Positions 1-64,000 of a stretch of 64,000 bases of DNA are shown one piece after another. Source of the stretch: Escherichia coli. Its GTDB lineage: Bacteria; Pseudomonadota; Gammaproteobacteria; Enterobacterales; Enterobacteriaceae. How positions within the stretch are numbered: position 1 is the first letter of the stretch; the number at the start of each line of letters is the position of its first letter. The position numbers were made by a program, and so were the translations under genes. The DNA lies in NCBI RefSeq assembly GCF_002854065.1, contig NZ_CP024147.1, one strand, 5' to 3'. Under the pieces are notes generated by a model that was not told the origin of the DNA, did not search any database, and worked only from the letters and a program-made list of their open reading frames with translations.

Positions 1-72
1 CGCGGCGTCCGGTCCGATATGGCGTTCAATAAAAGCGCCGCTGTTTTCAAGCTGGCTTAACGTCTGTGTCAT
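1..72 (-). CDS. gcvP: glycine dehydrogenase (decarboxylating) GcvP, first 24 codons only; gene continues beyond window start
   Basis: Minus-strand translation from ATG at 70-72 reads [24 protein letters not shown]; position downstream of gcvH fits gcvTHP operon. Confidence 0.85.
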
Positions 73-190
73 GAGCGATGGTTCCTGAAACGTGCAGTGA
101 ATTGTGAACCTCTCTCCTTGCGAAGAGAGTGAGGGTGAGGCATAAATTTTCCTCACCCTGATCCTCTCCCGCAGAAGAGGAATAAAGCCG

Positions 191-580
191 TTACTCGTCT
201 TCTAACAATGCTTCGTATGCGGTCGCATCCAGCAGTGATTCCAGTTCGCTTTCATCGCTGGCTTTGATTTTAAAGATCCAGCCACCTGCATACGGTTCGC
301 TGTTCACCAGTTCCGGGGAATCGCTCAGTGCGTCGTTTACCGCCACGATTTCACCGCTTACTGGCGCATAAATGTCTGACGCCGCTTTTACTGATTCGGC
401 AACCGCGCAGTCATCGCCCGCGCTAACCGTTGCGCCTACTTCCGGCAGGTCAACAAACACCATATCGCCTAACAGCTCCTGAGCGTGTTCGGTGATGCCA
501 ACGGTATAAGTGCCGTCGGCTTCTTTACGCAGCCATTCGTGTTCTTTGCTGTATTTCAGTTCTGCTGGTACGTTGCTCAT
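191..580 (-). CDS. gcvH: glycine cleavage system H protein (lipoyl carrier)
   Basis: ORF 191..583; product [17 protein letters not shown]... 129 aa from second Met; recognised GcvH. Confidence 0.95.
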
Positions 581-603
581 CAATCAATCTCCAAAAAAGT
601 AAA

Positions 604-1698
604 TCACGCGACGGCTTTGCCGTTACGCACAAAAACAGGTTTCGTCACTTTAACCGGCATTTCACGGTTGCGAATTTGCACAATCGCTGTTTCACCAATA
701 CCTTCCGGCACGCGCGCCAGCGCAATGCTGTAACCCAGCGTCGGGGAGAAAGTCCCGCTGGTGATAATGCCTTCATGCTGGTTGCCCTGCGCATCGGTAA
801 AACGTACCGGCAGTTCATTACGCAGCACGCCTTTTTCGGTCATCACCAGACCAACCAGTTTTTCTGTGCCATGTTCACGCTGCGCTTCCAGAGCTTCACG
901 ACCGATAAAGTCACGATCTGCCGGTTCCCAGGCGATGGTCCAGCCCATGTTGGCGGCTAAAGGAGAGATGGTTTCGTCCATCTCCTGACTATACAAATTC
1001 ATGCCTGCTTCCAGACGCAGCGTGTCACGCGCGCCCAGGCCGCATGGCTTAACGCCCGCTTCCACCAGCGCGCGCCAGAAATCCGCCGCTTTTTCATTGG
1101 GCAGCGCAATTTCATAGCCCGCTTCACCGGTATAACCAGTGGTGGCAATAAACAGATCCCCCGCCTGCACGCCAAAGAACGGTTTCATCCCTTCCACCGC
1201 CTGACGCTGGGCGTCATTAAACAGTGTGGCAGCTTTTGCCTGCGCATTCGGCCCTTGTACGGCGATCATGGAAAGGTCATCACGAACGGTAATTTCGATG
1301 CCGAAAGGTTCAGCGTGTTGGGTAATCCAGGAGAGGTCTTTTTCGCGGGTGGCGGAGTTAACAACGAGGCGGAAGAAATCTTCAGTAAAGTAGTAGACGA
1401 TGAGATCATCTATCACACCGCCAGAGGCATTCAACATCCCCGAGTAAAGGGCTTTGCCGCTTTTGGTGAGCTTCGCCACATCGTTCGCCAGCAGATAACG
1501 CAGAAACTCCCGGGTGCGGCTGCCGCGGAGATCGACGATGGTCATATGCGACACATCAAACATTCCGGCATCGGTACGTACCGCATGATGTTCGTCGATT
1601 TGCGAACCGTAATGCAGCGGCATCATCCAGCCGTGGAAATCCACCATGCGAGCGCCGCAAAGCGTGTGTTGTTCGTACAAAGGAGTCTGTTGTGCCAT
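604..1698 (-). CDS. gcvT: glycine cleavage system T protein (aminomethyltransferase)
   Basis: 364-aa [27 protein letters not shown]...; recognised GcvT; upstream of gcvH. Confidence 0.95.
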
Positions 1699-2145
1699 CT
1701 TGTCCTCATTGAATAAGCGGGGCTGACAACTTTTTCATGGTGAAATTATCACCACAAAACCCAGCATCGGAGCCACTCCCGGTCCCCAACGCAATCGTTC
1801 TCTTTTGCCTGAACTTACCACCGAAACAGACTGTTAACCATAAGGTAAAATTGATCATCACATTAGCTTATGGTTAAAAAATGCAAAAATCGCGACAGAA
1901 TAAAAAACCAAAAAACACACCAGTTTCTATACAAAGATGATGTGATGAGAAAGTCAATTTGAATAAGACAATATTAAGAGCTAAAAAAATGTCAAAAAAC
2001 ACTAAATCAAAAAATCATGGCATTAGAAAATATAATGCGAAAACGGAGGTGAAATTAGTTTATTTCAAATGAGGAAAATCTCCCGGCGAAAAAACCGGGA
2101 GATGAAAGTGTGATGCGTATCAAATAAACAGCAGAAGAGAAATTT

Positions 2146-3348
2146 TTAACGCAGCCATTCAGGCAAATCGTTTAATCCCATTGCCTGACGGATAAGTTGT
2201 GGCTTAACGCCAGGAAGCGTGTCGGCCAGTTTCAAACCAATATCACGCAGCAGTTTTTTCGCCGGATTGGTACCGGAAAACAGATCGCGGAATCCCTGCA
2301 TACCAGCCAGCATCAGCGCCGCGCTGTGCTTGCGGCTACGTTCATAGCGGCGCAGGTAAATGTACTGCCCGATGTCTTTACCCTGACGATGCAACCGTTT
2401 CAGTTCAGCAATCAGCTCTGCGGCGTCCATAAAGCCGAGATTAACGCCCTGCCCCGCCAGTGGGTGAATGGTATGCGCGGCGTCGCCCACCAGCGCCAGA
2501 CGATGTGCGGCAAACTGGCGCGCATAACGCCCCGTCAGCGGGAACACCTGACGCTCGCTCTCAACCTTGCATAAGCCCAGGCGATTATCAAAAGCGATAT
2601 TTAACGCGCGATTAAATTCGTCTTCCCCTGCCTGCTGCATCCGCTGCGCTTCCTCTGGCGACAGCGACCAGACAATCGAGCAAAGATGCGGATCGCTAAG
2701 CGGCAAAAAGGCCAGAATGCCTTCGCCGTGGAAAACCTGCCGCGCCACCGCATCATGCGGTTCTTCCGTGCGTATGGTCGCTACCAGCGCGTGATGCTGA
2801 TAATCCCAGAAAGTCAGTGGAATATCGGCTTTGTTGCGCAACCAGGAATTAGCGCCGTCCGCGCCAATCACCAGACGCGCCGTTAACATACTGCCATCTT
2901 TCAGCGTCAGGAAGGTTTCGTTTTCTCCCCAGGCGACCTGCTGTAATTCTGCGGGGGCCAACAGAGTGATATCTGACGCCTGCTGCGCTTTGTTCCACAG
3001 CGCGTAGTGAATCACTGAGTTTTCAACGATATGCCCAAGATGGCTATAGCCCATGCTTTGATCGTCAAACGAAATGTGACCAAAACTGTCTTTGTCCCAC
3101 ACTTCCATGCCGTGATAGCAACTGGCCCTACGAGAGAGAATGTCCTGCCAGACGCCAAGACGGGTGAGTAATTTTTCGCTGGCGGCATTGATAGCCGAAA
3201 CGCGCAGTTGTGGTGGTGCATCCGCCGCCAGAGGTTCCGGTACGCGCTGCTCCAGTATGGCAACGCGTAAGCCGCTCCCCTGTAAGCCGCAGGCAACCGC
3301 CAGCCCCACCATGCCGCCGCCAACAATGGCTACATCAACACTTTGCAT
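2146..3348 (-). CDS. ubiI: FAD-dependent 2-octaprenylphenol hydroxylase UbiI (VisC)
   Basis: 400-aa ORF with N-terminal FAD motif VAIVGGGMVGLA; UbiH-paralog; conserved position. Confidence 0.9.
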   Translation of the reverse strand: MQSVDVAIVGGGMVGLAVACGLQGSGLRVAILEQRVPEPLAADAPPQLRVSAINAASEKLLTRLGVWQDILSRRASCYHGMEVWDKDSFGHISFDDQSMGYSHLGHIVENSVIHYALWNKAQQASDITLLAPAELQQVAWGENETFLTLKDGSMLTARLVIGADGANSWLRNKADIPLTFWDYQHHALVATIRTEEPHDAVARQVFHGEGILAFLPLSDPHLCSIVWSLSPEEAQRMQQAGEDEFNRALNIAFDNRLGLCKVESERQVFPLTGRYARQFAAHRLALVGDAAHTIHPLAGQGVNLGFMDAAELIAELKRLHRQGKDIGQYIYLRRYERSRKHSAALMLAGMQGFRDLFSGTNPAKKLLRDIGLKLADTLPGVKPQLIRQAMGLNDLPEWLR

Positions 3349-3370
3349 TGTTTATTCCTTAAAACCGCCT

Positions 3371-4549
3371 TCAACGCGCCACCCAACCGAGGGTGCGCTG
3401 CGCCAGCACATCGCGTGCCGGGGTGAATAATTCCATCGTCATCAGCCCGATGTTGCGCCCGACAACCAGTGGCGTCCAACGGTTGGCAAAAAGATGTACA
3501 AGGCTGTCCGTGACGCCAATGGTTGCTTCGCGATCGCTCTGTCGACGCTGCTGATAACGACACAATACGCCGTAATCACCCATGTCTTCTCCGCGCTCCT
3601 GCGCCTGAGTCAGGGTTTCCGCAAGGCTCATCACATCACGCATACCGAGATTAAATCCTTGCCCAGCGATGGGGTGCAGAGTTTGCGCCGCATTGCCCAC
3701 CAGCACGGTACGATGGGTAATAGGTTTAGCGGCGCGGGTTAACGCCAGCGGATAAGCACTGCGTTTACCGGCGTGGGTAATTTGCCCCAGTCGCCAGCCA
3801 AAGGCAGACTGGAGTTCACGGCAAAACTTCTCGTCGCTCCACGACAGCACCTCTTCGCGCCGTTCCAGTGGATGACACCAGACCAGCGAACAGCGTCCGT
3901 CAGACATCGGCAACATCGCCAGCGGGCCATGTTGCGTAAAGCGTTCAAACGCGCGGCCTTCGTGCGCAACAGAAGTCGCAACGTTGGCAATCACTGCCAG
4001 TTGTTCGTAAGGCTCCTGCTGCCAGTCAACGCCGCACACAGTGGCTAACGCTGAATGGGTGCCATCAGCGGCTACCAGCACGCGGCCCGTCAGCGTCTCG
4101 CCACACTCCAGCGTCACTTCAACATGACTCTGAGTACGGGCAACGTTAGCCACGCGATCCGGGCAATGCAGCGTTACGCCAGGTGCTTTGCGCAGCAATG
4201 CAAACAGTCGTTGCCCGACATTGTGCAATTCGACAACCTGCCCCAGCGCCGCCAGTTGGTAATCTTCTGCGGCGAGGGTGACGAATCCGGCATGACCACG
4301 ATCGCTGACTTGCACGGTAGTGATGGCGGTTGCGCAATCAGCCAGAGATTGCCAGACGCCGATGCGCGCCAGTTGCTGACAGGTCCCCGCCGCTAGAGCA
4401 ATAGCTCGTCCATCAAAGCCCGGATGAGCATGTGACTCTGGCGCGGTCGCTTCAATCAAATGTACCGGCAGCGCTCCGTGACTTAACCGGGAAATAGCCA
4501 GCGCCAGCGTCGCGCCCGCCATGCCGCCACCGACGATGATTACGCTCAT
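3371..4549 (-). CDS. ubiH: 2-octaprenyl-6-methoxyphenol hydroxylase UbiH
   Basis: 392-aa ORF MSVIIVGGGMAGATLALA...; FAD monooxygenase; overlaps pepP stop by 4 nt. Confidence 0.92.
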   Translation of the reverse strand: MSVIIVGGGMAGATLALAISRLSHGALPVHLIEATAPESHAHPGFDGRAIALAAGTCQQLARIGVWQSLADCATAITTVQVSDRGHAGFVTLAAEDYQLAALGQVVELHNVGQRLFALLRKAPGVTLHCPDRVANVARTQSHVEVTLECGETLTGRVLVAADGTHSALATVCGVDWQQEPYEQLAVIANVATSVAHEGRAFERFTQHGPLAMLPMSDGRCSLVWCHPLERREEVLSWSDEKFCRELQSAFGWRLGQITHAGKRSAYPLALTRAAKPITHRTVLVGNAAQTLHPIAGQGFNLGMRDVMSLAETLTQAQERGEDMGDYGVLCRYQQRRQSDREATIGVTDSLVHLFANRWTPLVVGRNIGLMTMELFTPARDVLAQRTLGWVAR

Positions 4550-5871
4550 TGCTTTCTCGCAGCTGCCATCAACGCTTCGATTTCTTCCGGCTTTTTCACC
4601 ACGCTGGCGGTGAGGTTTTCGTTACCGGTTTCGGTAATCACAATGTCGTCTTCAATACGAATGCCGATACCGCGATATTGTTCTGGCACTTCTGCATCCG
4701 GCGCAATATACAGCCCTGGCTCTACGGTCAGTACCATGCCCGGTTCCAGAATGCGCGAGCGATCCTGACCATAAACACCCACGTCATGGACATCCAGTCC
4801 TAACCAGTGGCTAAGGCCATGCATAAAGAAAGGACGATGGGCGTTCTGAGCGATCAGTTCATCAACATCACCTTTCAGGATGCCGAGTTTTACCAGGCCG
4901 CTAACCATGATGCGCACCACTTCACCGGTGACTTCCTGAATGGAAGTTCCCGGACGATACAGGCGCAGGCTGGTTTCGAGAGACTCCAGCACAATGTCGT
5001 AGATTTCACGCTGAGCCTGAGTGAATTTGCCGTTGACCGGGAAGGTGCGGGTAATATCGCCAGCGTAACCTTTGTATTCGCAACCCGCGTCAATCAACAC
5101 CAGATCGCCGTCGTGCAGTTCACACTCGTTTTCGGTGTAATGCAGAATGCAGCCGTTTTCACCGCTGCCGACAATGGTGTTATAGGAAGGATAGCGCGCG
5201 CCGTGGCGGTTAAATTCGTGGTGAATTTCGCCTTCCAGGTGGTACTCGAACATTCCCGGACGGCATTTTTCCATCGCCCGGGTATGCGCCAGGGCGGTGA
5301 TTTCACCCGCGCGGCGAAGTACGGCAATCTCTTCCGGCGATTTGAACAGGCGCATTTCATGAACAATGGGACGCCAGTCGATCATCGTTGCCGGCGCGGT
5401 GAGATTTTGCCGCGAACCTTTACGCAGTTTCTCAAGCGCGCTGTTCACGATTTCATCAGCATATGCATATTCGCCCTGGGCGTGGTAAACCACATCCAGA
5501 CCATTAAGTAGTTGATAAAGTTGCTGATTAATTTCGCTGAATGCCAGTGCGCGGTCAACGCCCAGTTTCTCTGGCGCGGCATCCTGACCTAAACGACGGC
5601 CAAACCAGATCTCCGCCGTCAGGTCGCGAACGCGGTTAAACAGAACGCTGTGGTTATGAGTGTCATCGCTTTTAATCAGCACCAGCACCGCTTCCGGTTC
5701 GTTAAAGCCGGTGAAGTACCAGAAGTCACTGTTCTGACGATAGGGGTATTCGCTGTCGGCGCTACGTGTTACTTCTGGTGCAGCAAAAATCAGCGCGGCG
5801 CTGCCGGGTTGCATTTGCTCCACCAGGGCCTGACGGCGACGCTGAAACTCTTGCCGGGATATCTCACTCAT
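4546..5871 (-). CDS. pepP: Xaa-Pro aminopeptidase (aminopeptidase P II)
   Basis: Track ORF 4546..6084 trimmed to internal Met (MSEISRQEFQRRRQAL...) giving 441 aa; M24 peptidase motifs. Confidence 0.92.
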   Translation of the reverse strand: MSEISRQEFQRRRQALVEQMQPGSAALIFAAPEVTRSADSEYPYRQNSDFWYFTGFNEPEAVLVLIKSDDTHNHSVLFNRVRDLTAEIWFGRRLGQDAAPEKLGVDRALAFSEINQQLYQLLNGLDVVYHAQGEYAYADEIVNSALEKLRKGSRQNLTAPATMIDWRPIVHEMRLFKSPEEIAVLRRAGEITALAHTRAMEKCRPGMFEYHLEGEIHHEFNRHGARYPSYNTIVGSGENGCILHYTENECELHDGDLVLIDAGCEYKGYAGDITRTFPVNGKFTQAQREIYDIVLESLETSLRLYRPGTSIQEVTGEVVRIMVSGLVKLGILKGDVDELIAQNAHRPFFMHGLSHWLGLDVHDVGVYGQDRSRILEPGMVLTVEPGLYIAPDAEVPEQYRGIGIRIEDDIVITETGNENLTASVVKKPEEIEALMAAARKQ

Positions 5872-5896
5872 AACACTCTCCTTACGTTTTTTGTTT

Positions 5897-6475
5897 TTAG
5901 TGTAGAGTCGGTTTTTGTACTTCTGGCGCGGTCGGTTGCGGATGAGTAAAGGTGTCGTGGCATAACAGCGCGGCAACACGGACGTATTCGATGATCTCTT
6001 CAAGCGACATTTCAAGCTCTTCCTGATCTTCGTCTTCGTCGTAGCCCAACTGCGCGATGTTACGCAGATCGTCGATGGCTTCACCGGTTTCGCCGGTCAC
6101 TTTGTCCAGCTTCGGTTGCGTAACGCCAAGACCAAGCAGGAAGTGATTGACCCAACCTGCCAGCGCATCAGCCCGATCGAAAACGCTGACATCATCGCCA
6201 TCAGGCAGATAAAGCTGAAAAAGGAAGCCGTCATCCTGCAGGGCATCGCTGGTGGCAGAGTGCATTTTACGCAGTGCCTGTGCCAGCTCATGACCGAAAG
6301 CCATGCCTTCGTTCGTCAGGTCGTGAAGTAGCGGTAGCCATGAGCTGTCATCGTTACCGCCACATATCATCCCACTGATTAAACCATGCATCTCAGCAGG
6401 GGTCAGACCCGTCCCTTGTTGGTTCAGATACTGGTTCATTTCGTTGTAACCAGGCATTTCGTTCTGTATAGACAT
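5897..6475 (-). CDS. ygfB: UPF0149 family protein YgfB
   Basis: ORF 5897..6481; product [15 protein letters not shown]... 192 aa from Met 3. Confidence 0.9.
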
Positions 6476-6576
6476 AAGCATTCGTCGTCAAAGGGAGGAA
6501 TATTCATGATATGCTACCACTTTGGGCCCTGGTGGACCAGAAAAGGGCTTGTCTCTTCTCATCAGGGTAGCTATAG

Positions 6577-6972
<396 letters not shown>

Positions 6973-7013
6973 CACTTTTCGGTTTACTGTGGTAGAGTAA
7001 CCGTGAAGACAAA

Positions 7014-7199
7014 ATTTCTCTGAGATGTTCGCAAGCGGGCCAGTCCCCTGAGCCGATATTTCATACCACAAGAATGTGGCGCTCCGCGGTTGGTGAGCAT
7101 GCTCGGTCCGTCCGAGAAGCCTTAAAACTGCGACGACACATTCACCTTGAACCAAGGGTTCAAGGGTTACAGCCTGCGGCGGCATCTCGGAGATTCCCT
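7014..7199 (+). ncRNA. ssrS: 6S RNA (RNA polymerase sigma70 holoenzyme regulator)
   Basis: Sequence ATTTCTCTGAGATGTTCGCAAGCGGGCCAGTCCCCTGAGCCGATATTTCATACCACAAGAATGTGGCGCTCCGCGG... matches the remembered E. coli 6S RNA; lies between zapA and fau as in the zapA-ssrS-fau operon. Confidence 0.9.
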
Positions 7200-7271
7200 T
7201 CTTATCTGGCACCAGCCATGACGCAACTACCAGAACTCCCACTGACATTATCCCGACAAGAAATCCGCAAA

Positions 7272-7820
7272 ATGATTCGGCAACGTCGTCGTACGTTAAC
7301 GCCGGAACAACAGCAGGAAATGGGTCAACAAGCCGCTACCCGGATGATGACTTATCCCCCGGTGGTGATGGCACATACGGTCGCTGTATTCCTCTCTTTT
7401 GATGGCGAACTCGACACCCAGCCACTCATAGAACAACTCTGGCGCGCCGGTAAGCGCGTATATCTTCCAGTTTTGCATCCCTTTAGTGCCGGTAATTTGC
7501 TGTTCCTGAATTACCATCCGCAAAGCGAACTGGTGATGAACAGGTTGAAGATCCATGAGCCAAAATTGGATGTGCGTGACGTGCTACCCCTTTCCCGATT
7601 AGACGTGTTGATCACACCGCTGGTCGCCTTTGATGAGTACGGTCAGCGCCTGGGAATGGGCGGTGGTTTTTATGATCGGACCTTACAAAACTGGCAGCAC
7701 TATAAAATGCAACCGGTGGGTTATGCGCATGATTGTCAGTTGGTGGAAAAACTCCCCGTTGAAGAGTGGGATATCCCACTGCCTGCGGTGGTTACACCGT
7801 CGAAAATCTGGGAGTGGTGA
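7272..7820 (+). CDS. fau: 5-formyltetrahydrofolate cyclo-ligase
   Basis: Track ORF 7074..7820 overlaps ssrS; trimmed to MIRQRRRTLTPEQQQEMGQQAATRMM... (182 aa) as in ygfA/fau. Confidence 0.88.
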   Translation: MIRQRRRTLTPEQQQEMGQQAATRMMTYPPVVMAHTVAVFLSFDGELDTQPLIEQLWRAGKRVYLPVLHPFSAGNLLFLNYHPQSELVMNRLKIHEPKLDVRDVLPLSRLDVLITPLVAFDEYGQRLGMGGGFYDRTLQNWQHYKMQPVGYAHDCQLVEKLPVEEWDIPLPAVVTPSKIWEW

Positions 7821-7874
7821 GGGCGACACACCTGCATCGCCCTGATTGACATCGTTGATTCTTTGACCTAATTT

Positions 7875-8020
7875 AGTGAGTAAGGGTAAGGGAGGATGAC
7901 TCCTCCCCTGAGACTGACTGTTAATAAGCTGGGAAACTTATGAGTAACAGTACAATCAGTATGATGACAAGTCGCATCATAACCCTTCTCCTTCAAGCCC
8001 TCGCTTCGGTGAGGGCTTTA
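7875..8020 (+). ncRNA. sibC: SibC antitoxin sRNA (type I toxin-antitoxin; approximate ends)
   Basis: Antisense to the ibsC ORF; contains Sib-like GGGAGG repeats (aagggtaagggaggatgactcctcccctga) and a 3' hairpin agccctcgcttcggtgagggct at 7996-8017; located between fau and serA. Confidence 0.6.
7921..7980 (-). CDS. ibsC: type I toxin IbsC (19-aa hydrophobic peptide)
   Basis: Minus-strand ORF atgatgcgacttgtcatcatactgattgtactgttactcataagtttcccagcttattaa = MMRLVIILIVLLLISFPAY; not in the supplied ORF track (too short). Confidence 0.8.
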   Translation of the reverse strand: MMRLVIILIVLLLISFPAY

Positions 8021-8208
8021 CCGTTACAGCCCTGTGCTGTCCCGCCATCGTAAATCCCCATTAAATAAACACAACGCATTGATCTGACTTTGATTTATTT
8101 TCTGGAGCAGACTCGCAAAGTAGAATGCGCAACGCGGCAACGGTGTGGAGAAGGGATAAAAAAACGGGCAAGTCAGTGACCTGCCCGTTGATTTTCAGAG
8201 AAGGGGAA

Positions 8209-9441
8209 TTAGTACAGCAGACGGGCGCGAATGGTACCCGGAATAGCTTTCATTGCCTGCAGCGCTTTTTCGGCAACGTCTTCGTCGGCTTCAATATCAA
8301 TAACCACATAACCCATCTGGGCGGAAGTTTGTAGATATTGCGCGGCGATGTTGACGCCCTGCTCGGCGAAGATTTTGTTCAGCGCAGTTAGCACGCCCGG
8401 ACGGTTTTCGTGGATGTGCATCAGACGACGCCCACCGTGCAGTGGCAGCGAGACTTCCGGGAAGTTCACCGCAGAGAGCGTTGAGCCATTGTCAGAATAC
8501 TTGATCAATTTACCCGCAACTTCCAGGCCAATATTCTCCTGCGCTTCCTGAGTCGAACCGCCAATGTGTGGCGTCAGAAGGACGTTGTCGAATTCACACA
8601 GCGGAGAGGTAAATGGATCGCTATTGGTCGCCGGTTCCGTCGGGAATACGTCGATTGCCGCCCCCGCCAGATGTTTGCTCGCCAGCGCATCACACAGCGC
8701 CGGAATATCCACCACAGTACCGCGCGAAGCATTAATCAGCAGCGAGCCGGGCTTCATTAGTGAAATTTCTTTCGCGCCCATCATATTTTTGGTGGACGGA
8801 TTCTCTGGTACATGCAGACTCACCACATCGCTCATATTCAGCAGGTCAGAAAGATGCTGTACCTGAGTGGCGTTGCCCAGCGGCAGTTTATTTTCAATAT
8901 CATAAAAGTAAACATACATTCCCAGCGATTCAGCCAGAATGCCCAATTGCGTACCAATATGACCGTAGCCGATGATACCCAGCTTTTTGCCGCGCGCTTC
9001 AAAAGACCCCGCCGCCAGTTTGTTCCACACGCCACGGTGCGCTTTAGCATTGGCTTCCGGCACGCCGCGCAATAGCAACAGCAGTTCGCCAATCACCAGC
9101 TCCGCAACAGAGCGCGTATTTGAGAACGGTGCGTTAAATACCGGGATCCCGCGCTTTGCCGCCGCATCCAGATCAACCTGGTTTGTTCCGATACAGAAAC
9201 AGCCAATAGCGACCAGCTTTTCTGCGGCGTTGATCACGTCTTCAGTCAGATGGGTACGGGATCGCAGGCCGATGAAGTGGGCATCGCGGATGGATTCTTT
9301 TAATTGTTCATCATCCAGCGCGCCTTTGTGAAATTCGATGTTGGTGTAACCAGCTGCACGAAGGCTTTCCAGCGCCTTTTGGTGCACTCCTTCTACCAGC
9401 AGAAACTTAATCTTGTCTTTCTCCAGCGATACCTTTGCCAT
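8209..9441 (-). CDS. serA: D-3-phosphoglycerate dehydrogenase
   Basis: 410-aa ORF MAKVSLEKDKIKFLLVEGVHQKALESL...; NAD-binding GIIGYGHIGTQ motif. Confidence 0.95.
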   Translation of the reverse strand: MAKVSLEKDKIKFLLVEGVHQKALESLRAAGYTNIEFHKGALDDEQLKESIRDAHFIGLRSRTHLTEDVINAAEKLVAIGCFCIGTNQVDLDAAAKRGIPVFNAPFSNTRSVAELVIGELLLLLRGVPEANAKAHRGVWNKLAAGSFEARGKKLGIIGYGHIGTQLGILAESLGMYVYFYDIENKLPLGNATQVQHLSDLLNMSDVVSLHVPENPSTKNMMGAKEISLMKPGSLLINASRGTVVDIPALCDALASKHLAGAAIDVFPTEPATNSDPFTSPLCEFDNVLLTPHIGGSTQEAQENIGLEVAGKLIKYSDNGSTLSAVNFPEVSLPLHGGRRLMHIHENRPGVLTALNKIFAEQGVNIAAQYLQTSAQMGYVVIDIEADEDVAEKALQAMKAIPGTIRARLLY

Positions 9442-9696
9442 TTACCCAATCCTGTCTTTTGAAATGTTGTGTGCGGATTTGCGTCCGCCTTTCAACATAT
9501 CAAAAAATAATATTGCGGCAATATGAACGTTTGCGTCGCGATGTTGAGGAAATATCACGCAAAGGTAATTCTTGGATGAATATGCTGGTTTAGAGGATTT
9601 ATTTAGAGCAATCGACAATAGCCAGGTAAAAACGTGACACATGTCACCAAATTTAATGAAGAGAATTTTTTTAACGGGGGAGGTTCCCCCGTCAGA

Positions 9697-10356
9697 TCAT
9701 TTCACAATGGTTTTGACACCGTCAGGTGTGCCAATCAGCGCAACGTCCGCGCCACGGTTAGCAAACAAGCCAACAGTCACCACGCCAGGAATCGCATTTA
9801 TGGCGTTTTCCATCGCTATCGGGTCAAGGATTTCCATGCCGTGGACGTCGAGGATCACGTTGCCATTATCGGTCACCACGCTCTGACGGTATTCCGGACG
9901 ACCGCCCAGTTTCACCAGCTGGCGCGCCACTGCACTACGTGCCATCGGGATAACTTCTACTGGCAGCGGGAATTTACCCAGAATATCAACCTGCTTGGAA
10001 GCGTCTGCAATACAGATAAATTTTTCTGCAACCGAAGCAATGATTTTTTCACGGGTCAGCGCCGCGCCGCCGCCTTTGATCATTTGCATGTGGCCGTTGA
10101 TTTCATCTGCGCCATCAACGTAGATGCCAAGGCTGTCGACTTCGTTGAGATCAAAAACGTGAATGCCGAGGCTTTTCAGTTTTTCAGTGGAAGCATCTGA
10201 ACTGGAAACGGCCCCTTCAATCTGGCCTTTCATTGTACCGAGCGCGTCAATAAAGTGTGCGGCGGTGGAACCTGTACCTACACCAACAATGGTGCCGGGC
10301 TGAACATACTGAAGTGCCGCCCATCCTACTGCTTTTTTCAATTCATCCTGCGTCAT
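9697..10356 (-). CDS. rpiA: ribose-5-phosphate isomerase A
   Basis: Track ORF 9697..10428 trimmed to [31 protein letters not shown]... (219 aa). Confidence 0.93.
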
Positions 10357-10411
10357 GATCGTTTCGCCTGTGGTATGAAATTTCACACGCATTATATACA
10401 AAAAAAGCGAT

Positions 10412-10642
10412 TCAGACCCCGTTGGCAAGCCGCGTGGTTAACTCATCCATAAAATATCGCGCAATGGCAGGCATCCCCTTTCGCCCCGCAAATAAGGCAT
10501 GCAACAATCTGGGTATGCCGCTCCACGGTGCAAACAGGCGCACCAGTTCACCGTTCGCAAGCCCCTGTTTACAGGCAAATTGAGGCAATAACGCCACGCC
10601 ATTCAACACAACCAAGGCGCGAACTCGCTGAGCGAAATGCAT
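10412..10642 (-). pseudogene. yqfE: LysR-family regulator C-terminal fragment (yqfE-like remnant)
   Basis: 76-aa ORF resembles only the C-terminal effector-domain end of a LysR regulator; no HTH N-terminus; location between rpiA and argP. Confidence 0.4.
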
Positions 10643-10783
10643 TAGCGCAAATCCCTGATCTTTTAAGCTGCGTGTTTAACCACGAATACAAATGTTACCC
10701 GCCGACGGCTTCGGTATATGCAACCTGACACAAAATTGTGTCATAGTGCAGGAAAAAGCATTTACCAGGAGCAGACAACAGCA

Positions 10784-11677
10784 ATGAAACGCCCGGACTA
10801 CAGAACATTACAGGCACTGGATGCGGTGATACGTGAACGAGGATTTGAGCGCGCGGCACAAAAGCTGTGCATTACACAATCAGCCGTCTCACAGCGCATT
10901 AAGCAACTGGAAAATATGTTCGGGCAGCCGCTGTTGGTGCGTACCGTACCGCCGCGCCCGACGGAACAAGGGCAAAAACTGCTGGCACTGCTGCGCCAGG
11001 TGGAGTTGCTGGAAGAAGAGTGGCTGGGCGATGAACAAACCGGTTCGACTCCGCTGCTGCTTTCACTGGCGGTCAACGCCGACAGTCTGGCGACGTGGTT
11101 GCTTCCTGCACTGGCTCCTGTGTTGGCTGATTCGCCTATCCGCCTCAACTTGCAGGTAGAAGATGAAACCCGCACTCAGGAACGTCTGCGCCGCGGCGAA
11201 GTGGTCGGCGCGGTGAGTATTCAACATCAGGCGCTGCCGAGTTGTCTTGTCGATAAACTTGGTGCGCTCGACTATCTGTTCGTCAGCTCAAAACCCTTTG
11301 CCGAAAAATATTTCCCTAACGGCGTAACGCGTTCGGCATTACTGAAAGCGCCAGTGGTCGCGTTTGACCATCTTGACGATATGCACCAGGCCTTTTTGCA
11401 GCAAAACTTCGATCTGCCTCCAGGCAGCGTGCCCTGCCATATCGTTAATTCTTCAGAAGCGTTCGTACAACTTGCTCGCCAGGGCACCACCTGCTGTATG
11501 ATCCCGCATCTGCAAATCGAGAAAGAGCTGGCCAGCGGTGAACTGATTGACTTAACGCCTGGGCTATTTCAACGACGGATGCTCTACTGGCACCGCTTTG
11601 CTCCTGAAAGCCGCATGATGCGTAAAGTCACTGATGCGTTACTCGATTATGGTCACAAAGTCCTTCGTCAGGATTAA
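10784..11677 (+). CDS. argP: LysR-family transcriptional regulator ArgP (IciA)
   Basis: Track ORF 10718..11677 trimmed to [43 protein letters not shown]... (297 aa). Confidence 0.93.
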
Positions 11678-11880
11678 TCCATCAAATAATGCCTGATAGC
11701 ACATATCAGGCGTTGTCCTCACTTCTTTTTGTATTCCTTGAATCACATCACAAAATAGACAAATCTCAGGCGGCAAAAAACGACGTCTGAATGCATTTTT
11801 TTTGCTGGCGACAAACCCACGTAAAAAGCTCACCGTAGGCGCAAATACCCTCATTTTGATTGCGTTTTACGGAGCAAATA

Positions 11881-14025
11881 ATGTCTAACGTGCAGGAGTG
11901 GCAACAGCTTGCCAACAAGGAATTGAGCCGTCGGGAGAAAACTGTCGACTCGCTGGTTCAGCAAACCGCGGAAGGGATCGCCATCAAGCCGCTGTATACC
12001 GAAGCCGATCTCGATAATCTGGAGGTGACAGGTACCCTTCCTGGTTTGCCGCCCTACGTTCGTGGCCCGCGTGCCACTATGTATACCGCCCAACCGTGGA
12101 CCATCCGTCAGTATGCTGGTTTTTCAACAGCAAAAGAGTCCAACGCTTTTTATCGCCGTAACCTGGCCGCCGGGCAAAAAGGTCTTTCCGTTGCGTTTGA
12201 CCTTGCCACCCACCGAGGCTACGACTCCGATAACCCGCGCGTGGCGGGCGACGTCGGCAAAGCGGGCGTCGCTATCGACACCGTGGAAGATATGAAAGTC
12301 CTGTTCGACCAGATCCCGCTGGATAAAATGTCGGTTTCGATGACCATGAATGGCGCAGTGCTACCAGTACTGGCGTTTTATATCGTCGCCGCGGAAGAGC
12401 AAGGTGTTACACCTGATAAACTGACCGGCACCATTCAGAACGATATCCTCAAAGAGTACCTCTGCCGCAACACCTATATTTACCCGCCAAAACCGTCAAT
12501 GCGCATTATCGCCGACATCATCGCCTGGTGTTCCGGCAACATGCCGCGATTTAATACCATCAGTATCAGCGGTTACCACATGGGTGAAGCGGGTGCCAAC
12601 TGCGTGCAGCAGGTAGCATTTACGCTCGCTGATGGGATTGAGTACATCAAAGCAGCAATCTCTGCCGGACTGAAAATTGATGACTTCGCTCCTCGCCTGT
12701 CGTTCTTCTTCGGCATCGGCATGGATCTGTTTATGAACGTCGCCATGTTGCGTGCGGCACGTTATTTATGGAGCGAAGCGGTCAGTGGATTTGGCGCACA
12801 GGACCCGAAATCACTGGCGCTGCGTACCCACTGCCAGACCTCAGGCTGGAGCCTGACTGAACAGGATCCGTATAACAACGTTATCCGCACCACCATTGAA
12901 GCACTGGCTGCGACGCTGGGCGGTACTCAGTCACTGCATACCAACGCCTTTGACGAAGCGCTTGGTTTGCCTACCGATTTCTCAGCACGCATTGCCCGCA
13001 ACACCCAGATCATCATCCAGGAAGAATCAGAACTCTGCCGCACCGTCGATCCACTGGCCGGATCCTATTACATTGAGTCGCTGACCGATCAAATCGTCAA
13101 ACAAGCCAGAGCTATTATCCAACAGATCGACGAAGCCGGTGGCATGGCGAAAGCGATCGAAGCAGGTCTGCCAAAACGAATGATCGAAGAGGCCTCAGCG
13201 CGCGAACAGTCGCTGATCGACCAGGGCAAGCGTGTCATCGTTGGTGTCAACAAGTACAAACTGGATCACGAAGACGAAACCGATGTACTTGAGATCGACA
13301 ACGTGATGGTGCGTAACGAGCAAATTGCTTCGCTGGAACGCATTCGCGCTACCCGTGATGATGCCGCCGTAACCGCCGCGTTGAACGTCCTGACTCACGC
13401 CGCACAGCATAACGAAAACCTGCTGGCTGCCGCTGTTAATGCCGCTCGCGTTCGCGCCACCCTGGGTGAAATTTCCGATGCGCTGGAAGCCGCTTTCGAC
13501 CGTTATCTGGTGCCAAGCCAGTGTGTTACCGGCGTGATTGCGCAAAGCTACCATCAATCTGAGAAATCGGCCTCCGAGTTCGATGCCATTGTTGCGCAAA
13601 CGGAGCTGTTCCTTGCCGACAATGGTCGTCGCCCGCGCATTCTGATCGCTAAAATGGGCCAGGATGGGCACGATCGCGGCGCGAAAGTGATCGCCAGCGC
13701 CTATTCCGATCTCGGTTTCGACGTAGATTTAAGCCCGATGTTCTCTACACCAGAAGAGATCGCCCGCCTGGCAGTAGAAAACGACGTTCACGTAGTGGGC
13801 GCATCCTCACTGGCTGCCGGTCATAAAACGCTGATCCCGGAACTGGTCGAAGCGCTGAAAAAATGGGGACGCGAAGATATCTGCGTAGTCGCCGGTGGCG
13901 TCATTCCACCGCAGGATTACGCCTTCCTGCAAGAGCGCGGCGTGGCGGCGATTTATGGTCCAGGTACACCTATGCTCGACAGTGTACGCGACGTACTGAA
14001 TCTGATAAGCCAGCATCATGATTAA
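11881..14025 (+). CDS. scpA: methylmalonyl-CoA mutase (Sbm/ScpA), B12-dependent
   Basis: Track ORF 11860..14025 trimmed to [20 protein letters not shown]... (714 aa); mutase and C-terminal B12-binding domain. Confidence 0.93.
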
Positions 14026-15013
14026 TGAAGCCACGCTGGCAGAAAGTATTCGCCGCTTACGTCAGGGTGAGCGTGCCACACTCGCCCAGGCCATGACGCT
14101 GGTGGAAAGCCGTCACCCGCGTCATCAGGCGCTAAGTACGCAACTGCTTGATGCCATTATGCCGTACTGCGGTAACGCCCTGCGACTGGGCGTTACCGGC
14201 ACACCCGGCGCGGGGAAAAGTACCTTTCTTGAAGCCTTTGGCATGTTGTTGATTCGTGATGGATTAAAGGTTGCGGTTATTGCGGTCGATCCCAGCAGTC
14301 CGGTCACTGGCGGTAGCATTCTCGGGGATAAAACCCGCATGAATGACCTGGCGCGTGCCGAGACGGCGTTTATTCGCCCGGTACCATCCTCCGGTCATCT
14401 GGGCGGTGCCAGTCAGCGAGCGCGGGAATTAATGCTGTTATGCGAAGCGGCGGGTTATGACGTAGTGATTGTCGAAACGGTTGGCGTCGGGCAGTCGGAA
14501 ACGGAAGTCGCCCGCATGGTGGACTGTTTTATCTCGTTGCAAATTGCCGGTGGCGGCGATGATCTGCAGGGCATTAAAAAAGGGCTGATGGAAGTGGCTG
14601 ATCTGATCGTTATCAACAAAGACGATGGCGATAACCATACCAATATCGCCATTGCCCGGCATATGTACGAGAGTGCCCTGCATATTCTGCGACGTAAATA
14701 CGACGAATGGCAGCCACGGGTTCTGACTTGTAGCGCACTGGAAAAACGTGGAATCGATGAGATCTGGCACGCCATCATCGACTTCAAAACCGCGCTAACT
14801 GCCAGTGGTCGTTTACAACAAGTGCGGCAACAACAATCGGTGGAATGGCTGCGTAAGCAGACCGAAGAAGAAGTACTGAATCACCTGTTCGCGAATGAAG
14901 ATTTCGATCGCTATTACCGCCAGACGCTTTTAGCGGTCAAAAACAATACGCTCTCACCGCGCACCGGCCTGCGGCAGCTCAGTGAATTTATCCAGACGCA
15001 ATATTTTGATTAA
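14018..15013 (+). CDS. argK: methylmalonyl-CoA mutase-associated GTPase (ArgK/MeaB)
   Basis: 331-aa ORF with P-loop GTPGAGKST; overlaps scpA stop. Confidence 0.92.
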
Positions 15014-15023
15014 AGGAATTTTT

Positions 15024-15809
15024 ATGTCTTATCAGTATGTGAACGTTGCCACTATCAACAAAGTGGCGGTCATTGAGTTTAACTATGGCCGAAAACTTAA
15101 TGCCTTAAGTAAAGTCTTTATTGATGATCTTATGCAGGCGTTAAGCGATCTCAACCGGCCGGAAATTCGCTGTATCATTTTGCGCGCGCCGAGTGGATCC
15201 AAAGTCTTCTCCGCAGGTCACGATATTCACGAACTGCCGTCTGGCGGTCGCGATCCGCTCTCCTATGATGATCCATTGCGTCAAATCACCCGCATGATCC
15301 AAAAATTCCCGAAACCGATCATTTCGATGGTGGAAGGTAGTGTTTGGGGTGGCGCATTTGAAATGATCATGAGTTCCGATCTGATCATCGCCGCCAGTAC
15401 CTCAACCTTCTCAATGACGCCTGTAAACCTCGGCGTCCCGTATAACCTGGTCGGCATTCACAACCTGACCCGCGACGCGGGCTTCCACATTGTCAAAGAG
15501 CTGATTTTTACCGCTTCGCCAATCACCGCCCAGCGCGCGCTGGCTGTCGGCATCCTCAACCATGTTGTGGAAGTGGAAGAACTGGAAGATTTCACCTTAC
15601 AAATGGCGCACCACATCTCTGAGAAAGCGCCGTTAGCCATTGCCGTTATCAAAGAAGAGCTGCGTGTACTGGGCGAAGCACACACCATGAACTCCGATGA
15701 ATTTGAACGTATTCAGGGGATGCGCCGCGCGGTTTATGACAGCGAAGATTACCAGGAAGGGATGAACGCTTTCCTCGAAAAACGTAAACCTAATTTCGTT
15801 GGTCATTAA
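15024..15809 (+). CDS. scpB: methylmalonyl-CoA decarboxylase (crotonase fold)
   Basis: Track ORF 14982..15809 trimmed to MSYQYVNVATINKVAVIEFNYGRKLNALS... (261 aa). Confidence 0.9.
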   Translation: MSYQYVNVATINKVAVIEFNYGRKLNALSKVFIDDLMQALSDLNRPEIRCIILRAPSGSKVFSAGHDIHELPSGGRDPLSYDDPLRQITRMIQKFPKPIISMVEGSVWGGAFEMIMSSDLIIAASTSTFSMTPVNLGVPYNLVGIHNLTRDAGFHIVKELIFTASPITAQRALAVGILNHVVEVEELEDFTLQMAHHISEKAPLAIAVIKEELRVLGEAHTMNSDEFERIQGMRRAVYDSEDYQEGMNAFLEKRKPNFVGH

Positions 15810-15832
15810 TCCCTGCGAACGAAGGAGTAAAA

Positions 15833-17311
15833 ATGGAAACTCAGTGGACAAGGATGACCGCCGATGAAGCGGCAGAAATTATCCAGCATAACGACATGGT
15901 GGCATTTAGCGGCTTTACCCCAGCGGGTTCGCCGAAAGCCCTACCCACCGCGATTGCCCGCAGAGCTAACGAACAGCATGAGGCCAAAAAGCCGTATCAA
16001 ATTCGCCTGCTGACGGGGGCGTCAATCAGCGCCGCCGCTGACGATGTACTTTCTGACGCCGATGCTGTTTCCTGGCGTGCGCCATATCAAACATCGTCCG
16101 GTTTACGTAAAAAGATCAATCAGGGCGCGGTGAGTTTCGTTGACCTGCATTTGAGCGAAGTGGCGCAAATGGTCAATTACGGTTTCTTCGGCGACATTGA
16201 TGTTGCCGTCATTGAAGCATCGGCACTGGCACCAGATGGTCGAGTCTGGTTAACCAGCGGGATCGGTAATGCGCCGACCTGGCTGCTGCGAGCGAAGAAA
16301 GTGATCATTGAACTCAATCACTATCACGATCCGCGCGTTGCAGAACTGGCGGATATTGTGATTCCTGGCGCGCCACCGCGGCGCAATAGCGTGTCGATCT
16401 TCCATGCAATGGATCACGTCGGTACCCGCTATGTGCAAATCGATCCGAAAAAGATTGTTGCCGTCGTGGAAACCAACTTGCCTGACGCCGGTAATATGCT
16501 GGATAAGCAAAATCCCATGTGCCAGCAGATTGCCGATAACGTGGTCACGTTCTTATTGCAGGAAATGGCGCATGGGCGTATTCCGCCGGAATTTCTGCCG
16601 CTGCAAAGTGGCGTGGGCAATATCAATAATGCGGTAATGGCGCGTCTGGGGGAAAACCCGGAAATTCCTCCGTTTATGATGTATTCGGAAGTGCTACAGG
16701 AATCGGTGGTGCATTTACTGGAAACCGGCAAAATCAGCGGGGCCAGCGCCTCCAGCCTGACAATCTCGGCCGATTCCCTGCGCAAGATTTACGACAATAT
16801 GGATTACTTTGCCAGCCGCATTGTGTTGCGTCCGCAGGAGATTTCCAATAACCCGGAAATCATCCGTCGTCTGGGCGTCATCGCTCTGAACGTCGGCCTG
16901 GAGTTTGATATTTACGGGCATGCCAACTCAACGCACGTAGCCGGGGTCGATCTGATGAACGGCATCGGCGGCAGCGGTGATTTTGAACGCAACGCGTATC
17001 TGTCGATCTTTATGGCCCCGTCGATTGCTAAAGAAGGCAAGATCTCAACCGTCGTGCCAATGTGCAGCCATGTTGATCACAGCGAACACAGCGTCAAAGT
17101 GATCATCACCGAACAAGGGATCGCCGATCTGCGCGGGCTTTCCCCGCTTCAACGCGCCCGCACGATCATTGATAATTGTGCACATCCTATGTATCGGGAT
17201 TATCTGCATCGCTATCTGGAAAATGCGCCTGGCGGACATATTCACCACGATCTTAGCCACGTCTTCGACTTACACCGTAATTTAATTGCAACCGGCTCGA
17301 TGCTGGGTTAA
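15833..17311 (+). CDS. scpC: propionyl-CoA:succinate CoA-transferase
   Basis: 492-aa ORF METQWTRMTADEAAEIIQHNDMVAFSGF...; last gene of sbm operon. Confidence 0.9.
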   Translation: METQWTRMTADEAAEIIQHNDMVAFSGFTPAGSPKALPTAIARRANEQHEAKKPYQIRLLTGASISAAADDVLSDADAVSWRAPYQTSSGLRKKINQGAVSFVDLHLSEVAQMVNYGFFGDIDVAVIEASALAPDGRVWLTSGIGNAPTWLLRAKKVIIELNHYHDPRVAELADIVIPGAPPRRNSVSIFHAMDHVGTRYVQIDPKKIVAVVETNLPDAGNMLDKQNPMCQQIADNVVTFLLQEMAHGRIPPEFLPLQSGVGNINNAVMARLGENPEIPPFMMYSEVLQESVVHLLETGKISGASASSLTISADSLRKIYDNMDYFASRIVLRPQEISNNPEIIRRLGVIALNVGLEFDIYGHANSTHVAGVDLMNGIGGSGDFERNAYLSIFMAPSIAKEGKISTVVPMCSHVDHSEHSVKVIITEQGIADLRGLSPLQRARTIIDNCAHPMYRDYLHRYLENAPGGHIHHDLSHVFDLHRNLIATGSMLG

Positions 17312-18204
17312 TGACTCGTCCCGTCACGATCTTCAGCAATATGCTGAAGCATCGTGGCGGTATAACGATGATTTCTGATTGAATAAAGATATTCCTGCAT
17401 ATACATCGGCCTGTGCGGTGCATCAAAATATTTCAGCGTTGCCGGATTCACCAGTCGCCAGGCAAAATGCGGGATCACCGTCAGAAAATGTCCGCGCTCC
17501 ACGGCGCTGATTTTGGCCATAAAACTGTAGGGACGATAAATAATGGTTGGATTGATCCCACAAGGTCGCATATTCGCATCAATCATTGCTTCGAAGTTGG
17601 CCCGGTTCTGAAAGCGCATTTGTAGCCAGGGCAGCTCCTGAAGCAGCTCTTGCTCTTGTCGCTCTTCATAACGGCGAGAAACGAGAAAGCCCAATCGCAG
17701 CGGCGGTAGTTCACTGATAGTCAGGTTTTCCAGTTCCTGAACTCGTGCAGATACATGCTGTGGGGAGATAATAAAATCTAACTGGCGGTCAAAAAGATTA
17801 TCGATAACGCCGTTTTCGCTGAACTCAACTGGCTGGGCGGTCACGCCTTCATACTTATCTCCGAGACTAATCAACTGATCGAAAATAATTGTCGGATAAG
17901 TATTATCTATGCCAATCACAATTTCTCGTGAACGACGTCCTGAGTTATGGATTTCATTATCAATCGCAGAAAGCCGTTGATAAACCGGGAACAGTTTTTG
18001 ATACAGTTCCTGTCCGGCTTTATTGAGGCTGATATTATTATCTTTGCGGGTAAATAGCGTATAGCCAATTTGTTCTTCCAGCGCGGCAATGCTTTTACCA
18101 AATGGCGAAGCCGTCATATGGATTTTTTCTGCCGCCCGGGCAATATTATTGGTTTGCGCTAATAAAATGAAATTGCGCATCTTTTTCGAAATAAAAATGT
18201 CCAT
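17308..18204 (-). CDS. ygfI: LysR-family transcriptional regulator YgfI
   Basis: 298-aa ORF, convergent with scpC (4-nt overlap); LysR-type N-terminal HTH. Confidence 0.85.
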   Translation of the reverse strand: MDIFISKKMRNFILLAQTNNIARAAEKIHMTASPFGKSIAALEEQIGYTLFTRKDNNISLNKAGQELYQKLFPVYQRLSAIDNEIHNSGRRSREIVIGIDNTYPTIIFDQLISLGDKYEGVTAQPVEFSENGVIDNLFDRQLDFIISPQHVSARVQELENLTISELPPLRLGFLVSRRYEERQEQELLQELPWLQMRFQNRANFEAMIDANMRPCGINPTIIYRPYSFMAKISAVERGHFLTVIPHFAWRLVNPATLKYFDAPHRPMYMQEYLYSIRNHRYTATMLQHIAEDRDGTSH

Positions 18205-18372
18205 CCCCCCCTCCCCCGCATCCTTGTCCGCTTAACCGTTTCAGTCAGCCTATCCTTGATGAAACCGCGAGCAAAGATAGGTGATTACGTCATGGTTTTA
18301 CAGAAAATTACAGAAAAAGGAGGCAATATCGGGTAAAGGCATTAGCCCGACGAATACGTCGGGCTACAAGTA

Positions 18373-19113
18373 TTATTGTGCTGCAGGTGTTTTAGCGGGT
18401 TGTTGATCCACAGGTTCTAACTGGAAGACCACATCGACCTGATCATCAAACTGAATAGCGGCCTGCTCGTAAGTTTCCTGGGCTGAGACCGGCGCGGCAT
18501 CGGCTTTCATCATCCGCACCATTGGGCTGGGCTGATAGTTGGAAACATGGTAGCGCACGCTATATACCGGCCCCAGTTTACGATGAAAGCCGTTCGCCAG
18601 TTCCTGCGCCTGATGAATCGCGTTATCAATCGCTGCCTTACGCGCTTTGTCTTTATAGGCATCCGGCTGCGCCACGCCCAGCGACACAGAACGAATTTCG
18701 TTAAGACCCGCCTTCAGCGCGCCATCCAGCAAGGAATTCAGTTTGTCTAACTGACGGAGCGTGACTTCCACCGTTCTCACAGCGCGGTAGCCTTTAAGGA
18801 TACTTTTACCATCCTGATAATCATAATCTGGCTGGGTGCGTAAGTTCGCTGAGCTGATATCTTTTTTCGCGATCTGATTGAGTTCAAGGAAGGAAATGTA
18901 TTGTGCGACGCGCTCATCTGCCTGTTTCTTGGCAGTAGCGGCATCCTTCGCGGCCACGTTAACTTCAATCGCAAGAGTGGCAATGTCTGGCACCGCATCC
19001 ACACTTGCCGTACCGGAGGTGACAATATGCGGTCCATCCGGCAATTCGTTAGCCTGCGCTGCCATCCCGCTAATACCCATTAATGCCGCCAGGGCGATAA
19101 CTTTGAACTTCAC
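18373..19113 (-). CDS. yggE: periplasmic DUF541 protein YggE (oxidative-stress associated)
   Basis: 246-aa ORF with signal peptide MKFKVIALAALMGISGMAAQA. Confidence 0.88.
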   Translation of the reverse strand: MKFKVIALAALMGISGMAAQANELPDGPHIVTSGTASVDAVPDIATLAIEVNVAAKDAATAKKQADERVAQYISFLELNQIAKKDISSANLRTQPDYDYQDGKSILKGYRAVRTVEVTLRQLDKLNSLLDGALKAGLNEIRSVSLGVAQPDAYKDKARKAAIDNAIHQAQELANGFHRKLGPVYSVRYHVSNYQPSPMVRMMKADAAPVSAQETYEQAAIQFDDQVDVVFQLEPVDQQPAKTPAAQ

Positions 19114-19205
19114 GTTAGTCTCTCCGTGTTAATTGACTTGCCCAAAATTCAGGACCTCTGGAGGCAAGCTTAGCGCCTCTGTTTTATTTTTCCATCAGAT
19201 AGCGC

Positions 19206-19841
19206 CTAACTGAACAAGGCTTGTGCATGAGCAATGCCATCTCTCGCCAGCTGCAAGGCAATAAACCACATAACACATCCCACTACCAGATTGATAATGC
19301 GCTGTGATTTTGCCGTGCGCAGGCGCGGTGCCAGCCAGGCTGCGAGAATAGCCAGACCAAAGAACCACAGGAAAGAGGCGCTAATTGTCCCGAGCGCAAA
19401 CCAACGTTTTGGTTCCACATCAAGTTGCCCGCCGAGGCTGCCCAGTACAACAAAAGTATCCAGGTAAACATGCGGATTCAGCCAGGTCACTGCCAACATG
19501 GTGGCGATAATTTTCCATCTTCCTTGCTTCAGGACTTCGGCACTGGCTAACTCAATATTACTGCTCATCGCTGTTTTAAAAGCGCCAAAACCATACCAGA
19601 GCAAGAAGGCTACGCCGCCCCAGGTGACCAGCGCCAGCAACCACGGCGACTGCATCAATAACGCGCTGCCACCAAAAATCCCGGCGCAAATCAGGACCAA
19701 ATCGCTGATAGCGCAAAGTAAGGCAATCATAATGTGGTACTGACGACGAATGCCCTGATTCATCACAAAAGCATTTTGTGGACCGAGCGGTAGGATCATA
19801 GCTGCGCCAAGCGCAAGACCTTGAAAGTAATAAGAAAACAC
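19206..19841 (-). CDS. argO: arginine exporter ArgO (LysE family)
   Basis: 211-aa membrane [39 protein letters not shown]... Confidence 0.92.
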
Positions 19842-19979
19842 GTTTGGTATTCCGAATTAAGTATCTGATGCAGAGACTATATCGCGGGATTGTTATTAGC
19901 AGAAATTGATAATATTAATTGGCAATCAGAAAAACTAATAAGAGAGAGACCAGAGAGTATTATCTGGCCTCAGCGTTGA

Positions 19980-20840
<861 letters not shown>

Positions 20841-21029
20841 TCAATATTCCTTTTCAACTGACTCAAAATGGAGAAATACACTCCGCCGCCTTATGACGGG
20901 CAGTCTGACAAGGGTAAACAATAAAGCATAATTTTGCCAAATAGATCACAGATTTCTCATCTGTATCACCTTGCTATTGGCGAAAAAAAGACCCGCAGAG
21001 CGGGGCTCAGACAGATATCAATGTGCGCT

Positions 21030-21140
21030 TTGTCATGCCGGATGCGGCGTGAACGCCTTATCCGGCCTACAAAAACCTGCGAATTCAATATATTGCAGGA
21101 TACGTGTAGGCCTGATAAGCGTAGCGCATCAGGCAATTTT
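21030..21140. repeat. REP/BIME palindromic repeats in mscS-fbaA intergenic region
   Basis: gccggatgcggcgtgaacgccttatccggcctac ... gtaggcctgataagcgtagcgcatcaggc; typical REP consensus. Confidence 0.85.
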
Positions 21141-21148
21141 TCTTTTGG

Positions 21149-21176
21149 CAAAAAAAAGACCCGCAGAGCGGGCCTT
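21149..21176 (-). terminator. rho-independent terminator of fbaA
   Basis: On minus strand ggcccgctctgcgggtc followed by T8; immediately 3' of fbaA stop. Confidence 0.7.
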
Positions 21177-21198
21177 GAGATAAGCAGAAAGGAATATC

Positions 21199-22278
21199 TT
21201 ACAGAACGTCGATCGCGTTCAGTTCCTGGAATGCTTTTTCCAGACGAGCGATCATCGAAGTCTGACCGGCACGCAGCCATACGCGCGGATCGTAGTATTT
21301 CTTGTTCGGCTGATCTTCGCCTTTCGGGTTACCCAGCTGACCCTGCAGATAAGCTTCGTTCGCTTTGTAGTAGTTCAGAACGCCTTCCCAGGTTGCCCAT
21401 TGGGTATCGGTATCGATGTTCATTTTCACTACGCCGTAGCTTACGGAGTCTTTGATTTCCTGAGCTGTAGAACCGGAACCACCGTGGAATACGAAGTTCA
21501 GGCTGTTGTGCGGCAGGTTGTGTTTCTTAGAAACATATTCCTGAGAATCACGCAGGATGGTCGGAGTCAGAACCACGTTACCCGGCTTGTAAACACCGTG
21601 TACGTTACCGAAGGACGCTGCAATGGTGAAACGCGGGCTGATTTTGCTCAGCTCGGTGTATGCGTAATCAACGTCTTCCGGCTGGGTGTACAGTGCAGAA
21701 GCGTCCATGTGGCTGTTGTCCACGCCGTCTTCTTCACCACCGGTGCAACCCAGTTCGATTTCCAGAGTCATGCCGATTTTGGACATGCGCTCCAGGTATT
21801 TAGAGCAGATTTCGATGTTCTCTTGCAGAGATTCTTCAGACAGGTCGATCATGTGAGAAGAGAACAGCGGCTTGCCGGTAGCAGCGAAGTGTTTTTCACC
21901 CGCGTCCAGCAGACCGTCGATCCACGGCAGCAGTTTCTTCGCGCAGTGGTCAGTGTGCAGGATAACCGGAACACCATAATGTTCAGCCATCTGGTGAACG
22001 TGATGCGCACCAGAGATCGCGCCCAGGATAGCAGCACCCTGCGGAACGTCAGATTTCACGCCTTTACCAGCGATAAAGGAAGCACCACCGTTGGAGAACT
22101 GAACGATAACCGGCGCTTTAACTTTAGCAGCGGTTTCCAGTACGGCGTTGATGGAGTCAGTACCGACGCAGTTTACTGCTGGCAGTGCGAAGTTGTTTTC
22201 TTTTGCTACCTGGAAAACTTTCTGTACGTCATCACCAGTGATTACGCCAGGTTTTACGAAATCAAAAATCTTAGACAT
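21199..22278 (-). CDS. fbaA: fructose-bisphosphate aldolase class II
   Basis: Track ORF 21199..22362 trimmed to MSKIFDFVKPGVITGDDVQKVFQVAKENNFALPAVNCVG... (359 aa). Confidence 0.95.
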   Translation of the reverse strand: MSKIFDFVKPGVITGDDVQKVFQVAKENNFALPAVNCVGTDSINAVLETAAKVKAPVIVQFSNGGASFIAGKGVKSDVPQGAAILGAISGAHHVHQMAEHYGVPVILHTDHCAKKLLPWIDGLLDAGEKHFAATGKPLFSSHMIDLSEESLQENIEICSKYLERMSKIGMTLEIELGCTGGEEDGVDNSHMDASALYTQPEDVDYAYTELSKISPRFTIAASFGNVHGVYKPGNVVLTPTILRDSQEYVSKKHNLPHNSLNFVFHGGSGSTAQEIKDSVSYGVVKMNIDTDTQWATWEGVLNYYKANEAYLQGQLGNPKGEDQPNKKYYDPRVWLRAGQTSMIARLEKAFQELNAIDVL

Positions 22279-22492
22279 GTCTCTTGTCCTGTATCGTCGG
22301 GCCTTATACTCGTCATACTTCAAGTTGCATGTGCTGCGTCTGCGTTCGCTCACCCCAGTCACTTACTTATGTAAGCTCCTGGGGATTCACTCTCTTGTCG
22401 CCTTCCTGCAACTCGAATTATTTAGAGTATGAAAAAATGCGTGCTCTAAAAGCGCGCTGAAACAAGGGCAGGTTTCCCTGCCCTGTGATTTT

Positions 22493-23656
22493 TTACTTCT
22501 TAGCGCGCTCTTCGAGCATCGCTACTGCAGGCAGTACTTTACCTTCCACGAATTCGAGGAATGCGCCGCCGCCAGTGGAGATGTAGGAGATTTTGTCAGC
22601 AATGCCGAACAGGTCGATTGCTGCCAGAGTGTCGCCGCCGCCAGCGATGGAGAACGCTTCGCTGTCTGCGATAGCGTTAGCCACGATTTCAGTACCTTTG
22701 CGGAAGTTCGGGAATTCGAACACGCCAACCGGACCGTTCCACAGAATGGTTTTCGCATTCTTCAGGATTTCAGCCAGTTCCTGAGCGGAAGCATCACCGA
22801 TATCCAGGATCTGCTCGTCAGCTTTCACATCGTTAACAGATTTCAGGGTAGCTGGTGCAGTTTCAGAGAACTCGGTTGCTACGCGAACATCAGACGGAAC
22901 CGGGATGTTGCAGGTGGTCAGCAGACGTTTTGCTTCGTCAACCAAGTCAGCTTCGTACAGGGATTTACCCACATCGTGGCCTTGTGCCGCGATAAAGGTG
23001 TTAGCGATACCACCACCAACAATCAGCTGGTCAGCGATTTTAGACAGGGAGTCCAGAACGGTCAGTTTGGTAGATACTTTAGAACCACCAACGATAGCCA
23101 CCATCGGGCGAGCAGGTTCTTTCAGTGCTTTACCCAGCGCGTCCAGTTCAGCTGCCAGCAGCGGGCCTGCGCACGCAACGTCAGCGAATTTACCGATACC
23201 GTGAGTAGAAGCCTGCGCGCGGTGAGCAGTACCGAATGCGTCCATTACGAACACGTCACACAGTGCAGCGTATTTTTTGGACAGGGTTTCGTCGTCTTTC
23301 TTCTCGCCTTTGTTGAAGCGAACGTTTTCCAGAACAACCAGTTCACCTTCAGCAACGTCAACGCCGTCAAGGTAATCTTTAACCAGACGAACCGGGTTAG
23401 ACAGTTTGTCTTTCAGGTAGTTAACAACCGGCAGCAGAGAGAATTCTTCGTTGTACTCGCCTTCGGTAGGACGACCCAGGTGGGAAGTTACCATCACTTT
23501 TGCGCCTTGTTTCAGGGCCAGTTCGATGGTCGGCAGAGAAGCACGGATACGCGCGTCGCTGGTTACTTTCCCGTCTTTTACTGGTACGTTCAGATCCGCA
23601 CGGATAAATACACGTTTCCCAGCAAGATCCAGATCGGTCATCTTAATTACAGACAT
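22493..23656 (-). CDS. pgk: phosphoglycerate kinase
   Basis: Track ORF 22493..23719 trimmed to [25 protein letters not shown]... (387 aa). Confidence 0.95.
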
Positions 23657-23705
23657 GGTGAATCCTCTCGTTGATTCTAAAAGTTTTGCAGACGCTGCTT
23701 GCGTC

Positions 23706-24725
23706 TTACCTGAAAGCAACAGTAGCCATAGCTAACGTCGTGTCGAGCATTCGGTTAGCAAAGCCCCATTCGTTATCGCACCAGACCAACGTTTTGATCA
23801 GGTGTGCGCCACTGACCCGGGTTTGGGTGCCATCGACAATGGCACTGTGCGGATCGTGGTTAAAATCTACAGAGACCAACGGCAATTCCGTATAGTCAAC
23901 TATACCATGAAATGCACCTTGTGCTGCTTTTTGCAGCAACAGGTTGACTTCATTGGCTTTTACAGGTTTCTTCACCGTCACGCTTAAATCGATTGCCGTC
24001 ACATTTATGGTTGGCACACGTACCGCAATCGCTTCAAAGCGATCGTTAAATTGCGGAAAAAATCGTGTGATACCGGCGGCCAGTTTAGTATCGACCGGAA
24101 TGATCGACTGGCTGGCTGCCCGGGTGCGACGCAGGTCAGGATGGTATGCATCAATAACCTGTTGATCGTGCATGGCGGAGTGAATTGTGGTCACAGTGCC
24201 GGACTCAATACCGTACGCATCATCTAACAATTTGATGACGGGAATTATGCAATTCGTGGTACAGGAAGCGTTAGAAACGATGCGGTGTTCCGCACGAAGT
24301 TGATCCTGATTGACGCCGTAAACAACGGTCGCGTCGAGATCGTTACTGCCAGGATGTGAAAAGAGCACTTTTTTGGCCCCGGCGGCAATATGCGCTTCGC
24401 CATGCTCGCGGGAGCCATATACGCCGGTGCAGTCGAGGACTACATCAACGCCAAGTTCACGCCAGGGGAGCGATTGCAGTGAACGTTCATGCAATACGCG
24501 GATGGCGTCATCACCAACAAAAAGTTGATCGCGTTCCTGTCGTACTTCCCATGCAAAACGGCCATGGCTGGTGTCATATTTCAACAAATGCGCCATGCCC
24601 GCAGCATCCGCCAGTTCGTTGATTGCCACCACGGTAATTTCCGCCCGGCGTCCGGATTCATACAAAGCACGAACCACATTACGCCCGATGCGACCGAAGC
24701 CATTTATCGCTACGCGTACGGTCAT
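23706..24725 (-). CDS. epd: D-erythrose-4-phosphate dehydrogenase
   Basis: Track ORF 23706..24809 trimmed to [30 protein letters not shown]... (339 aa); GAPDH family. Confidence 0.93.
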
Positions 24726-25099
24726 AGATCTCCTGCAAGGTTTTCCCTGAGCAAATTTGCCAGACAGAGTAATCCAGCAAATCGTCCGGGGAAACCTTAC
24801 CTGTCGCAAACTGCGACTGATTGGTTAATTGTCGAACATTTAATCGACTGAAACGCTTCAGCTAGGATAAGCGAAACGTGGAATAAAAGGAATGATTGTC
24901 CAGTCAAAGAAGACAATTATCTGACTTACGTCACGTTTTCAGCCCCGCCCCTGTGGAATTTATTCCACTTTGCAGAATCACGAATAAGCGTAGCAAAATC
25001 TTTTCGTTGTGCCGTCACAAACCCTGACTTATATCAGAATATGACTGATGCAGCGTCGATATTATCCGCAATACGTCCGAGTTTCGGAGTACTCCAATG

Positions 25100-25528
25100 A
25101 TGACATTGCCCTACCCATATTCTTCCTCCGCACGCTTTTACGCACTGCGCCTCCTCCCCGGGCAGGAAGTTTTTTCCCAGCTACACGCTTTTGCACAGCA
25201 GCAGCAACTTCATGCCGCCTGGATTGCAGGCTGTACCGGTAGCCTGACTGACATCGCCTTGCGCTATGCCGGGCAAGAAGGCACCACGCTCCTGAACGGT
25301 ACATTCGAAGTGATCTCACTAAACGGCACGTTGGAACAGAGTGGTGAGCATCTTCATCTCTGCGTTTCCGATCCACACGGCACGATGCTTGGCGGTCATA
25401 TGATGCCCGGCTGTACCGTGCGGACCACGCTTGAACTGGTGATCGGTAGCCTTGAGGAACTGGCGTTTAGCCGCCAACCTTGCGCGCTTTCTGGTTACGA
25501 CGAGTTGCATATTTCCCCCGTTAAATAA
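25100..25528 (+). CDS. DUF296 (PPC domain) protein; first gene of accessory transporter operon
   Basis: 142-aa ORF MTLPYPYSSSARFYALRLLPGQEVFSQL...GEHLHLCVSDPHGTMLGGHMMPGCTVRTTLELVIG; PPC/DUF296-like pattern; 22 nt upstream of next gene. Confidence 0.6.
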   Translation: MTLPYPYSSSARFYALRLLPGQEVFSQLHAFAQQQQLHAAWIAGCTGSLTDIALRYAGQEGTTLLNGTFEVISLNGTLEQSGEHLHLCVSDPHGTMLGGHMMPGCTVRTTLELVIGSLEELAFSRQPCALSGYDELHISPVK

Positions 25529-25550
25529 CTACTTTCAGAGAGGTTTTCTT

Positions 25551-26129
25551 ATGGCGCGTAGCCACTTTTCCAGTCAGGCGCTGGTGTTAATCGTTATATC
25601 TATCGCCATCAATATGATCGGCGGGCAACTGGCCAGCATGGTCAAATTACCTATATTTCTCGACTCCATCGGCACACTTATTAGCGCGGTACTGCTTGGT
25701 CCGGTGATCGGGATGCTGACCGGTTTACTGACCAATTTACTCTGGGGATTGCTGACCGACCCGATCGCCGCCGCATTTGCGCCCGTGGCGATGGTCATCG
25801 GCCTGGTCGCCGGTTGGCTGGCGCGAGCGGGTTGGTTCCGCACCCTGCCAAAAGTCGTTGTCAGCGGCGTGATTATTACGCTTGCGGTAACGGTCGTCGC
25901 TGTACCGCTGCGTACTGCGCTGTTCGGCGGTGTCACCGGTAGCGGAGCCGATTTGTTCGTTGCCTGGATGCACTCGATGGGGCAAAACCTGGTGGAGTCG
26001 GTGGCGATTACGGTGATAGGCGCGAACCTGGTCGATAAAACTCTTACAGCGGTGATTGTCTGGCTTTTACTGCGCCAGCTGCCGATTCGCACCACGCGCC
26101 ATTTTCCGGCAATGGCTGCCGTGCGCTAA
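25551..26129 (+). CDS. ECF-type transporter substrate-specific (S) membrane component, substrate unknown
   Basis: Track ORF 25452..26129 trimmed to ATG 25551 after RBS agagagg; 192 aa, about five hydrophobic helices; stop overlaps next start (TAAATG). Confidence 0.6.
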   Translation: MARSHFSSQALVLIVISIAINMIGGQLASMVKLPIFLDSIGTLISAVLLGPVIGMLTGLLTNLLWGLLTDPIAAAFAPVAMVIGLVAGWLARAGWFRTLPKVVVSGVIITLAVTVVAVPLRTALFGGVTGSGADLFVAWMHSMGQNLVESVAITVIGANLVDKTLTAVIVWLLLRQLPIRTTRHFPAMAAVR

Positions 26130-26837
26130 ATGCATCCATTTACCTCATTAACACTATGGGCATTGGCGGCCTGCACCACGCTTATCCTGCCCGCGCAGAC
26201 CATTTTGCCGATCTATAGCGCGGCGACCTTTTTTTGCCTTATTGCGCTAAAGGCCACGCGGCGGCGGGCAAAATATGTCGCCTGGCTGATGTTCTCGCTG
26301 GGAGCCGGGCTGTGGCTGGTACACGGTGGCTGGCTAACAGAATGGCTAAGCGGCACGCCGCGTTCGCCGGAGCGTTGGACGCATGCTATTACGCTCTGGT
26401 TGCGGATTCTGGCGATTGTTTCAACCTCACAGTTGTGGATGCAGTACGTCCCCGTGCAATGTTTTATCCGCGCCCTGTTCGCCTCCCGCCTGCCGCCGGG
26501 CGTCGCTTATCTGTTTGCCGGGCCGTTATTGGTCGTTGAGCAATTAAAACGGCAATTAGCGATTATCCATGAAGCGCAGCGCGCCCGCGGCGTGCCGCTT
26601 GATGAAGGCTGGTATCAGCGTTTACGCGCGATGCCCGCATTAATTATTCCGCTAACACACAATGCGCTAAACGATCTTGCTGTCCGTGGTGCGGCGCTGG
26701 ATATGCGGGCATTTCGGATCCACAACCGACGAACAACGTTGTGGGCACCAGCCGATAGCACCCTACAACGCGTAGCGCGTTACACCATGATCTTGCTGAT
26801 GCTGACAGAATTCGGAGCGTGGATATGGTTACGTTAG
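26130..26837 (+). CDS. ECF/cobalt-type transporter transmembrane (T, CbiQ-like) component
   Basis: 235-aa polytopic membrane ORF; operon position between S component and ATPases. Confidence 0.6.
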   Translation: MHPFTSLTLWALAACTTLILPAQTILPIYSAATFFCLIALKATRRRAKYVAWLMFSLGAGLWLVHGGWLTEWLSGTPRSPERWTHAITLWLRILAIVSTSQLWMQYVPVQCFIRALFASRLPPGVAYLFAGPLLVVEQLKRQLAIIHEAQRARGVPLDEGWYQRLRAMPALIIPLTHNALNDLAVRGAALDMRAFRIHNRRTTLWAPADSTLQRVARYTMILLMLTEFGAWIWLR

Positions 26838-27502
26838 AACAGTTCCGTTATTGCCCGACACACTCAACGCATCCTCCGTTCTGTTATGACTTTCACTATG
26901 TCAAACCGGGGATGGTCGCCATCTTTGGTGACAACGGCAGTGGCAAAAGTACGCTGGCGCAACTGATGGCGGGCTGGTATCCGGACTTTCTGCCTGGAGA
27001 GATTGCAGGCACGGGAACGCTCCTCGGTACGCCCGTTGGGCATCTCCCGCTTAATGAACAATCCGCCACCATCCAGCTCGTCCAGCAATCGCCCTATTTG
27101 CAGCTCTCCGGCTGTACCTTTAGCGTGGAAGAAGAAGTTGCCTTTGGGCCAGAAAATCTGTGTCTTGCTGAAGCAGAGATTATGGCGCGGATTGATGCCG
27201 CCCTGACTCTGACCGAGTGCCAGCCGTTGCGCCATCGTCACCCGGCAACACTCTCCGGTGGAGAGACACAGCGCGTGGTCATCGCCTGCGCCATCGCGAT
27301 GCAGCCAAAGCTATTAATTCTTGATGAAGCCTTTAGCCGCCTGACGCCGCAGGCCAGCGAAATGCTGTTGCAGCGCTTACAACACTGGGCGTTTGAACGT
27401 GGTTCGCTGATTATTCTTTTTGAACGTCATCGCACACCTTTCCTGAACTACTGCCAGCAAGCGTGGCAATTGCAAAACGGAGCGCTCCAGCCACTATGTT
27501 AA
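26825..27502 (+). CDS. ABC/ECF transporter ATPase subunit 1 (canonical motifs)
   Basis: Walker A GDNGSGKST, signature LSGGETQR, Walker B LLILDEAF; alternative GTG start at 26819. Confidence 0.8.
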   Translation: MVTLEQFRYCPTHSTHPPFCYDFHYVKPGMVAIFGDNGSGKSTLAQLMAGWYPDFLPGEIAGTGTLLGTPVGHLPLNEQSATIQLVQQSPYLQLSGCTFSVEEEVAFGPENLCLAEAEIMARIDAALTLTECQPLRHRHPATLSGGETQRVVIACAIAMQPKLLILDEAFSRLTPQASEMLLQRLQHWAFERGSLIILFERHRTPFLNYCQQAWQLQNGALQPLC

Positions 27503-28173
27503 CGTTAAATCAGATAACTTATCGCTGGCCTGACGCGGCAACGGATTGTCTTTGCGACATTTCTCTGCAACTCAAACAAGGTGAATGGTTGGCTCTGACC
27601 GGCGACAATGGTGCAGGAAAATCGACGCTGTTACGAGTAATGGCAGGTCTTCTTACGCCCACAGCCGGTACGGTTATGCTGCAACAACAGGCGATGAAAA
27701 ACCTGAAAAACCGCCAGCGCGCGGCAAAGGTTGGCGTACTGTTTCAGGAAGCGGAAAACCAGCTTTTTCACAGCACCGTCGCTGACGAGATCGCATTTGG
27801 TTTGAAACTGCAAAAATGCCCGGCGGATGAAATCACTCAACGTACCAATGCTGCCCTGCAATGCTGTCAGTTAGCAGACACTGCCAGCGCGCACCCGTTG
27901 GATCTGCATAGTGCGCAGCGACGGATGGTCGCCGTCGCCTGCCTGGAAGCACTCTCTCCGCCACTATTGCTGCTGGACGAGCCGAGTCGGGATTTTGACG
28001 AAAATTGGTTGAGCGTGTTTGAAAGCTGGCTGGAGAAGTGCCGCCAGCGAGGCACGAGCGTCGTAGCAATCAGTCATGACGCCGCATTTACCCGGCGTCA
28101 TTTCTCTCGTGTGGTGCGACTGGAAGATGGTCTAATCAGGAACATTAATCCACCAGACGATATTCACCCGTAG
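27496..28173 (+). CDS. ABC/ECF transporter ATPase subunit 2 (degenerate signature motif)
   Basis: Track ORF 27463..28173 trimmed to ATG 27496 (ATGTTAA overlap with upstream stop); Walker A GDNGAGKST, Walker B LLLDEP, signature replaced by LHSAQRR. Confidence 0.75.
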   Translation: MLTLNQITYRWPDAATDCLCDISLQLKQGEWLALTGDNGAGKSTLLRVMAGLLTPTAGTVMLQQQAMKNLKNRQRAAKVGVLFQEAENQLFHSTVADEIAFGLKLQKCPADEITQRTNAALQCCQLADTASAHPLDLHSAQRRMVAVACLEALSPPLLLLDEPSRDFDENWLSVFESWLEKCRQRGTSVVAISHDAAFTRRHFSRVVRLEDGLIRNINPPDDIHP

Positions 28174-28858
28174 CGGTCATCATTAAGGTCAAATTTGCAG
28201 GTAGACTCTCTTCCAGCACCCGGCGAACATTCGGCCCGTCGGTACGGTCATAAAAAGCTTCTGCGTCTGCCAGCGATACCCCTCCCGCCAGCTTGCGCCC
28301 TACCAGTCGTTCCCGCAACGCAGTAGCTGGCGCGTTGATAAAGATCGAGAATTCACAAAATTGCGCAAGCTGGCACCACTTCTCGTCGTCCAGCAACAAC
28401 CAGTTTCCTTCGACGATGACGAGTGGTGCGGTAACGTGCAACGCATCTTCAACAGGATCATGCTTTTGTCGATCGTACTGCGGCCACGTACAATCCCCTT
28501 CCACGACCTGGCGTAGATTTTCCGCCAGTTTCGCAACGTCAAATGTCTCTGGTGCGCCTTTGAAGGGGCGCAATTGATGCGCATCCAGCCAGCTATTGTA
28601 ATGGTGAAAACCATCCATCGGCAGCGTCTGAATAGCGGGCAGTTCCGGGTCTTGTTGCGCGAGATATTCCCAGAAGGTGGTTAGGGTTGATTTACCCGTC
28701 CCCGGCGGAGCGCAAAGAAAAACCACCGTACGCCGCTGCGGATTTACCGTCTGTAAGGCCGCCAACATGTGCAGCAACGGTTTATGTACATTTTCAATCT
28801 CTTCGTTCTGGTACTGTGCCTGTATCTTCAGCCCATTCACCGTTAATTCAATTTTCAC
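28145..28858 (-). CDS. yggC: P-loop nucleoside/pantothenate kinase-like protein YggC
   Basis: 237-aa ORF with Walker A APPGTGKST; convergent with the ATPase gene. Confidence 0.85.
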   Translation of the reverse strand: MKIELTVNGLKIQAQYQNEEIENVHKPLLHMLAALQTVNPQRRTVVFLCAPPGTGKSTLTTFWEYLAQQDPELPAIQTLPMDGFHHYNSWLDAHQLRPFKGAPETFDVAKLAENLRQVVEGDCTWPQYDRQKHDPVEDALHVTAPLVIVEGNWLLLDDEKWCQLAQFCEFSIFINAPATALRERLVGRKLAGGVSLADAEAFYDRTDGPNVRRVLEESLPANLTLMMTATGEYRLVD

Positions 28859-29364
28859 GGCGTTAATTCCTTTAAGGTGGTCGTTACTGCCAGCGTCAGC
28901 GCCGTTTTGACCATTCCGCTAAAACGCGCCTCTGACCAGACGGCGAAATCGGCGAACTTCATCGCTTTCAACGCGTCATAGAGCGTCGCATTGCAGGTTA
29001 TGCTATTGACGTTGCTGATAAAATCCCAAGTCATGTCATCGGCAAATCCGGGCGTTTCATCCTGTTCTTTCAGGTAATGCCAGTACTGGGAAAAATGCGT
29101 GATATCGGCGTACAGCCATTTATCCATTTTCCCCAGCGCATAAATCAAACGCAGTGCAACATCAATATCGTCAAGCGGGCCGCTTTGGGCGAGTAACGGC
29201 TTCACTGCATATTCCACGATCTCTTCATCATTATCGACAAACAGCGACGGCAGAAACTGGCGTATTCCCTGGAGCAAAATAGAATGCGCAGTTTTCATAA
29301 ATGAAAATAAATTGTCCTGTGCATCCAGTTGTTCAAGCACATCATCTTCTGTCAGCGTCGCCAT
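28855..29364 (-). CDS. yggD: YggD (FumE-like / MtlR-related) protein
   Basis: 169-aa ORF MATLTEDDVLEQLDAQDNLFSFMKTAHSILLQ... Confidence 0.85.
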   Translation of the reverse strand: MATLTEDDVLEQLDAQDNLFSFMKTAHSILLQGIRQFLPSLFVDNDEEIVEYAVKPLLAQSGPLDDIDVALRLIYALGKMDKWLYADITHFSQYWHYLKEQDETPGFADDMTWDFISNVNSITCNATLYDALKAMKFADFAVWSEARFSGMVKTALTLAVTTTLKELTP

Positions 29365-29385
29365 TGGTCTTCCGATAGATCACCA

Positions 29386-30351
29386 TCAATGCAGGGAGTC
29401 TATTATATTACACGTTTGGTCCGCGCCGCCGATCAGTAATGTCTGCGTCCGCACCCCATTCGCCGTCTGTTGGATACCGTTCACCAGCTCACCGCCCGTC
29501 ACGCCCGTAGCGCTAAAGAGGATATCGTTCCCCCTCACCAGTTCATCGAGCGAGTACACACGGTTAACGTCAACGCCCATTGCCTTGCAACGCTTGCGCT
29601 CCTGCTCTGCAATCTGCCGATTTTCCGTGTAATCCCCTTTAGCCTGACAAAAATCGATTAATTCCGCCTGCATATCTCCGCCTAACGCTTTGACTGCACA
29701 GGCAGAAATCACGCCTTCTGGCGCACCGCCGATGGTGTACATCACATCGTAAGGATTATCCTGCCAGCAGGTCAGCACGCTGGCGGCGACATCGCCATCC
29801 GGCAGGGCAAAAACCTTCACGCCCAGCTGTGTTGCTTCTTCAATCGCGGCACTCAGACGCGGTTTATCCAGCGTAACCATGCGCAGCTTGTCCAGCGGTT
29901 TACCTAACGCCCGCGCCACGTTACGCAAGTTGTCCGCCAGAGGCAAAGACAGATCAATCGCCCCGGCAGTCAGTCGATTAACAACCAGCTTTTTCATATA
30001 CATATCGGGCGCATGTAACAGGCTATCTCGAGGGGCGAAAGCCATGACCGCCAGCGCATTGCTCTGCCCCATCGCCACCATCCGCGTGCCTTCAATGGGA
30101 TCAACCGCGATATCGACTTCTGGCCCATCGCCTTTGCCCACCTCTTCGCCAATCCACAGCATCGGCGCATGGTCAATTTCTCCTTCGCCGATAACCACTC
30201 GTCCACGAAAAGCGACTTCGTTTAATGCCTGGCGCATCGCGGTGACCGCCAGGCCATCAATTTTATTTTTGTCGCCACATCCGGTTTGCGGCCAGGCAGC
30301 CAACGCTGCCTGTTCCGTAACGCGAAATAATGGCCACGCCAGGGACATCAT
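29386..30351 (-). CDS. yggF: fructose-1,6-bisphosphatase class II (GlpX paralog)
   Basis: 321-aa ORF; GlpX-family FBPase. Confidence 0.88.
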   Translation of the reverse strand: MMSLAWPLFRVTEQAALAAWPQTGCGDKNKIDGLAVTAMRQALNEVAFRGRVVIGEGEIDHAPMLWIGEEVGKGDGPEVDIAVDPIEGTRMVAMGQSNALAVMAFAPRDSLLHAPDMYMKKLVVNRLTAGAIDLSLPLADNLRNVARALGKPLDKLRMVTLDKPRLSAAIEEATQLGVKVFALPDGDVAASVLTCWQDNPYDVMYTIGGAPEGVISACAVKALGGDMQAELIDFCQAKGDYTENRQIAEQERKRCKAMGVDVNRVYSLDELVRGNDILFSATGVTGGELVNGIQQTANGVRTQTLLIGGADQTCNIIDSLH

Positions 30352-31625
30352 TGCGCGGCCTCCCCGATATCAACGCCAAATTGTGCCAGCAGATATTTCT
30401 CGGCCTGTTCATTCCAGATGCCGTGCGTTTCCTCAACCAGCCGCGCCAACTCTTTAAACAGCGGATCGGTTTTGCCTTTTTCGGCAAAATCGGCAATGGC
30501 AGTGAGCGGCATGGTCACGCCGTTATAAATGAGTTTTTTACCGCCAGGGATATCCGGCAGATTGAGCACGGTTTCTGGCACCGCATCCAGGCCACCGATA
30601 TGGGTCACCATAAACGACGGCTGTAACTGCCTAGTGGCGCTAAGGGCAATCGCCTCTTTCATGTCGTCCGTTGAACCGCCGGATGTACCGACAACGTGCG
30701 TGCTGTTGTAATGAACGTTGTAGAAATTAAACGGCACTTTGAAGTTTTTATCCGTCGGCCCGGCAAAGAAGTTCAGACAGCCATCTTCCGCCAGTAATTC
30801 ATCAGCCATCTCAACGACAGCAGGCACCGCCGCATAAACAAAAATGTCATCGAACCCGGCATCTCCTGTCAGCGCCCGCAGCATCTGGACAGGATCGCTC
30901 ATCCCTTTGGTATTCACATACACCAGCTCAATGCCTTTACTGGCCGCCAGTTCCACCGGCAGCAGCTTCTGTACCTGCGCCAGACGTTTGTCGTCGATAT
31001 CGACCACCACCACCCGCGACGGTTGTATGCCGCCGTTAATGGCGTAATCGATAGCGCCAATGCCCATCGGACCTGCACACGCCAGCAGTGCAATATTGCC
31101 GCCAGGTTTGACGCCCATGCGATGCTCATAAACATATTGCGTGGTGTGATAATTGGCATGATAAGCACCAATAATGCAGCACATAGGCTCTGCCAGCGAC
31201 GCCGCAGCAAAATAAGAGCCGTGATACGGTAATACGCAGCCCAAATTAATGGCGATTTCGGGAATAATCATATAAGTGGCATTGCCGCCAAAATATTCGT
31301 AGCTGTAGCCCGCTGAATATCCGCTTGGTAACCCCATCGCCGGTTGCAATACAAAACGCTGGCCTTTTTTATATTTGCCAGTGAGATTTTTACCCACTTC
31401 GATAATAACCCCGGCACATTCATGCCCGGTAATGACCGGATGATTTTCTAAATCGTCGGGTACGCGTTTATGTTCACTACCGAGTAACGCCGCTTTCCAG
31501 GTGGATAAACAGACGCTGTCAGAAATCACACTCACCAGTAATTCATTATCGGTAATTTCTGGCAGTTCAAATTCGCGCAGACGGACATCCCGCTTGCCAT
31601 AAATAGCAGCAACTTTGGTTTTCAT
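30348..31625 (-). CDS. yggP: zinc-type polyol/sugar-phosphate dehydrogenase YggP
   Basis: 425-aa ORF MKTKVAAIYGKRDVRLREFELPE...GHECAGVI; MDR superfamily. Confidence 0.85.
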   Translation of the reverse strand: MKTKVAAIYGKRDVRLREFELPEITDNELLVSVISDSVCLSTWKAALLGSEHKRVPDDLENHPVITGHECAGVIIEVGKNLTGKYKKGQRFVLQPAMGLPSGYSAGYSYEYFGGNATYMIIPEIAINLGCVLPYHGSYFAAASLAEPMCCIIGAYHANYHTTQYVYEHRMGVKPGGNIALLACAGPMGIGAIDYAINGGIQPSRVVVVDIDDKRLAQVQKLLPVELAASKGIELVYVNTKGMSDPVQMLRALTGDAGFDDIFVYAAVPAVVEMADELLAEDGCLNFFAGPTDKNFKVPFNFYNVHYNSTHVVGTSGGSTDDMKEAIALSATRQLQPSFMVTHIGGLDAVPETVLNLPDIPGGKKLIYNGVTMPLTAIADFAEKGKTDPLFKELARLVEETHGIWNEQAEKYLLAQFGVDIGEAAQ

Positions 31626-31639
31626 TTTTACCTCTGTAA

Positions 31640-33028
31640 TCAGTGTTTATGTTCGGCGGTTAATTGATTAAATAAAGTGTCGAGTTTTGGATCGCCAATA
31701 TAGTTATTAATCAATATCAGTGGTTTATCCGTCACACGTTTCACGCGCCCTTCCAGACTGGCATGAGTAACGACGATATCCGCATCCGCAGGCACGTTTT
31801 CTATGGCGTAATGTTTTACTTCAATTGCCAGCCCCGCTTTTTCCAGGCGTTTACGGAAGGTGGTCGCGCCCATCGCACTGGAGCCCATCCCCGCATCGCA
31901 AACAAAGGCGATACGCTTAACCCTGCTTAACGAGAATGCACCCTCTTGTTTCATCGCCTTAACCGCATTGGCTGACTGAGCAAACTCATCTTCGCTCTCC
32001 GTTTCCACCGTTTTTTCCATCTTCAGTATCAGCGAAGTGATAGCAAAGGACACCAGGGTACCTACCGTAACACCGGCAATTGTCGCCAGGAACGAACCTT
32101 TCGGCGTCAGCGCCAGGTAAGCAAAGATAGACCCCGGACTTGGGCCAGCCACCAGACCACCGTCCAGTAAGTTAAACATCCAGGTGCCAGACATACCGCC
32201 CGCAATCATGGCAATAATAGTCAGCGGCTTCATCAGCACATATGGGAAATACAGTTCGTGGATGCCACCGAGGAAGTGAATAATCATCGCCCCGGGCGCA
32301 GAACGTTTACTCATCCCTTTACCAAACAAGGTAAACGCCAGCAGCAGCCCCAGGCCCGGACCTGGGTTAGAGGCCACCATAAAGAAGATGGATTTACCGT
32401 TAACCGAAGCCTGTTGCATTCCCAGCGGATAATAGACGCCCTGATCGATCGCATTATTAAGGAAAAGCACTTTCGCCGGTTCATTGATGACTGACAGCAG
32501 AGGCAGATAACCCGCATGTACCAGCGCCTCAATACACTCTTTGACGAAAGTATTGGCAATTAACACCGCCGGGCCGATCACTTCAAAACCCAGCAGACAA
32601 AGGAGCATCCCCGCGATACCTAATGAGAAGTTATTGATAACCATCTCAAAACCGGCAGGTATGCGTTTTTCCAGTGCCTTATCAACATATTTTATGACCA
32701 GACCACCGAGCGGCCCCATAATCATTGAGCCAAGGAACATCGGGATCTCTGCGCCGACGATCACACCAATAGTACCTATTCCGCCCATGACCGCGCCGCG
32801 TTTACCGCCGACCAGATGACCACCGGTAGAACCAATCATCACGGGCAATAAATAGGTAATCATCGGGCCGACAATTTTGGCGAAATGTTCGTTAGGCAGC
32901 CAACCGGTGGGAATAAATAACGCAGTAATAAAACCCCAGGCAATAAAAGCACCAATATTGGGGATGACCATTGCAGTCAAAAAGCCCCCAAAAGCCTGGA
33001 CCTTTGCACGAGCAGACTTGTTTTCCAT
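31640..33028 (-). CDS. cmtA: mannitol-type PTS enzyme IICB (cryptic)
   Basis: 462-aa membrane ORF MENKSARAKVQAFGGFLTAMVIPNIGAFIAWG... Confidence 0.9.
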   Translation of the reverse strand: MENKSARAKVQAFGGFLTAMVIPNIGAFIAWGFITALFIPTGWLPNEHFAKIVGPMITYLLPVMIGSTGGHLVGGKRGAVMGGIGTIGVIVGAEIPMFLGSMIMGPLGGLVIKYVDKALEKRIPAGFEMVINNFSLGIAGMLLCLLGFEVIGPAVLIANTFVKECIEALVHAGYLPLLSVINEPAKVLFLNNAIDQGVYYPLGMQQASVNGKSIFFMVASNPGPGLGLLLAFTLFGKGMSKRSAPGAMIIHFLGGIHELYFPYVLMKPLTIIAMIAGGMSGTWMFNLLDGGLVAGPSPGSIFAYLALTPKGSFLATIAGVTVGTLVSFAITSLILKMEKTVETESEDEFAQSANAVKAMKQEGAFSLSRVKRIAFVCDAGMGSSAMGATTFRKRLEKAGLAIEVKHYAIENVPADADIVVTHASLEGRVKRVTDKPLILINNYIGDPKLDTLFNQLTAEHKH

Positions 33029-33055
33029 AATATTATCCTGTAGAGGAGAGAGTAA

Positions 33056-33499
33056 TTATCCGCGGCTGATAATGTCCGCTAATTGTTTTTCTGATGATGC
33101 TGTTAAGAGTTGTTCGAGTATTTCTTCTTCGCACAGTAATTCACTTAACGCCTGAATAGCGCCAATGTGCGAATCGGCATCGGCAGCAGAGAGTCCGATG
33201 AGTAATTTAATTGGTTCGTCATTCCCCGGAAAATAAACACCTTGTTCAAGTAATGTCAAAGACATCCCGGTTTTAAGCGCCCCACATTCCGGTCGCGCAT
33301 GAGGCATTGCCACGCCTGGTGCGAGAATATAATAAGGGCCATTGTTGATGGTGGAATCTTTAATAGCCTGAATGTAATTCTCGCTGATATAGTTTTTATC
33401 CAGCAATGATGCCATCGAGAAATCGATAGCTTCCTGCCAATCTTTTGCTGAATGTATAACTGAGATTGATGATTCTGGAAAATAATCACTAAGCCGCAT
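33056..33499 (-). CDS. cmtB: mannitol-type PTS enzyme IIA (cryptic)
   Basis: 147-aa ORF; PTS EIIA(Mtl) fold with active-site His region GVAMPHARPE. Confidence 0.9.
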   Translation of the reverse strand: MRLSDYFPESSISVIHSAKDWQEAIDFSMASLLDKNYISENYIQAIKDSTINNGPYYILAPGVAMPHARPECGALKTGMSLTLLEQGVYFPGNDEPIKLLIGLSAADADSHIGAIQALSELLCEEEILEQLLTASSEKQLADIISRG

Positions 33500-33570
33500 A
33501 AATTATCCTTATTTTATTTTTAGGGTGCCGTCCGGCGGTAAAAATAAAATACTCGGGTAATGACTCCAAC

Positions 33571-34074
33571 TTATTGATAGTGTTTTATGTTCAGATAATG
33601 CCCGATGACTTTGTCATGCAGCTCCACCGATTTTGAGAACGACAGCGACTTCCGTCCCAGCCGTGCCAGGTGCTGCCTCAGATTCAGGTTATGCCGCTCA
33701 ATTCGCTGCGTATATCGCTTGCTGATTACGTGCAGCTTTCCCTTCAGGCGGGATTCATACAGCGGCCAGCCATCCGTCATCCATATCACCACGTCAAAGG
33801 GTGACAGCAGGCTCATAAGACGCCCCAGCGTCGCCATAGTGCGTTCACCGAATACGTGCGCAACAACCGTCTTCCGGAGACTGTCATACGCGTAAAACAG
33901 CCAGCGCTGGCGCGATTTAGCCCCGACATAGCCCCACTGTTCGTCCATTTCCGCGCAGACGATGACGTCACTGCCCGGCTGTATGCGCGAGGTTACCGAC
34001 TGCGGCCTGAGTTTTTTAAGTGACGTAAAATCGTGTTGAGGCCAACGCCCATAATGCGGGCAGTTGCCCGGCAT
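33571..34074 (-). CDS. insB: IS1 InsB' frame (expressed as InsAB' by -1 frameshift)
   Basis: 167-aa ORF overlapping insA 3' end; IS1 transposase catalytic region. Confidence 0.9.
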
Positions 34075-34268
34075 CCAACGCCATTCATGGCCATATCAAT
34101 GATTTTCTGGTGCGTACCGGGTTGAGAAGCGGTGTAAGTGAACTGCAGTTGCCATGTTTTACGGCAGTGAGAGCAGAGATAGCGCTGATGTCCGGCGGTG
34201 CTTTTGCCGTTACGCACCACCCCGTCAGTAGCTGAACAGGAGGGACAGCTGATAGAAACAGAAGCCAC
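33993..34268 (-). CDS. insA: IS1 InsA (transposition inhibitor / N-terminal part of InsAB' transposase)
   Basis: 91-aa [46 protein letters not shown]... Confidence 0.95.
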
Positions 34269-34653
34269 TGGAGCACCTCAAAAACACCATCATACACTAA
34301 ATCAGTAAGTTGGCAGCATCACCAAATACTCGTGCGGTTTAATGAAAGCAATTGGGTACGCGAGAAGAAAAACCCCATAAACCAAAATAATAAAACCTTA
34401 AATAACAACAATATGAAATTGATATCTTTAAAGTCAACTTTGTGTTTGTTATGTTTATCACAAAATCAACATTTTGTTTGTTATTGTATTTGTGATGCAT
34501 ATCTCTATTTATTTATTGAATGTTCGAAAACATACTTTTCTAATGCAATGTTTTTTCGCTATACCCCTTTATAGAATCTGAATTCTCACCTGTCGGCTGT
34601 TTTCTCCTCATCTCATGTGACATATTCCCACACTTTACTCAAGGAAGATTGTC

Positions 34654-35562
34654 ATGAAAGCACCTGTTTCATTAACCTCATTTCGCCCACAAAAATCTCT
34701 TGCTATCGCCATCGGCGTGCTTGCCGTGGTTGTGCTGCCATTTCTCTCGTATTACACCGTTAATGAAGGTGAACGCGGCATTTTGCTGCGCTACGGAAAA
34801 ATCGTAAAAGTTGCCGAGCCGGGTCTGGGTTTTAAGATCCCGTTTATGGAAAGCGTGGAGAAAATTTCCACGCGTAATCAGGCTGTGGTCTATCAGGGAT
34901 TACAGGCCTACAGCCGCGACCAGCAACCGGCACAAATGACAGTATCAGTCAGCTTCCACATTAAACCTTCAGAAGCAGGCGCGGTTTATACCACCTACAA
35001 CACCATTGAAGCATTAAAAGATCGTCTGATTGTCCGTCAGTTGCCAACTCAACTGGAGAACGTTTTCGGCCAATATACCGCCATCAGCGCTGTACAGGAT
35101 CGTACAAAACTGGTTCAGGATCTGCAAAATGCCATGCGCAAAGCCGTTGTTGGGCCAGTGGTAATTGACGGGGTCCAGATTGAAAATATTGATTTTTCTG
35201 ACGCTTATGAAAAGTCGATTGAAGACCGAATGAAAGCAGAAGTCGCCATTGCCACGCGTAAGCAAAATCTGGAAACAGAGAAAATCCAGGCGCAAATAGC
35301 GGTAACTCAGGCCCAGGCAGAAGCAGACAGTAAACTGGCGGCAGCCAAAGCAGAAGCGGAAACTATTCGCGTAAGAGGCGCGGCAGAGGCTGAAACTATT
35401 CGTTTAAAAAGTGCGGCTGAAGCAGAAGCAATCCGCCTGCGCGGTGAAGCTCTGCGGGATAATCCCGGACTTGTAGCCCTCACCACTGCCGAACGTTGGG
35501 ACGGTAAACTGCCCGATACCATGATCCCCGGCAGCACAGTTCCGTTTATCTCTACTAAGTAA
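34654..35562 (+). CDS. SPFH/band-7 (prohibitin/stomatin-like) membrane protein with C-terminal Ala/Glu-rich repeats
   Basis: 302-aa ORF; N-terminal TM helix IAIGVLAVVVLPFL, SPFH-like core, C-terminal repeats AEAETIRVRGAAEAETIRLKSAAEAEAIRLRGEA; preceded by 330-bp AT-rich region. Confidence 0.7.
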   Translation: MKAPVSLTSFRPQKSLAIAIGVLAVVVLPFLSYYTVNEGERGILLRYGKIVKVAEPGLGFKIPFMESVEKISTRNQAVVYQGLQAYSRDQQPAQMTVSVSFHIKPSEAGAVYTTYNTIEALKDRLIVRQLPTQLENVFGQYTAISAVQDRTKLVQDLQNAMRKAVVGPVVIDGVQIENIDFSDAYEKSIEDRMKAEVAIATRKQNLETEKIQAQIAVTQAQAEADSKLAAAKAEAETIRVRGAAEAETIRLKSAAEAEAIRLRGEALRDNPGLVALTTAERWDGKLPDTMIPGSTVPFISTK

Positions 35563-35604
35563 AAAAAGGGCCGCTTTCGCGGCCCTTGAGAGTGATGGCA
35601 AAAG

Positions 35605-35725
<121 letters not shown>

Positions 35726-35781
35726 TTACCAATAATCTAAAGGGCCGCTTTCGCGGCCCTTCTCACAAAACGTCTTACTGA

Positions 35782-37773
35782 TTACAGCAGCGCTTTTGCT
35801 TTCGCAACAACGTTATCAACAGTGAAGCCGAACTCTTCAAACAGCAGCTCTGCCGGAGCAGATTCACCGAAGGTGGTCATACCGACGATAGCACCGTTCA
35901 GGCCAACATACTTGTACCAGTAGTCAGCAATACCCGCTTCTACCGCAACGCGTGCAGTAACCGCTTTCGGCAGTACGGATTCACGGTAAGCCGCATCCTG
36001 CTTGTCGAATGCATCGGTAGACGGCATGGAAACCACGCGCGCCTTCACGCCTTCGGCAGTCAGTTTTTCGTAGGCGGCAACAGCCAGTTCAACTTCCGAA
36101 CCGGTCGCGATGAAGATCAGTTCCGGCTGACCGGCACAGTCTTTCAGCACATAACCACCGCGCGCGATGTTTGCCAGCTGCTCTTCAGTACGCTCCTGCT
36201 GCGCCAGGTTCTGACGGGAGAGGATAAGCGCGGTCGGGCCGTCCTGACGCTCAACACCGTATTTCCATGCCACTGCAGATTCAACCTGGTCACATGGACG
36301 CCATGTAGACATGTTCGGGGTCACGCGCAGAGAAGCAACCTGCTCTACCGGCTGGTGAGTCGGGCCATCTTCGCCCAGACCGATGGAGTCGTGGGTGTAA
36401 ACCATCACCTGACGCTGTTTCATCAGCGCAGCCATACGTACGGCATTACGTGCGTATTCTACGAACATCAGGAAGGTGGAGGTGTACGGCAGGAAGCCAC
36501 CGTGCAGGGAGATACCGTTAGCAATCGCGGTCATACCGAACTCGCGAACACCGTAGTGGATGTAGTTACCCGCAGCATCTTCGTTGATTGCTTTAGAACC
36601 AGACCACAGGGTCAGGTTAGACGGTGCCAGGTCAGCGGAGCCGCCGAGGAATTCCGGCAACAGCGGACCGAACGCTTCGATAGCATTCTGCGACGCTTTA
36701 CGGCTGGCGATTTTCGCCGGATTAGCCTGCAGTTTAGCAATGAACTCTTTCGCTTTCGCGTCGAAGTCAGACGGCATTTCACCTTTCATACGACGGGTGA
36801 ATTCAGCCGCTTCCTGCGGGAAGGCTTTGGCGTAAGCCGCGAATTTCTCATTCCAGGCAGCTTCTTTCGCCTGGCCTGCTTCTTTCGCATCCCACTGCGC
36901 ATAGATTTCAGACGGGATTTCGAACGGTGCGTATTTCCAGCCCAGCTGTTCGCGGGTCAGAGCGATTTCTGCATCACCCAGCGGCGCACCGTGGGAGTCG
37001 TGAGTACCGGCTTTGTTCGGGGAACCGAAACCGATGATGGTTTTGCACATCAGCAGGGACGGTTTGTCAGTCACTGCGCGCGCTTCTTCTACTGCGCGTT
37101 TGATGGATGCTGCGTCATGACCGTCGATGTCGCGAATAACGTGCCAGCCGTAAGCTTCGAAACGCATTGCGGTGTCGTCGGTGAACCAGCCTTCAACGTG
37201 ACCATCAATAGAGATACCGTTGTCATCGTAGAACGCAATCAGTTTACCCAGCTTCAGCGTACCCGCCAGAGAGCAAACTTCGTGGGAGATGCCTTCCATC
37301 ATGCAGCCGTCGCCCATGAAGGCGTAGGTGTAGTGATCGACAATGTCGTGGCCCGGACGGTTAAACTGCGCCGCCAGCGTTTTTTCTGCAATCGCCATAC
37401 CTACTGCGTTGGCAATACCCTGCCCCAGCGGACCGGTGGTGGTTTCCACACCAGCGGTGTAACCCACTTCCGGGTGGCCCGGAGTTTTAGAGTGCAGCTG
37501 ACGGAAGTTTTTCAGTTCTTCCATCGGCAGATCGTAACCGGTGAGGTGCAGCAGGCTGTAGATCAGCATGGAGCCGTGGCCGTTGGACAGCACGAAGCGG
37601 TCACGGTCAGCCCAGGACGGATTCTGCGGGTTGTGTTTCAGGAAATCACGCCACAGGACTTCGGCAATGTCAGCCATACCCATAGGGGCACCCGGGTGAC
37701 CGGATTTGGCTTTCTGTACTGCGTCCATGCTCAGCGCACGAATAGCATTGGCAAGCTCTTTACGTGAGGACAT
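35782..37773 (-). CDS. tktA: transketolase 1
   Basis: Track ORF 35782..37803 trimmed to [41 protein letters not shown]... (663 aa). Confidence 0.95.
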
Positions 37774-38050
37774 TTTGACTCCAGATCGGATGATGAAGGG
37801 CACGCCCTTAACGACTTGACGACAGCGCGTTTTGGGCTACGCCGGAAAATTTGCCAACAATTTACCGCAAGCCGCGCGTCATGTACATGGAACATCCTTT
37901 TGCCGCTTCAGAAATCTCTGGATCATGCTCGCATGTTGCGCAATCTACTCGCCCGTCCGCTGCGCTTTTCCTTATACTGAGACTGAGCGTCGGTTCACCT
38001 GCAAACGGCGCATTTTTAGAATAATCCTGACCTTGTGCGGAAGAAAAAAC

Positions 38051-38809
38051 ATGAAAATTCGCGCCTTATTGGTAGCAATGAGCGTGGCAACGGTACTGAC
38101 TGGTTGCCAGAATATGGACTCCAACGGACTGCTCTCATCAGGAGCGGAAGCTTTTCAGGCTTACAGTTTGAGTGATGCTCAGGTGAAAACCCTGAGCGAT
38201 CAGGCATGTCAGGAGATGGACAGCAAGGCGACGATTGCGCCAGCCAATAGCGAATACGCTAAACGTCTGACAACCATTGCCAACGCGCTAGGCAACAATA
38301 TCAACGGTCAGCCAGTGAATTACAAAGTGTATATGGCGAAGGATGTGAACGCCTTTGCGATGGCTAACGGCTGTATCCGCGTCTATAGCGGGCTGATGGA
38401 TATGATGACGGATAACGAAGTCGAAGCGGTGATCGGTCACGAAATGGGGCACGTGGCGTTAGGCCATGTGAAGAAAGGGATGCAGGTGGCACTTGGTACA
38501 AATGCCGTGCGAGTCGCGGCGGCCTCTGCGGGCGGTATCGTCGGCAGTTTATCGCAATCACAGCTTGGTGATCTGGGCGAGAAATTAGTCAATTCGCAAT
38601 TCTCCCAGCGCCAGGAAGCAGAGGCGGATGATTACTCCTACGATTTACTGCGCCAACGCGGCATCAGTCCGGCAGGTCTTGCCACCAGCTTTGAAAAACT
38701 GGCAAAACTGGAAGAAGGTCGCCAAAGCTCAATGTTTGACGACCATCCAGCATCCGCCGAACGCGCCCAGCATATTCGCGATCGTATGAGCGCGGACGGG
38801 ATTAAGTAA
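38051..38809 (+). CDS. loiP: outer-membrane lipoprotein metalloprotease LoiP (YggG), M48 family
   Basis: Track ORF 37832..38809 trimmed to MKIRALLVAMSVATVLTGCQ (lipobox) ... HEMGHVALGH zinc motif; 252 aa. Confidence 0.92.
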   Translation: MKIRALLVAMSVATVLTGCQNMDSNGLLSSGAEAFQAYSLSDAQVKTLSDQACQEMDSKATIAPANSEYAKRLTTIANALGNNINGQPVNYKVYMAKDVNAFAMANGCIRVYSGLMDMMTDNEVEAVIGHEMGHVALGHVKKGMQVALGTNAVRVAAASAGGIVGSLSQSQLGDLGEKLVNSQFSQRQEAEADDYSYDLLRQRGISPAGLATSFEKLAKLEEGRQSSMFDDHPASAERAQHIRDRMSADGIK

Positions 38810-38820
38810 GGCATGGTGGT

Positions 38821-39120
38821 GCCAAACGTAGTTCAGATAAGGCATTTACGCCGCATCTGACATAAATGGCACATTCACTACCTCGTGCGCATTGCCGGAT
38901 GCGATGCTGGCGCATCTTATCCGGCCTACGGGTGCCAAACGTAGGTCAGATAAGGCGTTCACCCCGCATCTGACATGAATGGCACATTTGTTACCTTGTG
39001 CGCATTGCCGGATGCGATGCTGGCGCATCTTATCCGGCCTACGGGTGCCGAACGTAGGTCGGATAAGGCGTTCACGCTGCATCCGACATTAATGGCACGT
39101 TTTACCCGTGCGCATCGCAT
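38821..39120. repeat. BIME cluster: about 2.6 tandem copies of a ~113-bp REP-containing unit
   Basis: Unit gccaaacgtag..cagataaggc..ccgcatctgacat..gcgcattgccggatgcgatgctggcgcatcttatccggcctacgggt repeated from 38821, 38934 and 39046. Confidence 0.9.
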
Positions 39121-39127
39121 CTGGTGC

Positions 39128-40048
39128 TTACTCGCCCTTTTTCGCCGCCTGAATATACAGCATTTCCAGCGCCAGCGTTGCCGCTGCCAGAGCGGTGATT
39201 TCCGACTGATCGTATGCCGGAGCCACTTCCACTACGTCCATCCCAACGATGTTGAGATCTTTCAGGCCGCGTACCAGTTTAATAGCGCGATCGGAGGTCA
39301 GACCGCCAATTACCGGCGTACCGGTTCCCGGCGCAAATGCAGGATCCAGGCAGTCGATATCAAAGGTCAGGTAAACCGGCATATCACCCACAATTTGTTT
39401 CACCTGGGCGATAACGTCATCCACGCTGCGATCGTTCACCTGGCAGGCGTCCAGCACGGTAAAGCCGTTGTCTTTATCAAATTCGGTACGAATACCAATC
39501 TGCACGGAATGATTCGGATCGATCAGACCTTCTTTCGGCGCGGTATAGAACATGGTGCCGTGGTCAAATTCACAACCGTTCGCGTAGGTATCGGTGTGGG
39601 CGTCAAAGTGTACCAGCGCCATTTTGCCGAAATGCTTCGCATGAGCACGCAGCAGCGGCAGCGTAACAAAGTGGTCACCACCGAAGGAGAGCATACGCTT
39701 ACCGGCAGCCAGCAGCTTCTCGGCGTGTGCCTGCAGTTTTTCGCTCATCTCACGGGCATCGCCGAAGGCATATACCAGATCGCCGCAGTCCACCACGTTC
39801 AGACGCTCGCGCATGTCGAAATTCCACGGGAAGCGGTTGTGTTCCCAGGCCAGGTTAGTCGAAACCTGGCGAATCGCCGCCGGGCCATGACGACCACCGG
39901 CACGGCCAGAGGTGGCCATGTCGAACGGCACGCCGGTGATCACCCAGTCGGCATCGCTGTCATACGGCTGGAAGTTCATCGGCAGGCGTAAAAAACCAAA
40001 GGCGTTGGAAACCAGTGAGTTATCGTATTGATGACCTAAGGTGCTCAT
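39128..40048 (-). CDS. speB: agmatinase (agmatine ureohydrolase)
   Basis: 306-aa [63 protein letters not shown]...; arginase fold. Confidence 0.95.
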
Positions 40049-40071
40049 GGATGGACTCCTATTACAAAGTC

Positions 40072-40118
40072 GATATAAAAAAACCCTTCCGCGTCGTTAG
40101 GCCCGACGAGGAAGGGTT
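40072..40118 (-). terminator. rho-independent terminator 25 nt upstream of speB start
   Basis: Minus strand aacccttcctcgtcgggcctaacgacgcggaagggtt followed by T7. Confidence 0.6.
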
Positions 40119-40183
40119 GGATTTGCGAAACACAAGTTTGTGCTAATTATCGCCTTAAATGGGCGAGGCATCAAGCGAGGTTG

Positions 40184-40650
40184 CTATTTCCGACACGGTG
40201 GCGGCGCATAGCCATTGTTATCTGCCGGAAAGGCTTGTCCAGAGCACGGCGGCAGCGCGTTTTGCGCCTGGCCTTGTAATTCAAAGGCGGCAAAGCCGAT
40301 TACACCGGTATTACGCACATCGCCTTGCGCCGAATTGGCTGCGTAGGAATCAGCAACGTTGGCGAACTGAAAAGCCGCTTCGGTATGTTTATCTTTGCGG
40401 AATCCTTTAATCGCTAACGAATCTCCGGCATTCACAATATAGCCGTTGTTATTCAGCGAACCTTGCTTGCCGTTCAGCACATCCAGGCCATCAACCGTAG
40501 CAACGATCTCGTAGTTGGTGTTACGACTGTAATTACGAACATATAATTGATAATTCATTCCGACTCTGGCGTGGACAATATAGCGTGGTTCATTATTGGA
40601 TGAATCATAAACACGCGTAATAGGTAGAGAATTAAAATTACCATCGCGAA
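40184..40650 (-). pseudogene. 3' fragment of unknown gene, 5'-truncated by IS1 copy 2 (Asn/Tyr/Gly-rich, two C-terminal Cys)
   Basis: Minus-strand frame is open from IS1 boundary (40650) to stop at 40184, about 155 codons ending ...NALPPCSGQAFPADNNGYAPPPCRK; track shows only the part from the first Met (40184..40558); not recognisable as speA. Confidence 0.45.
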
Positions 40651-40665
40651 GGTAATGACTCCAAC

Positions 40666-41169
40666 TTATTGATAGTGTTTTATGTTCAGATAATGCCCGA
40701 TGACTTTGTCATGCAGCTCCACCGATTTTGAGAACGACAGCGACTTCCGTCCCAGCCGTGCCAGGTGCTGCCTCAGATTCAGGTTATGCCGCTCAATTCG
40801 CTGCGTATATCGCTTGCTGATTACGTGCAGCTTTCCCTTCAGGCGGGATTCATACAGCGGCCAGCCATCCGTCATCCATATCACCACGTCAAAGGGTGAC
40901 AGCAGGCTCATAAGACGCCCCAGCGTCGCCATAGTGCGTTCACCGAATACGTGCGCAACAACCGTCTTCCGGAGCCTGTCATACGCGTAAAACAGCCAGC
41001 GCTGGCGCGATTTAGCCCCGACGTATCCCCACTGTTCGTCCATTTCCGCGCAGACGATGACGTCACTGCCCGGCTGTATGCGCGAGGTTACCGACTGCGG
41101 CCTGAGTTTTTTAAATGGCGGAAAATCGTGTTGAGGCCAACGCCCATAATGCGGGCGGTTGCCCGGCAT
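40666..41169 (-). CDS. insB: IS1 InsB' frame
   Basis: 167-aa ORF; differs from copy 1 at several residues ([22 protein letters not shown]...). Confidence 0.9.
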
Positions 41170-41363
41170 CCAACGCCATTCATGGCCATATCAATGATTT
41201 TCTGGTGCGTACCGGGTTGAGAAGCGGTGTAAGTGAACTGCAGTTGCCATGTTTTACGGCAGTGAGAGCAGAGATAGCGCTGATGTCCGGCAGTGCTTTT
41301 GCCGTTACGCACCACCCCGTCAGTAGCTGAACAGGAGGGACAGCTGATAGAAACAGAAGCCAC
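41088..41363 (-). CDS. insA: IS1 InsA
   Basis: 91-aa ORF; one residue differs from copy 1 (NTIFRHL vs NTILRHL). Confidence 0.95.
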
Positions 41364-41418
41364 TGGAGCACCTCAAAAACACCATCATACACTAAATCAG
41401 TAAGTTGGCAGCATCACC

Positions 41419-42058
41419 CTCATGGGGTTATACATCAGCCGGGATTTCAAAAGCCTTCGGTGATGATAAATATCAACAGCAGTATTTATCACAGCGCAGC
41501 GGGTTTGCTATAGGTGAGGATGGTTTTGCATGGGGCCGCATGGACTATGATTCCGCGCTAATTGTCGATGCTACGGATTTGCCCGAAGATCAGTATTTCG
41601 AGGTGCGTAATCGTAATTCGGCACCAACGATTGTAAAAGGTGGTCAGAAAACAACGCTTTCTATGGAGCCGTATCGTAAGGTCGCACCAGAAGCTGAACA
41701 ACTCTACAGCAATAATATGGATGCTTATTACAATCTGAAAACGGAGTCTACTTCTACCTGGGCGAAACCAGGGCAAGTTTATAAAGTTAAACTTTCCGCA
41801 ACCCGGAATCTGACCGTCACCGGACGCCTTTATTTTGACGGTCAACCGTTGATTAACGCCAGGGTCGTTGGTGGGAATGCAATGGCAGATACTGATGGCT
41901 TATTTGTTGGTGATTTTACACTCCAGACAAATGAACAACTTAAATCTGTGAAAGTTAAACAAGACGGGCGTGATTTCATCTGTCCACTGCTGGATGAAAA
42001 TATCAAACTTGCGCAGGGTATTATGCAAATTCGTGAGGTTAATTGTGAAGTTCAATAA
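41419..42058 (+). pseudogene. C-terminal fragment of fimbrial outer-membrane usher, 5'-truncated by IS1 copy 2
   Basis: Frame open from IS1 boundary; C-terminus ...KVKQDGRDFICPLLDENIKLAQGIMQIREVNCEVQ parallels the two-Cys usher tail of FimD (...VQVKWGEEENAHCVANYQLPPESQQQLLTQLSAECR) as I recall it. Confidence 0.55.
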
Positions 42059-42062
42059 ATGG

Positions 42063-42755
42063 ATGGCTCTTTTTTTAGGATTGTTGGCTGGGTTTTCTAC
42101 CGTAGCGCAAGCTATTGAGGTGTTTCCTATTGTAAAAGAAATAAAGGAAGAAACGCCAAGAGATAATTATATTACCGTTAAGTCTATGTTTAAGCTGAAT
42201 GATAAAGTTGATGTTCCAGAACCAGACAAACAGCAATATGAATTCGTTACGCTTGATCTCTATCACATAAAAAACCCAGGCGATAAAAAAGAAAATATGG
42301 AAAAGGAATTGGGGACGGAAAACCCTGCGCTGGTATTTTCACCGACCAAACTGGTTATTCCATTCGGTGAAGAAAGGAAAATTCGCATCATGCCTATGCG
42401 TCCGGTTGATCATGAAACGGTATACAGGCTGCGTGTACGACCAAGTTATCCGGAACAGGCCCTTGAAAAAGGGAAGGTCCGTTTTGCTATTGGATATGAT
42501 GTTTTAATTCGTTATCTCCCGTCAGGTAAGCACACTCAGGGGATACAGATTAGCTGTGATAAAAACAACTGGCATTTGAAAGCAACCGGTAATGTAAGAA
42601 GTGAATTACGTAAATTGGTGATTGATGGCCGGATGCAGGAGGGGAATTTCAATGTTTATCCGGAAAACAGCAGAACTCTTAACGTGAATAAACGTCTTTC
42701 CTTCGAAATGGATGGAAAAACGCTGGTTTACGAAAATTGTCTGCTTAAGGAGTAA
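42063..42755 (+). CDS. putative periplasmic fimbrial chaperone (PapD-like)
   Basis: Track ORF 41970..42755 trimmed to MALFLGLLAGFSTVAQA signal peptide; about 230 aa; RYLP-type motif (FAIGYDVLIRYLP); follows usher fragment. Confidence 0.45.
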   Translation: MALFLGLLAGFSTVAQAIEVFPIVKEIKEETPRDNYITVKSMFKLNDKVDVPEPDKQQYEFVTLDLYHIKNPGDKKENMEKELGTENPALVFSPTKLVIPFGEERKIRIMPMRPVDHETVYRLRVRPSYPEQALEKGKVRFAIGYDVLIRYLPSGKHTQGIQISCDKNNWHLKATGNVRSELRKLVIDGRMQEGNFNVYPENSRTLNVNKRLSFEMDGKTLVYENCLLKE

Positions 42756-42758
42756 TTC

Positions 42759-43649
42759 ATGCGCTCATGGTTCTGTTTAATTGCACTGTTGTTGCCTGGC
42801 ATTGTATTTGCGAGTGGTGAGATGATTATTCAGCCTCAAAGTAAGGGGGCGGTTCACTTCCTTGCCCGTGGTCTTTCTTCTGGCGGCGACAATATTATCT
42901 CTGCTGCTTACAGCGCCGGGCGGCCTCTGTCTGTTTTATTTAGCCCGACAGGAAACGGACATTGTGAGGGCGATTTTTTGGCTGTGGATCATCTCCGGTT
43001 GTCTGTTCAGCAAGCAGGTGAAAATACTTCTTATACCTGTGGCGTTCCGGTAACGATCGAAAGTCCTTCGAAGGATGGGATCCTGCGCCTTCAGTTAACG
43101 AACTCGACGTCTGTTCAGGATTTCTCCTCATTGATGAGAACAGACGGGGGCCTGAGACAGCAAATTGGTAATTTGCAAATAACCCAGCAAGGTAATGAAA
43201 GTTTTATTGTCCCGATTTATCTGGATCTCACTATTTTGCAGAATCAGGTGGTTACGATAGCTGCTTCATTTGAAAAGCCATCTCTTCAACTTGGGCTGGT
43301 AGGCCCGGAACATGATGCTTCAGAGACTGTGGGTCTGCGCGTCAGCAAAACATTACAGGCAGGTGAGGAGGCGATGCTTTATCGCGTAACATTTGAATCT
43401 TCTCAACTGAAGGATAATAGGTTCCATTTACTATCCTCTGTTGATCATCAGTTTATTCCTTATCAAATCTATATATCTGGTGTCGAAGTTACCCCTTCTC
43501 AGCCTTATGTAAGTGAGCTGCCGCAGGGAAAGGCAACTTCTGAATTGCTTGATGTAAGATTCAATTTGTCTGGCCGAGCTGTTCGTGGCATGGCTGCCGG
43601 TTCGCGCTTACTTGATACGGTAACCGCAGTAGTAACCCCGGAAAGTTAA
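42759..43649 (+). CDS. putative fimbrial tip adhesin or minor subunit (secreted, 296 aa)
   Basis: Signal peptide MRSWFCLIALLLPGIVFA; two Cys in N-terminal half; C-terminal beta-strand-like TVTAVVTP; operon position. Confidence 0.45.
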   Translation: MRSWFCLIALLLPGIVFASGEMIIQPQSKGAVHFLARGLSSGGDNIISAAYSAGRPLSVLFSPTGNGHCEGDFLAVDHLRLSVQQAGENTSYTCGVPVTIESPSKDGILRLQLTNSTSVQDFSSLMRTDGGLRQQIGNLQITQQGNESFIVPIYLDLTILQNQVVTIAASFEKPSLQLGLVGPEHDASETVGLRVSKTLQAGEEAMLYRVTFESSQLKDNRFHLLSSVDHQFIPYQIYISGVEVTPSQPYVSELPQGKATSELLDVRFNLSGRAVRGMAAGSRLLDTVTAVVTPES

Positions 43650-43662
43650 ACTGGAGAATAAA

Positions 43663-44172
43663 ATGAAATTAACTTTTTTACCTGTTGTGCTGTCGGTAGC
43701 ATTTTGTAGTCAGGTTCAGGCTGTTGTACCGGTCAAAACATCTATTGATGTGCAGGCTGAAATCAGTACTGCGGTTAATATTTATGTTAATGGCCAGGAT
43801 GTCACCAATAAATCTATCAGTGTCAATCTGAAAGATGAAGGTGGCTATATGAAAGGCAGTACGCCACCTTTCCAGTTTGTTGGCAACGCCAGTTCTGTTG
43901 CCCTTTCGCTCCAGGCTCCGCCAGCGAATGGGTTGGTCGGCCCTGAAAATAAAGTTATGCCTTTACTGACATCCTGGTTCAATCCGGATGCGAATGCTGA
44001 AGTTTCGACAAGTTTTCCCTTTTCAAATATCAAGGTTTATCCAACGTTACAGGACGTACCTGATCCACAGAATGGTGTAAAAGTGGTATTTCGCTCGAAG
44101 GAGCGTAGCGAAACTTTCCCCTTGGGAACATATAGCGGGACTTATACCGTTATTGTAACGCCATCAGTTTAA
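43663..44172 (+). CDS. putative fimbrial subunit (secreted, 169 aa)
   Basis: Signal peptide MKLTFLPVVLSVAFCSQVQA; pilin-like size; C-terminal alternating hydrophobic strand GTYSGTYTVIVTPSV. Confidence 0.45.
   Translation: MKLTFLPVVLSVAFCSQVQAVVPVKTSIDVQAEISTAVNIYVNGQDVTNKSISVNLKDEGGYMKGSTPPFQFVGNASSVALSLQAPPANGLVGPENKVMPLLTSWFNPDANAEVSTSFPFSNIKVYPTLQDVPDPQNGVKVVFRSKERSETFPLGTYSGTYTVIVTPSV

Positions 44173-64000: not shown

What the first reader, a model, noticed from the sequence alone, without database searches (positions are those of the whole stretch)
7875..8020. ibsC/sibC type I toxin-antitoxin between fau and serA, with a Ser to Pro variant in the toxin
A 19-codon minus-strand ORF encodes MMRLVIILIVLLLISFPAY, which matches IbsC as I recall it except for Pro in place of Ser at residue 17. 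It lies inside a region with Sib-like GGGAGG repeats and a 3' hairpin on the plus strand. The ORF is too short to appear in the supplied track.
Basis: partly seen in the sequence, partly recalled or inferred. Interest (0 to 1): 0.35.

Follow-up and report, generated by a model that had tools for sequence, protein, structure and literature searches.

The report
Known ibsC/sibC toxin-antitoxin, common Pro17 allele
This is the well-known E. coli ibsC/sibC small-toxin/antisense-RNA pair between fau and serA, and its proline "variant" is the commonest and probably ancestral form, with laboratory strain K-12 carrying the unusual serine.

Summary
Window 7921-7980 (minus strand) encodes MMRLVIILIVLLLISFPAY at exactly the K-12 ibsC position, inside a full-length Rfam Sib RNA match (137.6 bits, gathering 56), between fau and serA. 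K-12 IbsC has Ser at residue 17.

The implied significance does not hold. RefSeq already annotates this exact peptide as IbsC (WP_071525914.1, for example in Nissle 1917). A 36-nt probe for the Pro allele matches 2,789 of 5,426 complete E. coli genomes (51%), against 2,165 (40%) for the K-12 Ser allele. Pro is the family consensus (33 of 61 distinct Ibs ORFs from other genomes; Ser 2 of 61). It is also the state at the fau-serA locus in E. albertii, two other Escherichia lineages and Pseudocitrobacter. K-12's Ser is therefore probably derived.

One point is worth adding. All three bases of codon 17 differ, and on the plus strand they are SibC G49-C50-U51. Han et al. 2010 changed this loop trinucleotide of target-recognition domain 1 (TRD1) to retarget SibC. 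Because the pair is cis-encoded, its complementarity is preserved automatically. TRD2, which covers the ribosome-binding site, is identical to K-12.

Verdict: already known, ordinary, low interest.

The parts
7846..7851 (+). sibC promoter -35 hexamer TTGACA
   Evidence: Read from the sequence. TTGAC is invariant in all 8 aligned Sib modules. It forms the start of the Rfam SIB_RNA model match.
7869..7874 (+). sibC promoter -10 hexamer TAATTT (17-nt spacer; 7 nt upstream of +1)
   Evidence: Sequence and spacing. Its position relative to the K-12 annotated sibC 5' end was transferred by alignment. It matches only 3 of 6 of TATAAT, which is why the consensus scan missed it.
7882..8022 (+). sibC antitoxin RNA (141 nt)
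   Evidence: The K-12 sibC b4446 coordinates were transferred through a gap-free alignment with an offset of 6230. Rfam RF00113 scores 137.6 bits against a gathering score of 56, over model positions 1-147 of 147. It differs from K-12 SibC at 5 of 141 positions, all in predicted apical loops.
7890..7907 (+). SibC 5' hairpin (P2): GGGAGGA / loop UGAC / UCCUCCC.
   Evidence: MFE fold. The loop bases 7898-7899 are GA here and TG in K-12.
7927..7949 (+). SibC target-recognition domain 1 (TRD1, SibC +46..+68), which pairs inside the ibsC ORF
   Evidence: Domain limits come from Han et al. 2010 (PMC2943612) and were mapped.
7930..7932 (+). Variable trinucleotide: UGG here and GCU (G49-C50-U51) in K-12. 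It is the antisense of ibsC codon 17 (CCA Pro against AGC Ser).
   Evidence: Han et al. changed exactly G49CU51 to UGC to retarget SibC TRD1 to ibsD. It lies in the predicted apical loop, positions 48-55.
7921..7980 (-). ibsC toxin ORF: 19 codons plus stop, MMRLVIILIVLLLISFPAY
   Evidence: Translation. Pfam PF13956 Ibs_toxin scores 47.3 bits against a cutoff of 27, over profile positions 1-19 of 19. It has the same coordinates as K-12 b4665. RefSeq annotates the identical ORF as ibsC, WP_071525914.1.
7980..7996 (+). SibC target-recognition domain 2 (TRD2, +99..+115), identical to K-12. Its core CUCCUUC (7988-7994) is antisense to the ibsC Shine-Dalgarno sequence.
   Evidence: Han et al. 2010, mapped.
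7988..7993 (-). ibsC Shine-Dalgarno sequence AAGGAG, 7 nt upstream of the ATG
   Evidence: Sequence. With ibsC +1 placed at 8040, these are mRNA positions 48-53, with G at 50, 51 and 53 as reported by Han et al..
7995..8018 (+). SibC intrinsic terminator hairpin (G+C-rich core 7997-8016) followed by UUU.
   Evidence: MFE fold. The sequence is identical to K-12. It is conserved in all 8 aligned modules.
7882..8040 (-). ibsC mRNA (159 nt, inferred extent)
   Evidence: This is an inference. Han et al. report ibsC G50/G51/G53 pairing with SibC C110/C109/C107 and a 159-nt transcript, which places +1 at 8040. The G/G/A/G pattern at mRNA positions 50-53 fits that placement. The 3' end was predicted by Han et al., not mapped.
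8047..8074 (-). Putative ibsC promoter: -35 TTGTGT (8074-8069), 16-nt spacer, -10 TACGAT (8052-8047)
   Evidence: This is inferred from its position relative to the inferred +1. The hexamers are identical in K-12. Han et al. state that conserved promoter elements lie upstream of the mapped 5' end, but their figure could not be read here.

Best explanation
This is the chromosomal type I toxin-antitoxin module ibsC/sibC of E. coli, in its most common natural allele. The minus strand gives a roughly 159-nt mRNA for IbsC, a 19-residue hydrophobic peptide that depolarises the inner membrane when overproduced. The plus strand gives the 141-nt SibC RNA, transcribed across the whole ORF and ribosome-binding site, so it is perfectly complementary to the mRNA. 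SibC starts pairing through two independent single-stranded elements. TRD1 is the apical loop of a hairpin and pairs with ORF codons 11 to 18. TRD2 pairs with the Shine-Dalgarno region. Pairing then spreads, and the mRNA is cleaved by RNase III and degraded, so the toxin is not made. The three bases that differ from K-12 are the TRD1 loop trinucleotide (UGG here, GCU in K-12), read on the other strand as codon 17 (Pro here, Ser in K-12). Because toxin and antitoxin are encoded on opposite strands of the same DNA, the change is self-compensating. TRD2, both promoters, the SD and the terminator are unchanged, and the predicted SibC fold is the same. The module is therefore expected to work exactly as in K-12. 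Shown here: identity, position, family membership, allele frequencies and the mapping of the change onto TRD1. Taken from the literature: toxicity, repression, and the roles of TRD1 and TRD2. Inferred: that the Pro17 peptide is toxic and is repressed normally.
For: The Rfam SIB_RNA match is full length at 137.6 bits against a gathering score of 56. Pfam Ibs_toxin matches full length at 47.3 bits against 27. Gene order is zapA-ssrS-fau-[ibsC/sibC]-serA-rpiA, as in K-12 and as in genomes 100% identical to the window where RefSeq annotates ibsC. The spacer is 98% identical to K-12, and only 5 of 141 SibC positions differ, all in predicted apical loops. The MFE structure and energy are the same in both (-55.3 kcal/mol). 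The variant trinucleotide is SibC +49..+51, the bases Han et al. mutated to switch TRD1 specificity. TRD2 is identical, and Han et al. found either TRD alone sufficient for repression. The Pro allele is in 2,789 of 5,426 complete E. coli genomes and the Ser allele in 2,165. Pro17 occurs in 33 of 61 distinct Ibs ORFs across Enterobacteriaceae and at the orthologous locus in other Escherichia species. K-12 IbsB and IbsE also have Pro17, and IbsE is annotated as a toxic peptide. The mechanism comes from Han et al. 2010 (PMC2943612) and the review PMC8309996.
Against: No expression, toxicity or repression data exist for this allele in anything I could read. A review of the Mok et al. 2010 mutagenesis says the C-terminal residues of IbsC are needed for toxicity, so an effect of residue 17 on potency cannot be excluded from sequence alone. 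I could not read the primary mutagenesis paper. The YUNR motif that Han et al. noted in the K-12 ibsC target loop (UUCA) is not present in the Pro allele loop (UUCCCA). It is also absent from K-12 ibsA, ibsB and ibsE by my reading of the sequences, so it is unlikely to be essential.
Confidence: 0.93

Rival explanations
1. The Pro/UGG allele is a functionally distinct specificity class. The change in the TRD1 loop trinucleotide re-addresses SibC so that it no longer recognises Ser-type (GCU/AGC) or Gly-type (UCC/GGA) ibsC mRNAs through TRD1. This diversification would be selected, for example to keep the two tandem modules found in a third of E. coli genomes separately controlled.
For: Han et al. 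showed that swapping exactly this trinucleotide retargets TRD1, and that the TRDs lie in the most variable parts of the Sib RNAs. Three alleles of the trinucleotide (UGG, GCU, UCC) segregate at this one locus. In two-module genomes the two copies differ at TRD1 (UGG against UCC) and by one base in TRD2. Across 61 Ibs ORFs, variation is concentrated at positions unpaired in SibC: 0.91 against 0.39 bits, permutation p=5e-5.
Against: The window carries a single module, so nothing at this locus needs to be discriminated. TRD2 is identical to K-12, and either TRD alone suffices for repression, so cross-repression of a Ser-type ibsC should persist. High variability at codon 17 is equally explained by relaxed constraint in an RNA loop and at a tolerant peptide position. 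No test for selection was possible, and the permutation test ignores phylogenetic relatedness.
Confidence: 0.12
2. Proline at residue 17 weakens or abolishes the toxin, making this a decaying toxin-antitoxin module.
For: Proline can disrupt helices, and the C-terminal part of IbsC (residues 6-19) is reported as required for toxicity (review of Mok et al. 2010).
Against: Pro17 is the family consensus (33 of 61). It is present in K-12 IbsE, which is annotated as a toxic peptide, and in IbsB. It is kept with an intact ORF, SD and antisense RNA in at least 51% of E. coli genomes and at the orthologous locus in other genera. It is two residues from the C-terminus, beyond the hydrophobic core. A truly decayed allele looks different: strain 33E has a stop at codon 3 and is annotated as a pseudogene.
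Confidence: 0.04
3. The short ORF is a chance reading frame and the region is only a repeated intergenic element without a coding function.
For: A 19-codon ORF is on its own not statistically significant. The region belongs to an intergenic repeat family.
Against: There is a full-length match to the Pfam Ibs_toxin profile. AAGGAG sits at a suitable distance from the ATG. The ORF keeps its 19-codon length in 61 distinct sequences from many genera, with substitutions that are mostly conservative hydrophobic changes. Toxicity of IbsC in K-12 is established experimentally.
Confidence: 0.01

Closest known systems
ibsC/sibC of E. coli K-12 MG1655 (b4665/b4446)
   Same: It has the same chromosomal position (fau-serA spacer) and the same coordinates after alignment. 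136 of 141 SibC bases and 18 of 19 IbsC residues are identical. The sibC promoter hexamers, TRD2, SD and terminator are identical, and so is the predicted SibC fold.
   Different: The TRD1 loop trinucleotide is UGG rather than GCU, giving Pro17 rather than Ser17. The P2 loop is UGAC rather than UUGC. There are a few substitutions in the ibsC 5' UTR and the spacer.
RefSeq WP_071525914.1 'type I toxin-antitoxin system toxin IbsC' (e.g. E. coli Nissle 1917, strain ECNB21-M121)
   Same: The peptide is identical, and in Nissle 1917 the 60-nt ORF is identical too. ECNB21-M121 is 100% identical over the 601 nt tested.
   Different: Nothing differs at the protein level. Nissle differs at a few SibC loop and stem bases outside the ORF.
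fau-proximal module of the tandem ibs/sib pair found in about 34% of E. coli genomes (e.g. ET479, O157:H7, GTDB representative SCPM-O-B-8794)
   Same: The TRD1 trinucleotide (UGG, Pro17, CCA) and TRD2 are the same. In SCPM-O-B-8794 the peptide is identical to the window's.
   Different: Those genomes carry a second module 392 bp downstream with Gly17 (GGA) and a one-base TRD2 change. The window has one module, whose P2 loop and position-30 base match the second copy rather than the first.
K-12 paralogues ibsA/sibA, ibsB/sibB, ibsD/sibD, ibsE/sibE
   Same: All have the same architecture of a 18-19-residue MM...SF.AY peptide fully overlapped by an antisense Sib RNA. IbsB and IbsE also have Pro17.
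   Different: They sit at different loci (yegL-mdtA and yqiK-hldE). They have Lys rather than Arg at residue 3, and different TRD1 and TRD2 sequences.

Membership tests
Sib antitoxin RNA (Rfam RF00113 SIB_RNA) | Covariance-model score at or above the curated gathering score, over the full model | tested here: met
   137.6 bits against a gathering score of 56, E=2.9e-28, model positions 1-147 of 147, window 7846-7996 plus strand.
Sib antitoxin RNA (Rfam RF00113 SIB_RNA) | Encoded antisense to, and completely overlapping, an ibs ORF and its ribosome-binding site | tested here: met
   sibC at 7882-8022 (+) contains the ibsC ORF at 7921-7980 (-) and the SD at 7988-7993 (-).
Sib antitoxin RNA (Rfam RF00113 SIB_RNA) | Two target-recognition domains (TRD1 hairpin loop, TRD2 single-stranded junction before the terminator) complementary to the cognate ibs mRNA | tested here: met
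   TRD1 (7927-7949) lies in a predicted apical loop and stem. TRD2 (7980-7996) is predicted to be partly single-stranded and is identical to K-12. Complementarity to its own ibsC follows from cis-encoding.
Sib antitoxin RNA (Rfam RF00113 SIB_RNA) | Expressed as an abundant RNA of about 140 nt that represses the cognate ibs | not testable with these tools
   The promoter hexamers and terminator are identical to K-12, where the RNA ends are annotated. No expression data exist for this strain.
Ibs toxin (Pfam PF13956 Ibs_toxin) | Profile-HMM score above the curated cutoff over the full length | tested here: met
   47.3 bits against a cutoff of 27, E=1.8e-12, profile positions 1-19 of 19. The query was the peptide plus one upstream in-frame residue, added to reach the tool's 20-residue minimum. 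NCBIfam has no matching model.
Ibs toxin (Pfam PF13956 Ibs_toxin) | 18-19-residue hydrophobic peptide starting MM, with a Shine-Dalgarno sequence | tested here: met
   MMRLVIILIVLLLISFPAY, with AAGGAG 7 nt upstream of the ATG.
Ibs toxin (Pfam PF13956 Ibs_toxin) | Toxic (membrane depolarisation, growth arrest) when overproduced | not testable with these tools
   This is known for K-12 IbsC. It has not been tested for the Pro17 peptide in anything I could read.
ibsC orthologue specifically (as opposed to ibsA/B/D/E) | Located between fau (ygfA) and serA, downstream of ssrS | tested here: met
   zapA, ssrS (7014-7197), fau (7218-7820), ibsC, and serA (8209-9441 minus) are in the same order as in K-12.
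Type I toxin-antitoxin system | Antisense RNA antitoxin blocks toxin mRNA translation or stability by base-pairing | not testable with these tools
   This is inferred from perfect antisense overlap and from K-12 experiments (Han et al. 2010).

The most novel reading that the evidence does not exclude
The SibC TRD1 loop trinucleotide, which is also IbsC codon 17, acts as a rapidly evolving address code. Three forms (UGG/Pro, GCU/Ser, UCC/Gly) segregate at this single E. coli locus, and selection for orthogonal toxin-antitoxin recognition among Sib paralogues and tandem copies drives the peptide's most conspicuous variable residue. The amino-acid change would then be a by-product of RNA-level specificity evolution. 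The well-studied K-12 Ser allele would be a derived outlier, so K-12 results on specificity may not represent the species.
Probability: 0.15. Interest if true: 0.3.

Novelty: already known. Interest (0 to 1): 0.08.

Why it matters
It matters little. The locus, its mechanism, its family and even this exact peptide are already in the literature and in RefSeq. There are two small useful points. First, the 'variant' is an artefact of taking K-12 as the standard, because K-12's Ser17 is the minority and probably derived state. Second, the amino-acid difference is the coding-strand shadow of a change in the experimentally defined specificity loop of the antitoxin RNA. Anyone using K-12 SibC/ibsC as a model for target discrimination, or as a cloning or antimicrobial-peptide scaffold, should know that about half of E. 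coli genomes carry a different TRD1 loop and Pro17.

Tried and rejected
- **Promoter scan.** The consensus scan found no sigma-70 site.
- **NCBIfam scan.** It returned no family, so membership rests on Pfam and on RefSeq annotation of identical loci.
- **Primary papers not held.** I tried to read Fozo et al. 2008 (PMC2597788) and Mok et al. 2010 (doi and PMC3009890), and neither is held. Statements on toxicity requirements therefore come second-hand from a review and from Huang et al. 2020.
- **Gene conversion from a K-12 paralogue.** I considered this as the source of the three-base change. None of sibA, sibB, sibD or sibE has either trinucleotide in the same context, so it is unsupported.
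- **Inactivating mutation.** I considered and rejected this on conservation grounds.
- **75-nt exact-match counts.** These underestimate allele frequency, because unrelated neighbouring SNPs split the classes. The 36-nt probes centred on the codon replaced them.
- **Chance pattern hits.** About a quarter of the cross-species pattern hits were chance matches in unrelated phyla (Lysinibacillus, Bacteroidales and others) with no Ibs-like ORF. I filtered them out.

Full report
**1. What is in the sequence**

The window is E. coli chromosome. A 601-nt query around the finding matches 5,425 of 5,426 complete E. coli genomes, five of them at 100%. The local gene order is zapA, ssrS (6S RNA, 7014-7197, Rfam 139.8 bits), fau (7218-7820), a 388-bp spacer, then serA (8209-9441, minus strand) and rpiA.

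On the minus strand, 7921-7980 reads ATG ATG CGA ... CCA GCT TAT TAA, which translates to MMRLVIILIVLLLISFPAY.

Rfam's SIB_RNA model (RF00113) matches 7846-7996 on the plus strand at 137.6 bits (gathering 56, E=2.9e-28) over the whole model. The peptide matches Pfam PF13956 Ibs_toxin at 47.3 bits (cutoff 27) over the whole 19-position profile. For that scan I added one upstream in-frame residue to reach the tool's length minimum.

**2. Comparison with the reference**

In K-12 MG1655, sibC (b4446) and ibsC (b4665) lie between fau and serA. The spacer aligns to the window without gaps at 98% identity. This places sibC at window 7882-8022 and ibsC at exactly 7921-7980.

Neither is met.

**3. Anatomy**

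Plus strand:
- The -35 hexamer TTGACA is at 7846-7851. After a 17-nt spacer, the -10 hexamer TAATTT is at 7869-7874, and SibC +1 is at 7882.
- The 5' hairpin is GGGAGGA/UCCUCCC (7890-7907).
- A long hairpin follows whose apical loop is SibC 48-55, then a hairpin formed by AUGAUGA/UCAUCAU.
- A single-stranded CUCCUUC (7988-7994) comes next, then the terminator hairpin (7995-8018) followed by UUU.

Minus strand:
- Han et al. 2010 report that ibsC G50, G51 and G53 pair with SibC C110, C109 and C107, and that the mRNA is 159 nt.
- That places ibsC +1 at window 8040. With this numbering, mRNA positions 48-53 read AAGGAG, with G at 50, 51 and 53 as they describe. This supports the placement.
- Upstream lie TTGTGT, 16 nt, then TACGAT (8074-8047). 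These hexamers are identical in K-12. They are inferred promoter elements.

**4. What the 'variant' really is**

Only five of 141 SibC positions differ from K-12. Two are in the loop of the 5' hairpin (7898-7899). The other three are consecutive bases at 7930-7932, TGG here and GCT in K-12. Both RNAs give the same predicted structure at the same energy of -55.3 kcal/mol.

The three consecutive bases are SibC G49-C50-U51. Han et al. defined target-recognition domain 1 (TRD1) as SibC +46..+68 and TRD2 as +99..+115. They showed that either domain alone suffices to repress ibsC. They also showed that changing 'G49CU51 to UGC' lets SibC act on ibsD through TRD1. On the other strand the same three bases are codon 17 of ibsC.

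The amino-acid difference is therefore the coding-strand image of a change in the antitoxin's experimentally defined specificity loop. Because toxin and antitoxin share the same DNA, the change keeps the pair perfectly complementary. TRD2, which covers the Shine-Dalgarno sequence, is identical to K-12.

**5. How unusual is Pro17?**

It is not unusual.

- **K-12 paralogues.** Residue 17 is Gln (IbsA), Pro (IbsB), Ser (IbsC), Ala (IbsD) and Pro (IbsE).
- **RefSeq.** The window's exact peptide is already named IbsC (WP_071525914.1), both in a genome 100% identical over the 601 nt tested and in Nissle 1917, whose 60-nt ORF is identical.
- **E. coli allele frequencies.** I used 36-nt probes centred on the codon, so every 28-nt seed word must include it. 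The Pro (CCA) allele is in 2,789 of 5,426 complete genomes (51%), the K-12 Ser (AGC) allele in 2,165 (40%), and a Gly (GGA) allele in 1,841 (34%).
- **Two-module genomes.** The Gly count closely matches the number of genomes that carry two tandem ibs/sib modules 392 bp apart in this spacer. About 1,868 genomes have two matching places. In the two such genomes I examined (ET479 and SCPM-O-B-8794), the fau-proximal copy is Pro17 and the serA-proximal copy is Gly17.
- **Other species.** A scan of one genome per bacterial species used a pattern at the other end of the ORF, so it was unbiased for codon 17. It gave 61 distinct 19-residue Ibs ORFs, with residue 17 as Pro 33, Ala 10, Gln 7, His 6, Ser 2, and Gly, Thr and Asn 1 each.
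- **Orthologous locus.** At the fau-serA position, codon 17 is CCG (Pro) in E. albertii. It is CCA (Pro) in two other Escherichia lineages (MOD1-EC7003 and E1V33) and in Pseudocitrobacter faecalis and P. vendiensis. It is GCA (Ala) in one Citrobacter.

The most economical reading is that Pro/CCA is ancestral at this locus and K-12's Ser is derived.

**6. Mechanism**

The published K-12 work shows the following. IbsC is a membrane-depolarising toxic peptide. SibC represses it and triggers mRNA degradation. Initial contacts are made at TRD1 and TRD2.

Shown here: every sequence element involved is present and, apart from loop bases, identical to K-12. Inferred: the Pro17 peptide is toxic and is normally repressed.

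Pro17 occurs in K-12 IbsE, which is annotated as a toxic peptide, and in most family members. It is retained with intact signals in half of all E. coli genomes. This argues against loss of function. A truly decayed allele looks different: strain 33E has a stop at codon 3 and is annotated as a pseudogene.

**7. A side observation**

Across the 61 ORFs, nucleotides that are unpaired in the predicted SibC fold are more variable than paired ones. Mean entropy is 0.91 against 0.39 bits, and the difference holds at each codon position. A permutation test stratified by codon position gives p=5e-5. The most variable residues (4, 17, 16, 13, 3) all fall in loops or bulges.

This fits the remark by Han et al. 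that the TRDs lie in variable regions. It cannot separate selection for specificity from relaxed constraint. The test also ignores phylogenetic relatedness and uses a single predicted fold.

**8. Comparison with what is known, and novelty**

The family, the mechanism, the locus, copy-number variation and this exact peptide are all on record. For copy number, Fozo et al. 2010 report seven Ibs genes in O157:H7 Sakai. All sequence-testable membership criteria for Sib RNA, Ibs toxin and the ibsC orthologue are met. Only expression and toxicity could not be tested.

The finding is therefore already known. The only residual idea of any novelty is that the three forms of the TRD1 trinucleotide seen within the species reflect selection on antitoxin addressing. 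I give this low probability and modest interest.

**9. Verdict**

The identification is correct. The 'variant' framing is reversed by the population and cross-species data. Interest is low.

Noticed in passing
L003 1221-1280 and 1613-1672 (E. coli ET479); also L015 45-462: About a third of complete E. coli genomes (roughly 1,868 with two matching places; 1,841 with the Gly allele) carry two tandem ibs/sib modules 392 bp apart between fau and serA. In the two examined, the copies are Pro17 then Gly17. The window has a single module.
   Followed up: partly
window 7882-8022 compared with L003 copies 1 and 2: The window's SibC is a mosaic. Its TRD1 trinucleotide and TRD2 match the fau-proximal copy of two-module strains, while its P2 loop (GA) and base 30 (A) match the serA-proximal copy. 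This hints at gene conversion or unequal crossover between tandem copies.
   Followed up: no
window 7927-7936 (ibsC codons 16-18): The CCA/AGC difference can also be written as two compensating 2-nt indels, GTTT[CC]CA--GCTT against GTTT--CA[GC]GCTT. That would be contraction of a C-run plus duplication of GC, rather than three substitutions. No intermediate allele was looked for.
   Followed up: no
L096 620-679 (E. coli strain 33E): This ibsC allele has CGA to TGA at codon 3 and is annotated as a pseudogene with an internal stop. The rest of the module is intact, apart from a few substitutions in the 5' hairpin and one in TRD2.
   Followed up: no
window 7074-7820: A 248-codon ATG ORF runs through the 3' half of the 6S RNA gene (ssrS, 7014-7197) into fau. 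RefSeq starts fau at 7218 (200 aa) and K-12 at the equivalent of 7272 (182 aa). The long ORF is an over-extension, not a gene.
   Followed up: partly
window 7821-7842: The inverted repeat GGGCGA...TCGCCC sits immediately after the fau stop codon. It is also present upstream of the second module in two-module strains, so it belongs to the duplicated unit. It may be a fau terminator.
   Followed up: no
61 Ibs ORFs from L006-L093: ORF nucleotides that are unpaired in the predicted SibC fold are about twice as variable as paired ones (0.91 against 0.39 bits, stratified permutation p=5e-5). The most variable peptide residues (3, 4, 13, 16, 17) all map to SibC loops or bulges.
   Followed up: partly
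window 21071-21113, 35633-35675, 61480-61550, 49487-49559: Other Rfam hits in the window are two ES036 (CssrF) matches, one naRNA4 (CssrE) match, and one tRNA on the minus strand. The tRNA's anticodon loop reads GAA (Phe) in the cmscan alignment.
   Followed up: no
L017, L088, L089 (Lysinibacillus); L045, L064: The search pattern also hit Bacillales genomes at ORFs beginning MMKKVIIAFL.... These are not Ibs-like, having no 19-codon ORF and no Sib context. They probably mark the N-terminus of an unrelated conserved gene.
   Followed up: no

Follow-up and report, generated by a model that had tools for sequence, protein, structure and literature searches.

A BIME-1 element of about 150 bp probably inserted at the intrinsic terminator of pgk-fbaA in an ancestor of Escherichia, and duplicated the terminator palindrome as it did so. 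In the window (the whole 64,000-nt stretch of Escherichia coli DNA analysed here) the element lies in the 357-nt spacer between mscS and fbaA, flanked on both sides by a copy of the fbaA terminator hairpin (Table 1). The order mscS, fbaA, pgk is that of E. coli, with mscS downstream of the region on the minus strand. Insertion of REP sequence with duplication of its target had been suggested in a preliminary description of this DNA, and is supported here by E. coli alleles that are shorter by 168 bp, by the single hairpin of outgroup species and by recurrence of the arrangement at other loci.

A BIME-1 between two copies of the fbaA terminator hairpin

The preliminary description had reported near-identical segments of ~28 bp bracketing the REP sequence. 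The segments are there, but a repeat search extends them to 37 nt, with one BIME-1 between them. The copies are identical at 33 of 37 positions (89%), with a start-to-start distance of 168 nt and a gap of 131 nt. Within the 64-kb window their 21-mer core, AAAAAAGACCCGCAGAGCGGG, has just these two occurrences, even with three mismatches allowed; 0.01 would be expected by chance, and two matches were obtained in none of 100 shuffles. A chance origin of the flanking repeats was rejected on these shuffles and on the mismatched-locus controls of the survey described below.

Both 37-nt copies are terminator-like on the minus strand. The copy proximal to fbaA, which the preliminary description had taken for the fbaA terminator with a minus-strand hairpin and a T8 run, is indeed of this kind: its hairpin starts 22 nt past the fbaA stop codon and has a 9-bp stem, a 3-nt loop and a U8 tract (-17.7 kcal/mol, z = -3.3). 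A GC-rich stem-loop followed by a U tract just after a stop codon is what defines a Rho-independent terminator and, from its sequence, the proximal copy still looks like a working one. In the distal copy the stem is weakened in this strain, with 5 bp and a U7 tract, and the sequence folds no better than when shuffled (z = 0.03). The distal copy reads GACCCGC...GCGGGG in this window, without a sixth base pair, which is restored in some E. coli alleles from metagenome contigs (TCCCCGC...GCGGGG). This copy evolves freely and is degenerate in E. whittamii, so one of the two copies is able to decay.

The insert is a single complete BIME-1, consisting of the left motif, a Y REP, a long linker and an inverted Z REP. 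BIME-1 has been described as a Y and a Z REP with a conserved L linker between them, often carrying an IHF site (Ton-Hoang et al. 2012). The arms of the Y REP and the inverted Z REP pair over 15 nt at 93%, and the Y REP has four more copies in the window. The linker is one position off the 21-mer TGCAAATTCAATATATTGCAG, which marks an L motif common to at least 120 metagenome loci in a scan with this 21-mer, and it matches Rfam family ES036 at 21071-21113 with 42.5 bits against a gathering score of 37.6. Its AATTCAATATATTGCAG core is a putative IHF site, following Ton-Hoang et al. 2012. The Rfam model of the sRNA family ES036 (CssrF) in effect detects the L linker of BIME-1, and the Y REP (21032-21067 of the window) is matched below threshold by the family naRNA4 (CssrE). 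A further sub-threshold Rfam match, to the Vibrio antisense RNA V_AS5, lies in the pgk-fbaA junction region (22313-22432, minus strand; 38.9 bits against a gathering score of 96; E = 3.8e-6).

The external motifs give the element defined ends. The left motif has the consensus CAGATTGTTGACAAAGTGCGCTTTGTTCAT, taken over 10 loci, and the right end the consensus GTTTTGCGTTTGTCATCAGTCTCA. When the left consensus is compared with the reverse complement of the right one, 12 of 14 positions match, and the ends of BIME-1 thus form 14-nt terminal inverted repeats, AGAYTGWTGACAAA, as expected of a transposable element; this score was equalled by 1 of 2000 shuffles. At fbaA the position of the right motif overlaps the proximal repeat copy: the first ~14 nt fit the right-end motif and the remainder is the A-run of the duplicated terminator.

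Table 1. Features of the mscS-fbaA spacer and of the tktA locus in the window
Feature	Position	Strand	Remarks
mscS coding sequence	19980-20840	minus	ORF list and RefSeq annotation of identical DNA
Direct repeat copy distal to fbaA, 37 nt	20971-21007	minus	TTGCTATTGGCGAAAAAAAGACCCGCAGAGCGGGGCT
Hairpin core within distal copy	21004-20992	minus	CCCGCTCTGCGGG, then U7 (A-run 20983-20989)
BIME-1 left external motif, 29 nt	21008-21036	plus	CAGACAGATATCAATGTGCGCTTTGTCAT
Y-type REP	21037-21070	plus	GCCGGATGCGGCGTGAACGCCTTATCCGGCCTAC; exact match to consensus
BIME-1 long (L) linker	21071-21105	plus	AATTCAATATATTGCAG core
Z-type REP, inverted orientation	21106-21135	plus	GTAGGCCTGATAAGCGTAGCGCATCAGGCA
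BIME-1 right external motif position	21136-21158	plus	23 nt here, consensus 24 nt
Direct repeat copy proximal to fbaA, 37 nt	21139-21175	minus	TTTCTTTTGGCAAAAAAAAGACCCGCAGAGCGGGCCT; fbaA intrinsic terminator
Hairpin of proximal copy	21176-21156	minus	AAGGCCCGCTCTGCGGGTCTT, then U8 (A-run 21150-21157)
fbaA coding sequence, class II fructose-bisphosphate aldolase	21199-22278	minus	stop codon 21199-21201
Distal copy of tktA palindrome	35567-35586	minus	AGGGCCGCGAAAGCGGCCCT, then T-run
Complete BIME-1 at tktA	35587-35738	minus	left motif, Y REP (35709-35676), L linker, Z REP, right motif
Palindrome copy proximal to tktA	35741-35760	minus	AGGGCCGCGAAAGCGGCCCT

The fbaA locus in E. coli and its relatives

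Searched with a 760-nt query, 5,366 of 5,426 complete E. coli genomes contained the locus, and an evenly spaced sample of 39 chromosomal matches was taken. The locus is full length in 27 of them, and K-12 MG1655 likewise has the long form; the other 12, a group that includes ST131 and NC101, lack the REP cluster and span 592 nt. All 12 are shorter by 168 bp, which is the spacing of the repeats. The two short alleles examined in sequence (ST131 and O145:H28) have one hairpin, joining the left flank of the distal copy to the right flank of the proximal copy. Strains without the REP but with both hairpins, the case that in the preliminary description would speak against insertion with duplication, did not turn up: judged by length, none of the REP-less alleles among the sampled E. 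coli chromosomes (12 of 39) could hold two.

Outside the genus, cluster members and an exact-protein look-up led to the loci of Salmonella enterica and Klebsiella pneumoniae; the matches in a search for MscS homologues were all near-identical E. coli variants. In both species fbaA is followed by a single terminator hairpin and no BIME. The Klebsiella spacer, at 190 nt, is collinear with the 189-nt spacer of the E. coli short allele and has its hairpin at the corresponding position. Since both outgroups have one terminator and no BIME, the single hairpin is, by this comparison, the ancestral state at fbaA. A scan of genome contigs for the hairpin pattern, with a free loop, gave at least six Escherichia loci, and no Salmonella or Citrobacter among the matches listed.

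E. albertii, E. whittamii and Escherichia sp. MOD1-EC7003 have the filled form too, and Escherichia sp. E1V33 carries three hairpins and two BIMEs in tandem. On the strength of the filled form in E. albertii and E. whittamii we date the insertion and duplication before E. coli, that is, they are older than the split between E. coli and E. albertii. Within E. coli, the short alleles probably arose secondarily, by precise deletion between the repeats, rather than surviving from the pre-insertion state, because short and long E. coli spacers differ at few positions, as against a divergence of ~8% in E. albertii, and because the short form occurs on two different flanking haplotypes. The filled form being genus-wide, the empty alleles of E. 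coli do not display the pre-insertion state at fbaA, and this counts against our reading of the locus. Throughout, we infer polarity by comparison.

The fbaA repeat is asymmetric over its 37 nt, and its left 11 nt resemble the right-end motif of BIME-1. Since this end of the repeat partly falls where that motif would lie, the original duplication may have comprised the hairpin only, as at the loci described below. Either the junction formed at the similarity to the right-end motif, or the repeat was later extended by gene conversion between the copies; with a repeat of this length, asymmetry and likeness to the motif, the original junction is beyond recovery.

Hairpin duplication at other BIME-1 loci

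Looking beside the remaining Y REPs of the window, we found a second locus, downstream of tktA, where a complete BIME-1 lies between two copies of the palindrome AGGGCCGCGAAAGCGGCCCT (Table 1). This palindrome differs from that of fbaA and is the terminator between the convergent tktA and prohibitin-family genes. E. coli has the long form and also, in strain ST648, a form that is 174 nt shorter with one hairpin; in ECO_2_R the locus is 174 nt longer, with three hairpins and two BIMEs.

Several further variants of the tktA region were noted. In E. coli SE15 a deletion inside the BIME-1 has taken away the last part of the linker and the first part of the Z REP, joining ATATTGCAG directly to CCTGATAAGCG, and both hairpin copies are kept. 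The gene convergent with tktA (34654-35562) is of the prohibitin family in this strain and cmtB in the BL21-type NEBExpress, where tktA has a different terminator and no BIME; the region downstream of tktA is therefore a replacement polymorphism. Among the remaining Y REPs of the window, one (58197-58230, minus strand) belongs to a third Y/Z pair at ~58100-58270 in which a short linker replaces the L linker; the left motif is conserved, and a hairpin, GGCCAGCATTTGCTGGCC, stands on the left without a counterpart on the right. Those at 39054-39087 and 61568-61601 sit in tandem REP arrays with short linkers and look like BIME-2.

A wider check for REP clusters flanked by direct repeats, which the preliminary description had proposed, found the same architecture at other BIME-1 loci. 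Metagenome contigs were picked by the exact linker 21-mer, giving at least 99 usable instances and, from these, at least 19 distinct loci that have both REPs; the figures below describe a sample of metagenome loci, not a census of whole genomes. For each locus the 85 nt on either side were aligned to each other, and 342 alignments of flanks from mismatched loci served as controls, with a maximum score of 11. Flank-to-flank repeats scored above all 342 controls at 6 of the 19 distinct loci surveyed, namely fbaA (25.5), tktA (23), yqjF-yqjG (17), katE-chbG (15), metE-ysgA (15) and gldA-yijF (12.5), and these repeats adjoin the ends of the BIME-1. A seventh locus, mog-satP, has a diverged repeat copy. 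The flanks are also rich in hairpins. One or both of the 30-nt stretches bordering the element fold at -8 kcal/mol or better at 13 of the 19 loci, compared with 3 of 19 when the windows are shifted 45 nt outward; for both sides together the figures are 6 of 19 and none (Wilcoxon p = 4e-5 for adjacent versus displaced folding). A clear duplication is seen at only about one third of the BIME-1 loci, a point against our reading; elsewhere a hairpin stands on a single side or is missing altogether, which we tentatively attribute to decay.

Empty alleles were found for five loci, fbaA, tktA, metE-ysgA, yqjF-yqjG and mog-satP, and in each case the empty allele holds exactly one hairpin. These five therefore show what is expected of a target-site duplication, direct repeats on both sides of the element and one copy in the empty site. 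At metE-ysgA, every sampled E. coli match spanning the locus, K-12 included, has one hairpin (CGGGTGGTATTACCACCCG), and a related metagenome contig has hairpin, BIME-1 and hairpin. At yqjF-yqjG there is one hairpin in the K-12-like laboratory strain TUM22760 and in strain SCU-124, the filled form in a related contig and two units in strain N96; most other sampled E. coli aligned on the yqjG side only, at the search sensitivity used. At mog-satP, the long E. coli allele exceeds the short one by the element and a single copy of GATCCCCCCGC.GGGGGGAT. A short allele of katE-chbG was considered as an empty site and rejected, as the region is divergent and has a different hairpin; it is excluded from the count. 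Tandem alleles occur at three loci: fbaA (E1V33), tktA (ECO_2_R) and yqjF-yqjG (N96).

The four loci other than fbaA serve as independent replicates, each with a different local hairpin. What is duplicated at them is the palindrome from foot to foot plus 0-3 nt, ~17-25 bp in all, with junctions within ~3 nt of the hairpin feet and the T-run of the terminator on the outer side only.

Two readings in which the hairpin was not duplicated by the insertion have to be weighed against these alleles. Had tandem terminators existed beforehand, with BIME-1 landing between them, BIME-free alleles with two hairpins would be expected; every BIME-free allele examined at the five loci has a single one, as do both fbaA outgroups, and we rejected this origin as exceedingly improbable. 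Alternatively, BIME-1 may have arrived beside one hairpin, the second copy being added later by ectopic copying or gene conversion and perhaps selected for two-sided terminators. Several BIME-1 loci do have a hairpin on one side only, and the fbaA copies appear to exchange sequence between alleles, the distal copy varying among those of E. coli. But this course of events would need a second precise event at six loci or more, always flush with the opposite end of the element. Further, no BIME allele at the five polymorphic loci combines one intact hairpin with a clean, non-repeat other side, and in E. whittamii the one-sided state is visibly a decayed second copy. We regard a later second copy as very unlikely.

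A possible mechanism and its relation to known systems

We propose that a BIME-1, with its Y REP, IHF-site linker, inverted Z REP and 14-nt terminal inverted repeats, would enter at a terminator palindrome, insertion and hairpin duplication being one event. The element would be joined in staggered fashion to both strands, one at each foot of the hairpin or of a cruciform, and subsequent gap filling would leave a copy of the palindrome on each side. At fbaA the distal hairpin, upstream of the mscS promoter region, would then be free to decay. Direct repeats around a palindromic insert would also offer a substrate for slipped or unequal exchange, resulting either in precise loss (the allele shorter by 168 bp, with one hairpin) or in tandem gain (three hairpins and two BIMEs).

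The same arrangement could in principle arise during replication and with no transposase, if a fork stalled at the hairpin, copied a donor BIME and returned upstream, so that the hairpin was copied twice. Hairpins are known to stall replication, and the right junction at fbaA lies in a stretch alike between the right-end motif (TTTTGCGTTTG) and the target (CTTGCTTTTGG), which suits microhomology. At the four other loci, however, the element is complete to its conserved ends, whereas random switching should leave ragged ones, and the junctions fall within ~3 nt of both hairpin feet with no evident microhomology. While fbaA alone would permit template switching, these precise and complete ends argue against an untargeted form of it, and we consider it unlikely.

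Tentatively, BIME-1 may be, or may once have been, a MITE-like transposon that specifically targets hairpin palindromes such as intrinsic terminators, joined at their opposite feet with repair duplicating the ~17-25 bp palindrome; we offer this as a possibility short of an even chance. MITEs with target-site duplications are likewise small, non-coding elements with terminal inverted repeats and direct target repeats, of which empty sites hold one copy. They differ in that classical MITEs duplicate a few bp, against ~17-37 bp here, coincident with a whole palindrome, and in that we identified no DDE transposase with matching ends for BIME-1.

Two other systems resemble parts of this scheme. In CRISPR adaptation, Cas1-Cas2 acts with IHF to attach a spacer at the two edges of a partly palindromic repeat of ~28 bp, one strand at each edge, so that the repeat is copied in full when the gaps are filled. 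The resulting order, repeat-insert-repeat, formally matches that at BIME-1, a likeness we use as an analogy alone: here the insert is 150 bp long, the targets are unrelated terminators and nothing points to a part played by Cas proteins. Tn10 and Tn5, for their part, undergo precise excision by slippage between the target duplications that flank their inverted repeats. The short alleles described above, shorter by 168, 174 and ~170-178 bp, have similarly lost the insert and exactly one repeat; the BIME-1 repeats are longer, however, and tandem gain alleles are found as well.

The insert shares with published BIME-1, RIP and RIB elements the Y REP, the L linker with its AATTCAATATATTGCAG core, the inverted Z REP and the external motifs, and in this window it likewise occurs as a lone unit, intergenic and downstream of a gene. 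The descriptions covered by our search do not include the duplicated local hairpin, the terminal inverted repeats or the tandem element-plus-hairpin units. BIME-1 has been described as occurring in single copies (Ton-Hoang et al. 2012). This window and most genomes have one unit; two-unit alleles occur at three loci, where the hairpin is inside the repeated unit.

Single-strand transposition of the IS200/IS605 type is the current model for the spread of REPs and REPINs. IS200/IS605 elements and TnpA-REP (RAYT) have in common with our case hairpin-forming elements, an enzyme that recognises hairpin feet and REPs as its proposed substrates, and TnpA-REP cleaves near hairpin feet (Ton-Hoang 2012). 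TnpA-REP is the obvious candidate enzyme, although its relatives make no target duplication: transposition of the IS200/IS605 type produces neither a target duplication nor terminal inverted repeats. The flanking duplications of ~17-37 bp at BIME-1 are not those of an insertion of that kind, and the footprint therefore does not fit the model as it stands. How BIMEs spread was considered unknown by Ton-Hoang 2012, and according to a 2026 preprint the in vivo mechanism is not fully established.

In the literature that followed the founding papers (Gilson 1991, Bachellier 1997), which is what our search covered, we found no description of flanking hairpin duplication at BIME-1. Preprints on terminator evolution and on the mobilome likewise contained nothing on it. 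Bachellier 1997 reportedly described the loss of whole BIME-1 elements by excision in natural isolates, so that polymorphism for the presence or absence of BIME-1 is already known; its recurrent target-site signature, the hairpin duplication, is apparently undescribed.

REPs and BIMEs are the most abundant repeats of E. coli, and their mode of insertion has been puzzling since the 1980s. The footprint provides a testable prediction for insertion, an element complete to its inverted-repeat ends together with a terminator duplicated from foot to foot, and it conflicts with the absence of duplication that is the hallmark of the enzyme family usually invoked. It also accounts for a frequent difference in length between alleles downstream of fbaA, tktA and other core genes, and shows that insertion of BIME-1 creates both a spare copy of the terminator and repeats that permit precise loss or tandem gain. 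If BIME-1 does target palindromes in a MITE-like manner, the duplicated hairpin would be a previously unrecognised target-site signature that constrains how REPs and BIMEs spread in vivo, and would argue against a simple mechanism of the IS200/IS605 type that leaves no duplication.

Follow-up and report, generated by a model that had tools for sequence, protein, structure and literature searches.

The gap between epd and yggC in this Escherichia coli chromosome is occupied by an operon predicted to encode a dedicated (group I) ECF-type ABC importer, in which the first gene specifies a small PCC/DUF296 protein. Across phyla, a PCC gene accompanies this clade of S components, and in sister lineages nucleoside hydrolase and ribokinase genes sit beside the importer module; both links are new, as is the finding that PCC is acidic, lacks an AT-hook and has an invariant His-x-His...His/Glu site on an acetolactate-decarboxylase-like fold. 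As cargo, a ribonucleoside or some near relative among ribosylated small molecules is most probable. For PCC, a role inside the cell in acting on this cargo or holding it, as a metal-dependent enzyme or a ligand-binding partner, is most probable, and not one as a DNA-binding regulator. Taken as a whole, it is quite possible that the operon forms a dedicated, anaerobically induced ECF system that takes up a ribonucleoside-like compound for PCC to handle, and this reading is proposed here tentatively. The operon itself is already annotated, with PGAP naming all five genes, and it is present in the 2024 literature.

The window is a stretch of 64,000 nucleotides of E. coli NZ_CP024147.1. In its list of open reading frames (ORFs) with translations, the epd-yggC gap holds five intact ORFs, all co-oriented on the + strand. 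The PGAP annotation of strain XJ34, which is 100% identical over 24700-28300, calls the same five genes. The genes and their convergent neighbour are as follows:

25097-25528, + strand: PCC/DUF296 gene (143 aa, pI 5.5)
25551-26129, + strand: ECF S component gene (192 aa; PF12822)
26130-26837, + strand: ECF T component gene (235 aa; CbiQ PF02361)
26825-27502, + strand: ABC ATPase 1 gene (225 aa; TIGR04520 / cbiO)
27496-28173, + strand: ABC ATPase 2 gene (225 aa; TIGR04521)
28145-28858, - strand: yggC, convergent, with a 29-nt overlap with the last ATPase gene
28145-28386, - strand: 3' third of yggC, strongly diverged in the allele of K-12 and varying along with whether the operon is there (BLAST)

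The original prediction of a five-gene operon, with a DUF296/PPC protein and ECF-type S, T and two ATPase components, was borne out, as profile searches confirmed all the families. It had also described overlapping stop and start codons throughout. Such overlaps are indeed present between the T and ATPase 1 genes (13 nt) and between the two ATPase genes (7 nt, ATGTTAA), but between PCC and S there is a 22-nt spacer that includes a separate GAGAGG ribosome-binding site, and S and T merely abut (TAAATG). The operon proteins are conserved between genera (S is 80-92% identical) and the intergenic DNA is divergent; thus, the five ORFs are real genes and not chance ORFs.

The S component matches ECF_trnsprt (PF12822, 8e-8, residues 10-173) in Pfam. 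Its nearest curated family is NF045596, the 'CD3073 family', at 134.9 bits (E 2e-39); as the curated cut-off is 180, the protein is related to this equivalog but stands outside it. When its AlphaFold2 model (pLDDT 94.8) was compared with the PDB by Foldseek, the top 17 matches were all vitamin-type S components (probability 0.93-1.0, target-normalised TM-score <=0.69), comprising FolT, RibU, ThiT, HmpT, PanT and BioY. The residues conserved in the S family are Asn, Asp, Thr, Lys, Gly and Pro. The T component is a weak match to CbiQ (PF02361, 1.7e-4 over 10-197), is named 'energy-coupling factor transporter transmembrane component T' by PGAP, and has orthologs called CbiQ in related loci; the coupling motifs QRARG and AVRG can be read from its translation.

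ATPase 1 has a canonical Walker A, an LSGGE signature and a Walker B, and matches TIGR04520 ECF_ATPase_1 (1e-34) and cbiO (8e-31), all below the equivalog cut-offs. ATPase 2 matches TIGR04521 ECF_ATPase_2 at 6.5e-44, also below the equivalog cut-off, and its translation has a degenerate signature motif, with LHSAQ replacing LSGGQ. The best family matches of the two ATPases are TIGR04520, TIGR04521 and TIGR01166 (1e-34 to 6.5e-44). No binding-protein gene is found in the operon, either in the ORF list or in the PGAP annotation. The possibility, raised with the original prediction, that the membrane proteins belong to a classical importer can be set aside; they are of the ECF type and not of a classical binding-protein-dependent one.

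The layout resembles that of known group I ECF systems (BioMNY, YkoEDC, QrtTUVW, HtsTUV), where S, T with Ala-Arg-Gly-type motifs and two ATPases are likewise encoded in one operon and an extracytoplasmic binding protein is likewise lacking; the S fold matches that of FolT, RibU, ThiT, PanT and BioY. Unlike in the characterised systems, the S component here falls in no characterised specificity family, and we agree with the earlier remark that no substrate is evident. Both ATPases are short (225 aa), one of them with the degenerate signature motif, control is predicted to come from an FNR-like promoter instead of a riboswitch, and the operon includes a conserved cytoplasmic PCC/DUF296 gene that is lacking in the characterised systems.

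This last feature extends well beyond E. coli. Where S shares at least 47% identity with the E. coli protein (51 loci), a PCC gene is found 14-151 nt upstream of it in 50 loci. Enterobacterales, Aeromonas, Synergistaceae, Rhizobiales, Desulfobulbaceae, Laribacter, Wohlfahrtiimonas and Chloroflexi are all represented. On the same strand, the neighbouring genes in other taxa are a mixed set, including CopZ with a CopA-type ATPase (Synergistaceae), pyrD (Laribacter) and sugar-binding proteins.

In the sister clade, whose S is 39-45% identical, the gene directly upstream of S encodes a RihA/RihC/UriH-like nucleoside hydrolase (8e-82) in about 21 of 29 loci, at least 10 of which also contain a genuine ribokinase, scoring 367 bits where the cut-off is 300. 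PCC is sometimes a separate convergent gene in this clade, and three loci (L063, L068 and L078) are same-strand PCC-hydrolase-S-T-A-A arrays. Independent metagenomic relatives carry LacI-PfkB with three hydrolases and S-T-A-A, or a hydrolase with S-T-A. In Kaistia (L056), the basal sister of the PCC-adjacent clade, the S gene lies between two nucleoside hydrolases. The closest outgroups on both sides of the PCC-adjacent clade are linked to nucleoside hydrolases.

There is a precedent for such an arrangement in Clostridioides difficile, where queuosine/queuine salvage involves the QueK nucleoside hydrolase and the ECF S component QrtT/QueT (PMC11130926). There, an ECF S component imports a nucleoside beside an IU-type hydrolase, and the sister-clade loci have the same hydrolase and S layout. 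However, neither tgt nor queL was seen in the loci examined, and the E. coli operon has no hydrolase. The ribokinase and multiple-hydrolase context of the sister lineages points instead to bulk nucleoside catabolism. Neither the E. coli operon nor any of the 50 PCC-adjacent loci contains a nucleoside hydrolase or ribokinase gene, and no nucleoside-metabolism gene is conserved beside the operon in the E. coli clade. For this clade, we infer a nucleoside-like cargo; the sister clade, at 40-45% identity, is only moderate evidence because S-component specificity drifts quickly.

The PCC protein (PF03479, 4e-28) is a single PCC domain, with the PCC fold, that makes up the whole 143-aa chain. Residues H85, H87, H101, E71, E113, R18, R56, R126, T110 and T111 are invariant in 63 orthologs, and a His-x-His...His/Glu site (H85-x-H87...H101, E71, E113) sits on an acetolactate-decarboxylase-like fold. 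PCC is alike only in fold to alpha-acetolactate decarboxylase and PTD012 (AF0104/ALDC/PTD012-like fold, Zn enzymes); membership of the alpha-acetolactate decarboxylase family, defined by a two-domain enzyme of ~235 aa whose Zn site has three His, was rejected, as no sequence similarity is detectable and the protein is half the size. Crystal structures are available for the Salmonella ortholog STM3071 (2HX0, 2NMU), and the PCC family crystallises as trimers. We know of no bacterial PCC protein with a known biochemical function.

Upstream of the PCC gene, the following elements were located:

24935-25096, + strand: promoter and leader (BLAST against strain 8A, reading of the K-12 junction, 13-genus leader alignment)
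24953-24968, no strand: perfect palindrome GTGGAAT-TT-ATTCCAC (sequence reading and alignment)
25024-25037, + strand: FNR-like box CTGACTTATATCAG, matching 7/10 consensus positions (phylogenetic footprint)
25060-25065, + strand: candidate -10 hexamer TATTAT (sequence reading), conserved as TATATTATC
25076-25088, + strand: inverted repeat TCCGA-GTT-TCGGA, overlapping the Shine-Dalgarno GGAG (25086-25089)

A class II FNR site is taken as a TTGAT-N4-ATCAA box centred near -41.5. From the position of the TATTAT hexamer, transcription would start near 25072, which places the centre of the FNR-like box at about -41.5 and leaves a predicted 5'UTR of only ~25 nt. cTGATttatATCAg and the hexamer are conserved, with a spacing that puts the box at -41.5. 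The box reads CTGATTTATATCAG (8/10 consensus positions) in Salmonella, Citrobacter, Kluyvera and Atlantibacter, and the 8/10 match occurs in six other genera with conserved position and correct spacing to TATTAT. In 11 of 15 Enterobacteriaceae loci, an FNR-like site is found between -78 and -70 relative to the start codon; a positionally conserved box was not found outside this family. Alone, the E. coli box with its three mismatches is not significant, since the window has 299 such matches against ~253 expected. Given the class II position, the operon should switch on without oxygen, and FNR control is suggested by these sequence features. This agrees with the published anaerobic induction in Salmonella, where SalComMac data suggest anaerobic activation of the operon and where it was grouped with early-activated, mostly FNR-dependent genes in an acrB mutant (PMC11481890).

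The leader was predicted to lack a recognisable riboswitch, and an Rfam scan likewise returned none, with no family at the gathering score or at E<=10 apart from one noise match (E=3). The inverted repeat, which may act as a translational hairpin or a protein site, reads TCCGAG-T-CTCGGA in most other genera. Only the TTTATTCCA half of the palindrome is conserved in other genera, and the same half is kept in K-12. An inverted partner, GGAATAAA, is present at ~24880-24887.

It is proposed that the six-helix S component would bind the cargo, and that the T component and a heterodimer of the two ATPases would drive toppling of S and release of the cargo into the cytoplasm. The first cistron would supply the small cytoplasmic PCC/DUF296 protein, for which we infer the cargo-handling role given above. 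Transcription would proceed from the short-leader promoter with its FNR-type box at the class II position and would be on when oxygen is absent. The system would thus serve anaerobic, gut-phase nutrient scavenging; it has been lost or replaced in K-12 and ~39% of E. coli.

Other cargoes have to be weighed against a ribonucleoside. The Salmonella operon has been described as a putative five-gene, anaerobically activated ECF operon with a suggested function in Co2+ import, and was placed beside the nik genes among anaerobically activated genes (PMC11481890, 2024); as cited there, a 2018 PhD thesis proposed Co2+ import with STM3071 as the regulator. A Co2+ or Ni2+ importer acting under anaerobiosis, with the His cluster of PCC as a metal sensor, regulator or metallochaperone, would account for the three-His/Glu site that is invariant in PCC and lies on a fold like that of Zn enzymes. 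The promoter, of FNR type, is reminiscent of nik regulation, a His-rich partner also fits a Ni/Co system, and CopZ and a heavy-metal P-type ATPase are encoded downstream in two Synergistaceae loci. As in CbiMNQO/NikMNQO, the T and A proteins match the CbiQ and CbiO models, but the 'cobalt' names of these components are generic for ECF modules. The S component, in contrast, is of the vitamin type by sequence and fold; it has no match to CbiM/NikM (PF01891) in NCBIfam or Pfam, Foldseek retrieved no CbiM structure at E<=10, and the ORFs and PGAP annotation of the operon include no CbiN/NikN/L/K gene. All its structural neighbours are vitamin-type S components, and no His, Cys or Met is conserved across the S family. 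Moreover, the S and PCC module occurs within nucleoside hydrolase/ribokinase operons of sister lineages, where a metal cargo would make no sense. The published Co2+ suggestion thus appears weakly supported, and metal import is considered unlikely. A different organic micronutrient, for instance a vitamin or cofactor precursor or else a sulfur/selenium metabolite, with PCC as a converting enzyme and a different specificity behind the nucleoside link of the sister clade, is a conceivable but doubtful cargo. All characterised PF12822-type S components carry vitamins or their precursors. A relative with an S 35% identical adjoins thiamine genes, a CD3073-type relative lies near MtnK/MtnA-like genes, and another distant one is beside a putative 2-thiouracil desulfurase. 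Within the E. coli-type clade, a YedF-C-terminal-like (selenium-metabolism-linked) gene accompanies PCC in 8/8 Chloroflexi loci, and the neighbours of the Rhizobium locus are sulfonate-ABC and Cys/Met-PLP genes. Nevertheless, a riboswitch or vitamin-pathway gene is linked in 0/50 PCC-adjacent loci, the nucleoside hydrolases flank the clade on both sides, and PCC itself is found in operons with a nucleoside hydrolase.

Whatever the cargo, PCC could be a DNA-binding transcriptional regulator of the operon. Its name in PGAP and the PDB is of this kind ('PPC domain-containing DNA-binding protein'); its gene comes first in the operons of the E. coli clade and at times stands apart, in convergent orientation, in the sister clade, and the E. 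coli leader contains the palindrome at 24953-24968. However, the name comes from plant AHL proteins, in which the AT-hook, and not the PPC domain, contacts DNA. The E. coli protein has no RGRP, helix-turn-helix or extra domain and carries a net charge of -6 at a pI of 5.5, so an AHL-type (AT-hook) protein with an N-terminal R-G-R-P motif was rejected. An AT-hook is found in 0/63 orthologs, and 63/63 are acidic (median pI 5.4, maximum 6.65). In the 13-genus leader alignment, the whole palindrome is not conserved outside Escherichia, and the fold neighbours of PCC are enzymes. A regulatory role is, therefore, quite improbable.

The original prediction held that epd and yggC are adjacent in K-12, and in K-12-type genomes the two genes are 284 bp apart with no operon at the site. 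It had further taken the operon for an accessory insertion between them. This does not hold, since the epd-adjacent position is widespread in Enterobacteriaceae, the GC content (55% against 51-52% in the flanks) is unremarkable and K-12 is the odd one out; 'accessory' overstates the rarity of an operon present in 3319 of 5426 complete E. coli genomes (61%), with ~39% lacking it. The same five genes adjoin epd in Salmonella and in 20 Enterobacteriaceae loci, and the position is common to Salmonella, Citrobacter, Kluyvera, Atlantibacter, Superficieibacter and E. albertii. The Salmonella genes are STM3071-STM3075; in S. enterica subsp. enterica they are followed by tktA and not by the yggC-cmt cluster. 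In BLAST against the K-12-like strain 8A, homology to the K-12 intergenic region fades between 24934 and ~24970. At the other end, in a YggC protein alignment, the C-terminal ~65 aa of the K-12 protein differ from those of the window, E. albertii, Citrobacter and S. diarizonae. The shared site across genera and the aberrant 3' end of K-12 yggC indicate that the operon-less state is derived. Thus, the operon is ancestral to Enterobacteriaceae at the epd locus, and the K-12 allele is a derived deletion or replacement in which the 3' third of yggC was also rewritten.

ECF transporters are uncommon among Proteobacteria and the model strain K-12 has none, and because of this the operon escaped genetics. 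Labelling PCC a 'DNA-binding protein' and the ECF module 'cobalt transport', as databases do, is probably misleading. The PCC-S coupling and the nucleoside hydrolase/ribokinase link make two annotations of unknown function concretely and cheaply testable. As a wider proposal, it is possible, though speculative, that bacterial PCC/DUF296 proteins are metal-dependent enzymes or cargo-binding partners of an unrecognised family of ribonucleoside ECF importers, with the epd-linked operon as an FNR-induced system for anaerobic nucleoside scavenging in the gut that K-12 has lost. If so, the prokaryotic PPC domain, which is common to plant AHL regulators, would gain its first biochemical function, and the ECF transporters of Proteobacteria a new class of cargo. 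The operon is carried by most E. coli, Salmonella and Citrobacter, and it is apparently switched on anaerobically, which is the condition of the gut. Should nucleosides or a modified form of nucleoside prove to be the cargo, the operon would amount to a nutrient-acquisition trait that varies between strains and bears on colonisation.

The window covers the ssrS … fbaA-pgk-epd … yggC-cmt region of the E. coli chromosome, and the gap between epd and yggC holds five intact open reading frames, all on the + strand. Strain XJ34 matches window positions 24700-28300 at 100% identity, and the NCBI annotation pipeline (PGAP) gives the same five genes there. The five-gene operon of the original prediction is, therefore, borne out by both the window ORFs and the XJ34 annotation.

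Features of the epd-yggC region (window positions; the five operon genes are from ORF calling and PGAP of XJ34)
23706-24725, - strand: epd
25024-25037: FNR-like box CTGACTTATATCAG, the E. coli form of a conserved box
25060-25065: candidate -10 element TATTAT, from the leader alignment
25097-25528, + strand: PPC domain protein (PCC/DUF296)
25551-26129, + strand: ECF S component
26130-26837, + strand: ECF T component
26825-27502, + strand: ABC ATPase 1
27496-28173, + strand: ABC ATPase 2
28145-28858, - strand: yggC, convergent with the operon

The genes are tightly coupled, as had been predicted, but stop and start codons do not overlap throughout. The PCC and S genes are separated by a 22-nt spacer, and the S gene has its own ribosome-binding site. 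The S and T genes meet at TAAATG, while T and ATPase 1 overlap by 13 nt and the two ATPase genes by 7 nt. The ATPase 2 gene further shares 29 nt with the convergent yggC.

The predicted set of a DUF296 protein with ECF-type S and T components and two ATPases was recovered by profile matches to PF03479, PF12822, CbiQ/EcfT and EcfA/CbiO, respectively. The S component matches PF12822 at 8e-8, and among curated families NF045596 (‘CD3073 family putative S component’) comes nearest, with 134.9 bits, under the cut-off of 180. Its AlphaFold2 model is of high confidence (pLDDT 94.8); the 17 best PDB neighbours of this model are FolT, RibU, ThiT, HmpT, PanT and BioY structures, and no CbiM structure is found among its PDB neighbours. 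The T component matches CbiQ/EcfT at 1.7e-4 and carries the coupling motifs QRARG and AVRG, and both ATPases most resemble the EcfA and CbiO models. Of the two composite ATP sites, one is probably catalytically inactive, since ATPase 2 has a degenerate LHSAQ where the ABC signature is LSGGQ. The operon has no binding-protein gene. The locus encodes a dedicated (group I) ECF importer, very probably a functional one, together with a cytoplasmic PCC protein. Both ATPases are of ~225 aa, as against 246-286 aa in more distant relatives. An anti-phage defence system was also considered and rejected; PADLOC gave generic P-loop matches for the ATPases and nothing specific.

At least 80% of the segment is present in 3319 of the 5426 complete E. 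coli genomes. The remaining ones, including K-12 (O16:H48) and B derivatives, match the epd end only. The adjacency of epd and yggC stated for K-12 was confirmed, the distance being 284 bp in a K-12-type genome. Homology of this genome to the window stops at ~24934-24970 and restarts within yggC at ~28214, being strongly diverged up to ~28386. Apart from a TTTATTCCA motif, no remnant of the operon was found in the K-12 spacer. In the C-terminal ~65 residues of YggC, the window, E. albertii, Citrobacter and S. diarizonae agree mutually, and K-12 departs from them all. The same five genes adjoin epd in Salmonella, as well as in Citrobacter, Kluyvera, Atlantibacter, Pseudescherichia, Superficieibacter, Phytobacter and E. 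albertii. As the operon lies next to epd in other genera, its GC content (55%) is near that of the flanks (51-52%) and the K-12 YggC is aberrant, the operon is very probably ancestral and was lost in K-12. The direction implied by an operon ‘inserted’ between epd and yggC is thus reversed; it is K-12 that has the derived state, through deletion or allelic replacement. Insertion by a mobile element was rejected, there being no flanking repeats, integrase or GC anomaly and the position being conserved in other genera. The 3' third of yggC (28145-28386) exists as two deeply diverged C-terminal alleles that track the presence or absence of the ECF operon, which points to replacement by recombination long ago more than to a clean deletion.

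Elsewhere in the window, there are two directly oriented IS1 copies of 768 bp, 99% identical and 7095 bp apart (33556-34323 and 40651-41418); an ORF at 40666-41169 matches the IS1 transposase at 6e-42. XJ34 has no IS1 at the first site (33556-34323) and has an IS200C absent from the window, and its co-linearity stops at the second IS1. Straight after this copy (41400-46800) comes a run of + strand ORFs without NCBIfam match and then TssC, the large subunit of the type VI secretion sheath (45246-46793, 8e-204). A T6SS island thus seems to lie where XJ34 has the post-speB lipoprotein gene, followed by speA and metK. At 38818-39043, a 113-nt unit is tandemly duplicated, its two copies being 92% identical.

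No riboswitch had been recognised in the operon leader, and the Rfam scan agrees, with no match there at gathering score or at E<=10. Matches at gathering score in the window lie at 7014-7197, 7846-7996, 21071-21113, 35633-35675 and 61480-61550; these are 6S RNA, a Sib antitoxin RNA, two ES036 (CssrF) and naRNA4. When the epd-PCC intergenic region was aligned across 13 Enterobacteriaceae, a cTGATttatATCAg box and a TATATTATC were found to be conserved amid otherwise variable sequence. Transcription is predicted to start at ~25072, ~7 nt past the candidate -10, which would place the centre of the FNR-like box at -41.5, the position expected of class II FNR geometry. The predicted 5'UTR of ~25 nt would be too short for a riboswitch. 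Taken singly, the E. coli box, with its 3 mismatches, is not significant, and the case for it comes from phylogenetic footprinting. An FNR-like site with <=2 mismatches was observed at -70 to -78 from the start codon in 11 of 15 family loci, as compared with any site in 18% of shuffled upstream regions; outside the Enterobacteriaceae, the box has no positional conservation. From these alignments, we infer FNR control of the operon. The epd-proximal half of the intergenic region (24840-24935), common to K-12, holds a conserved Cra-like box CTGAAACGCTTCAG and a CRP-like box TGTGACGTAAGTCAGA on the reverse strand, and the K-12 homology breaks just past the latter. Two other candidates were discarded: the palindrome GTGGAATTTATTCCAC as an operator, as its conservation ends at Escherichia, and the sigma-54 site reported within Salmonella STM3072 (PMC3844500), which is absent from the E. 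coli gene within 2 mismatches.

In an exhaustive profile search (E<=1e-10), relatives of the S component made up 740 clusters. For the scan of one genome per species, a 12-sequence S alignment (A2) was used, since the 50-sequence one (A1) was too diverse, and 80 loci were obtained, whose S sequences fall into two groups. The first (50 loci, S >=49% identical to that of E. coli) spans Enterobacterales, Aeromonas, Synergistaceae, Rhizobiales, Paracoccus, Desulfobulbaceae, Laribacter, Wohlfahrtiimonas and some Chloroflexi, and in every one of them S is preceded, at a distance of 14-151 nt, by a PCC gene. Neighbour clustering gave no other partner conserved across taxa in this group, except for a YedF-like protein in Chloroflexi. 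A Kaistia locus (L056; S 47% identical), which diverges immediately below this group, is the one exception to the PCC rule; its solitary S gene has no PCC and is flanked by two nucleoside hydrolase genes. A neighbour-joining tree recovers the PCC-adjacent group as monophyletic and places L056 as sister at its base. The second group (29 loci, 39-45% identical) is mostly from Chloroflexi, with some Bacillota. Here, a RihA/RihC/UriH-like nucleoside hydrolase lies directly upstream of S in ~21 of the 29 loci, a true ribokinase is alongside in at least 10, PCC is encoded 1-4 kb away in 15, and three have same-strand PCC-hydrolase-S-T-A-A arrays. Independent metagenomic relatives outside the 80 loci show LacI-PfkB with three hydrolases and S-T-A-A, or a hydrolase with S-T-A. 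More distant relatives adjoin thiamine genes (at 35% identity), MtnK/MtnA-like genes or a putative thiouracil desulfurase; the wider S family does not, therefore, share a single specificity.

The YedF-like protein (~118 aa) stands beside the PCC-ECF module in all Chloroflexi of the E. coli-type clade, upstream of PCC in five loci (L043, L054, L055, L057, L060) and downstream in three (L040, L053, L061). It matches only the C-terminal half of YedF, a selenium-metabolism protein (TIGR03527, 4e-31). S domains of the family also occur fused to PAS/histidine-kinase modules, which are apparently membrane ligand sensors, or as single-chain S-T fusions (proteins P0211, P0218, P0230; P0155, P0164, P0172, P0183). 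One metagenome contig (L004, 70-4937) encodes a PCC, two S proteins, a fused T-A-A polypeptide (684 aa) and a third S; one ECF module and one PCC gene are therefore common to three S paralogs, whose identity to the E. coli S is 44-55%.

The first protein of the operon is a single PCC/DUF296 domain (PF03479, 4e-28), orthologous to the Salmonella protein crystallised as 2HX0/2NMU (7e-75). Across 63 ECF-linked orthologs, R18, P21, G48, S49, R56, A58, E71, G77, H85, H87, G95, H101, T110, T111, E113, R126, E136 and L137 are invariant. In the model (pLDDT 94.7), H85 and H87 share a strand, next to the one that carries H101. Alpha-acetolactate decarboxylase (ALDC) coordinates Zn through His-x-His…His, and Glu, Arg and Thr residues lie close by (PMC9090609). 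The modelled likeness between the two proteins is in fold only, as no sequence link was found even at E<=10. The 63 orthologs are without exception acidic (median pI 5.4), and an AT-hook or second domain is absent from every one. The ‘DNA-binding’ label of PCC proteins is inherited from plant AT-hook proteins. A DNA-binding regulator of the operon, a role independent of the choice of cargo, is thus very unlikely, and these observations favour a metal-site enzyme or a ligand-binding protein.

As for the cargo, one alternative is import of Co2+/Ni2+ with PCC as a metal sensor, which a suggestion in the literature, the His site of PCC and the putative FNR-type control would support. However, the S component is not CbiM and lacks conserved metal-ligand residues, and its relatives lie in nucleoside-operon contexts, making such an importer quite unlikely. 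Another organic micronutrient, possibly sulfur- or selenium-related, is a somewhat better candidate, though still an improbable one.

The locus itself is no discovery, as annotation already covers its genes, the PCC ortholog has a known structure and the operon is mentioned in print. Literature searches on CD3073, or on DUF296 with ECF, gave nothing relevant, and those on nucleoside ECF importers gave queuosine work only. The cross-phylum coupling of PCC and S, the link of S/PCC to nucleoside hydrolase and ribokinase, and the case that neither the ‘cobalt’ nor the ‘DNA-binding’ label is supported appear to be unreported in the searchable literature.

The best-fitting, though still tentative, chain of events is that of an anaerobic operon for a ribonucleoside-like cargo. 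Anaerobiosis would act through the FNR-type promoter to induce the five-gene transcript, and the S component would bind the cargo. Its import would be driven by the T component and the dimer of the two ATPases, with one degenerate ATP site, and the cytoplasmic PCC protein may then bind or convert it.

Follow-up and report, generated by a model that had tools for sequence, protein, structure and literature searches.

An inverted repeat abutting the mapped lmiA promoter of Escherichia coli: asymmetric conservation and candidate roles

The operon that couples a DUF296 protein to an ECF transporter is known in the EHEC literature as O-island 119 (OI-119; Z4267–Z4271), and its first gene, lmiA, encodes a published DNA-binding regulator of LEE1 and gadA/gadBC. 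Its promoter is the closest described system: by primer extension, Liu et al. (mBio 2020, PMC7667037) assigned the start of promoter P1 to a T located 90 nt upstream of the ATG, together with a −35 hexamer TTGCAG, a −10 region TAGCAAAAT and a PhoP DNase I footprint, CTTACGTCACGTTTTCAGC, extending from −82 to −64. Mutation of the PhoP box (GACTTACGTCACGTTTT), which overlaps the footprint, abolished binding, deletion of phoP lowered lmiA expression, and PhoP alone was recovered in a DNA pulldown baited with the lmiA promoter (PMC7667037). The window considered here, a stretch of 64 kb of E. coli DNA analysed as a whole, matches E. coli O157:H7 at 100% and contains the identical promoter DNA, onto which the start site, the −35 and −10 elements and the footprint could all be mapped. 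Assignment of the P1 start to position 25007 (plus strand) is confirmed by the published footprint numbering, which fits this position only; the footprint then falls, as an exact fit, at 24925–24943, the −35 hexamer at 24970–24975 (−37 to −32) and the −10 region at 24991–24999, all on the plus strand, and the published PhoP box at 24923–24939 (PMC7667037). A simple sigma-70 scan of positions 24600–25250 called no promoter even though one is mapped there, the scan being too strict for weak hexamers. Two conserved blocks were seen within 24984–25010, one (ATAAGCGTAGCAA) between the −35 and −10 elements of P1 and one, (G/A)ATCTTTTCGTTG, around the start site, the latter reading GATC in most genera and AATC in E. 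coli.

The minus strand of the locus carries fbaA-pgk-epd, epd being annotated to start at 24725. Divergently oriented on the plus strand are lmiA (Z4267; 25097–25528), a PPC/DUF296 gene according to Pfam PF03479, annotation and literature, and the ECF transporter genes Z4268–Z4271 (25551–28173; a CD3073-like S component, a T component and two ATPases), followed on their 3’ side by yggC, fumE and glpX. The original prediction had placed the palindrome in a 290-bp leader of an operon without an adjacent regulator gene. Neither description holds: the divergent epd/lmiA region comprises about 370 bp, of which the mapped 5’ UTR of lmiA accounts for 90 nt, and the first gene of the operon is itself the regulator gene lmiA. 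A FlhDC gSELEX peak was considered and dismissed as irrelevant to the epd/yggC spacer, as it lies in or near yggC.

The palindrome GTGGAATTTATTCCAC is present at 24953–24968 as predicted and is best described as a perfect 7-2-7 inverted repeat, GTGGAAT-TT-ATTCCAC, its arms extending beyond the original 6-4-6 form; it thus has the dyad symmetry of an operator for a dimeric factor. Relative to P1 it spans −54 to −39 (centre −46.5), between the PhoP footprint, which ends 10 bp upstream of it, and the −35 hexamer, from which 1 nt separates it, so that it abuts the core promoter. It does not contain the PhoP box repeat (T/G)GTTTA-N5-(T/G)GTTTA, and the published promoter study mentions neither the palindrome nor any factor binding between −64 and −37 (PMC7667037). 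Palindromes of this kind are common in the window, where we counted 25 perfect 6-4-6 palindromes, 97 with 7-nt arms and gaps of 0–10, and nine perfect 7-2-7 palindromes compared with 3.75 expected in shuffles; by itself, the palindrome is not beyond chance. No second copy of the motif was found in the window, and none outside the orthologous position among the approximately 109 enterobacterial loci fetched. What does exceed chance is the double occurrence of the 9-mer TGGAATAAA in the 370-bp region, in inverted orientation at 24879–24887 (plus strand) and 24959–24967 (minus strand), with 1.09 occurrences expected per 64 kb.

A role of the palindrome at the RNA level was rejected because the site is upstream of both start sites and hence untranscribed from either mapped promoter, and a cruciform or hairpin role was discarded in view of a stability of merely −4.5 kcal/mol for the hairpin as single-stranded DNA. 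An Rfam scan of the leader (E<=10) detected no RNA family, the single chance hit being inside the epd leader, and the longer leaders of Serratia and Buttiauxella likewise yielded none; there is thus no match to a known riboswitch or cis-regulatory RNA in these leaders.

The related half-site that the original prediction had located some 60 bp upstream does recur as GTGGAAT at 24878–24884 (plus strand), but the distance to the palindrome is 75 bp from start to start (a 68-bp gap), and the half-site ends one base before 24885, the left edge of the element as first drawn. It sits in the core promoter of epd: the epd start site has been assigned 132 nt upstream of the epd ATG, at about 24857 (promoter sequence ACATTCCTTTTATTCCACGTTTCGCTTATCCTAGCTGAA/ACATTCCTTTTATTCCACG...), which puts GTGGAAT into the spacer at −21 to −27 of this start. 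It is conserved in 15 genera, either on account of its place in this promoter or as an element of a distinct, repeated box. Control of epd by Cra and Crp has been reported, and a Cra box, CTGAAACGCTTCAG (24848–24861), also conserved in 15 genera, covers the epd start. A putative CRP-like site of the epd promoter, assigned from its match to the consensus and from the reported Crp/Cra control of epd, has its core at 24920–24935 (about −70.5 of epd) and reads CGTGA-N6-TCAGA on the minus strand (TGTGA-N6-TCAGA in K-12). It is overlapped by the PhoP footprint, so that at 24920–24943 this site of the divergent promoter shares its position with both the footprint and the PhoP box of lmiA; two regulators acting on two promoters may therefore use a single site. 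Other genera have CATTTT as the second ‘PhoP half’ in place of CGTTTT.

To the comparison of orthologous leaders, which the original prediction had itself proposed, we contribute 25 distinct leaders from approximately 15 genus-level lineages, collected by a genome scan, by protein look-ups and by a metagenome scan with the Cra-box pattern, with column conservation evaluated over 15 genera. The palindrome as such is missing from most of these leaders, so that in most genera the operator idea does not hold by the criterion which the original prediction had set for it, and the two arms differ markedly. Columns 24953–24958 (GTGGAA) are unconserved and columns 24960–24967 (TTATTCCA) strongly conserved; across genera, conservation within the palindrome is confined to the box AATTTATTCCA at 24957–24967 (plus strand; −50 to −40 of P1). 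The right arm persists, TTATTCC being retained in 23 of the 25 leaders next to a wholly diverged spacer, and the distal end of the left arm, GTGG (24953–24956, plus strand), belongs to that variable G+C-rich spacer and lacks column conservation. Complementarity of the outer GTGG to the right arm is complete (4/4) only in Escherichia and in one further lineage, represented by loci L054/L083, whose LmiA shares no more than 80% identity with any named ortholog; outside these two lineages, one to five of the seven arm pairs are kept. Perfect symmetry over the full palindrome is restricted to E. coli (all nine leaders sampled) and L054/L083, with one mismatch each in E. albertii and E. whittamii. 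A 12-bp core, GGAATTTATTCC, is kept in about four of the approximately 15 lineages, including the K. oxytoca complex (except K. oxytoca itself) and locus L081, and the proximal half alone in Citrobacter, Salmonella, Kluyvera, Leclercia, Atlantibacter, Trabulsiella, Enterobacter and Superficieibacter. The box AATTTATTCCA is also kept in K-12-type alleles without the operon, and in other genera, genomes lacking the operon have related GGAATAAT boxes flanking the CRP site.

Could box and palindrome simply reflect shared ancestry plus chance, without any function? Palindromes of this size are indeed common, and E. coli leaders are near-identical overall. This reading appears improbable to us nonetheless, as it would have to account for TTATTCC surviving in all but two of the 25 leaders, across about 15 genera, immediately beside a wholly diverged spacer, and for two copies of TGGAATAAA within 370 bp.

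The dimeric-regulator site envisaged in the original prediction fares unevenly: the region is a genuine regulatory one, adjacent to a mapped −35 hexamer, and the palindrome overlaps a conserved cis-element, but its distal arm is unconserved and the pulldown returned PhoP alone (PMC7667037). Spelled out, this idea holds that a dimeric regulator, possibly LacI/GalR-like, given arms equal to those of GalR operators, or IclR-like, would bind TGGAAT-TT-ATTCCA centred at −46.5 in Escherichia and a few other lineages and modulate PhoP-dependent activation. The perfect dyad in every E. coli leader sampled and its position against the −35 hexamer would suit such an operator, as would the L054/L083 form ATGGAAT-TT-ATTCCAT, which attains perfect symmetry with a different, compensatory outer pair, and the retention of the GGAATTTATTCC core in the K. 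oxytoca complex and L081. Complementarity of the outer four bases also lies above that of slid controls, with a mean of 1.64 versus 0.96 when the comparison is slid through the adjacent spacer and with 4/4 matches in two of 25 leaders versus one of 300 control offsets; the excess of dyad symmetry across lineages is, however, modest to weak, shared ancestry being uncorrected in these figures. Conservation within E. coli is uninformative, because the whole leader is nearly invariant there. Equal constraint on both arms would be expected of a symmetric site, and what we see is a left arm unconserved in most genera opposite a nearly universal right arm; the lack of a second copy in the window or the fetched loci and the recovery of PhoP alone from the promoter add to this. 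We therefore consider a true operator unlikely, though it retains some plausibility for certain lineages, and its particular version in which TGGAAT-TT-ATTCCA serves a further regulator that gates PhoP-dependent lmiA activation rather unlikely. If a gating operator did exist, it would add an input to the Mg2+/PhoPQ–LmiA–Ler virulence circuit that controls EHEC adherence, and the compensatory outer pair in an unrelated genus would reflect selection for symmetry.

A second candidate binder is encoded immediately downstream. LmiA, reported to bind A/T-rich DNA, might act on the A/T-rich centre of the palindrome in a feedback loop at its own promoter; an S. bongori ortholog annotated as ‘putative regulator of transporter operon’ and a thesis that examined STM3071 as a regulator of the transporter point in the same direction, and structures of the Salmonella ortholog are available (2HX0, 2NMU). 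We regard such autoregulation as quite improbable: the published LmiA site, TTAAAGTCGTTTGTTAA, is unlike the palindrome, the literature found does not report binding of LmiA to its own promoter, and the left arm is unconserved despite 70–90% conservation of LmiA across the operon-bearing genera compared.

In our preferred reading, to which we would give an about even chance, a conserved promoter-upstream box carries a lineage-specific symmetric extension. Constraint across the Enterobacteriaceae would then act on AATTTATTCCA (−50 to −40) only, as an A/T-rich box upstream of the promoter that could dock the C-terminal domain of the RNA polymerase alpha subunit, or another factor, between the PhoP/CRP site and the −35 hexamer. 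UP elements are the docking sites of the alpha-CTD at sigma-70 promoters, and AATTTATT at −50 to −43 of P1 provides an A/T-rich tract within the −40 to −60 interval, placed between the activator site and the −35 element; it does not agree closely with the UP element consensus, and the conserved CCA of the box counts against docking of the alpha-CTD, because a site defined by its A/T tract leaves CCA unexplained. Alternatively, the box may represent one arm of another dyad, ATTC-N9-GAAT (24962–24978). This dyad overlaps both the right arm and the −35 hexamer; its conservation exceeds that of the palindrome, as both its arms are present at N8–N10 spacing in most of the 25 leaders (ATTCC-N7-GGAAT in Trabulsiella). 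The distal GTGG would be a lineage-specific extension of the self-complementary core AAT-TT-ATT and may stem from drift or from quasi-palindrome (template-switch) mutation. The latter is an established mechanism and could have produced the symmetry excess without selection. We infer an UP-like role of the box and a neutral origin of the left arm, with the consequence that the palindrome as such is more likely not an operator for a dimeric regulator. Against the promoter-box interpretation stand the symmetry excess over slid controls and the perfect dyad in the unrelated L054/L083. In addition, the −10 hexamer of P1 is unconserved in Salmonella and L054/L083, whereas the box is retained there; P1 may therefore not be what the box serves.

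Elements conserved more widely than the box lie 3’ of the published promoter. An FNR-like palindrome, CTGAC-TTAT-ATCAG (25024–25037), is conserved in all 17 genera compared and reads CTGAT-TTAT-ATCAG in most of them. In E. coli alone it is weak (7/10) and uninformative, because the window contains 299 matches to the FNR consensus with at most three mismatches; support comes from conservation and geometry. In 17 genera including Serratia and Buttiauxella (exact CTGAT-N4-ATCAG in 16 of 17), the dyad is followed after a fixed spacer of 22 nt, itself variable in sequence, by TATnAT, a predicted −10 hexamer found in all genera (TATTAT at 25060–25065, plus strand, in E. coli). This spacing would place the dyad at −41.5 of a predicted start near 25072, the geometry of class II FNR- or CRP-dependent promoters. 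The outermost bases of the dyad are C/G instead of the T/A of a class II FNR site (TTGAT-N4-ATCAA), so that CRP or another family member is a possible alternative. We thus predict a class II promoter of FNR type, P2, for lmiA, in line with the reported anaerobic activation of the orthologous Salmonella operon (STM3071–75), which groups with FNR-activated genes. The lmiA papers, which mapped P1 at 25007 alone, do not contain P2. Directly downstream, ACGTCCGAGnnTCGGAGT (25073–25090, plus strand), comprising the palindrome TCCGA-N3-TCGGA (25076–25088) and the Shine–Dalgarno sequence GGAG, shows no variation over 17 genera; each operon-bearing locus has exactly one copy, and loci without the operon have none. 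Its distance from the start codon is about 110 nt in Serratia and Buttiauxella, and it must therefore be more than a Shine–Dalgarno sequence; it could be an operator at +1 to +18 of the predicted P2 or else fold into a hairpin in the 5’ RNA. The stems of TCCGA-N3-TCGGA never vary in the 17 genera and accordingly show no covariation. Neither the predicted FNR-type promoter nor the TCCGA-N3-TCGGA motif has been described before. The longer leader of Serratia also contains a possible upstream ORF of 18 codons, MQRPAFPTPFNSMLFYLS (L033, 2907–3000), which is unconserved in Buttiauxella.

The distribution of the operon differs from its description as an island (PMC7667037). The operon is found in 3329 of 5426 complete E. 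coli genomes and divergent from epd in Escherichia, Salmonella, Citrobacter, Kluyvera, Klebsiella, Silvania, Leclercia, Atlantibacter, Trabulsiella, Enterobacter and Superficieibacter; in Serratia and Buttiauxella it is located elsewhere. ‘O-island 119’ is thus syntenic beside epd in at least 15 genera of the Enterobacteriaceae, and its G+C content of 0.55–0.57 (24947–28200 of the window) is not foreign-like. OI-119 looks ancestral and lost from K-12-type strains (2096 of 5426 genomes), rather than an EHEC-specific island. In K-12-type genomes, homology extends through ...GTGGGAAGCTTTATTCCAG and then ends: the left breakpoint lies right after TTTATTCCA and the right one inside the 3’ end of yggC, and the two allele types therefore have different YggC C-termini. 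K-12-type alleles carry an inverted repeat, TTTATTCCAG-N30-CTGGAATAAA, downstream of yggC (L001, about 1735–1790), and operon-less alleles of other genera (L047, L051, L052, L090, L091) a similar, longer hairpin, AATTATTCCAG..CCGTAATAATCATTACGG..CTGGAATAATT. This similarity suggests that the operon-less allele is of some age and common to several genera, and that it did not arise by a recent deletion.

Among known binding sites, ArgR, IclR/AllR, RcsB, NarL, DnaA-box, sigma-E and sigma-54 sequences were considered and discarded, since the palindrome misfits their consensuses in spacing or key bases. With CRP- or FNR-type sites (TGTGA-N6-TCACA or TTGAT-N4-ATCAA) there is no convincing agreement either, the best register, TGTGG-N6-TTCCA, matching at 7/10 and having its left half in E. 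coli only. A closer likeness is to the gal control region. In the K-12 sequence upstream of galE (L042, minus strand, about 199–165), the right arm of galOE, ATTCCAC, is followed 6 nt further on by AATTTATTCCAT, an 11/12-mer also present in the lmiA leaders; the gal promoter region thus also contains the 11-mer AATTTATTCCA, at about −51 to −41 of galP1, in the weak distal half of the CRP site. One could accordingly imagine the lmiA box as part of a degenerate class II CRP-type site of the galP1 kind (TTTAT-N6-TTGCA, centre near −40.5/−41.5 of P1), with the palindrome incidental to it, given that the promoter-distal half of the gal CRP site consists of this 11-mer, AATTTATTCCA, at a near-equal distance from the start. 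Such a site is only faintly probable: both half-sites are poor relative to TGTGA/TCACA, the proximal half reads TTCCA in other genera, and a good CRP-like site is already available 35 bp upstream. The GalR/GalS operator galOE itself, GTGTAAACGATTCCAC as read in K-12, has the same 7-2-7 architecture with arms GTGnAAn/nTTCCAC and is identical to the palindrome at 12 of 16 positions, including the complete right arm ATTCCAC, which speaks for an operator; the LacI/GalR arm pattern TGnAAn...nTTnCA is likewise present (TGGAAT..ATTCCA). The central CpG step, at which the hinge helices insert, defines the operators of the LacI family. Here the palindrome departs from them, with TT in its centre in place of the CG of galOE, and it has no link to galactose metabolism. 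The control region is already characterised in the literature, and the palindrome, placed between the PhoP footprint and the −35 hexamer, is more likely an unremarkable part of this mapped promoter than a novel operator.

Follow-up and report, generated by a model that had tools for sequence, protein, structure and literature searches.

An asymmetry between one consensus and one degenerate ATP site is long established in ABC exporters, and the make-up of the composite sites in heterodimeric exporters has been described (PMC12038006) and reviewed (PMC3971661). In TAP1/TAP2, TM287/288, CFTR/ABCC proteins and MsRv1273c/72c, one nucleotide-binding domain (NBD) carries a non-consensus signature, and the partner domain deviates at the switch residue. 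Degenerate-site exporters sometimes show a deviant Walker B as well. All deviations are confined to one composite site, and the other keeps the full consensus. Among bacterial importers, RbsA and NupO of B. subtilis have fused NBDs with one degenerate ATP site, which was noted from sequence (PMC11466899).

In energy-coupling factor (ECF) transporters, uptake systems of the vitamin type, the group II EcfA-EcfA'-EcfT modules of L. brevis, L. delbrueckii and T. maritima contain two ABC ATPases and a T component, and work with a membrane S component. The L. delbrueckii module carries the LSGGQ signature, and growth is severely impaired when a single Glu is exchanged for Gln in one or the other ATPase (PMC10368641). 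The group I ATPases of the YkoD type are fused, and the YkoEDC operon is controlled by a THI-box riboswitch (PMC5037267). Our search for degenerate sites in ECF transporters found no description in the searchable literature, only general ABC reviews. Here we analyse a five-gene cassette within a 64,000-nucleotide stretch of Escherichia coli DNA (the window; contig NZ_CP024147.1), whose two ATPases, A1 and A2, show the arrangement known from the exporters. The finding is confirmatory with respect to the asymmetry itself, and its new setting is a dedicated ECF importer.

A five-gene cassette of ECF type

The cassette is located between epd and yggC and is composed of genes for a PPC protein, an S component, a T component, A1 and A2, in this order. 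All five reading frames are intact in the window.

25097–25528, + strand: PPC/DUF296 protein gene, first of the cassette (Pfam PF03479, 98.7 bits; PGAP name 'PPC domain-containing DNA-binding protein')
25551–26129, + strand: S component of ECF type, for substrate capture, 192 aa (33.2 bits to Pfam PF12822, cut-off 30.7; PGAP name)
26130–26837, + strand: putative transmembrane T component of the EcfT/CbiQ type, 235 aa (named by PGAP as 'energy-coupling factor transporter transmembrane component T')
26825–27502, + strand: ATPase 1 (A1), 225 aa (PF00005, 77.2 bits, cut-off 25)
27496–28173, + strand: ATPase 2 (A2), 225 aa (PF00005, 95.9 bits, cut-off 25)

The PPC gene ends 22 nt before the S-component gene, and its product matches the Salmonella structural-genomics entries 2HX0/2NMU with E = 7e-75. 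The S component encoded with the module has the ECF_trnsprt fold (PF12822, above cut-off) and also matches NCBIfam NF045596, 'CD3073 family putative ECF S component', with 134.9 bits (E = 2e-39), under the cut-off of 180. The T component aligns with Pfam CbiQ over 188 residues at 22.2 bits, just below the cut-off of 25, and has no NCBIfam match. Its sequence contains ARG and VRG motifs, which we take to resemble those of the EcfT coupling helices. In an E. coli genome of 100% identity, the interval 27496–28173 coincides exactly with the second RefSeq/PGAP coding sequence named 'ABC transporter ATP-binding protein'. The end of the T gene overlaps the start of A1 by 13 nt, and the A1 stop overlaps the A2 start by 7 nt (ATGTTAA), both of which fit with coupled translation. 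In addition, the 3' end of A2 overlaps the convergent yggC by 29 nt.

The cassette has no counterpart in K-12; it is carried by 61% of complete E. coli genomes and missing in about 39%. It is syntenic in about 70 species, with identity down to 42–57%, and the PPC gene lies directly 5' of S-T-A1-A2 throughout these species. The A1 and A2 genes adjoin and overlap in every species checked, and the A1 reading frame is cut short in one E. albertii genome. Moreover, the S gene is found directly 5' of T in all loci compared, which points to a dedicated, group-I-like module. What lies on either side of the cassette varies among Proteus, Providencia, Hafnia, Budvicia and Aeromonas. Since nothing beyond the five genes is carried along, the neighbours supply no metabolic partner that would hint at the substrate. 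A cmscan of 24700–28400 (E <= 1) detected no riboswitch or other RNA element of any Rfam family, and consensus scans for promoters and terminators gave no excess over shuffled expectation. Literature searches on CD3073, on STM3071-3075 and on DUF296 together with ECF returned nothing useful. Elsewhere in the window, IS copies break up the matches between 34000 and 47000, so that inspecting this region for other features yielded little.

The best NCBIfam match of A1 is TIGR04520 (ECF_ATPase_1; 120.1 bits, below the equivalog cut-off of 315) and that of A2 is TIGR04521 (ECF_ATPase_2; 150.3 bits, below the equivalog cut-off of 330). The leading matches of both proteins (ECF_ATPase_1, ECF_ATPase_2 and cbiO) place them in the CbiO/EcfA clade. 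These matches stop at model positions 192–231 of 269–279, and both proteins end near position 223–231, showing that the C-terminal helical dimerisation domain is absent. Tails of about 53 (A1) and 45 (A2) residues are present in the orthologues from Morganellaceae and Aeromonas and missing in E. coli. Both C-terminal domains are lost in Enterobacteriaceae, the same lineage in which the A2 signature changed from LHxGQ to LHxAQ.

Nucleotide-binding motifs of the two ATPases

The motif positions of A1 and A2 were read from direct translation. Walker A, Q-loop, Walker B and H-loop follow one another in the order of ABC ATPases, and an LSGGQ-type signature is present in A1, not in A2. Conservation was followed in 74 A2 and 72 A1 orthologues from about 72 species of Enterobacterales and Aeromonas. 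The motifs of A2 are:

27601–27627, + strand: Walker A, GDNGAGKST (GxNGAGKST in 73/74 orthologues, the remaining sequence being incomplete at its start)
27736–27753, + strand: Q-loop, VLFQEA (from the translation)
27904–27924, + strand: degenerate signature, LHSAQRR, replacing LSGGQ(K/R)Q (from alignments to PDB ABC proteins)
27964–27999, + strand: Walker B LLLLDE (27964–27981), Pro, and D-loop SRDFD (27985–27999) (LDEP and [S/T/G]RDFD in 74/74 orthologues)
28069–28080, + strand: H-loop, ISHD, with the canonical switch histidine His194 (ISHD in 74/74 orthologues)

In a phmmer search against PDB chains, the A2 stretch dlhsaqrrmvava falls column for column on qlsggqkqriaia of ABCB4/ABCB1, and it is likewise ungapped against lsggqkqrlaia of ArtP-type ATPases. 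The translation and these alignments agree with the sequence-only reading that A2 keeps Walker A and Walker B and has LHSAQRR at the position of LSGGQ. None of the 74 A2 orthologues contains LSGGQ; their signature reads L-[H/D/N/Y]-x-[A/G]-Q-R-R-M-V-A. The invariant Leu is followed by His (66), Asp (4), Asn (3) or Tyr (1), by a residue that is Ala, Thr, Ser, Val or Ile, by Ala (41) or Gly (33), and then by the invariant Q-R-R-M-V-A. Within 12 enterobacterial orthologues, L-H-[S/T/A]-A-Q-R-R-M is invariant. The Lys, Gln, Asp-Glu and His of A2 are invariant across the orthologues. As read from this alignment, the deviant signature is conserved under constraint, which speaks against decay and against a change that arose by chance or in a single strain.

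The motifs of A1 show the complementary picture:

26927–26953, + strand: Walker A, GDNGSGKST (GxNG[S/A]GK[S/T] in 71/72 orthologues)
27251–27265, + strand: signature, LSGGE, canonical and part of the consensus site (LSGG[E/Q] in 72/72 orthologues)
27311–27346, + strand: Walker B LLILDE (27311–27328), Ala-Phe, and D-loop SRLT without Asp (Asp-Glu in most orthologues; FSR[L/M]T invariant)
27419–27430, + strand: switch region, FERH, with Arg201 (27425–27427) at the position of the H-loop histidine

A joint MAFFT alignment of both families places F-E-R-x of A1 opposite I-S-H-D of A2. At the switch position 201, Arg is found in 65 of the 72 orthologues, His in three and Gln in three. The neighbouring position 202 is not conserved (Asn 32, His 9, Arg 8, Thr 6 and others, including Lys and Ser). 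We rejected the possibility that His202 of FERH is a displaced switch histidine, given this variability and the presence of Arg201 in the switch column. One HMMER alignment to ABCB proteins gap-aligned His202. Five orthologues, two from Hafnia and three from Aeromonas, have Gln in place of the Walker B Glu (LDQA), and one further orthologue reads LDET, keeping the Glu and altering the following residue. A1 of E. coli retains both the Walker B Glu and an intact Walker A. Canonical Walker A, signature and Walker B motifs of ATPase 1 had been described from the sequence. This holds, but the description missed the switch region FERH and the D-loop SRLT lacking Asp.

Two probably non-equivalent composite sites

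Motifs were assigned to composite sites after PMC12038006. Site 1 is formed by Walker A, Walker B and the switch of A1 together with the signature of A2, and all losses of catalytic residues are located here. Site 2 combines Walker A, Q-loop, Walker B and switch His of A2 with LSGGE of A1, and no catalytic residue is lost. The exception at site 2 is the D-loop of A1, which belongs to the consensus site and is without the usual Asp (SRLT), so that site 2 is also short of textbook-perfect; among fused relatives, 58/60 first domains have this Asp.

These fused relatives are 141 two-domain ECF-type ATPases among the 150 representatives most similar to A2, and the counts from them are phylogenetically non-independent. 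The best matches of 10/10 sampled fusions are ECF ATPase models. The signature is canonical in 128/141 first domains and in only 39/141 second domains, the switch His is present in 103/141 first and 141/141 second domains, and the Walker B Asp-Glu in 126 and 140, respectively. Loss of His or Glu in the first domain is associated with a deviant signature in the second (38/102 vs 3/39; Fisher p = 3.5e-4, not corrected for phylogeny). The fused ECF-type ATPases hence show the directional asymmetry of A1/A2, suggesting that dedicated and fused ECF ATPases deviate in the second signature as a rule, not as an exception. P0122, in which A1 and A2 are naturally fused, combines LSGGE, FSRLS and FERH in the first half with LHAGQRRM and ISHD in the second. 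Natural single-chain fusions with the same motif pattern argue for a 1:1 heterodimer.

A designed single-chain A1-A2 pseudo-fusion was modelled with AlphaFold2, yielding a pLDDT of 90.3, a pTM of 0.85 and a confident NBD-NBD arrangement. Over the whole chain, it is most similar to the fused NBD dimer of M. tuberculosis DppD in the ATP-bound state (8wdb_D, TM 0.75); the apo and substrate-bound states reach TM 0.66–0.67. As a single domain, it matches CbiO (5x40_A, rmsd 1.6 Å). The heterodimer modelling that had been proposed as a check was carried out in this single-chain form.

Taken together, the cassette probably encodes a dedicated group-I-like ECF importer, in which A1 and A2 form an obligate heterodimer with a consensus site 2 and a degenerate site 1. 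We base the inferred stoichiometry of the heterodimer on the operon, on the complementary defects and on the natural fusions. The prediction of a heterodimer with one non-catalytic site is supported, at the level of sequence and model, by the conserved deviant signature of A2, the complementary defects of A1, the mapping of all of them to one site, the fusions and the AlphaFold2 pseudo-fusion. The A1-A2 pair very probably has only one working ATP-splitting site; the loss of catalysis at the other is what we infer from its motifs.

In the proposed mechanism, A1 and A2 would pair obligately on the T component, with two non-equivalent ATP sites. Site 2 would hydrolyse ATP in every cycle. Site 1 appears to retain what is required for Mg-ATP binding, with the signature Ser and both Gly gone from A2 and the switch His gone from A1 (Arg201). 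It would bind ATP, and its motif chemistry suggests slow hydrolysis at best. By analogy with the degenerate-site ABC exporters, ATP at site 1 may hold the NBDs partly engaged. Binding and hydrolysis at site 2 would then drive closing and opening, move the coupling helices of T and topple the S component, at an implied cost of about one ATP per cycle. The intact Walker A and Walker B Glu of E. coli A1 leave room for slow hydrolysis at site 1. Furthermore, the invariant Q-R-R-M-V-A and the near-invariant His and Arg point to selection for something specific at site 1, beyond simple relaxation.

Site 1 might instead also be catalytic, using an alternative chemistry in which the A2 signature His, acting in trans, and the A1 switch Arg take over from the usual Ser/Gly contacts and the switch His. 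In line with this, A1 has an intact Walker A and Walker B Asp-Glu in E. coli and most orthologues, and the conservation of A2 His138 (66/74), A1 Arg201 (65/72) and Q-R-R-M-V-A exceeds what a dead site would need. Catalysis at both sites is nevertheless unlikely, given the hydrolysis-blocking Glu-to-Gln exchange in A1 of five orthologues, the Gln at the switch of three, and an A2 signature position that tolerates Asp, Asn and Tyr, with the second Gly replaced by Ala in 41/74. In ABC biochemistry it is established that the signature Ser and second Gly touch the gamma-phosphate and that losing them cripples hydrolysis. Nor do A1 position 201 and A2 position 138 covary (His/His in 3 species, Gln/Asp in 3, Arg/Asn in 3), which also led us to reject a compensatory swap of the signature His for the switch His. 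A bolder proposal, which we hold to be quite improbable, is that site 1 has been re-engineered, the conserved A2 signature His and A1 switch Arg forming a non-canonical catalytic or ATP-latching geometry that is particular to this clade of dedicated ECF modules. With ATP permanently latched, Enterobacteriaceae could have dispensed with the C-terminal dimerisation domains, and a single hydrolytic site would power most dedicated ECF modules, in contrast to the shared group II modules, which need both.

The remaining alternatives concern A2 and its signature rather than the chemistry of site 1. Mutational decay in a dispensable, non-functional accessory operon could be suspected from the absence of the cassette in K-12 and about 39% of complete E. 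coli genomes and from the truncated A1 frame of the E. albertii genome. It is very unlikely in view of the five intact frames, the synteny across about 70 species in which the motif shows the same deviation and its flanking residues are invariant, and the strictly one-sided losses, which differ from the outcome of random decay. Equally far-fetched is that A2 functions without A1, either pairing with itself or serving another partner as a regulatory ATP-binding subunit. CbiO ECF ATPases are homodimeric in some systems (PMC6828968), a precedent with nothing specific to A2. Two A2 subunits would bring together two deviant signatures, and two A1 subunits would lack the switch His, so that only the heterodimer contains one complete site; moreover, A1 and A2 adjoin and overlap in every species and are fused in the same order in P0122. 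Finally, the signature could have been misidentified, with a canonical LSGGQ elsewhere in A2, the outcome named beforehand as the one that would overturn the reading. This is next to impossible, as three independent alignments put LHSAQ in the signature column and the A2 translation contains no LSGG.

Comparison with related transporters and significance

The heterodimer favoured here, with its single degenerate site, resembles the degenerate-site exporters both in the pairing of a non-consensus signature with a changed switch residue in the partner and in the confinement of all deviations to one composite site. At the switch, Aeromonas A1 carries the same Gln that MsRv1273c has as Gln528, whereas Walker B changes to Gln in Hafnia and Aeromonas A1 and has Asp497 in MsRv1273c (PMC12038006). 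The E. coli system and its relatives differ from the exporters in that the switch His is usually replaced by Arg, not Gln, and the signature Ser usually by His, and in that A1 of E. coli keeps the catalytic Glu. The exporters are of type IV, with NBDs fused to transmembrane domains, whereas A1 and A2 are free NBD subunits of a type III (ECF) importer. With RbsA and NupO, bacterial importers already offer an example of a degenerate ATP site. However, they have a type II fold, use substrate-binding proteins and have lost the lysine of the second Walker A, whereas both Walker A motifs are intact in A1/A2.

In common with the group II modules, the E. coli cassette has two ABC ATPases, a putative T component and a membrane S component. 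It differs in that A1 and A2 score far below the EcfA1/EcfA2 cut-offs and are shorter, the S gene is part of the operon, and one site is naturally deviant. The YkoD-type fused group I ATPases are homologous and dominate the nearest representatives of A2. The polarity of their asymmetry is the same: the signature is canonical in the first domain, where the switch or Walker B often deviates, and it deviates in the second, where the catalytic residues are invariant. In E. coli, by contrast, the domains are encoded by separate, shorter genes overlapping by 7 nt, the S component belongs to another, CD3073-like family, and the cassette has no Rfam match where YkoEDC has its THI-box riboswitch.

Nearly all work on ECF transporters has been on group II modules, in which both sites are consensus and both are needed (PMC10368641). 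The number of ATP molecules used per ECF transport cycle, and whether binding or hydrolysis is the driver, are under debate. With this cassette, an organism open to genetic work carries an ECF motor that is asymmetric by nature and would suit a clean test of a one-site cycle. For annotation, A1 and A2 could be named ECF ATPase subunits with defined roles, replacing the generic 'ABC transporter ATP-binding protein'.

The five-gene cassette between epd and yggC

The window derives from the E. coli chromosome, and strain XJ34 matches its segment 24850-28200 at 100% identity. Five co-directional genes, with assignments supported by Pfam and NCBIfam, fill the interval between epd (pgk and fbaA beyond) on one side and yggC, fumE, and glpX on the other.

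25097-25528, co-directional: PPC/DUF296 protein (PPC)
25551-26129, co-directional: ECF S (substrate-capture) component
26130-26837, co-directional: probable EcfT/CbiQ-type T (transmembrane) component
26825-27502, co-directional: ATPase 1 (A1)
27496-28173, co-directional: ATPase 2 (A2), exactly the RefSeq CDS, as the sequence-only reading had placed it

A 22-nt gap precedes the S start, T begins at the base after the S stop, and T/A1 and A1/A2 overlap by 13 nt and 7 nt (ATGTTAA). PPC-S-T-A1-A2 is a single tight operon. Scanning a single genome for each species yielded 79 loci, about 70 of which keep this order intact. The cassette lies at the epd site in Escherichia, Salmonella, Citrobacter, the Klebsiella oxytoca group, and Kluyvera, and at other sites in Proteus, Providencia, Morganella, Budvicia, Hafnia, and Aeromonas. 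The PPC gene directly precedes the S gene in about 70 species (among loci L003-L076) despite differing neighbourhoods, and behaves as the fifth component of the cassette. Its product, annotated as a putative DNA-binding protein, is an orthologue of the Salmonella structural-genomics entries 2HX0/2NMU (E = 7e-75), candidate roles being regulator, ligand-binding partner, or ligand-processing partner.

In K-12, epd adjoins yggC directly. At least 80% of 24850-28200 is present in 3319 of 5426 complete E. coli genomes, the match in the remaining genomes being limited to its first ~100 bases; the entire cassette (24850-28173) is absent from K-12 and ~39% of complete genomes. The epd-yggC position shared with Salmonella, Citrobacter, Klebsiella, and Kluyvera suggests an ancestral cassette that was later deleted. 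Between the window strain and K-12, YggC is 87% and Epd 100% identical, and the 3' ends of A2 and the convergent yggC overlap by 29 nt (28145-28173).

Elsewhere in the window, two minus-strand frames at 33571-34268 read as IS1 InsB and InsA and adjoin a cmtB-like PTS gene; comparable E. coli regions have an annotated IS1-family transposase. The 13 kb at 34000-47000 find no single-place match of 80% or more in any complete E. coli genome, the best matches spanning 57% (tkt, speB, loiP region), and GC drops to 0.44-0.45 at 42-46 kb. The stretch is probably accessory DNA, either mosaic or interrupted by IS elements.

Deviant motifs in A2 and A1

Translation of A2 gives GDNGAGKST, VLFQEA, LHSAQRR, LLLLDE-P-SRDFD, and ISHD, so that both Walker motifs are kept, as reported from the sequence alone. 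In phmmer searches of PDB sequences, the A2 stretch 'pldlhsaqrrmvava' aligns with 'lsggqkqriaia' of ABCB4/ABCB1, and the C-terminal half of A2 used alone falls as a single ungapped block onto the LSGGQ of ArtP-type ATPases. These alignments place LHSAQRR at the signature position, in agreement with the earlier claim, and together with the absence of LSGG from the A2 translation they rule out a misplaced canonical signature.

The motif L-H-[S/T/A]-A-Q-R-R-M is invariant in 12 enterobacterial orthologues. In a full-library HMMER search, two single-domain relatives at a greater distance (P0123 and P0124, 55-57% identity) and the natural A1-A2 fusion P0122 (42%) all carry LHAGQRRMVAVA. Across 74 A2 sequences from the loci, the signature reads L (74), H66/D4/N3/Y1, A/T/S/V/I, A41/G33, and Q-R-R-M-V-A (74); LSGGQ occurs in 0 of 74, and GxNGAGKST, LFQE, LDEP, xRDFD, and ISHD are invariant. 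Since the deviant motif is kept together with flanking and catalytic residues, it is a conserved feature, unlike that of a decaying gene.

The 225-aa forms of A1 and A2 are restricted to the Enterobacteriaceae clade, where the A2 signature is LHxAQ; in Morganellaceae, Budviciaceae, and Aeromonas it is LHxGQ, and the proteins carry C-terminal extras of ~53 (A1) and ~45 (A2) residues. The loss of the two tails coincides on the tree with that of the second signature Gly, in a single lineage that permits no causal inference. In E. albertii NBRC 107761 (locus L003, 4267-4791), the A1 frame stops ~70 codons early, and this shortened A1 may reflect either a pseudogene or an error in the sequence.

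A1 had been credited with canonical Walker A, LSGGETQR, and Walker B motifs. This holds for GDNGSGKST, LSGGETQR, and LLILDE read by translation, with LSGG[E/Q] in 72 of 72 sequences, but its switch and D-loop deviate. Joint alignment of both families sets A1 F-E-R-x against A2 I-S-H-D, so that Arg201 occupies the switch (H-loop) histidine position, which is R in 65, H in 3, and Q in 3 sequences. The His following Arg201 in E. coli (FERH) was rejected as switch residue, being N/H/R/T/K/S in other species; one HMMER alignment to ABCB proteins gap-aligned this His, a reading against which the family data count. The A1 D-loop, FSR[L/M]T, lacks the Asp present in 58 of 60 related first domains. Moreover, Walker B of A1 is LDQA in two Hafnia (L058, L063) and three Aeromonas (L066, L068, L069) loci. 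In the LDQA Aeromonas, A1 also has Gln at the switch position, and A2 has LDAGQ as its signature.

Composite sites of the A1-A2 pair

Each ATP site of an ABC dimer combines the Walker A, Q-loop, Walker B, and switch of one NBD with the signature and D-loop of the opposite NBD (PMC12038006). Site 1, formed by the P-loop side of A1 and the signature of A2, takes all the catalytic losses, and site 2, with the reverse composition, takes none of them.

Losses in site 1
Signature Ser to His
First signature Gly to Ser/Thr/Ala
Second signature Gly to Ala (41/74)
Switch His to Arg or Gln
Catalytic Glu to Gln, some species

A homodimer of A1 would lack the switch His, and one of A2 would have two deviant signatures; one complete site is predicted to arise only in the A1-A2 heterodimer. 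The gene overlap, universal adjacency, and natural fusion P0122 (first half with LSGGE, FSRLS, and FERH; second half with LHAGQRRM and ISHD) argue for a 1:1 pair. In addition, an AlphaFold2 model in which the P0122 linker connects the E. coli A1 and A2, built on an alignment of 59 fused homologues, reached a mean pLDDT of 90.3 and pTM of 0.85, with disorder in the linker only. Its best whole-chain match is the ATP-bound fused double NBD of M. tuberculosis DppD (8wdb_D, TM 0.75), against TM 0.66-0.67 for the apo and substrate-bound states, and one domain superposes on CbiO with an rmsd of 1.6 Å. The model supports a standard head-to-tail NBD dimer, nothing finer.

In a 1.8-billion-protein library, the nearest A2 representatives are mostly fused two-domain ATPases, and all 10 sampled match ECF ATPase or CbiO models best.

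Motifs present in 141 fused two-domain proteins
Motif; first domain; second domain
Canonical signature; 128; 39
Switch His; 103; 141
Walker B Asp-Glu; 126; 140

The asymmetry has the same polarity as in the E. coli pair. Sign tests on discordant proteins give p = 5e-4 to 7e-24, and first-domain His/Glu loss accompanies 38 of 102 deviant second signatures versus 3 of 39 others (Fisher p = 3.5e-4), in a set chosen by similarity to A2 and uncorrected for shared ancestry; these counts indicate a tendency rather than a rate. Of the deviant second signatures, about 40% differ by one change only, of the LSxG[Q/E] type. P0133 (683 aa) and P0157 (652 aa), with ~200-240 extra N-terminal residues before A1-like (FSRIQ or LERT) and A2-like (LNSAE) domains, may be T-A1-A2 triple fusions.

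The observation on the A2 signature is confirmed, and the heterodimer with one non-catalytic nucleotide site predicted from it is supported and extended by motif comparison.

A putative one-site cycle and its known analogues

With its P-loop intact, site 1 should bind Mg-ATP, and slow or absent hydrolysis is to be expected there, since it lacks the groups that position and polarise the γ-phosphate. In degenerate-site exporters, ATP is retained at the degenerate site and the NBDs stay touching during consensus-site turnover (PMC3971661, PMC12038006). In ECF transporters, the ATPases close when ATP binds, which shifts the T coupling helices and frees the S component (PMC10368641). A one-site cycle would be the simplest reading for this cassette; speculatively, a dedicated module needs no S exchange, perhaps the reason why a permanently engaged site is tolerated. 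Several points call for caution. E. coli A1 keeps its catalytic Glu, and at site 2 the A1 D-loop lacks Asp. The replacement residues A1 Arg201 and A2 His138, and the QRRMVA after the deviant residues of A2, are also conserved, so site 1 is under selection, at minimum for ATP binding and dimer contacts and possibly for alternative chemistry. One version of such chemistry, relocation of the switch His to the signature, was rejected, the covariation sought not being found.

Degenerate-site heterodimeric exporters are the closest functional analogues of A1/A2, and dedicated ECF ATPases of YkoD architecture their closest relatives. A1 and A2 fall outside the group II EcfA1/EcfA2 equivalogs (120 bits against a cut-off of 315, and 150 against 330); the lack of a C-terminal domain and the linked S gene also point against group II. 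Glu-to-Gln at the catalytic base is the experimenters' hydrolysis block, also used in ECF modules, and one such change in either ATPase causes severe growth defects in the L. delbrueckii group II module (PMC10368641). The natural Glu-to-Gln in Hafnia/Aeromonas A1 is therefore a real behavioural difference between the cassette and the group II module.

Among bacterial importers, degenerate sites were noted from sequence in RbsA and NupO (PMC11466899). We found no description of one in an ECF transporter among the full texts searched, which come mostly from outside the subscription journals. The A1 and A2 genes are already annotated, generically; their feature adds a further case of the well-known ABC asymmetry, from a class of transporters that has received little or no attention in this respect.

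Follow-up and report, generated by a model that had tools for sequence, protein, structure and literature searches.

Two complete copies of IS1 lie 6.3 kb apart, in the same orientation, within the 64,000-nucleotide stretch of Escherichia coli DNA analysed in this study (referred to as "the window"). This raises the question of how the first of them (copy 1), located between cmtB and a gene for a prohibitin-family protein, reached its site, and whether its arrival was connected with that of the second (copy 2). As described below, we hold with high confidence that copy 1 is a recent, lineage-specific, simple insertion of a type I element, and that it is independent of copy 2, which sits at an inversion breakpoint.

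Anatomy and insertion site of copy 1

The features of copy 1 and its neighbours are as follows (TSD, target site duplication; IRR and IRL, terminal inverted repeats).

33056–33499, minus strand: cmtB (PTS mannitol-type IIA subunit), 56 bp separating its ATG from the IRR of copy 1
33547–33555, no strand: left TSD copy, AAATACTCG, 9 bp, abutting copy 1
33556–34323, minus strand: IS1 copy 1, a complete 768-bp element of type I (IS1A-like), from direct reading of the window and comparison with MG1655
33556–33578, plus strand: IRR of copy 1, GGTAATGACTCCAACTTATTGAT, facing cmtB
33571–34074, minus strand: insB' frame of copy 1 (Pfam DDE_Tnp_IS1, 259 bits; NCBIfam NF033558, 243 bits with a cut-off of 100)
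33993–34268, minus strand: insA of copy 1, 91 aa, GTG start (Pfam Zn_ribbon_InsA and HTH_Tnp_IS1)
34011–34017, minus strand: A6C (AAAAAAC) programmed -1 frameshift motif of copy 1, element positions 307–313 (gtttttt on the plus strand)
34301–34323, minus strand: IRL of copy 1, GGTGATGCTGCCAACTTACTGAT (minus-strand reading), on the side of the prohibitin-family gene
34324–34332, no strand: right TSD copy, AAATACTCG, 9 bp, abutting copy 1
34654–35562, plus strand: prohibitin-family protein gene, its start 330 bp away from the IRL of copy 1

The ends of copy 1 are exact: IRR begins at 33556, where the left junction reads AAAATACTCG followed directly by GGTAATGACTCC..., and IRL (the reverse complement of GGTGATGCTGCC...) ends at 34323. 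The only portion of the insB' frame that is translated is that downstream of A6C, which supplies the C-terminal portion of InsAB' (232 aa). Both copies are exactly 768 bp long, with ends identical to those of IS1A-E and IS1H of MG1655, and the only IS1 ends within the window are those of these two copies. The other repeats in the window are all of the REP/BIME type. They form intergenic palindromic arrays at 21029–21150, 35594–35713, 38815–39091, 58134–58238 and 61397–61608, with tandem pairs of 113 bp at 38818–39043 (between loiP and speB) and of 87 bp at 61397–61570.

With respect to length and ends, insA/insB' with the A6C motif, and the curated transposase models, both copies have the features of the IS1 family. 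IS1 also duplicates 8 or 9 bp of its target (PMC12428005), and such a duplication is present at copy 1 and absent from copy 2 (CATCGCGAA vs CTCATGGGG), the latter because of the rearrangement described below. At copy 1, AAATACTCG occupies 33547–33555 and 34324–34332 and flanks the element exactly, just as the sequence-only reading had it; the chance of a 9-bp identity at one fixed pair of positions is 3.8e-6. Copy 1 looks structurally intact: it has a terminal repeat at each end, insA and A6C are present, and the insB' frame is open. This intactness, and an InsAB' protein identical to that of K-12 IS1A, suggest that it may still be active.

The site without the element is directly observed in the closest relative found, E. 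coli CUWW06 (NZ_CP182139.1), which differs from the window by 13 SNPs in approximately 62.5 kb when two IS1 events are excluded. Apart from these two events the sequences are collinear, and the backbone is 99.98% identical. The left flank of copy 1 (31000–33555) corresponds to positions 1–2556 of CUWW06 locus L001 with 100% identity (2556/2556), and the right flank (34324–37000) to positions 2548–5224 with 99.93% identity (2675/2677). The two flanks thus overlap by exactly 9 bp in CUWW06 (L001 2548–2556), where AAATACTCG is present once; the empty site reads GGTAAAAATAAAATACTCGTGCGGTTTAATG, in the wider context ...GGTAAAAATAAAATACTCGTGCGGTTT.... A single AAATACTCG with a 9-bp overlap of the flanks is the signature of simple transposition with target duplication. 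The exact duplication, together with an uninterrupted empty site in a near-identical relative, bears out the earlier description of copy 1 as a simple insertion, and we found no evidence against it.

Neither junction of copy 1 occurs as a single contiguous match in any of 5,426 complete RefSeq E. coli genomes, and an exact-pattern scan of a collection of species-representative genomes yielded no match to the left junction. Since the CUWW06 site is empty and the junctions are absent from the complete genomes, the insertion is younger than the split from CUWW06-like relatives. We infer that it is recent and lineage-specific, and that the transposition took place within this lineage. It might be argued that copy 1 was imported, already inserted, on a segment recombined from another strain or a close relative, as E. 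coli strains often carry IS1 close to this site. However, its flanks show 0 and 2 differences from CUWW06 per 2.6 kb, with no block of elevated divergence, and the exact junction is found in no complete E. coli genome, so that no donor is available among them. We regard import as very improbable, and even an imported copy 1 would still be the product of simple transposition with target duplication.

The preferred reading, a simple insertion made within this lineage, would involve the following steps. A type I (IS1A-like) element would have transposed into the AT-rich spacer between cmtB and the prohibitin-family gene of an E. coli-type chromosome; the transposase would have made a staggered cut of 9 bp in the target, and repair would have produced the AAATACTCG duplication. 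No later rearrangement would have affected the site, leaving a simple insertion. The target is the cmtB/prohibitin-family intergenic spacer of E. coli, and the target segment has a G+C content of 23–33% versus approximately 55% for IS1 itself. The insertion cuts cmtB off from everything upstream of position −56, and from its position copy 1 may affect cmtBA expression. Promoter-like matches near the site numbered 3, versus 2.7 expected from shuffled sequence, and one promoter-like site (34316–34289) overlaps the IRL of copy 1. A displaced cmtB promoter was considered and dropped, because the matches from the promoter scan were at chance level.

Isoforms and transposases of the two copies

The sequence-only reading held that copies 1 and 2 are distinct iso-forms, a claim that is incompatible with identical sequences. 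Ungapped alignment of 33556–34323 with 40651–41418, elements of the same length and orientation, revealed differences at 8 of 768 bases (99.0% identity; 1.04% divergence). Both copies were also compared with every IS1 annotated in E. coli K-12 MG1655, seven in total. Copy 1 differs from IS1A/E/H by 1 nt, from IS1B/C by 9, from IS1D by 10 and from IS1F by 72, and the corresponding distances for copy 2 are 8, 1, 3 and 74 nt. Among the references, IS1A differs from IS1B at 9 positions, from IS1D at 9 and from IS1F at 73, which reproduces the mismatch counts (9, 9 and 73) reported for the four IS1 types of K-12 (PMC12428005). The comparison directly places copy 1 in type I (1 nt from IS1A/E/H) and copy 2 in type II (1 nt from IS1B/C), and the two are indeed distinct iso-forms.

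Nine positions are diagnostic for type I versus type II in K-12 (127, 262, 298, 301, 304, 393, 396, 444 and 704). Copy 1 carries the type I base at eight of them, the exception being position 262, which is T (A in type I, C in type II); copy 2 carries the type II base at eight of them, the exception being position 704, which has T, the base of types I and III. Copy 1 resembles K-12 IS1A/E/H in its 768-bp length, identical terminal repeats, insA, A6C motif, InsAB' protein and 9-bp duplication, but differs by the one base at position 262 (A to T, synonymous in insA) and in its location upstream of cmtB. Copy 2 resembles K-12 IS1B/C in its type II diagnostic bases, including those for L81F and S130R, but at position 704 (40715 in the window) its base is T and theirs A, so that it is without L217Q.

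It is conceivable that copies 1 and 2 are sister copies, and that their 8 differences represent mutations after insertion, gene conversion or sequencing errors. Their equal length, equal orientation, 99.0% identity and separation of only 6.3 kb would fit such an origin. However, seven of the eight differences lie at positions diagnostic for type I versus type II, and the eighth (262) also varies between types. Moreover, each copy has 100% identical counterparts elsewhere. Those of copy 1 are numerous on E. coli chromosomes and plasmids, where they are annotated as the IS1A family and the 262T variant is widespread; copy 2 is matched by the two IS1 elements of the CUWW06 pheV island. Finally, divergence from CUWW06 amounts to 0.02% in the flanking DNA, versus 1.04% between the two copies. 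A sister relationship is thus extremely improbable. Because their mutual divergence so exceeds that of the host backbone, the copies are not recent copies of one another, in agreement with the earlier claim, and copy 1 would have arrived independently of the type II copy 2.

As copies 1 and 2 are genealogically unlinked, each site needs a reconstruction of its own. The expectation that the isoform difference would help to order the events at the two sites was therefore borne out in part: it establishes independent histories, but the difference alone gives no order.

The transposases of the two copies differ less than had been supposed. Both copies have A6C at element positions 307–313 and an uninterrupted 232-aa InsAB', which scores 259–261 bits with Pfam DDE_Tnp_IS1, 97–98 with HTH_Tnp_IS1 and 74 with Zn_ribbon_InsA, and 243–244 bits with the NCBIfam equivalog NF033558 (cut-off 100). 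Six of the 8 nucleotide differences are silent in the reading frames that are translated. InsA had been said to differ at several residues, as had InsB. This is correct for the annotated InsB frame, which differs at five (C5R, T17P, S18P, L19F and S65R), and the N-terminal strings quoted earlier were reproduced exactly; it does not hold for InsA, which differs at one residue only (L81F), or for InsAB', which differs at two (L81F and S130R). Four of the five InsB differences (C5R, T17P, S18P and L19F) are upstream of the frameshift site and outside InsAB'.

In K-12, type I copies account for nearly all transposition and type II copies for almost none, and L81F, in the DNA-binding domain, has been considered a possible cause of type II inactivity (PMC12428005). 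That the recent simple insertion was made by a type I element accords with this picture. Copy 2 and both CUWW06 copies have L217 in InsAB', versus Q217 in K-12 IS1B/C; the type II copies of K-12, reported to be nearly inactive, thus bear an extra change that is absent from the wild variant represented by copy 2 and CUWW06.

Copy 2 and an inversion of approximately 35 kb

The features that bear on copy 2 are as follows.

40184–40650, minus strand: 3' part of the speB-speA lipoprotein gene, cut by copy 2 (the CUWW06 match stops at position 5766 of locus L006, inside the gene at 5300–6031)
40651–41418, minus strand: IS1 copy 2, a complete 768-bp element of type II (IS1B-like), in the same orientation as copy 1, with no target duplication, at the inversion breakpoint
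41419–42058, plus strand: 3' part of a tcfC/CooC-like usher gene (Pfam CooC_C), abutting the IRL end of copy 2 and inverted relative to CUWW06

The flank CATCGCGAA (40642–40650) on one side of copy 2 and CTCATGGGG on the other form no duplication, because copy 2 joins a truncated lipoprotein gene to a truncated tcfC-like gene. The surroundings of copy 2 are directly seen to correspond to CUWW06 L006 1–5766 on the left and, beyond IS1, to L006 read backwards from 40847 to 18266. The lipoprotein gene lies between speB and speA in CUWW06, XJ34 and LY180, and on the right the sequence breaks within the pheV island, in the tcfC/CooC-like usher gene. The tRNA-Phe gene (49484–49559) is on the minus strand because the segment is inverted relative to CUWW06. 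As judged from this alignment, copy 2 is one breakpoint of an inversion of approximately 35 kb, comprising speA-pheV-tssKCB-tcfC, when CUWW06 or the gene order usual for E. coli (speB-speA-metK-galP) is taken as reference. The other breakpoint is predicted to lie approximately 12.5 kb past the end of the window, and the join over the 768-bp repeat is read from the window alone.

Adjacent to the tRNA-Phe gene, 41419–49600 is a degraded island with the truncated CooC/TcfC-like usher, three hypothetical genes, tssB, tssC, tssK, and fragments of DotU and JetD genes; these are the remains of a type VI secretion and fimbrial cluster. In CUWW06, tssB is annotated as frameshifted.

CUWW06 carries an identical IS1 with its IRL end abutting tcfC 1887 bp further upstream, in the orientation that the rearrangement requires. 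These 1887 bp of tcfC (CUWW06 L003 6769–8655), which adjoin IRL in CUWW06, are missing next to the IRL of copy 2, and their loss looks like an IS1-adjacent deletion. The most economical history of copy 2 would combine an inversion involving the CUWW06-type IS1 of the pheV island, which would have brought its present flanks together, with a deletion of the 1887 bp next to IS1. Two routes to the inversion are conceivable: intramolecular transposition into the target within the lipoprotein gene, or recombination with an IS1 copy inserted at that target. Because the two routes predict identical junction sequences, the junctions do not decide between them. A separate transposition into tcfC is a further possibility.

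Missing duplications around IS elements usually result from recombination between IS copies or from adjacent deletion (PMC11708052). Copy 2 resembles the classical intramolecular inversions and adjacent deletions of IS1 in that it is without a duplication and joins genes that were ancestrally 35 kb apart and in opposite orientation. It differs from them in that the second breakpoint is outside the window.

The junctions of copy 2 were sought in several collections. The IRL-tcfC junction was found with 100% identity in independent Logan read-set assemblies (for example, ERR15740533 and DRR831865 carry it), and none of the complete RefSeq E. coli genomes contains a copy 2 junction. At the predicted far junction, the 5' fragment of the lipoprotein gene, expected to carry TTCGCGATG, would be joined to IRL; an exact-pattern scan of species-representative genomes gave no match to it. 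The predicted reciprocal product, a 92-aa N-terminal lipoprotein fragment that includes the 9-bp duplication, has been recorded; all the places found are in other lineages or have the opposite orientation, and no record was found of the version without the duplication. Neither of the predicted N-terminal TcfC fragments is in the protein index, a weak negative that fits the loss of 1887 bp.

Could the inversion be an assembly choice over inverted IS1 repeats? The genome would then be collinear with CUWW06; its lipoprotein gene would contain a simple IS1 insertion, and its tcfC a 1887-bp IS1-adjacent deletion. Short-read junctions are the same under both arrangements, the independent support covers the IRL-tcfC junction only, and the junction between the lipoprotein 5' fragment and IRL was encountered solely in another lineage, whose flank shows 99.57% identity to CUWW06. 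On the other hand, the window is contiguous over both IS1 copies, which suggests a finished assembly, and no positive sign of misassembly was found. We consider such an artefact unlikely, and a genuine inversion remains the preferred explanation of the flanks of copy 2.

The position of the two copies also brings to mind a composite transposon. If copies 1 and 2 were the arms of a Tn9-like element, they would have imported the 6.3-kb segment between them (with the prohibitin-family gene, tkt, loiP and speB), and two complete IS1 elements in direct orientation do bracket 34324–40650. However, the outer flanks (AAATACTCG vs CTCATGGGG) share no duplication, and copy 1 has one of its own. In addition, the bracketed genes are in their ancestral place and order, the native tkt-loiP-speB neighbourhood, in CUWW06, XJ34 and LY180, with no IS1 at these sites. 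Membership in a Tn9-like composite was therefore rejected, and we attach next to no credence to it; copies 1 and 2 are best explained as the separate insertion and breakpoint described above.

Recurrent IS1 targets and their significance

The spacer occupied by copy 1 has been hit by IS1 in other E. coli strains. Upstream of the cmtB ATG, six further insertions were found, each with its own 8- or 9-bp duplication, at 68, 78, 80, 84, 84 and 91 bp before the ATG, with different targets and in both orientations. The elements include type I-like and type II-like copies and two divergent isoforms with 52 and 65 differences from copy 1. The 35-bp stretch between 56 and 91 bp upstream of cmtB thus holds seven insertions, copy 1 included, at seven positions, and these represent at least four IS1 sequence variants. 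A suspected orientation bias upstream of cmtB was dropped, as the first searches saw the window orientation only and a chimeric query in the opposite orientation gave a similar number. IS1 insertions inside cmtB, and one IS1-bounded deletion of cmtA, also occur in other E. coli strains.

A similar situation exists in the lipoprotein gene, where at least three lineages, that of the window among them, have independently received an IS1 at the 9-bp target CATCGCGAA; both orientations and both type I and type II elements are represented. In CP055786.1 and two Logan runs, a type I IS1 occupies the CATCGCGAA target in the opposite orientation with its duplication intact; in a metagenome contig, with a backbone 99.57% identical to CUWW06, an IS1 occupies it in the window orientation; and in LY180, an IS1 lies 16 bp from it, with the duplication TTCCAGTTC. 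Both target regions are natural IS1 hot spots that have been hit repeatedly in independent E. coli lineages. IS1 has long been known for its regional and site preference for AT-rich DNA, and the recurrent targets fit this preference.

The insertions upstream of cmtB might have been selected and not merely targeted, as they could activate the cryptic cmtBA mannitol-type PTS operon or relieve its silencing, in the way that IS1 and IS5 act on bgl. We consider selection a speculative and rather doubtful explanation. The case resembles bgl activation, and IS1H upstream of flhDC in MG1655, in that an AT-rich regulatory spacer is hit a few tens of base pairs before the leading gene of a cryptic PTS operon, and in that independent insertions recur in the same short stretch upstream of cmtB in other strains. 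An IS1 insertion upstream of the bgl promoter has been used as a selectable event (PMC12428005). The cmtBA case differs from bgl in being known from sequence, where the recurrence may reflect target preference only.

Copy 1 is a standard IS1 insertion, and nothing about it departs from known IS1 biology. Its value is that of a clean, recent, lineage-specific marker, useful in strain typing and as an event dated relative to CUWW06-like relatives. The direct-repeat copies 1 and 2 bracket 6.3 kb with the prohibitin-family gene, tkt, loiP, speB and the 3' part of the lipoprotein gene. In this Tn9-like geometry, the bracketed segment could undergo deletion or amplification by recombination between the copies. 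The more consequential structure is the inversion of approximately 35 kb at copy 2, extending from speA to pheV to the remnant type VI/usher cluster. Finally, the short targets used repeatedly in many lineages illustrate the target preference of IS1, and they could be mined for its determinants.

Follow-up and report, generated by a model that had tools for sequence, protein, structure and literature searches.

A tandem BIME-2-type array of REP elements in the spacer between the convergent genes loiP and speB of Escherichia coli

What occupies the 318-bp spacer (38810-39127) that separates the stop codons of the convergent loiP and speB genes, how did it arrive at its present form, and what could it do for the two genes? 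The question arises from a stretch of 64,000 nt of Escherichia coli GCF_002854065.1 (contig NZ_CP024147.1; one strand, hereafter the window), in which the initial annotation had described, at 38821-39120, about 2.6 tandem copies of a ~113-bp BIME unit lying between loiP and speB. Tandem Repeats Finder places a single array at 38818-39115 (period 113, 2.7 copies, 89% matches, 1% indels, score 470), and a gap-free repeat finder aligns 38818-38930 with 38931-39043 at 92% identity and has a third, partial copy in register from 39044. The extent, unit length and copy number given earlier were thus right to within a few bases, and self-comparison of the region yields a clear tandem period of 113. 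A direct repeat of 113 nt at this identity is far beyond chance. According to the ORF listing and the RefSeq annotation of matching genomes, the array lies wholly inside the spacer, and the same annotation agrees on the identity of the two flanking genes. Beyond speB, the window carries an ORF for an IS1 transposase at 40666-41169 on the - strand (Pfam PF03400, E = 2.3e-78), at the place where the match between the window and the genome of strain XJ34 ends. This end, at 40650, falls inside a 732-nt lipoprotein gene that XJ34 possesses between speB and speA; a remnant of this gene is present in the window as a 124-aa ORF (40184-40558), and K-12 has no gene at all at this place.

Positions 38818-39127 contain two complete units of 113 bp followed by a partial one of 84 bp (Table 1). 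On the + strand, a unit runs from a short linker of 10-11 nt through a 35-nt palindrome that begins with GTAG and a linker of 30 nt to a 37-nt palindrome that ends in CTAC. Five palindromes of 35-37 nt follow one another across the array in the order y(+), z2(-), y(+), z2(-), y(+), with GTAG at 38828, 38941 and 39054 and CTAC ending at 38929 and 39042. The tail-to-tail linkers share the consensus GGGTGCCRAAC. The small substitutions between copies that had been noted before amount to nine differences between units 1 and 2, all of which fall within the y REP and the 30-nt linker, the z2 REPs being identical. Partial unit 3 differs from the terminal unit of K-12 at one position. Its last 39 nt (39089-39127) comprise a shortened linker with a small hairpin and then the 3' half of a z2 REP, which abuts the speB stop codon.

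Table 1. Features of the loiP-speB spacer and its flanking genes, with positions in the window.
Feature	Position	Strand	Remarks
loiP (yggG) CDS, metalloprotease LoiP	38051..38809	+	stop 38807-38809; RefSeq annotation of XJ34, K-12
Unit 1 of the 113-bp BIME-2 repeat (S-like linker, y REP, 30-nt linker, z2 iREP)	38818..38930		most divergent unit
Tail-to-tail linker, 10-nt version	38818..38827		
y-type REP 1	38828..38862	+	GTAG and TTCAGAT/ATCTGAC stem, AA/GC mismatch
Head-to-head linker, unit 1, 30 nt	38863..38892		weak internal hairpin GCAC..GTGC
z2-type REP 1	38893..38929	-	+ strand reads ...CTAC, - strand GTAG...; strongest hairpin, about -21 kcal/mol on either strand
Tail-to-tail short linker GGGTGCCAAAC, 11 nt	38930..38940		S-like, between CTAC and GTAG
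Unit 2 of the 113-bp repeat	38931..39043		3 differences of 113 vs the single full K-12 unit
y-type REP 2	38941..38975	+	published y consensus
Head-to-head linker, unit 2, 30 nt	38976..39005		GCACA..TGTGC hairpin
z2-type REP 2	39006..39042	-	same sequence as z2 REP 1
Tail-to-tail linker, second copy	39043..39053		
Partial unit 3, 84 nt	39044..39127		S-like linker, y REP, shortened linker, 3' half of z2 REP
y-type REP 3	39054..39088	+	GTCGGAT/ATCCGAC stem, compensatory variant of y REPs 1 and 2
speB CDS, agmatinase	39128..40048	-	stop 39128-39130; RefSeq annotation of matching genomes

The palindromes have the properties of E. coli REPs, being imperfect palindromes in the range of 30-40 nt with GTAG at the foot of the stem, an extragenic 3' position and the y or z consensus. 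Those that start with GTAG match the published y consensus GCCGGATGCGGCGTGAACGCCTTATCCGGCCTAC with the exception of compensated stem changes, and they also match the REP that was crystallised together with TnpA_REP and, in Rfam, the Y half of the naRNA4 consensus. Those that end in CTAC match the Z2 half of the latter as well as the long z REP of a second tandem BIME-2 in the window, at 61413-61604 (period 87, 2.2 copies, 90% match), in which short linkers join y REPs and long z2 REPs. The distinction between z1 and z2 was based on the BIME-1 and BIME-2 copies within the window together with the Y-l-Z2 consensus of Rfam. BIME-2 elements are defined as tandem, alternating y and z2 REPs with linkers that vary in length and sequence, and at one locus linker and copy number can differ between strains by local amplification (Ton-Hoang et al., 2012, PMC3333891). 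Both the alternation of y and z2 and tandem copies in a number that varies among strains are found here, and the K-12 allele has already been listed as "BIMEs2 ... 146 bp ... yggG>-<speB" (Sutormin et al., 2019, Table DS3, PMC6379681). In the classification of Gilson and Bachellier, a BIME-2 further has a short S linker joining REP and iREP on one side and an s, l or r motif on the other. The linkers here are the 11-nt GGGTGCCRAAC and the 30-nt sequence; should the latter fit none of the s, l and r types, the element would count in that scheme as an "atypical BIME". The feature between loiP and speB is a BIME-2-type cluster of three y and two z2 REPs in 2.7 tandem 113-bp units, and the BIME label of the initial annotation is borne out in that each unit pairs a y REP with an inverted z2-type REP, the two having GTAG and CTAC tails. 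The explanation that we prefer as a whole, with a probability of roughly 0.88, combines this BIME-2 identity with a site for gyrase, a block at the 3' ends of both transcripts, and a turnover of units in place.

Compared with its closest known relative, the K-12 "yggG>-<speB" BIME-2, the array shares locus, alternation of y and z2, tandem organisation and linkers, but has one extra upstream unit (five REPs vs three) with a diverged y REP and linker, and the inner stems of its y REPs are slightly weaker. REP325, the six-unit Y-l-Z2 BIME-2 between yjdM and yjdN that underlies naRNA4 (Rfam RF02564), also consists of tandem Y-linker-Z2 units, and both array hairpins align to the RF02564 model; a recent preprint proposes a role for REP325 as terminator and stabiliser in the 3'UTR. 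It differs, however, in its 77-bp unit plus spacer (vs 113 bp), in its head-to-head linker of 12 nt, which is unrelated in sequence to the 30-nt linker described here, and in its location between tandem rather than convergent genes. The REPINs and RAYT-associated doublets of Pseudomonas are inverted REP pairs as well and are thought to be the substrate of a domesticated Y1 transposase (Bertels and Rainey, 2011, PMC3116915), but they belong to other REP sequence families and are dispersed doublets, whereas the loiP-speB element is a local tandem array with a locus-specific linker.

A BIME-1 (y + z1 with an IHF-binding L linker; RIP/RIB) likewise has a y REP inverted to a z-class REP at an extragenic 3' position. 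It is, however, single-copy and has a short 30-nt z1 REP and a conserved L linker (TGCAATATATTGAATT...), all three of which are absent from the array, whose z REPs are of the long z2 type, whose units are tandem and whose linkers lack the TGCAATATATTGAATT motif. A strict scan for the IHF core (WATCAANNNNTTR) gave no match in the array, but it also missed genuine BIME-1 linkers. Elsewhere in the window, BIME-1-type pairs of a y REP, an L linker with TGCAATATATTGAATT and a short z1 REP occur at 21036-21139 and 35611-35711, and a z1/y pair with a short linker at 58150-58232. The BIME-1 at 35611-35711 lies between a prohibitin-family gene and tkt and is flanked by two copies of the G+C-rich hairpin GGGCCGCTTTCGCGGCCCTT (35568-35587 and 35743-35762), which look as if a terminator had been duplicated around an inserted BIME. 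In the same intergenic region the otherwise near-identical strain XJ34 carries a 705-bp IS200C insertion (L029 1057-1761) that is absent from the corresponding position of the window (~35561-35566). The 3' part of the prohibitin-family gene contains a weak 33-bp tandem repeat (35350-35427, 2.4 copies, 77% match) in an Ala/Glu-rich stretch.

On either strand, the RNA hairpins of the array have calculated energies of about -10 to -16 kcal/mol for y and -21 kcal/mol for z2 REPs; y REP 1, with its weakened inner stem, reaches about -12 to -13 kcal/mol. Compared with shuffled sequence, the fold of the whole spacer is much more stable (z = -6.4 and -7.5 for the two strands). Among 16 y-class REPs, taken from the loiP-speB locus of several strains and from the other BIMEs of the window, pairing in the y stem is kept in 97.7% of cells, as opposed to 21-38% after sliding of the partners. 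Compensatory changes are seen at two positions of the stem (UA/CG in one case and GC/AU/UA in the other), and strain S21EC contributes a G-U intermediate. This covariation is supportive of the hairpin, the sequences being related and hence no independent proof. Pattern scans of 38600-39350 detected no sigma-70-like promoter and, on both strands, 0 intrinsic terminators of the hairpin-plus-T-run kind. Because of the lack of such a terminator, the REPs are the only structured 3'-end candidates in the spacer. A REP at most 15 nt downstream of a stop codon has been linked to translational down-regulation (criterion quoted in the RepRanger paper); here, the distance from the stop codon to the nearest REP stem is 22 nt for loiP and 40 nt for speB. 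The substrate features of TnpA_REP (RAYT) are present: every y REP has GTAG and, in its stem, the AA/GC mismatch, and each of the two z2 iREPs has GGCC|TAC. There is no type I site TGCC|TGAT, the z2 REPs of the array reading TGCCGGAT instead. With its recognition features intact, the array is a predicted substrate of TnpA_REP.

The initial annotation had also stated that copy number at such loci varies between strains, and this holds for the loiP-speB spacer across E. coli genomes. A spacer of 47 bp with one REP-like hairpin is found in F344, one of 90 bp (90/92) with a single y REP in UPEC-774U, and one of 142 bp with one unit that lacks the terminal y REP in wlxctx60. Spacers of 203-205 bp hold 1.7 units (K-12, O157:H7, S21EC), those of 316-318 bp hold 2.7 units (the window, AVS0970), and those of 429 bp hold 3.7 units (DETEC-E480, AVS0947, VTB96929v). 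For the census, the 3' end of loiP was joined to that of speB with the array removed, and the spacer was calculated as the span of the hit minus the length of this query. BLAST queries that contain the array are unfit for counting units, since the pieces overlap within the repeat and shorter alleles still give 100% coverage. The census rests on two systematic, not random, samples of 60 from 5425 matching complete genomes, a collection biased towards clinical lineages. In samples 1 and 2, respectively, 1.7 units were present in 37/60 and 37/60 genomes (62%), 3.7 units in 6/60 and 5/60 (about 9%), 0.7 unit in 3/60 and 2/60 (about 4%), and the 2.7 units of the window in only 1/60 and 3/60 (about 3%). 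The 47-bp single-hairpin form accounted for 4/60 and 4/60, and in 9/60 and 9/60 the gene ends were separated by an inserted island. In the full set, the loiP and speB ends lie within about 1 kb of each other in 4599-4627 of the 5425 genomes.

The spacer is thus occupied by a BIME-2 array in ~78% of genomes, by the 47-bp REP-like hairpin in ~7% and by an island in ~15%. This island is either a D-glucosaminate operon (dagR...dagF) or a DUF1266 gene, and no REPs were found at either junction of the strains that bear it. Since about 22% of genomes carry the hairpin or the island and have no array at loiP-speB, the array is dispensable. Where it is present, unit number is fixed by lineage and not hypervariable: 1.7 units are found throughout the sampled O157:H7 genomes and K-12 derivatives, as against 2.7 in every O145:H28 genome listed. 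The earlier proposal of a typing marker therefore stands insofar as copy number tracks lineage and fits a coarse marker.

Evidence on the origin of the array comes from its 30-nt head-to-head linker, which, searched alone at low stringency in the E. coli collection, occurs in 4029/5426 genomes at 5156 places in total; the median genome has one such place, genomes with 3.7 units have three, and the maximum is four. Adding up the frequencies of all alleles that hold one full unit or more gives the same figure as the share of linker-bearing genomes (74%), and the 1127 surplus places agree with the frequencies of the 2.7- and 3.7-unit alleles in the samples. The linker is specific to loiP-speB, and the array would therefore have expanded in place. 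At least one genome has four linker copies, possibly a 4.7-unit array. Units 2 and 3 of the 3.7-unit allele have the same sequence, and one such unit is all that separates this allele from the E480-type 2.7-unit allele (AVS0970), a sign of recent gain or loss. Two routes may add or remove units in place, namely unequal recombination or slippage of replication between direct repeats of 113 bp, or alternatively strand exchange through TnpA_REP, the REP-associated transposase; in either case turnover would be slow enough for unit number to become fixed within lineages.

An exact-pattern scan of species-representative genomes for the junction of y REP and linker found it in three other Escherichia genomes, the other 12 matches, in unrelated taxa, being close to the number expected by chance. 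In E. albertii NBRC 107761 two matches spaced by 113 bp lie in a 323-bp loiP-speB spacer with 2.7 units, in Escherichia sp. E1V33 two with the same spacing lie in a 205-bp loiP-speB spacer with 1.7 units, and in E. whittamii a single match lies in a 246-bp loiP-speB spacer of the order z2-S-y-linker-z2-S-y-tail. Unit 1 of the window differs from unit 1 of E. albertii (L014 11040-11152) at five positions and from any sampled E. coli unit at nine or more; the flanking gene ends of the window and E. albertii are 91-95% identical. This nearness suggests either an old polymorphism or exchange between species, and the architecture with two full units is probably old or has likewise been exchanged.

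As regards function, the strongest evidence concerns gyrase. BIME-2s in general are strong, transcription-independent gyrase sites that are cut mainly in their y REPs, and the "yggG>-<speB" BIME-2 of K-12 was cleaved in vivo at two sites with rifampicin plus ciprofloxacin (Rif+ciprofloxacin) and at two with oxolinic acid, but at none with microcin B17 or with ciprofloxacin alone (Sutormin et al., 2019, PMC6379681). Given these zero counts the evidence is modest, and it pertains to the 1.7-unit allele of K-12 and not to the 2.7-unit allele of the window. The array could be a place where gyrase acts independently of transcription and removes the positive supercoils arising between converging loiP and speB transcription; a location of this kind for a gyrase site makes mechanistic sense. 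In addition, the transcribed hairpins may function as two-way 3'-end blocks that partially terminate the loiP and speB transcripts and protect the mRNAs from 3'-exonucleases. We infer such a role at the RNA level because of the position of the array, the strength of its hairpins on both strands, the lack of a canonical terminator and the work on REP325 and convergent gene pairs. REPs have been described as terminator plus stabiliser, and convergent pairs that contain them are more highly expressed, yet no general difference in mRNA half-life was observed for REP-containing genes (Harris, 2026, preprint). An effect on mRNA stability, which the initial annotation had mentioned, is therefore plausible from the REP literature. 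A literature search for REP together with speB or loiP returned nothing specific to the locus in main texts, and the supplements of Harris (2026) list neither speB nor loiP.

A dose effect of unit number on gyrase might be expected as well. In its boldest form, this idea would make the number of units (0 to 3.7) a heritable dial, with more units giving more gyrase and stronger two-way 3'-end blocks and thereby lineage differences in the expression of agmatinase (putrescine synthesis) and LoiP without any change of promoter or coding sequence; the rare allele of the window would then be an old, maintained variant and not a recent slip. We consider this extension improbable.

Among the alternatives to the preferred explanation, that of a selfish or neutral array deserves most attention. 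The REP doublet would have been mobilised once, amplified locally by the REP-associated transposase and merely tolerated since, without a selected function at this site. Its dispensability speaks for this, the spacer being reduced to a 47-bp hairpin in ~7% of genomes and taken by an island without REPs in ~15%, as does a copy number that ranges from 0 to 3.7 units under no obvious constraint. The features recognised by TnpA_REP are moreover intact (GTAG, the stem mismatch and the C|T step in GGCC|TAC), and diversification and local amplification driven by the transposase have been proposed (Ton-Hoang et al., 2012, PMC3333891). On the other hand, four or more Escherichia species have kept the array at the orthologous site, its hairpins are maintained by compensatory changes, and the K-12 allele is cleaved by gyrase in vivo (Sutormin et al., 2019, PMC6379681). 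We regard an array without function as possible but on balance doubtful; it is also not exclusive of the preferred explanation, as origin and present use are separate questions. Far less probable is that the units are genes for naRNA4-like nucleoid-associated sRNAs that bind HU and condense the chromosome. Each unit does match Rfam RF02564 over the whole 77-position model (E = 2.6e-7 and 1.6e-6), and the Y-l-Z2 units of REP325 yield such RNAs, most REPs being transcribed (Qian, 2015). However, the scores of 46.4, 42.8 and 33.9 bits all remain below the gathering score of 59.5 bits, the match requires a 19-nt insertion in the linker, the similarity is that of generic y and z2 REP sequence, and the spacer contains no promoter-like site. 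REP325/naRNA4 itself, furthermore, caused no measurable compaction of the nucleoid and acts as a local 3'UTR element (Harris, 2026, preprint).

Two more trivial explanations were considered and rejected. An ATG-started ORF of 78 aa (38846-39082, - strand) lies wholly inside the array and might be taken to encode a small repetitive protein, but 113 is not a multiple of 3, so the reading frame changes whenever a unit is added or lost, and the ORF is impossible in the 47-, 90- or 205-bp alleles. No gene is annotated at this site in any matching genome, and the sequence of the ORF is fully explained by the REP palindromes; a coding function is thus barely conceivable. It is just as hard to believe that the extra unit is a sequencing or assembly artefact. 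Tandem repeats longer than short reads are indeed prone to mis-assembly, but the 318-bp allele of the window recurs with the same length at >=99% identity in 79 independent complete genomes out of 5426, including XJ34, XJ6-3 and many of serotypes O145:H28 and O169:H41. Units 1 and 2, with their nine differences, are in addition not confusable, and the closest relative of unit 1 is the first unit of E. albertii.

The loiP-speB array, which in the preferred explanation combines BIME-2 identity, gyrase site and 3'-end block with unit turnover in place, is an already known type of element at an already catalogued locus, and nothing about it departs from published BIME-2 behaviour. BIME-2 arrays, their binding of gyrase and differences in copy number between strains have reportedly been described since the 1990s. 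Beyond the initial annotation, the analysis contributes the assignment to the BIME-2 type, the link to gyrase cleavage measured in K-12 and the figure of about 22% array-free genomes. What it adds to the knowledge of the locus is modest: a census of its alleles across about 5400 complete genomes, a linker unique to it, the occurrence of the array in other Escherichia species, and a lone hairpin or a D-glucosaminate operon as alternative content of the spacer. Together, the alleles at this single pair of convergent genes form a natural series with 0, 1, 3, 5 and 7 REPs, which may serve as a test bed for the effect of REP dose on termination, mRNA stability and gyrase.

Follow-up and report, generated by a model that had tools for sequence, protein, structure and literature searches.

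Which event left an intact insertion sequence standing between the remnants of two genes in a chromosome of Escherichia coli, with unlike sequences on its two sides? The question is raised by a stretch of 64,000 nucleotides, referred to here as the window, which holds two copies of IS1. Both are full length (768 bp) and point the same way, their transposase being encoded by the minus strand. A probe for the IRL end gave two exact matches, at 33556 and 40651, and a probe for the IRR end also gave two, at 34323 and 41418; shuffled sequences are expected to yield none for either probe. Both copies have the length of approx. 768 bp and the imperfect terminal inverted repeats GGTAATGACTCCAACTTATTGAT and GGTGATGCTGCCAACTTACTGAT of the element, and they differ from each other at eight positions. 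Copy 1 (33556..34323, minus strand, 768 bp) lies in the intergenic region that separates cmtB from the prohibitin gene and is bordered by aaatactcg at 33547-33555 and again at 34324-34332, a perfect 9-bp duplication. It is absent from E. coli CUWW06, the closest complete genome (approx. 99.98% identical to the window), which was used as the reference. Relative to CUWW06, copy 1 is a clean insertion whose flanks overlap by 9 bp. Copy 1 is a simple insertion, and the perfect duplication ascribed to it in a first-pass annotation of this DNA was borne out both by the sequence and by the comparison with CUWW06.

Copy 2 occupies positions 40651..41418 (minus strand, 768 bp), with IRL toward a lipoprotein gene fragment and IRR toward a fimbrial usher fragment. 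The limits originally given for it, 40559-41430, reached approx. 92 bp too far to the left and 12 bp too far to the right; position 40559 is the first ATG of the truncated reading frame and not the end of the element. The adjoining sequences, catcgcgaa (40642-40650) and ctcatgggg (41419-41427), had been called different from each other, and they do agree at only two of nine positions. The genes of the element are intact: insA (41088-41363, minus strand) encodes 91 amino acids and insB (40666-41169, minus strand) encodes 167, and the A6C motif for the -1 frameshift is found at 41106-41112, where the strand shown reads gtttttt (aaaaaac in reverse complement). Moreover, copy 2 is 100% identical to both IS1B-type copies located beside the usher gene in CUWW06, which are annotated as IS1B-family transposase with a programmed frameshift. 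Since copy 2 lacks the 8-9 bp duplication, it is regarded as lying at a rearrangement junction, while still being a member of the IS1 family.

The gene broken on the left side lies next to speB (agmatinase; 39128..40048, minus strand), which is intact. Its 3' fragment (40184..40650, minus strand) comprises 467 nt, or 155 codons, and is collinear with positions 8300-8766 of CUWW06 L001. As the first-pass annotation had stated, open frames extend as far as the two ends of copy 2; on this side, the minus-strand frame stays open for 156 codons, from 40651 to its stop codon at 40184. The last 9 nt of the fragment (catcgcgaa) constitute a copy of the IS1 target. In CUWW06, the complete gene (CDS L001 8300-9031) encodes a protein of 243 amino acids and is situated between speB and speA. 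The left breakpoint falls inside this CDS, at nucleotide 265/266 (L001 8766), and 467 of the 732 nt are kept in the window. A 5'-truncated gene on the minus strand is therefore present as had been proposed; the label "unknown" can be replaced by that of an accessory lipoprotein gene flanked by speB and speA, for which a protein family search found no informative family match. The left flank (speB and the adjacent open reading frame) matches nearly every complete E. coli genome, and in approx. two thirds of these genomes it is present over its entire length. Frameshifted alleles of the lipoprotein gene occur in many genomes. A 124-amino-acid C-terminal open reading frame of this gene is annotated in many lineages whose frameshifts are unrelated, and it is uninformative for finding junctions of the type seen in the window.

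On the right side, copy 2 abuts the 3' fragment of a gene for a TcfC/CooC-type fimbrial usher (41419..42058, plus strand), which retains approx. 212 codons and the stop codon of a protein that is 853 amino acids long at full length. The plus-strand frame opens at a TTG inside the end of IS1 (41405) and continues to 42058. Without any difference, the fragment corresponds to the last 212 amino acids of the CUWW06 usher (CDS L001 43208-45748, annotated as "TcfC E-set like domain-containing protein"), and the right breakpoint lies within this CDS at approx. codon 641. The fragment has a recorded Pfam assignment (PF15976, CooC_C), and its NCBI name is "CS1-pili formation C-terminal domain-containing protein"; it matches the NCBIfam TcfC model weakly, with E = 5e-5 and a score of 21 bits where the cutoff is 1428. 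The domain assignment and the identity to the CUWW06 protein both agree with the earlier description of this frame as the C-terminus of a fimbrial usher, truncated at its 5' end like the gene on the other side. With 75% of the protein missing, the fragment cannot provide a working usher. It is on record as AUJ97362.1 (CR539_19655), a 172-amino-acid version that begins at an internal ATG, and as WP_249824097.1 (217 amino acids), the first residues of which are encoded by the end of IS1. The right flank is present in seven of 5,426 complete E. coli genomes, with a 100% match only in CUWW06.

Alignment of both flanks to CUWW06 defines the ancestral arrangement. In CUWW06, the gene order is loiP, speB, the lipoprotein gene, speA, yqgB and so on through metK and galP, then mutY, and then speC, yqgA and pheV. 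Beyond pheV lies an island in decay, which comprises remnants of a T6SS, three hypothetical genes and the usher gene, with two IS1 copies after it; in the window, too, pheV (tRNA-Phe; 49484..49559, minus strand) separates the core genes from this eroded, usher-bearing island. Positions 1-31208 of the window correspond to CUWW06 L047 4894-36101 with five mismatches and no gaps, positions 31108-33555 are 100% identical to and collinear with L001 1-2448, and, after copy 1 (33556-34323, no CUWW06 counterpart, 9-bp flank overlap), positions 34324-40650 are collinear with L001 2440-8766. Copy 2 (40651-41418) has no counterpart at this site. From 41419 to 64000, the window matches the opposite strand of CUWW06, from L001 43847 down to 21266, at 99.978% identity and without gaps. 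Altogether, there are 13 mismatches and no gaps in approx. 62 kb. The two flanks of copy 2 are thus 35,081 bp apart in CUWW06, and the DNA between them is kept in the window in reverse. The visible part of the reversed segment (41419..64000) amounts to 22,582 of the 35,081 bp and includes the 3' part of the usher gene, three open reading frames of the fimbrial operon, the T6SS remnants, pheV, yqgA, speC, nupG, mltC and mutY, onward to yggS.

Because the flanks are 35,081 bp apart in CUWW06 and the right one is reversed there, copy 2 represents one end of an inversion. The alignment directly shows the inversion relative to a near-identical genome and the exact base at which each breakpoint falls, as well as the undamaged IS1 at the junction, and the 3' parts of the lipoprotein and usher genes now point away from each other across a single IS1. 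Copy 2 is very probably a genuine inversion breakpoint. A simple insertion with a mutated duplication, or an IS1-mediated deletion of the DNA between the flanks, has next to no chance of being the correct explanation: the missing duplication at copy 2 is all that speaks for either, and both are ruled out by the large separation and opposite strands of the flanks in CUWW06, by their agreement at two of nine positions, and by the presence of the intervening genes, which are retained in the window in inverted order. Of the "deletion or inversion" suggested in the first-pass annotation, the inversion therefore stands and the deletion, on the lipoprotein side, does not; the statement that copy 2 is not a simple insertion holds as well, since its flanks are not contiguous in the related genome.

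The other end of the inversion is predicted to lie near coordinate 76,500, approx. 12.5 kb past the end of the window. As this position is outside the window, we infer the second IS1, its orientation and the DNA beyond it, together with the second copy of the 9 bp. The products expected from the reciprocal junction were predicted from the CUWW06 sequence. The 5' part of the lipoprotein gene, joined to the duplicated 9 bp and then to either end of IS1, would encode 92 amino acids ending in EYAIRDG, with the stop codon supplied by an IS1-type end (GGTAA or GGTGA) directly after the 9 bp; without the 9 bp, the product would end in EYAR. Exactly this 92-amino-acid sequence is on record as AUJ97398.1 (CR539_19860). 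In particular, the usher fragment CR539_19655 and CR539_19860 are 41 locus tags apart, and the corresponding genes of CUWW06 are 40 apart. The 92-amino-acid product is the same whichever end of IS1 adjoins the gene, so that it shows neither the orientation nor the completeness of the element, and it also arises in unrelated lineages. If the CR539 record represents the source of the window, the 9-bp target appears to have been split and inverted, with one copy beside each IS1. The matching 9-bp flank, which the first-pass annotation proposed to look for at a reciprocal junction elsewhere in the genome, has in this way been found indirectly, through a protein product. The left, right and predicted reciprocal junctions were not found in 5,426 complete E. 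coli genomes, among which CUWW06 is the sole member of this lineage. Exact-pattern searches for the observed and predicted junctions gave no match in the genome_contigs and metagenome_contigs collections, which do not include this lineage and are hence uninformative on this point.

The same records bear on the suspicion that the junction at copy 2 was created by a mis-join of the assembly across the 768-bp repeat, or that both orientations coexisted in the culture. It is true that the junctions confirmed independently come from short contigs that end inside IS1, so that the connectivity is provided by the source assembly only. However, the window is continuous, with a full IS1 between the flanks, apparently within a single contig of 4.64 Mb; assemblies of this kind use long reads, which normally extend across a repeat of 768 bp; and the locus tags at either end are ordered in accordance with the inverted layout. 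An artifact or a mixture of this kind is therefore very unlikely.

The two ends of copy 2 do not seem to be of the same age. The junction between IRR and the usher gene recurs with 100% identity in contig JAPQBK010000042.1 (GCA_035821435.1), in an ENA metagenome scaffold and in Logan contigs that represent two or more sequencing runs. Its recurrence in several datasets indicates that the junction is real and has been sampled repeatedly. JAPQBK010000042.1 is 41,556 bp long and begins 74 nt inside IS1. An un-inverted chromosome in which a contig extends from the usher IS1 to IS1 copy 1, entering both through IRR, would give 74 + 41,408 + 74 = 41,556 bp, which is an exact fit, the 41,408 nt being those from L001 43847 down to 2440 in CUWW06. 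From an inverted genome, in contrast, a contig interrupted at the lipoprotein site would be 35,238 bp long. Alleles of tkt, endA and prohibitin proved too widespread to lead to the far part of the contig. Judging from the size arithmetic, GCA_035821435.1 would carry copy 1 and the IS1-usher junction, and its lipoprotein gene would be unbroken and the segment un-inverted. Since this genome would be un-inverted and yet possess the IS1-usher junction, the junction appears to predate the inversion.

The origin of the older junction can be approached through CUWW06, in which the usher gene is cut at codon 12 by an IS1 (IS1a, L001 45735-46502) whose IRR is directed toward the usher. IS1a has no target duplication (CCCAGCCCG against CACGCAAAG), and the sequence directly past it, from L001 46503 onward, reads CACGCAAAGCACTG; the neighboring IS1b has a clean duplication, GCTCTTCAG. 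Copy 2 of the window is 100% identical to IS1a and presents the same end, IRR, to the usher gene. In strain PapRG-06-5, the usher is intact (853 amino acids); two small open reading frames and a Tad cluster precede it, and a complete T6SS comes after it. The cuts in CUWW06 (codon 12) and in the window (approx. codon 641) have the look of deletions that are nested and that both start from the same IRR end. The simplest reading is that the usher gene was truncated by nested adjacent deletions extending from one end of one IS1, first to codon 12 and then to approx. codon 641, with the removal of 1,887 bp.

The classical deletions of the gal region were made by IS1. Adjacent, or "replicative", deletions by IS1 go back to Turlan and Chandler (1995, EMBO J), as cited in PMC4471558 and PMC12428005. 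The usher junction resembles such deletions in that one end of IS1 seems to have remained fixed while DNA at the other end was lost, and in that a truncated gene abuts the element without a duplication. It differs from them in that the view from the window would be the same after a fresh insertion into the usher gene, with or without recombination with a neighboring IS1. Such a fresh IS1 insertion, either alone or with later recombination against IS1a, may indeed account for the junction. The N-terminal usher fusion product that it would leave (ending in DNSWGVMTPTY) was sought in seven start variants and was not found among approx. 15 billion proteins; this absence carries little weight, because pseudogenes are often left untranslated in annotations and Logan contigs are fragmentary.

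With the nested deletions as its first stage, a two-step route accounts for the whole structure and is, by a modest preference, the one considered most probable here: an adjacent deletion followed by intramolecular replicative transposition of IS1 in trans. The starting point would be the order loiP-speB-lipoprotein-speA, continuing to speC-yqgA-pheV and the island with the T6SS remnants and the fimbrial operon, and ending with IS1. In the first step, IS1 would come to abut the usher gene through its IRR end, most likely by a further adjacent deletion (replicative, in cis) made, in unchanged orientation, by the same IS1 that truncates the gene at codon 12 in CUWW06. In the second step, the usher IS1 would attack the lipoprotein gene of the same chromosome at the 9-bp target ttcgcgatg, replicatively and in trans. 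The intervening DNA would be inverted at one stroke, and each end would receive one copy of the 9 bp and one IS1, the two elements being in opposite orientation. Three features fit the in-trans route: the apparently older IRR-usher junction has been kept, the junction between IRL and the lipoprotein gene appears to be new, and the 9 bp appear to be present at both halves of the lipoprotein gene. Both the order of events and the one-step nature of the inversion are inferred.

The second step corresponds to a known type of transposition. According to PMC4471558, replicative intramolecular transposition in trans inverts the DNA and leaves inverted IS copies and a split target duplication, while the reaction in cis results in a deletion. 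The same paper (He et al. 2015, mBio) documents the route for IS26 and Tn4401 in clinical plasmids and, with reference to Turlan and Chandler (1995), reports that it is used by IS1-family elements. Moreover, a 2025 study (PMC12428005) found that IS1 transposed replicatively, with the donor copy retained, in 210 of 210 intrachromosomal events scored. The locus resembles the duplicative inversions by IS26 and Tn4401 in having no abutted duplication, inverted DNA, an apparently split target duplication and two gene halves that lie far apart. In contrast to those cases, the element is IS1, with a 9-bp target, the segment is chromosomal and 35 kb long, and only one of the two IS copies is located inside the window, the other being predicted.

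Inversions can also be generated by homologous recombination between inverted IS copies, and these occur in the chromosomes of E. coli and Shigella. For the present locus, two separate IS1 insertions would be needed, one in or beside the usher gene and one, in opposite orientation, at the lipoprotein site, after which RecA-dependent recombination between the inverted copies would flip the 35 kb. The resulting end structure and distribution of the 9-bp flanks would be identical to those expected from the two-step route, and the segment, which would be bracketed by inverted IS copies with exchanged flanks, is like the recombination inversions of E. coli and Shigella. Furthermore, the same 9-bp target in the lipoprotein gene carries independent IS1 insertions elsewhere, in both orientations, which makes this explanation plausible, and IS1 is found at other positions in the gene in approx. 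15 complete genomes. In CP055786.1 (L002), there is a simple insertion with the duplication ttcgcgatg, in which a different IS1 variant lies in opposite orientation with its IRL beside the 5' part of the gene. At a second locus (L003), IRR lies beside the 5' part of the gene at the same target. The latter arrangement (lipoN-IRR) was considered as the reciprocal junction of the present lineage and rejected: the 1.5 kb next to the junction contain 13 differences from CUWW06, and the arrangement thus represents an independent event.

Recombination costs one event more than inversion in one step, and, unlike the E. coli and Shigella inversions, it would here presuppose a second IS1 at the lipoprotein site, of which none has been seen in this lineage. 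The un-inverted order with both IS1 copies in place was encountered in no genome or contig, and the junction of the lipoprotein C-terminal part with IRL (lipoC-IRL) in the orientation of the window occurs in none of the 5,426 complete genomes; in a lineage so thinly sampled, both absences count for little. Inversion by recombination is accordingly possible, if rather doubtful. It remains the replicative route in trans that is preferred.

The choice of the target may have a reason of its own. The sequence ttcgcgatg in the lipoprotein gene directly precedes GGTAAT, the first six bases of IRL. It could be proposed that ttcgcgatg, followed by this mimic of the IS1 end and hit independently in several lineages, is a sequence-directed hot spot, that these hits together with the many frameshifted alleles reflect a recurrent loss of the lipoprotein, possibly under selection, and that the site captured an intramolecular transposition in the present case, thereby uncoupling speA from speB. 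This proposal is speculative and is considered unlikely.

The feature is an ordinary, already known kind of IS-driven rearrangement and does not imply a new mechanism; its main value is for annotation and bookkeeping. It explains two pseudogenes and the reversal of approx. 40 core genes, among them speA, metK, galP, gshB, mutY, speC and pheV, relative to close relatives, and it has separated speA from speB. Together with the other two genomes, the window also outlines a staged erosion of the fimbrial operon by IS1, from the intact usher of 853 amino acids in PapRG-06-5, through the cut at codon 12 in CUWW06, to the cut at approx. codon 641 combined with the inversion.

The exact 9-bp target in the accessory lipoprotein gene between speA and speB (ttcgcgatg, or catcgcgaa at 40642-40650 in the window) is also occupied by IS1 in unrelated E. 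coli lineages, among them CP055786.1 (L002, 10265-11050) and an independent lineage (L003, 10255-10390), and both orientations of the element are found across lineages. The target is directly followed by GGTAAT, which resembles an IS1 end, and it appears to be a site-specific hot spot for IS1. At the same breakpoint, or at most 1-2 nt away, the 5' part of the gene in GCA_021702555.1 (L006, 10274-10298) is followed by non-IS1 sequence, GTTGATGCGCCGCGCGATAAATGC; the identical 92-aa product is still encoded despite this join.

Inactivation of the lipoprotein gene is common, as surveyed in loci L036-L045 and complete genomes H45-H64. Differing frameshifts leave N-terminal fragments 66 to 119 aa long, and in approx. 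one third of complete genomes most of the query stretch comprising speB and the lipoprotein gene is missing. IS1 occupies several further positions, e.g., 43 bp upstream in L045; LY180, AQ15, and SL112, which derive from E. coli W, are further examples.

IS1 copy 1 (33556-34323) is a simple insertion of recent date between the divergent cmtB and prohibitin genes. CUWW06, the closest complete genome, lacks this copy, which differs from copy 2 at 8 positions, the two being distinct sequence variants. In CUWW06, IS1a (L001, 45735-46502) adjoins the usher and lacks a target duplication, which marks it as a rearrangement or deletion junction in its own right. IS1b (L001, 46848-47615), 345 bp from IS1a, splits a winged-helix regulator gene and has a clean target duplication, GCTCTTCAG.

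Near pheV (49484-49559), a 325-aa ORF on the plus strand (48146-49123) begins with a DotU/TssL part and ends with the C-terminal part of a Wadjet JetD; Pfam DotU and JetD_C are both recorded for this fusion in locus L012. The fusion is presumably a deletion scar marking the loss of most of the T6SS cluster and part of a Wadjet system, whereas the T6SS cluster is intact in PapRG-06-5. No IS is present at the fusion junction.

The loiP-speB intergenic region (38818-39115) contains two overlapping self-matching stretches of approx. 188 bp each, offset by approx. 113 bp and approx. 89% identical to each other. This probable short tandem or REP-like repeat is also found in CUWW06. A separate element of approx. 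100-130 bp has copies at 21023-21150, 35599-35727, and 61413-61608.
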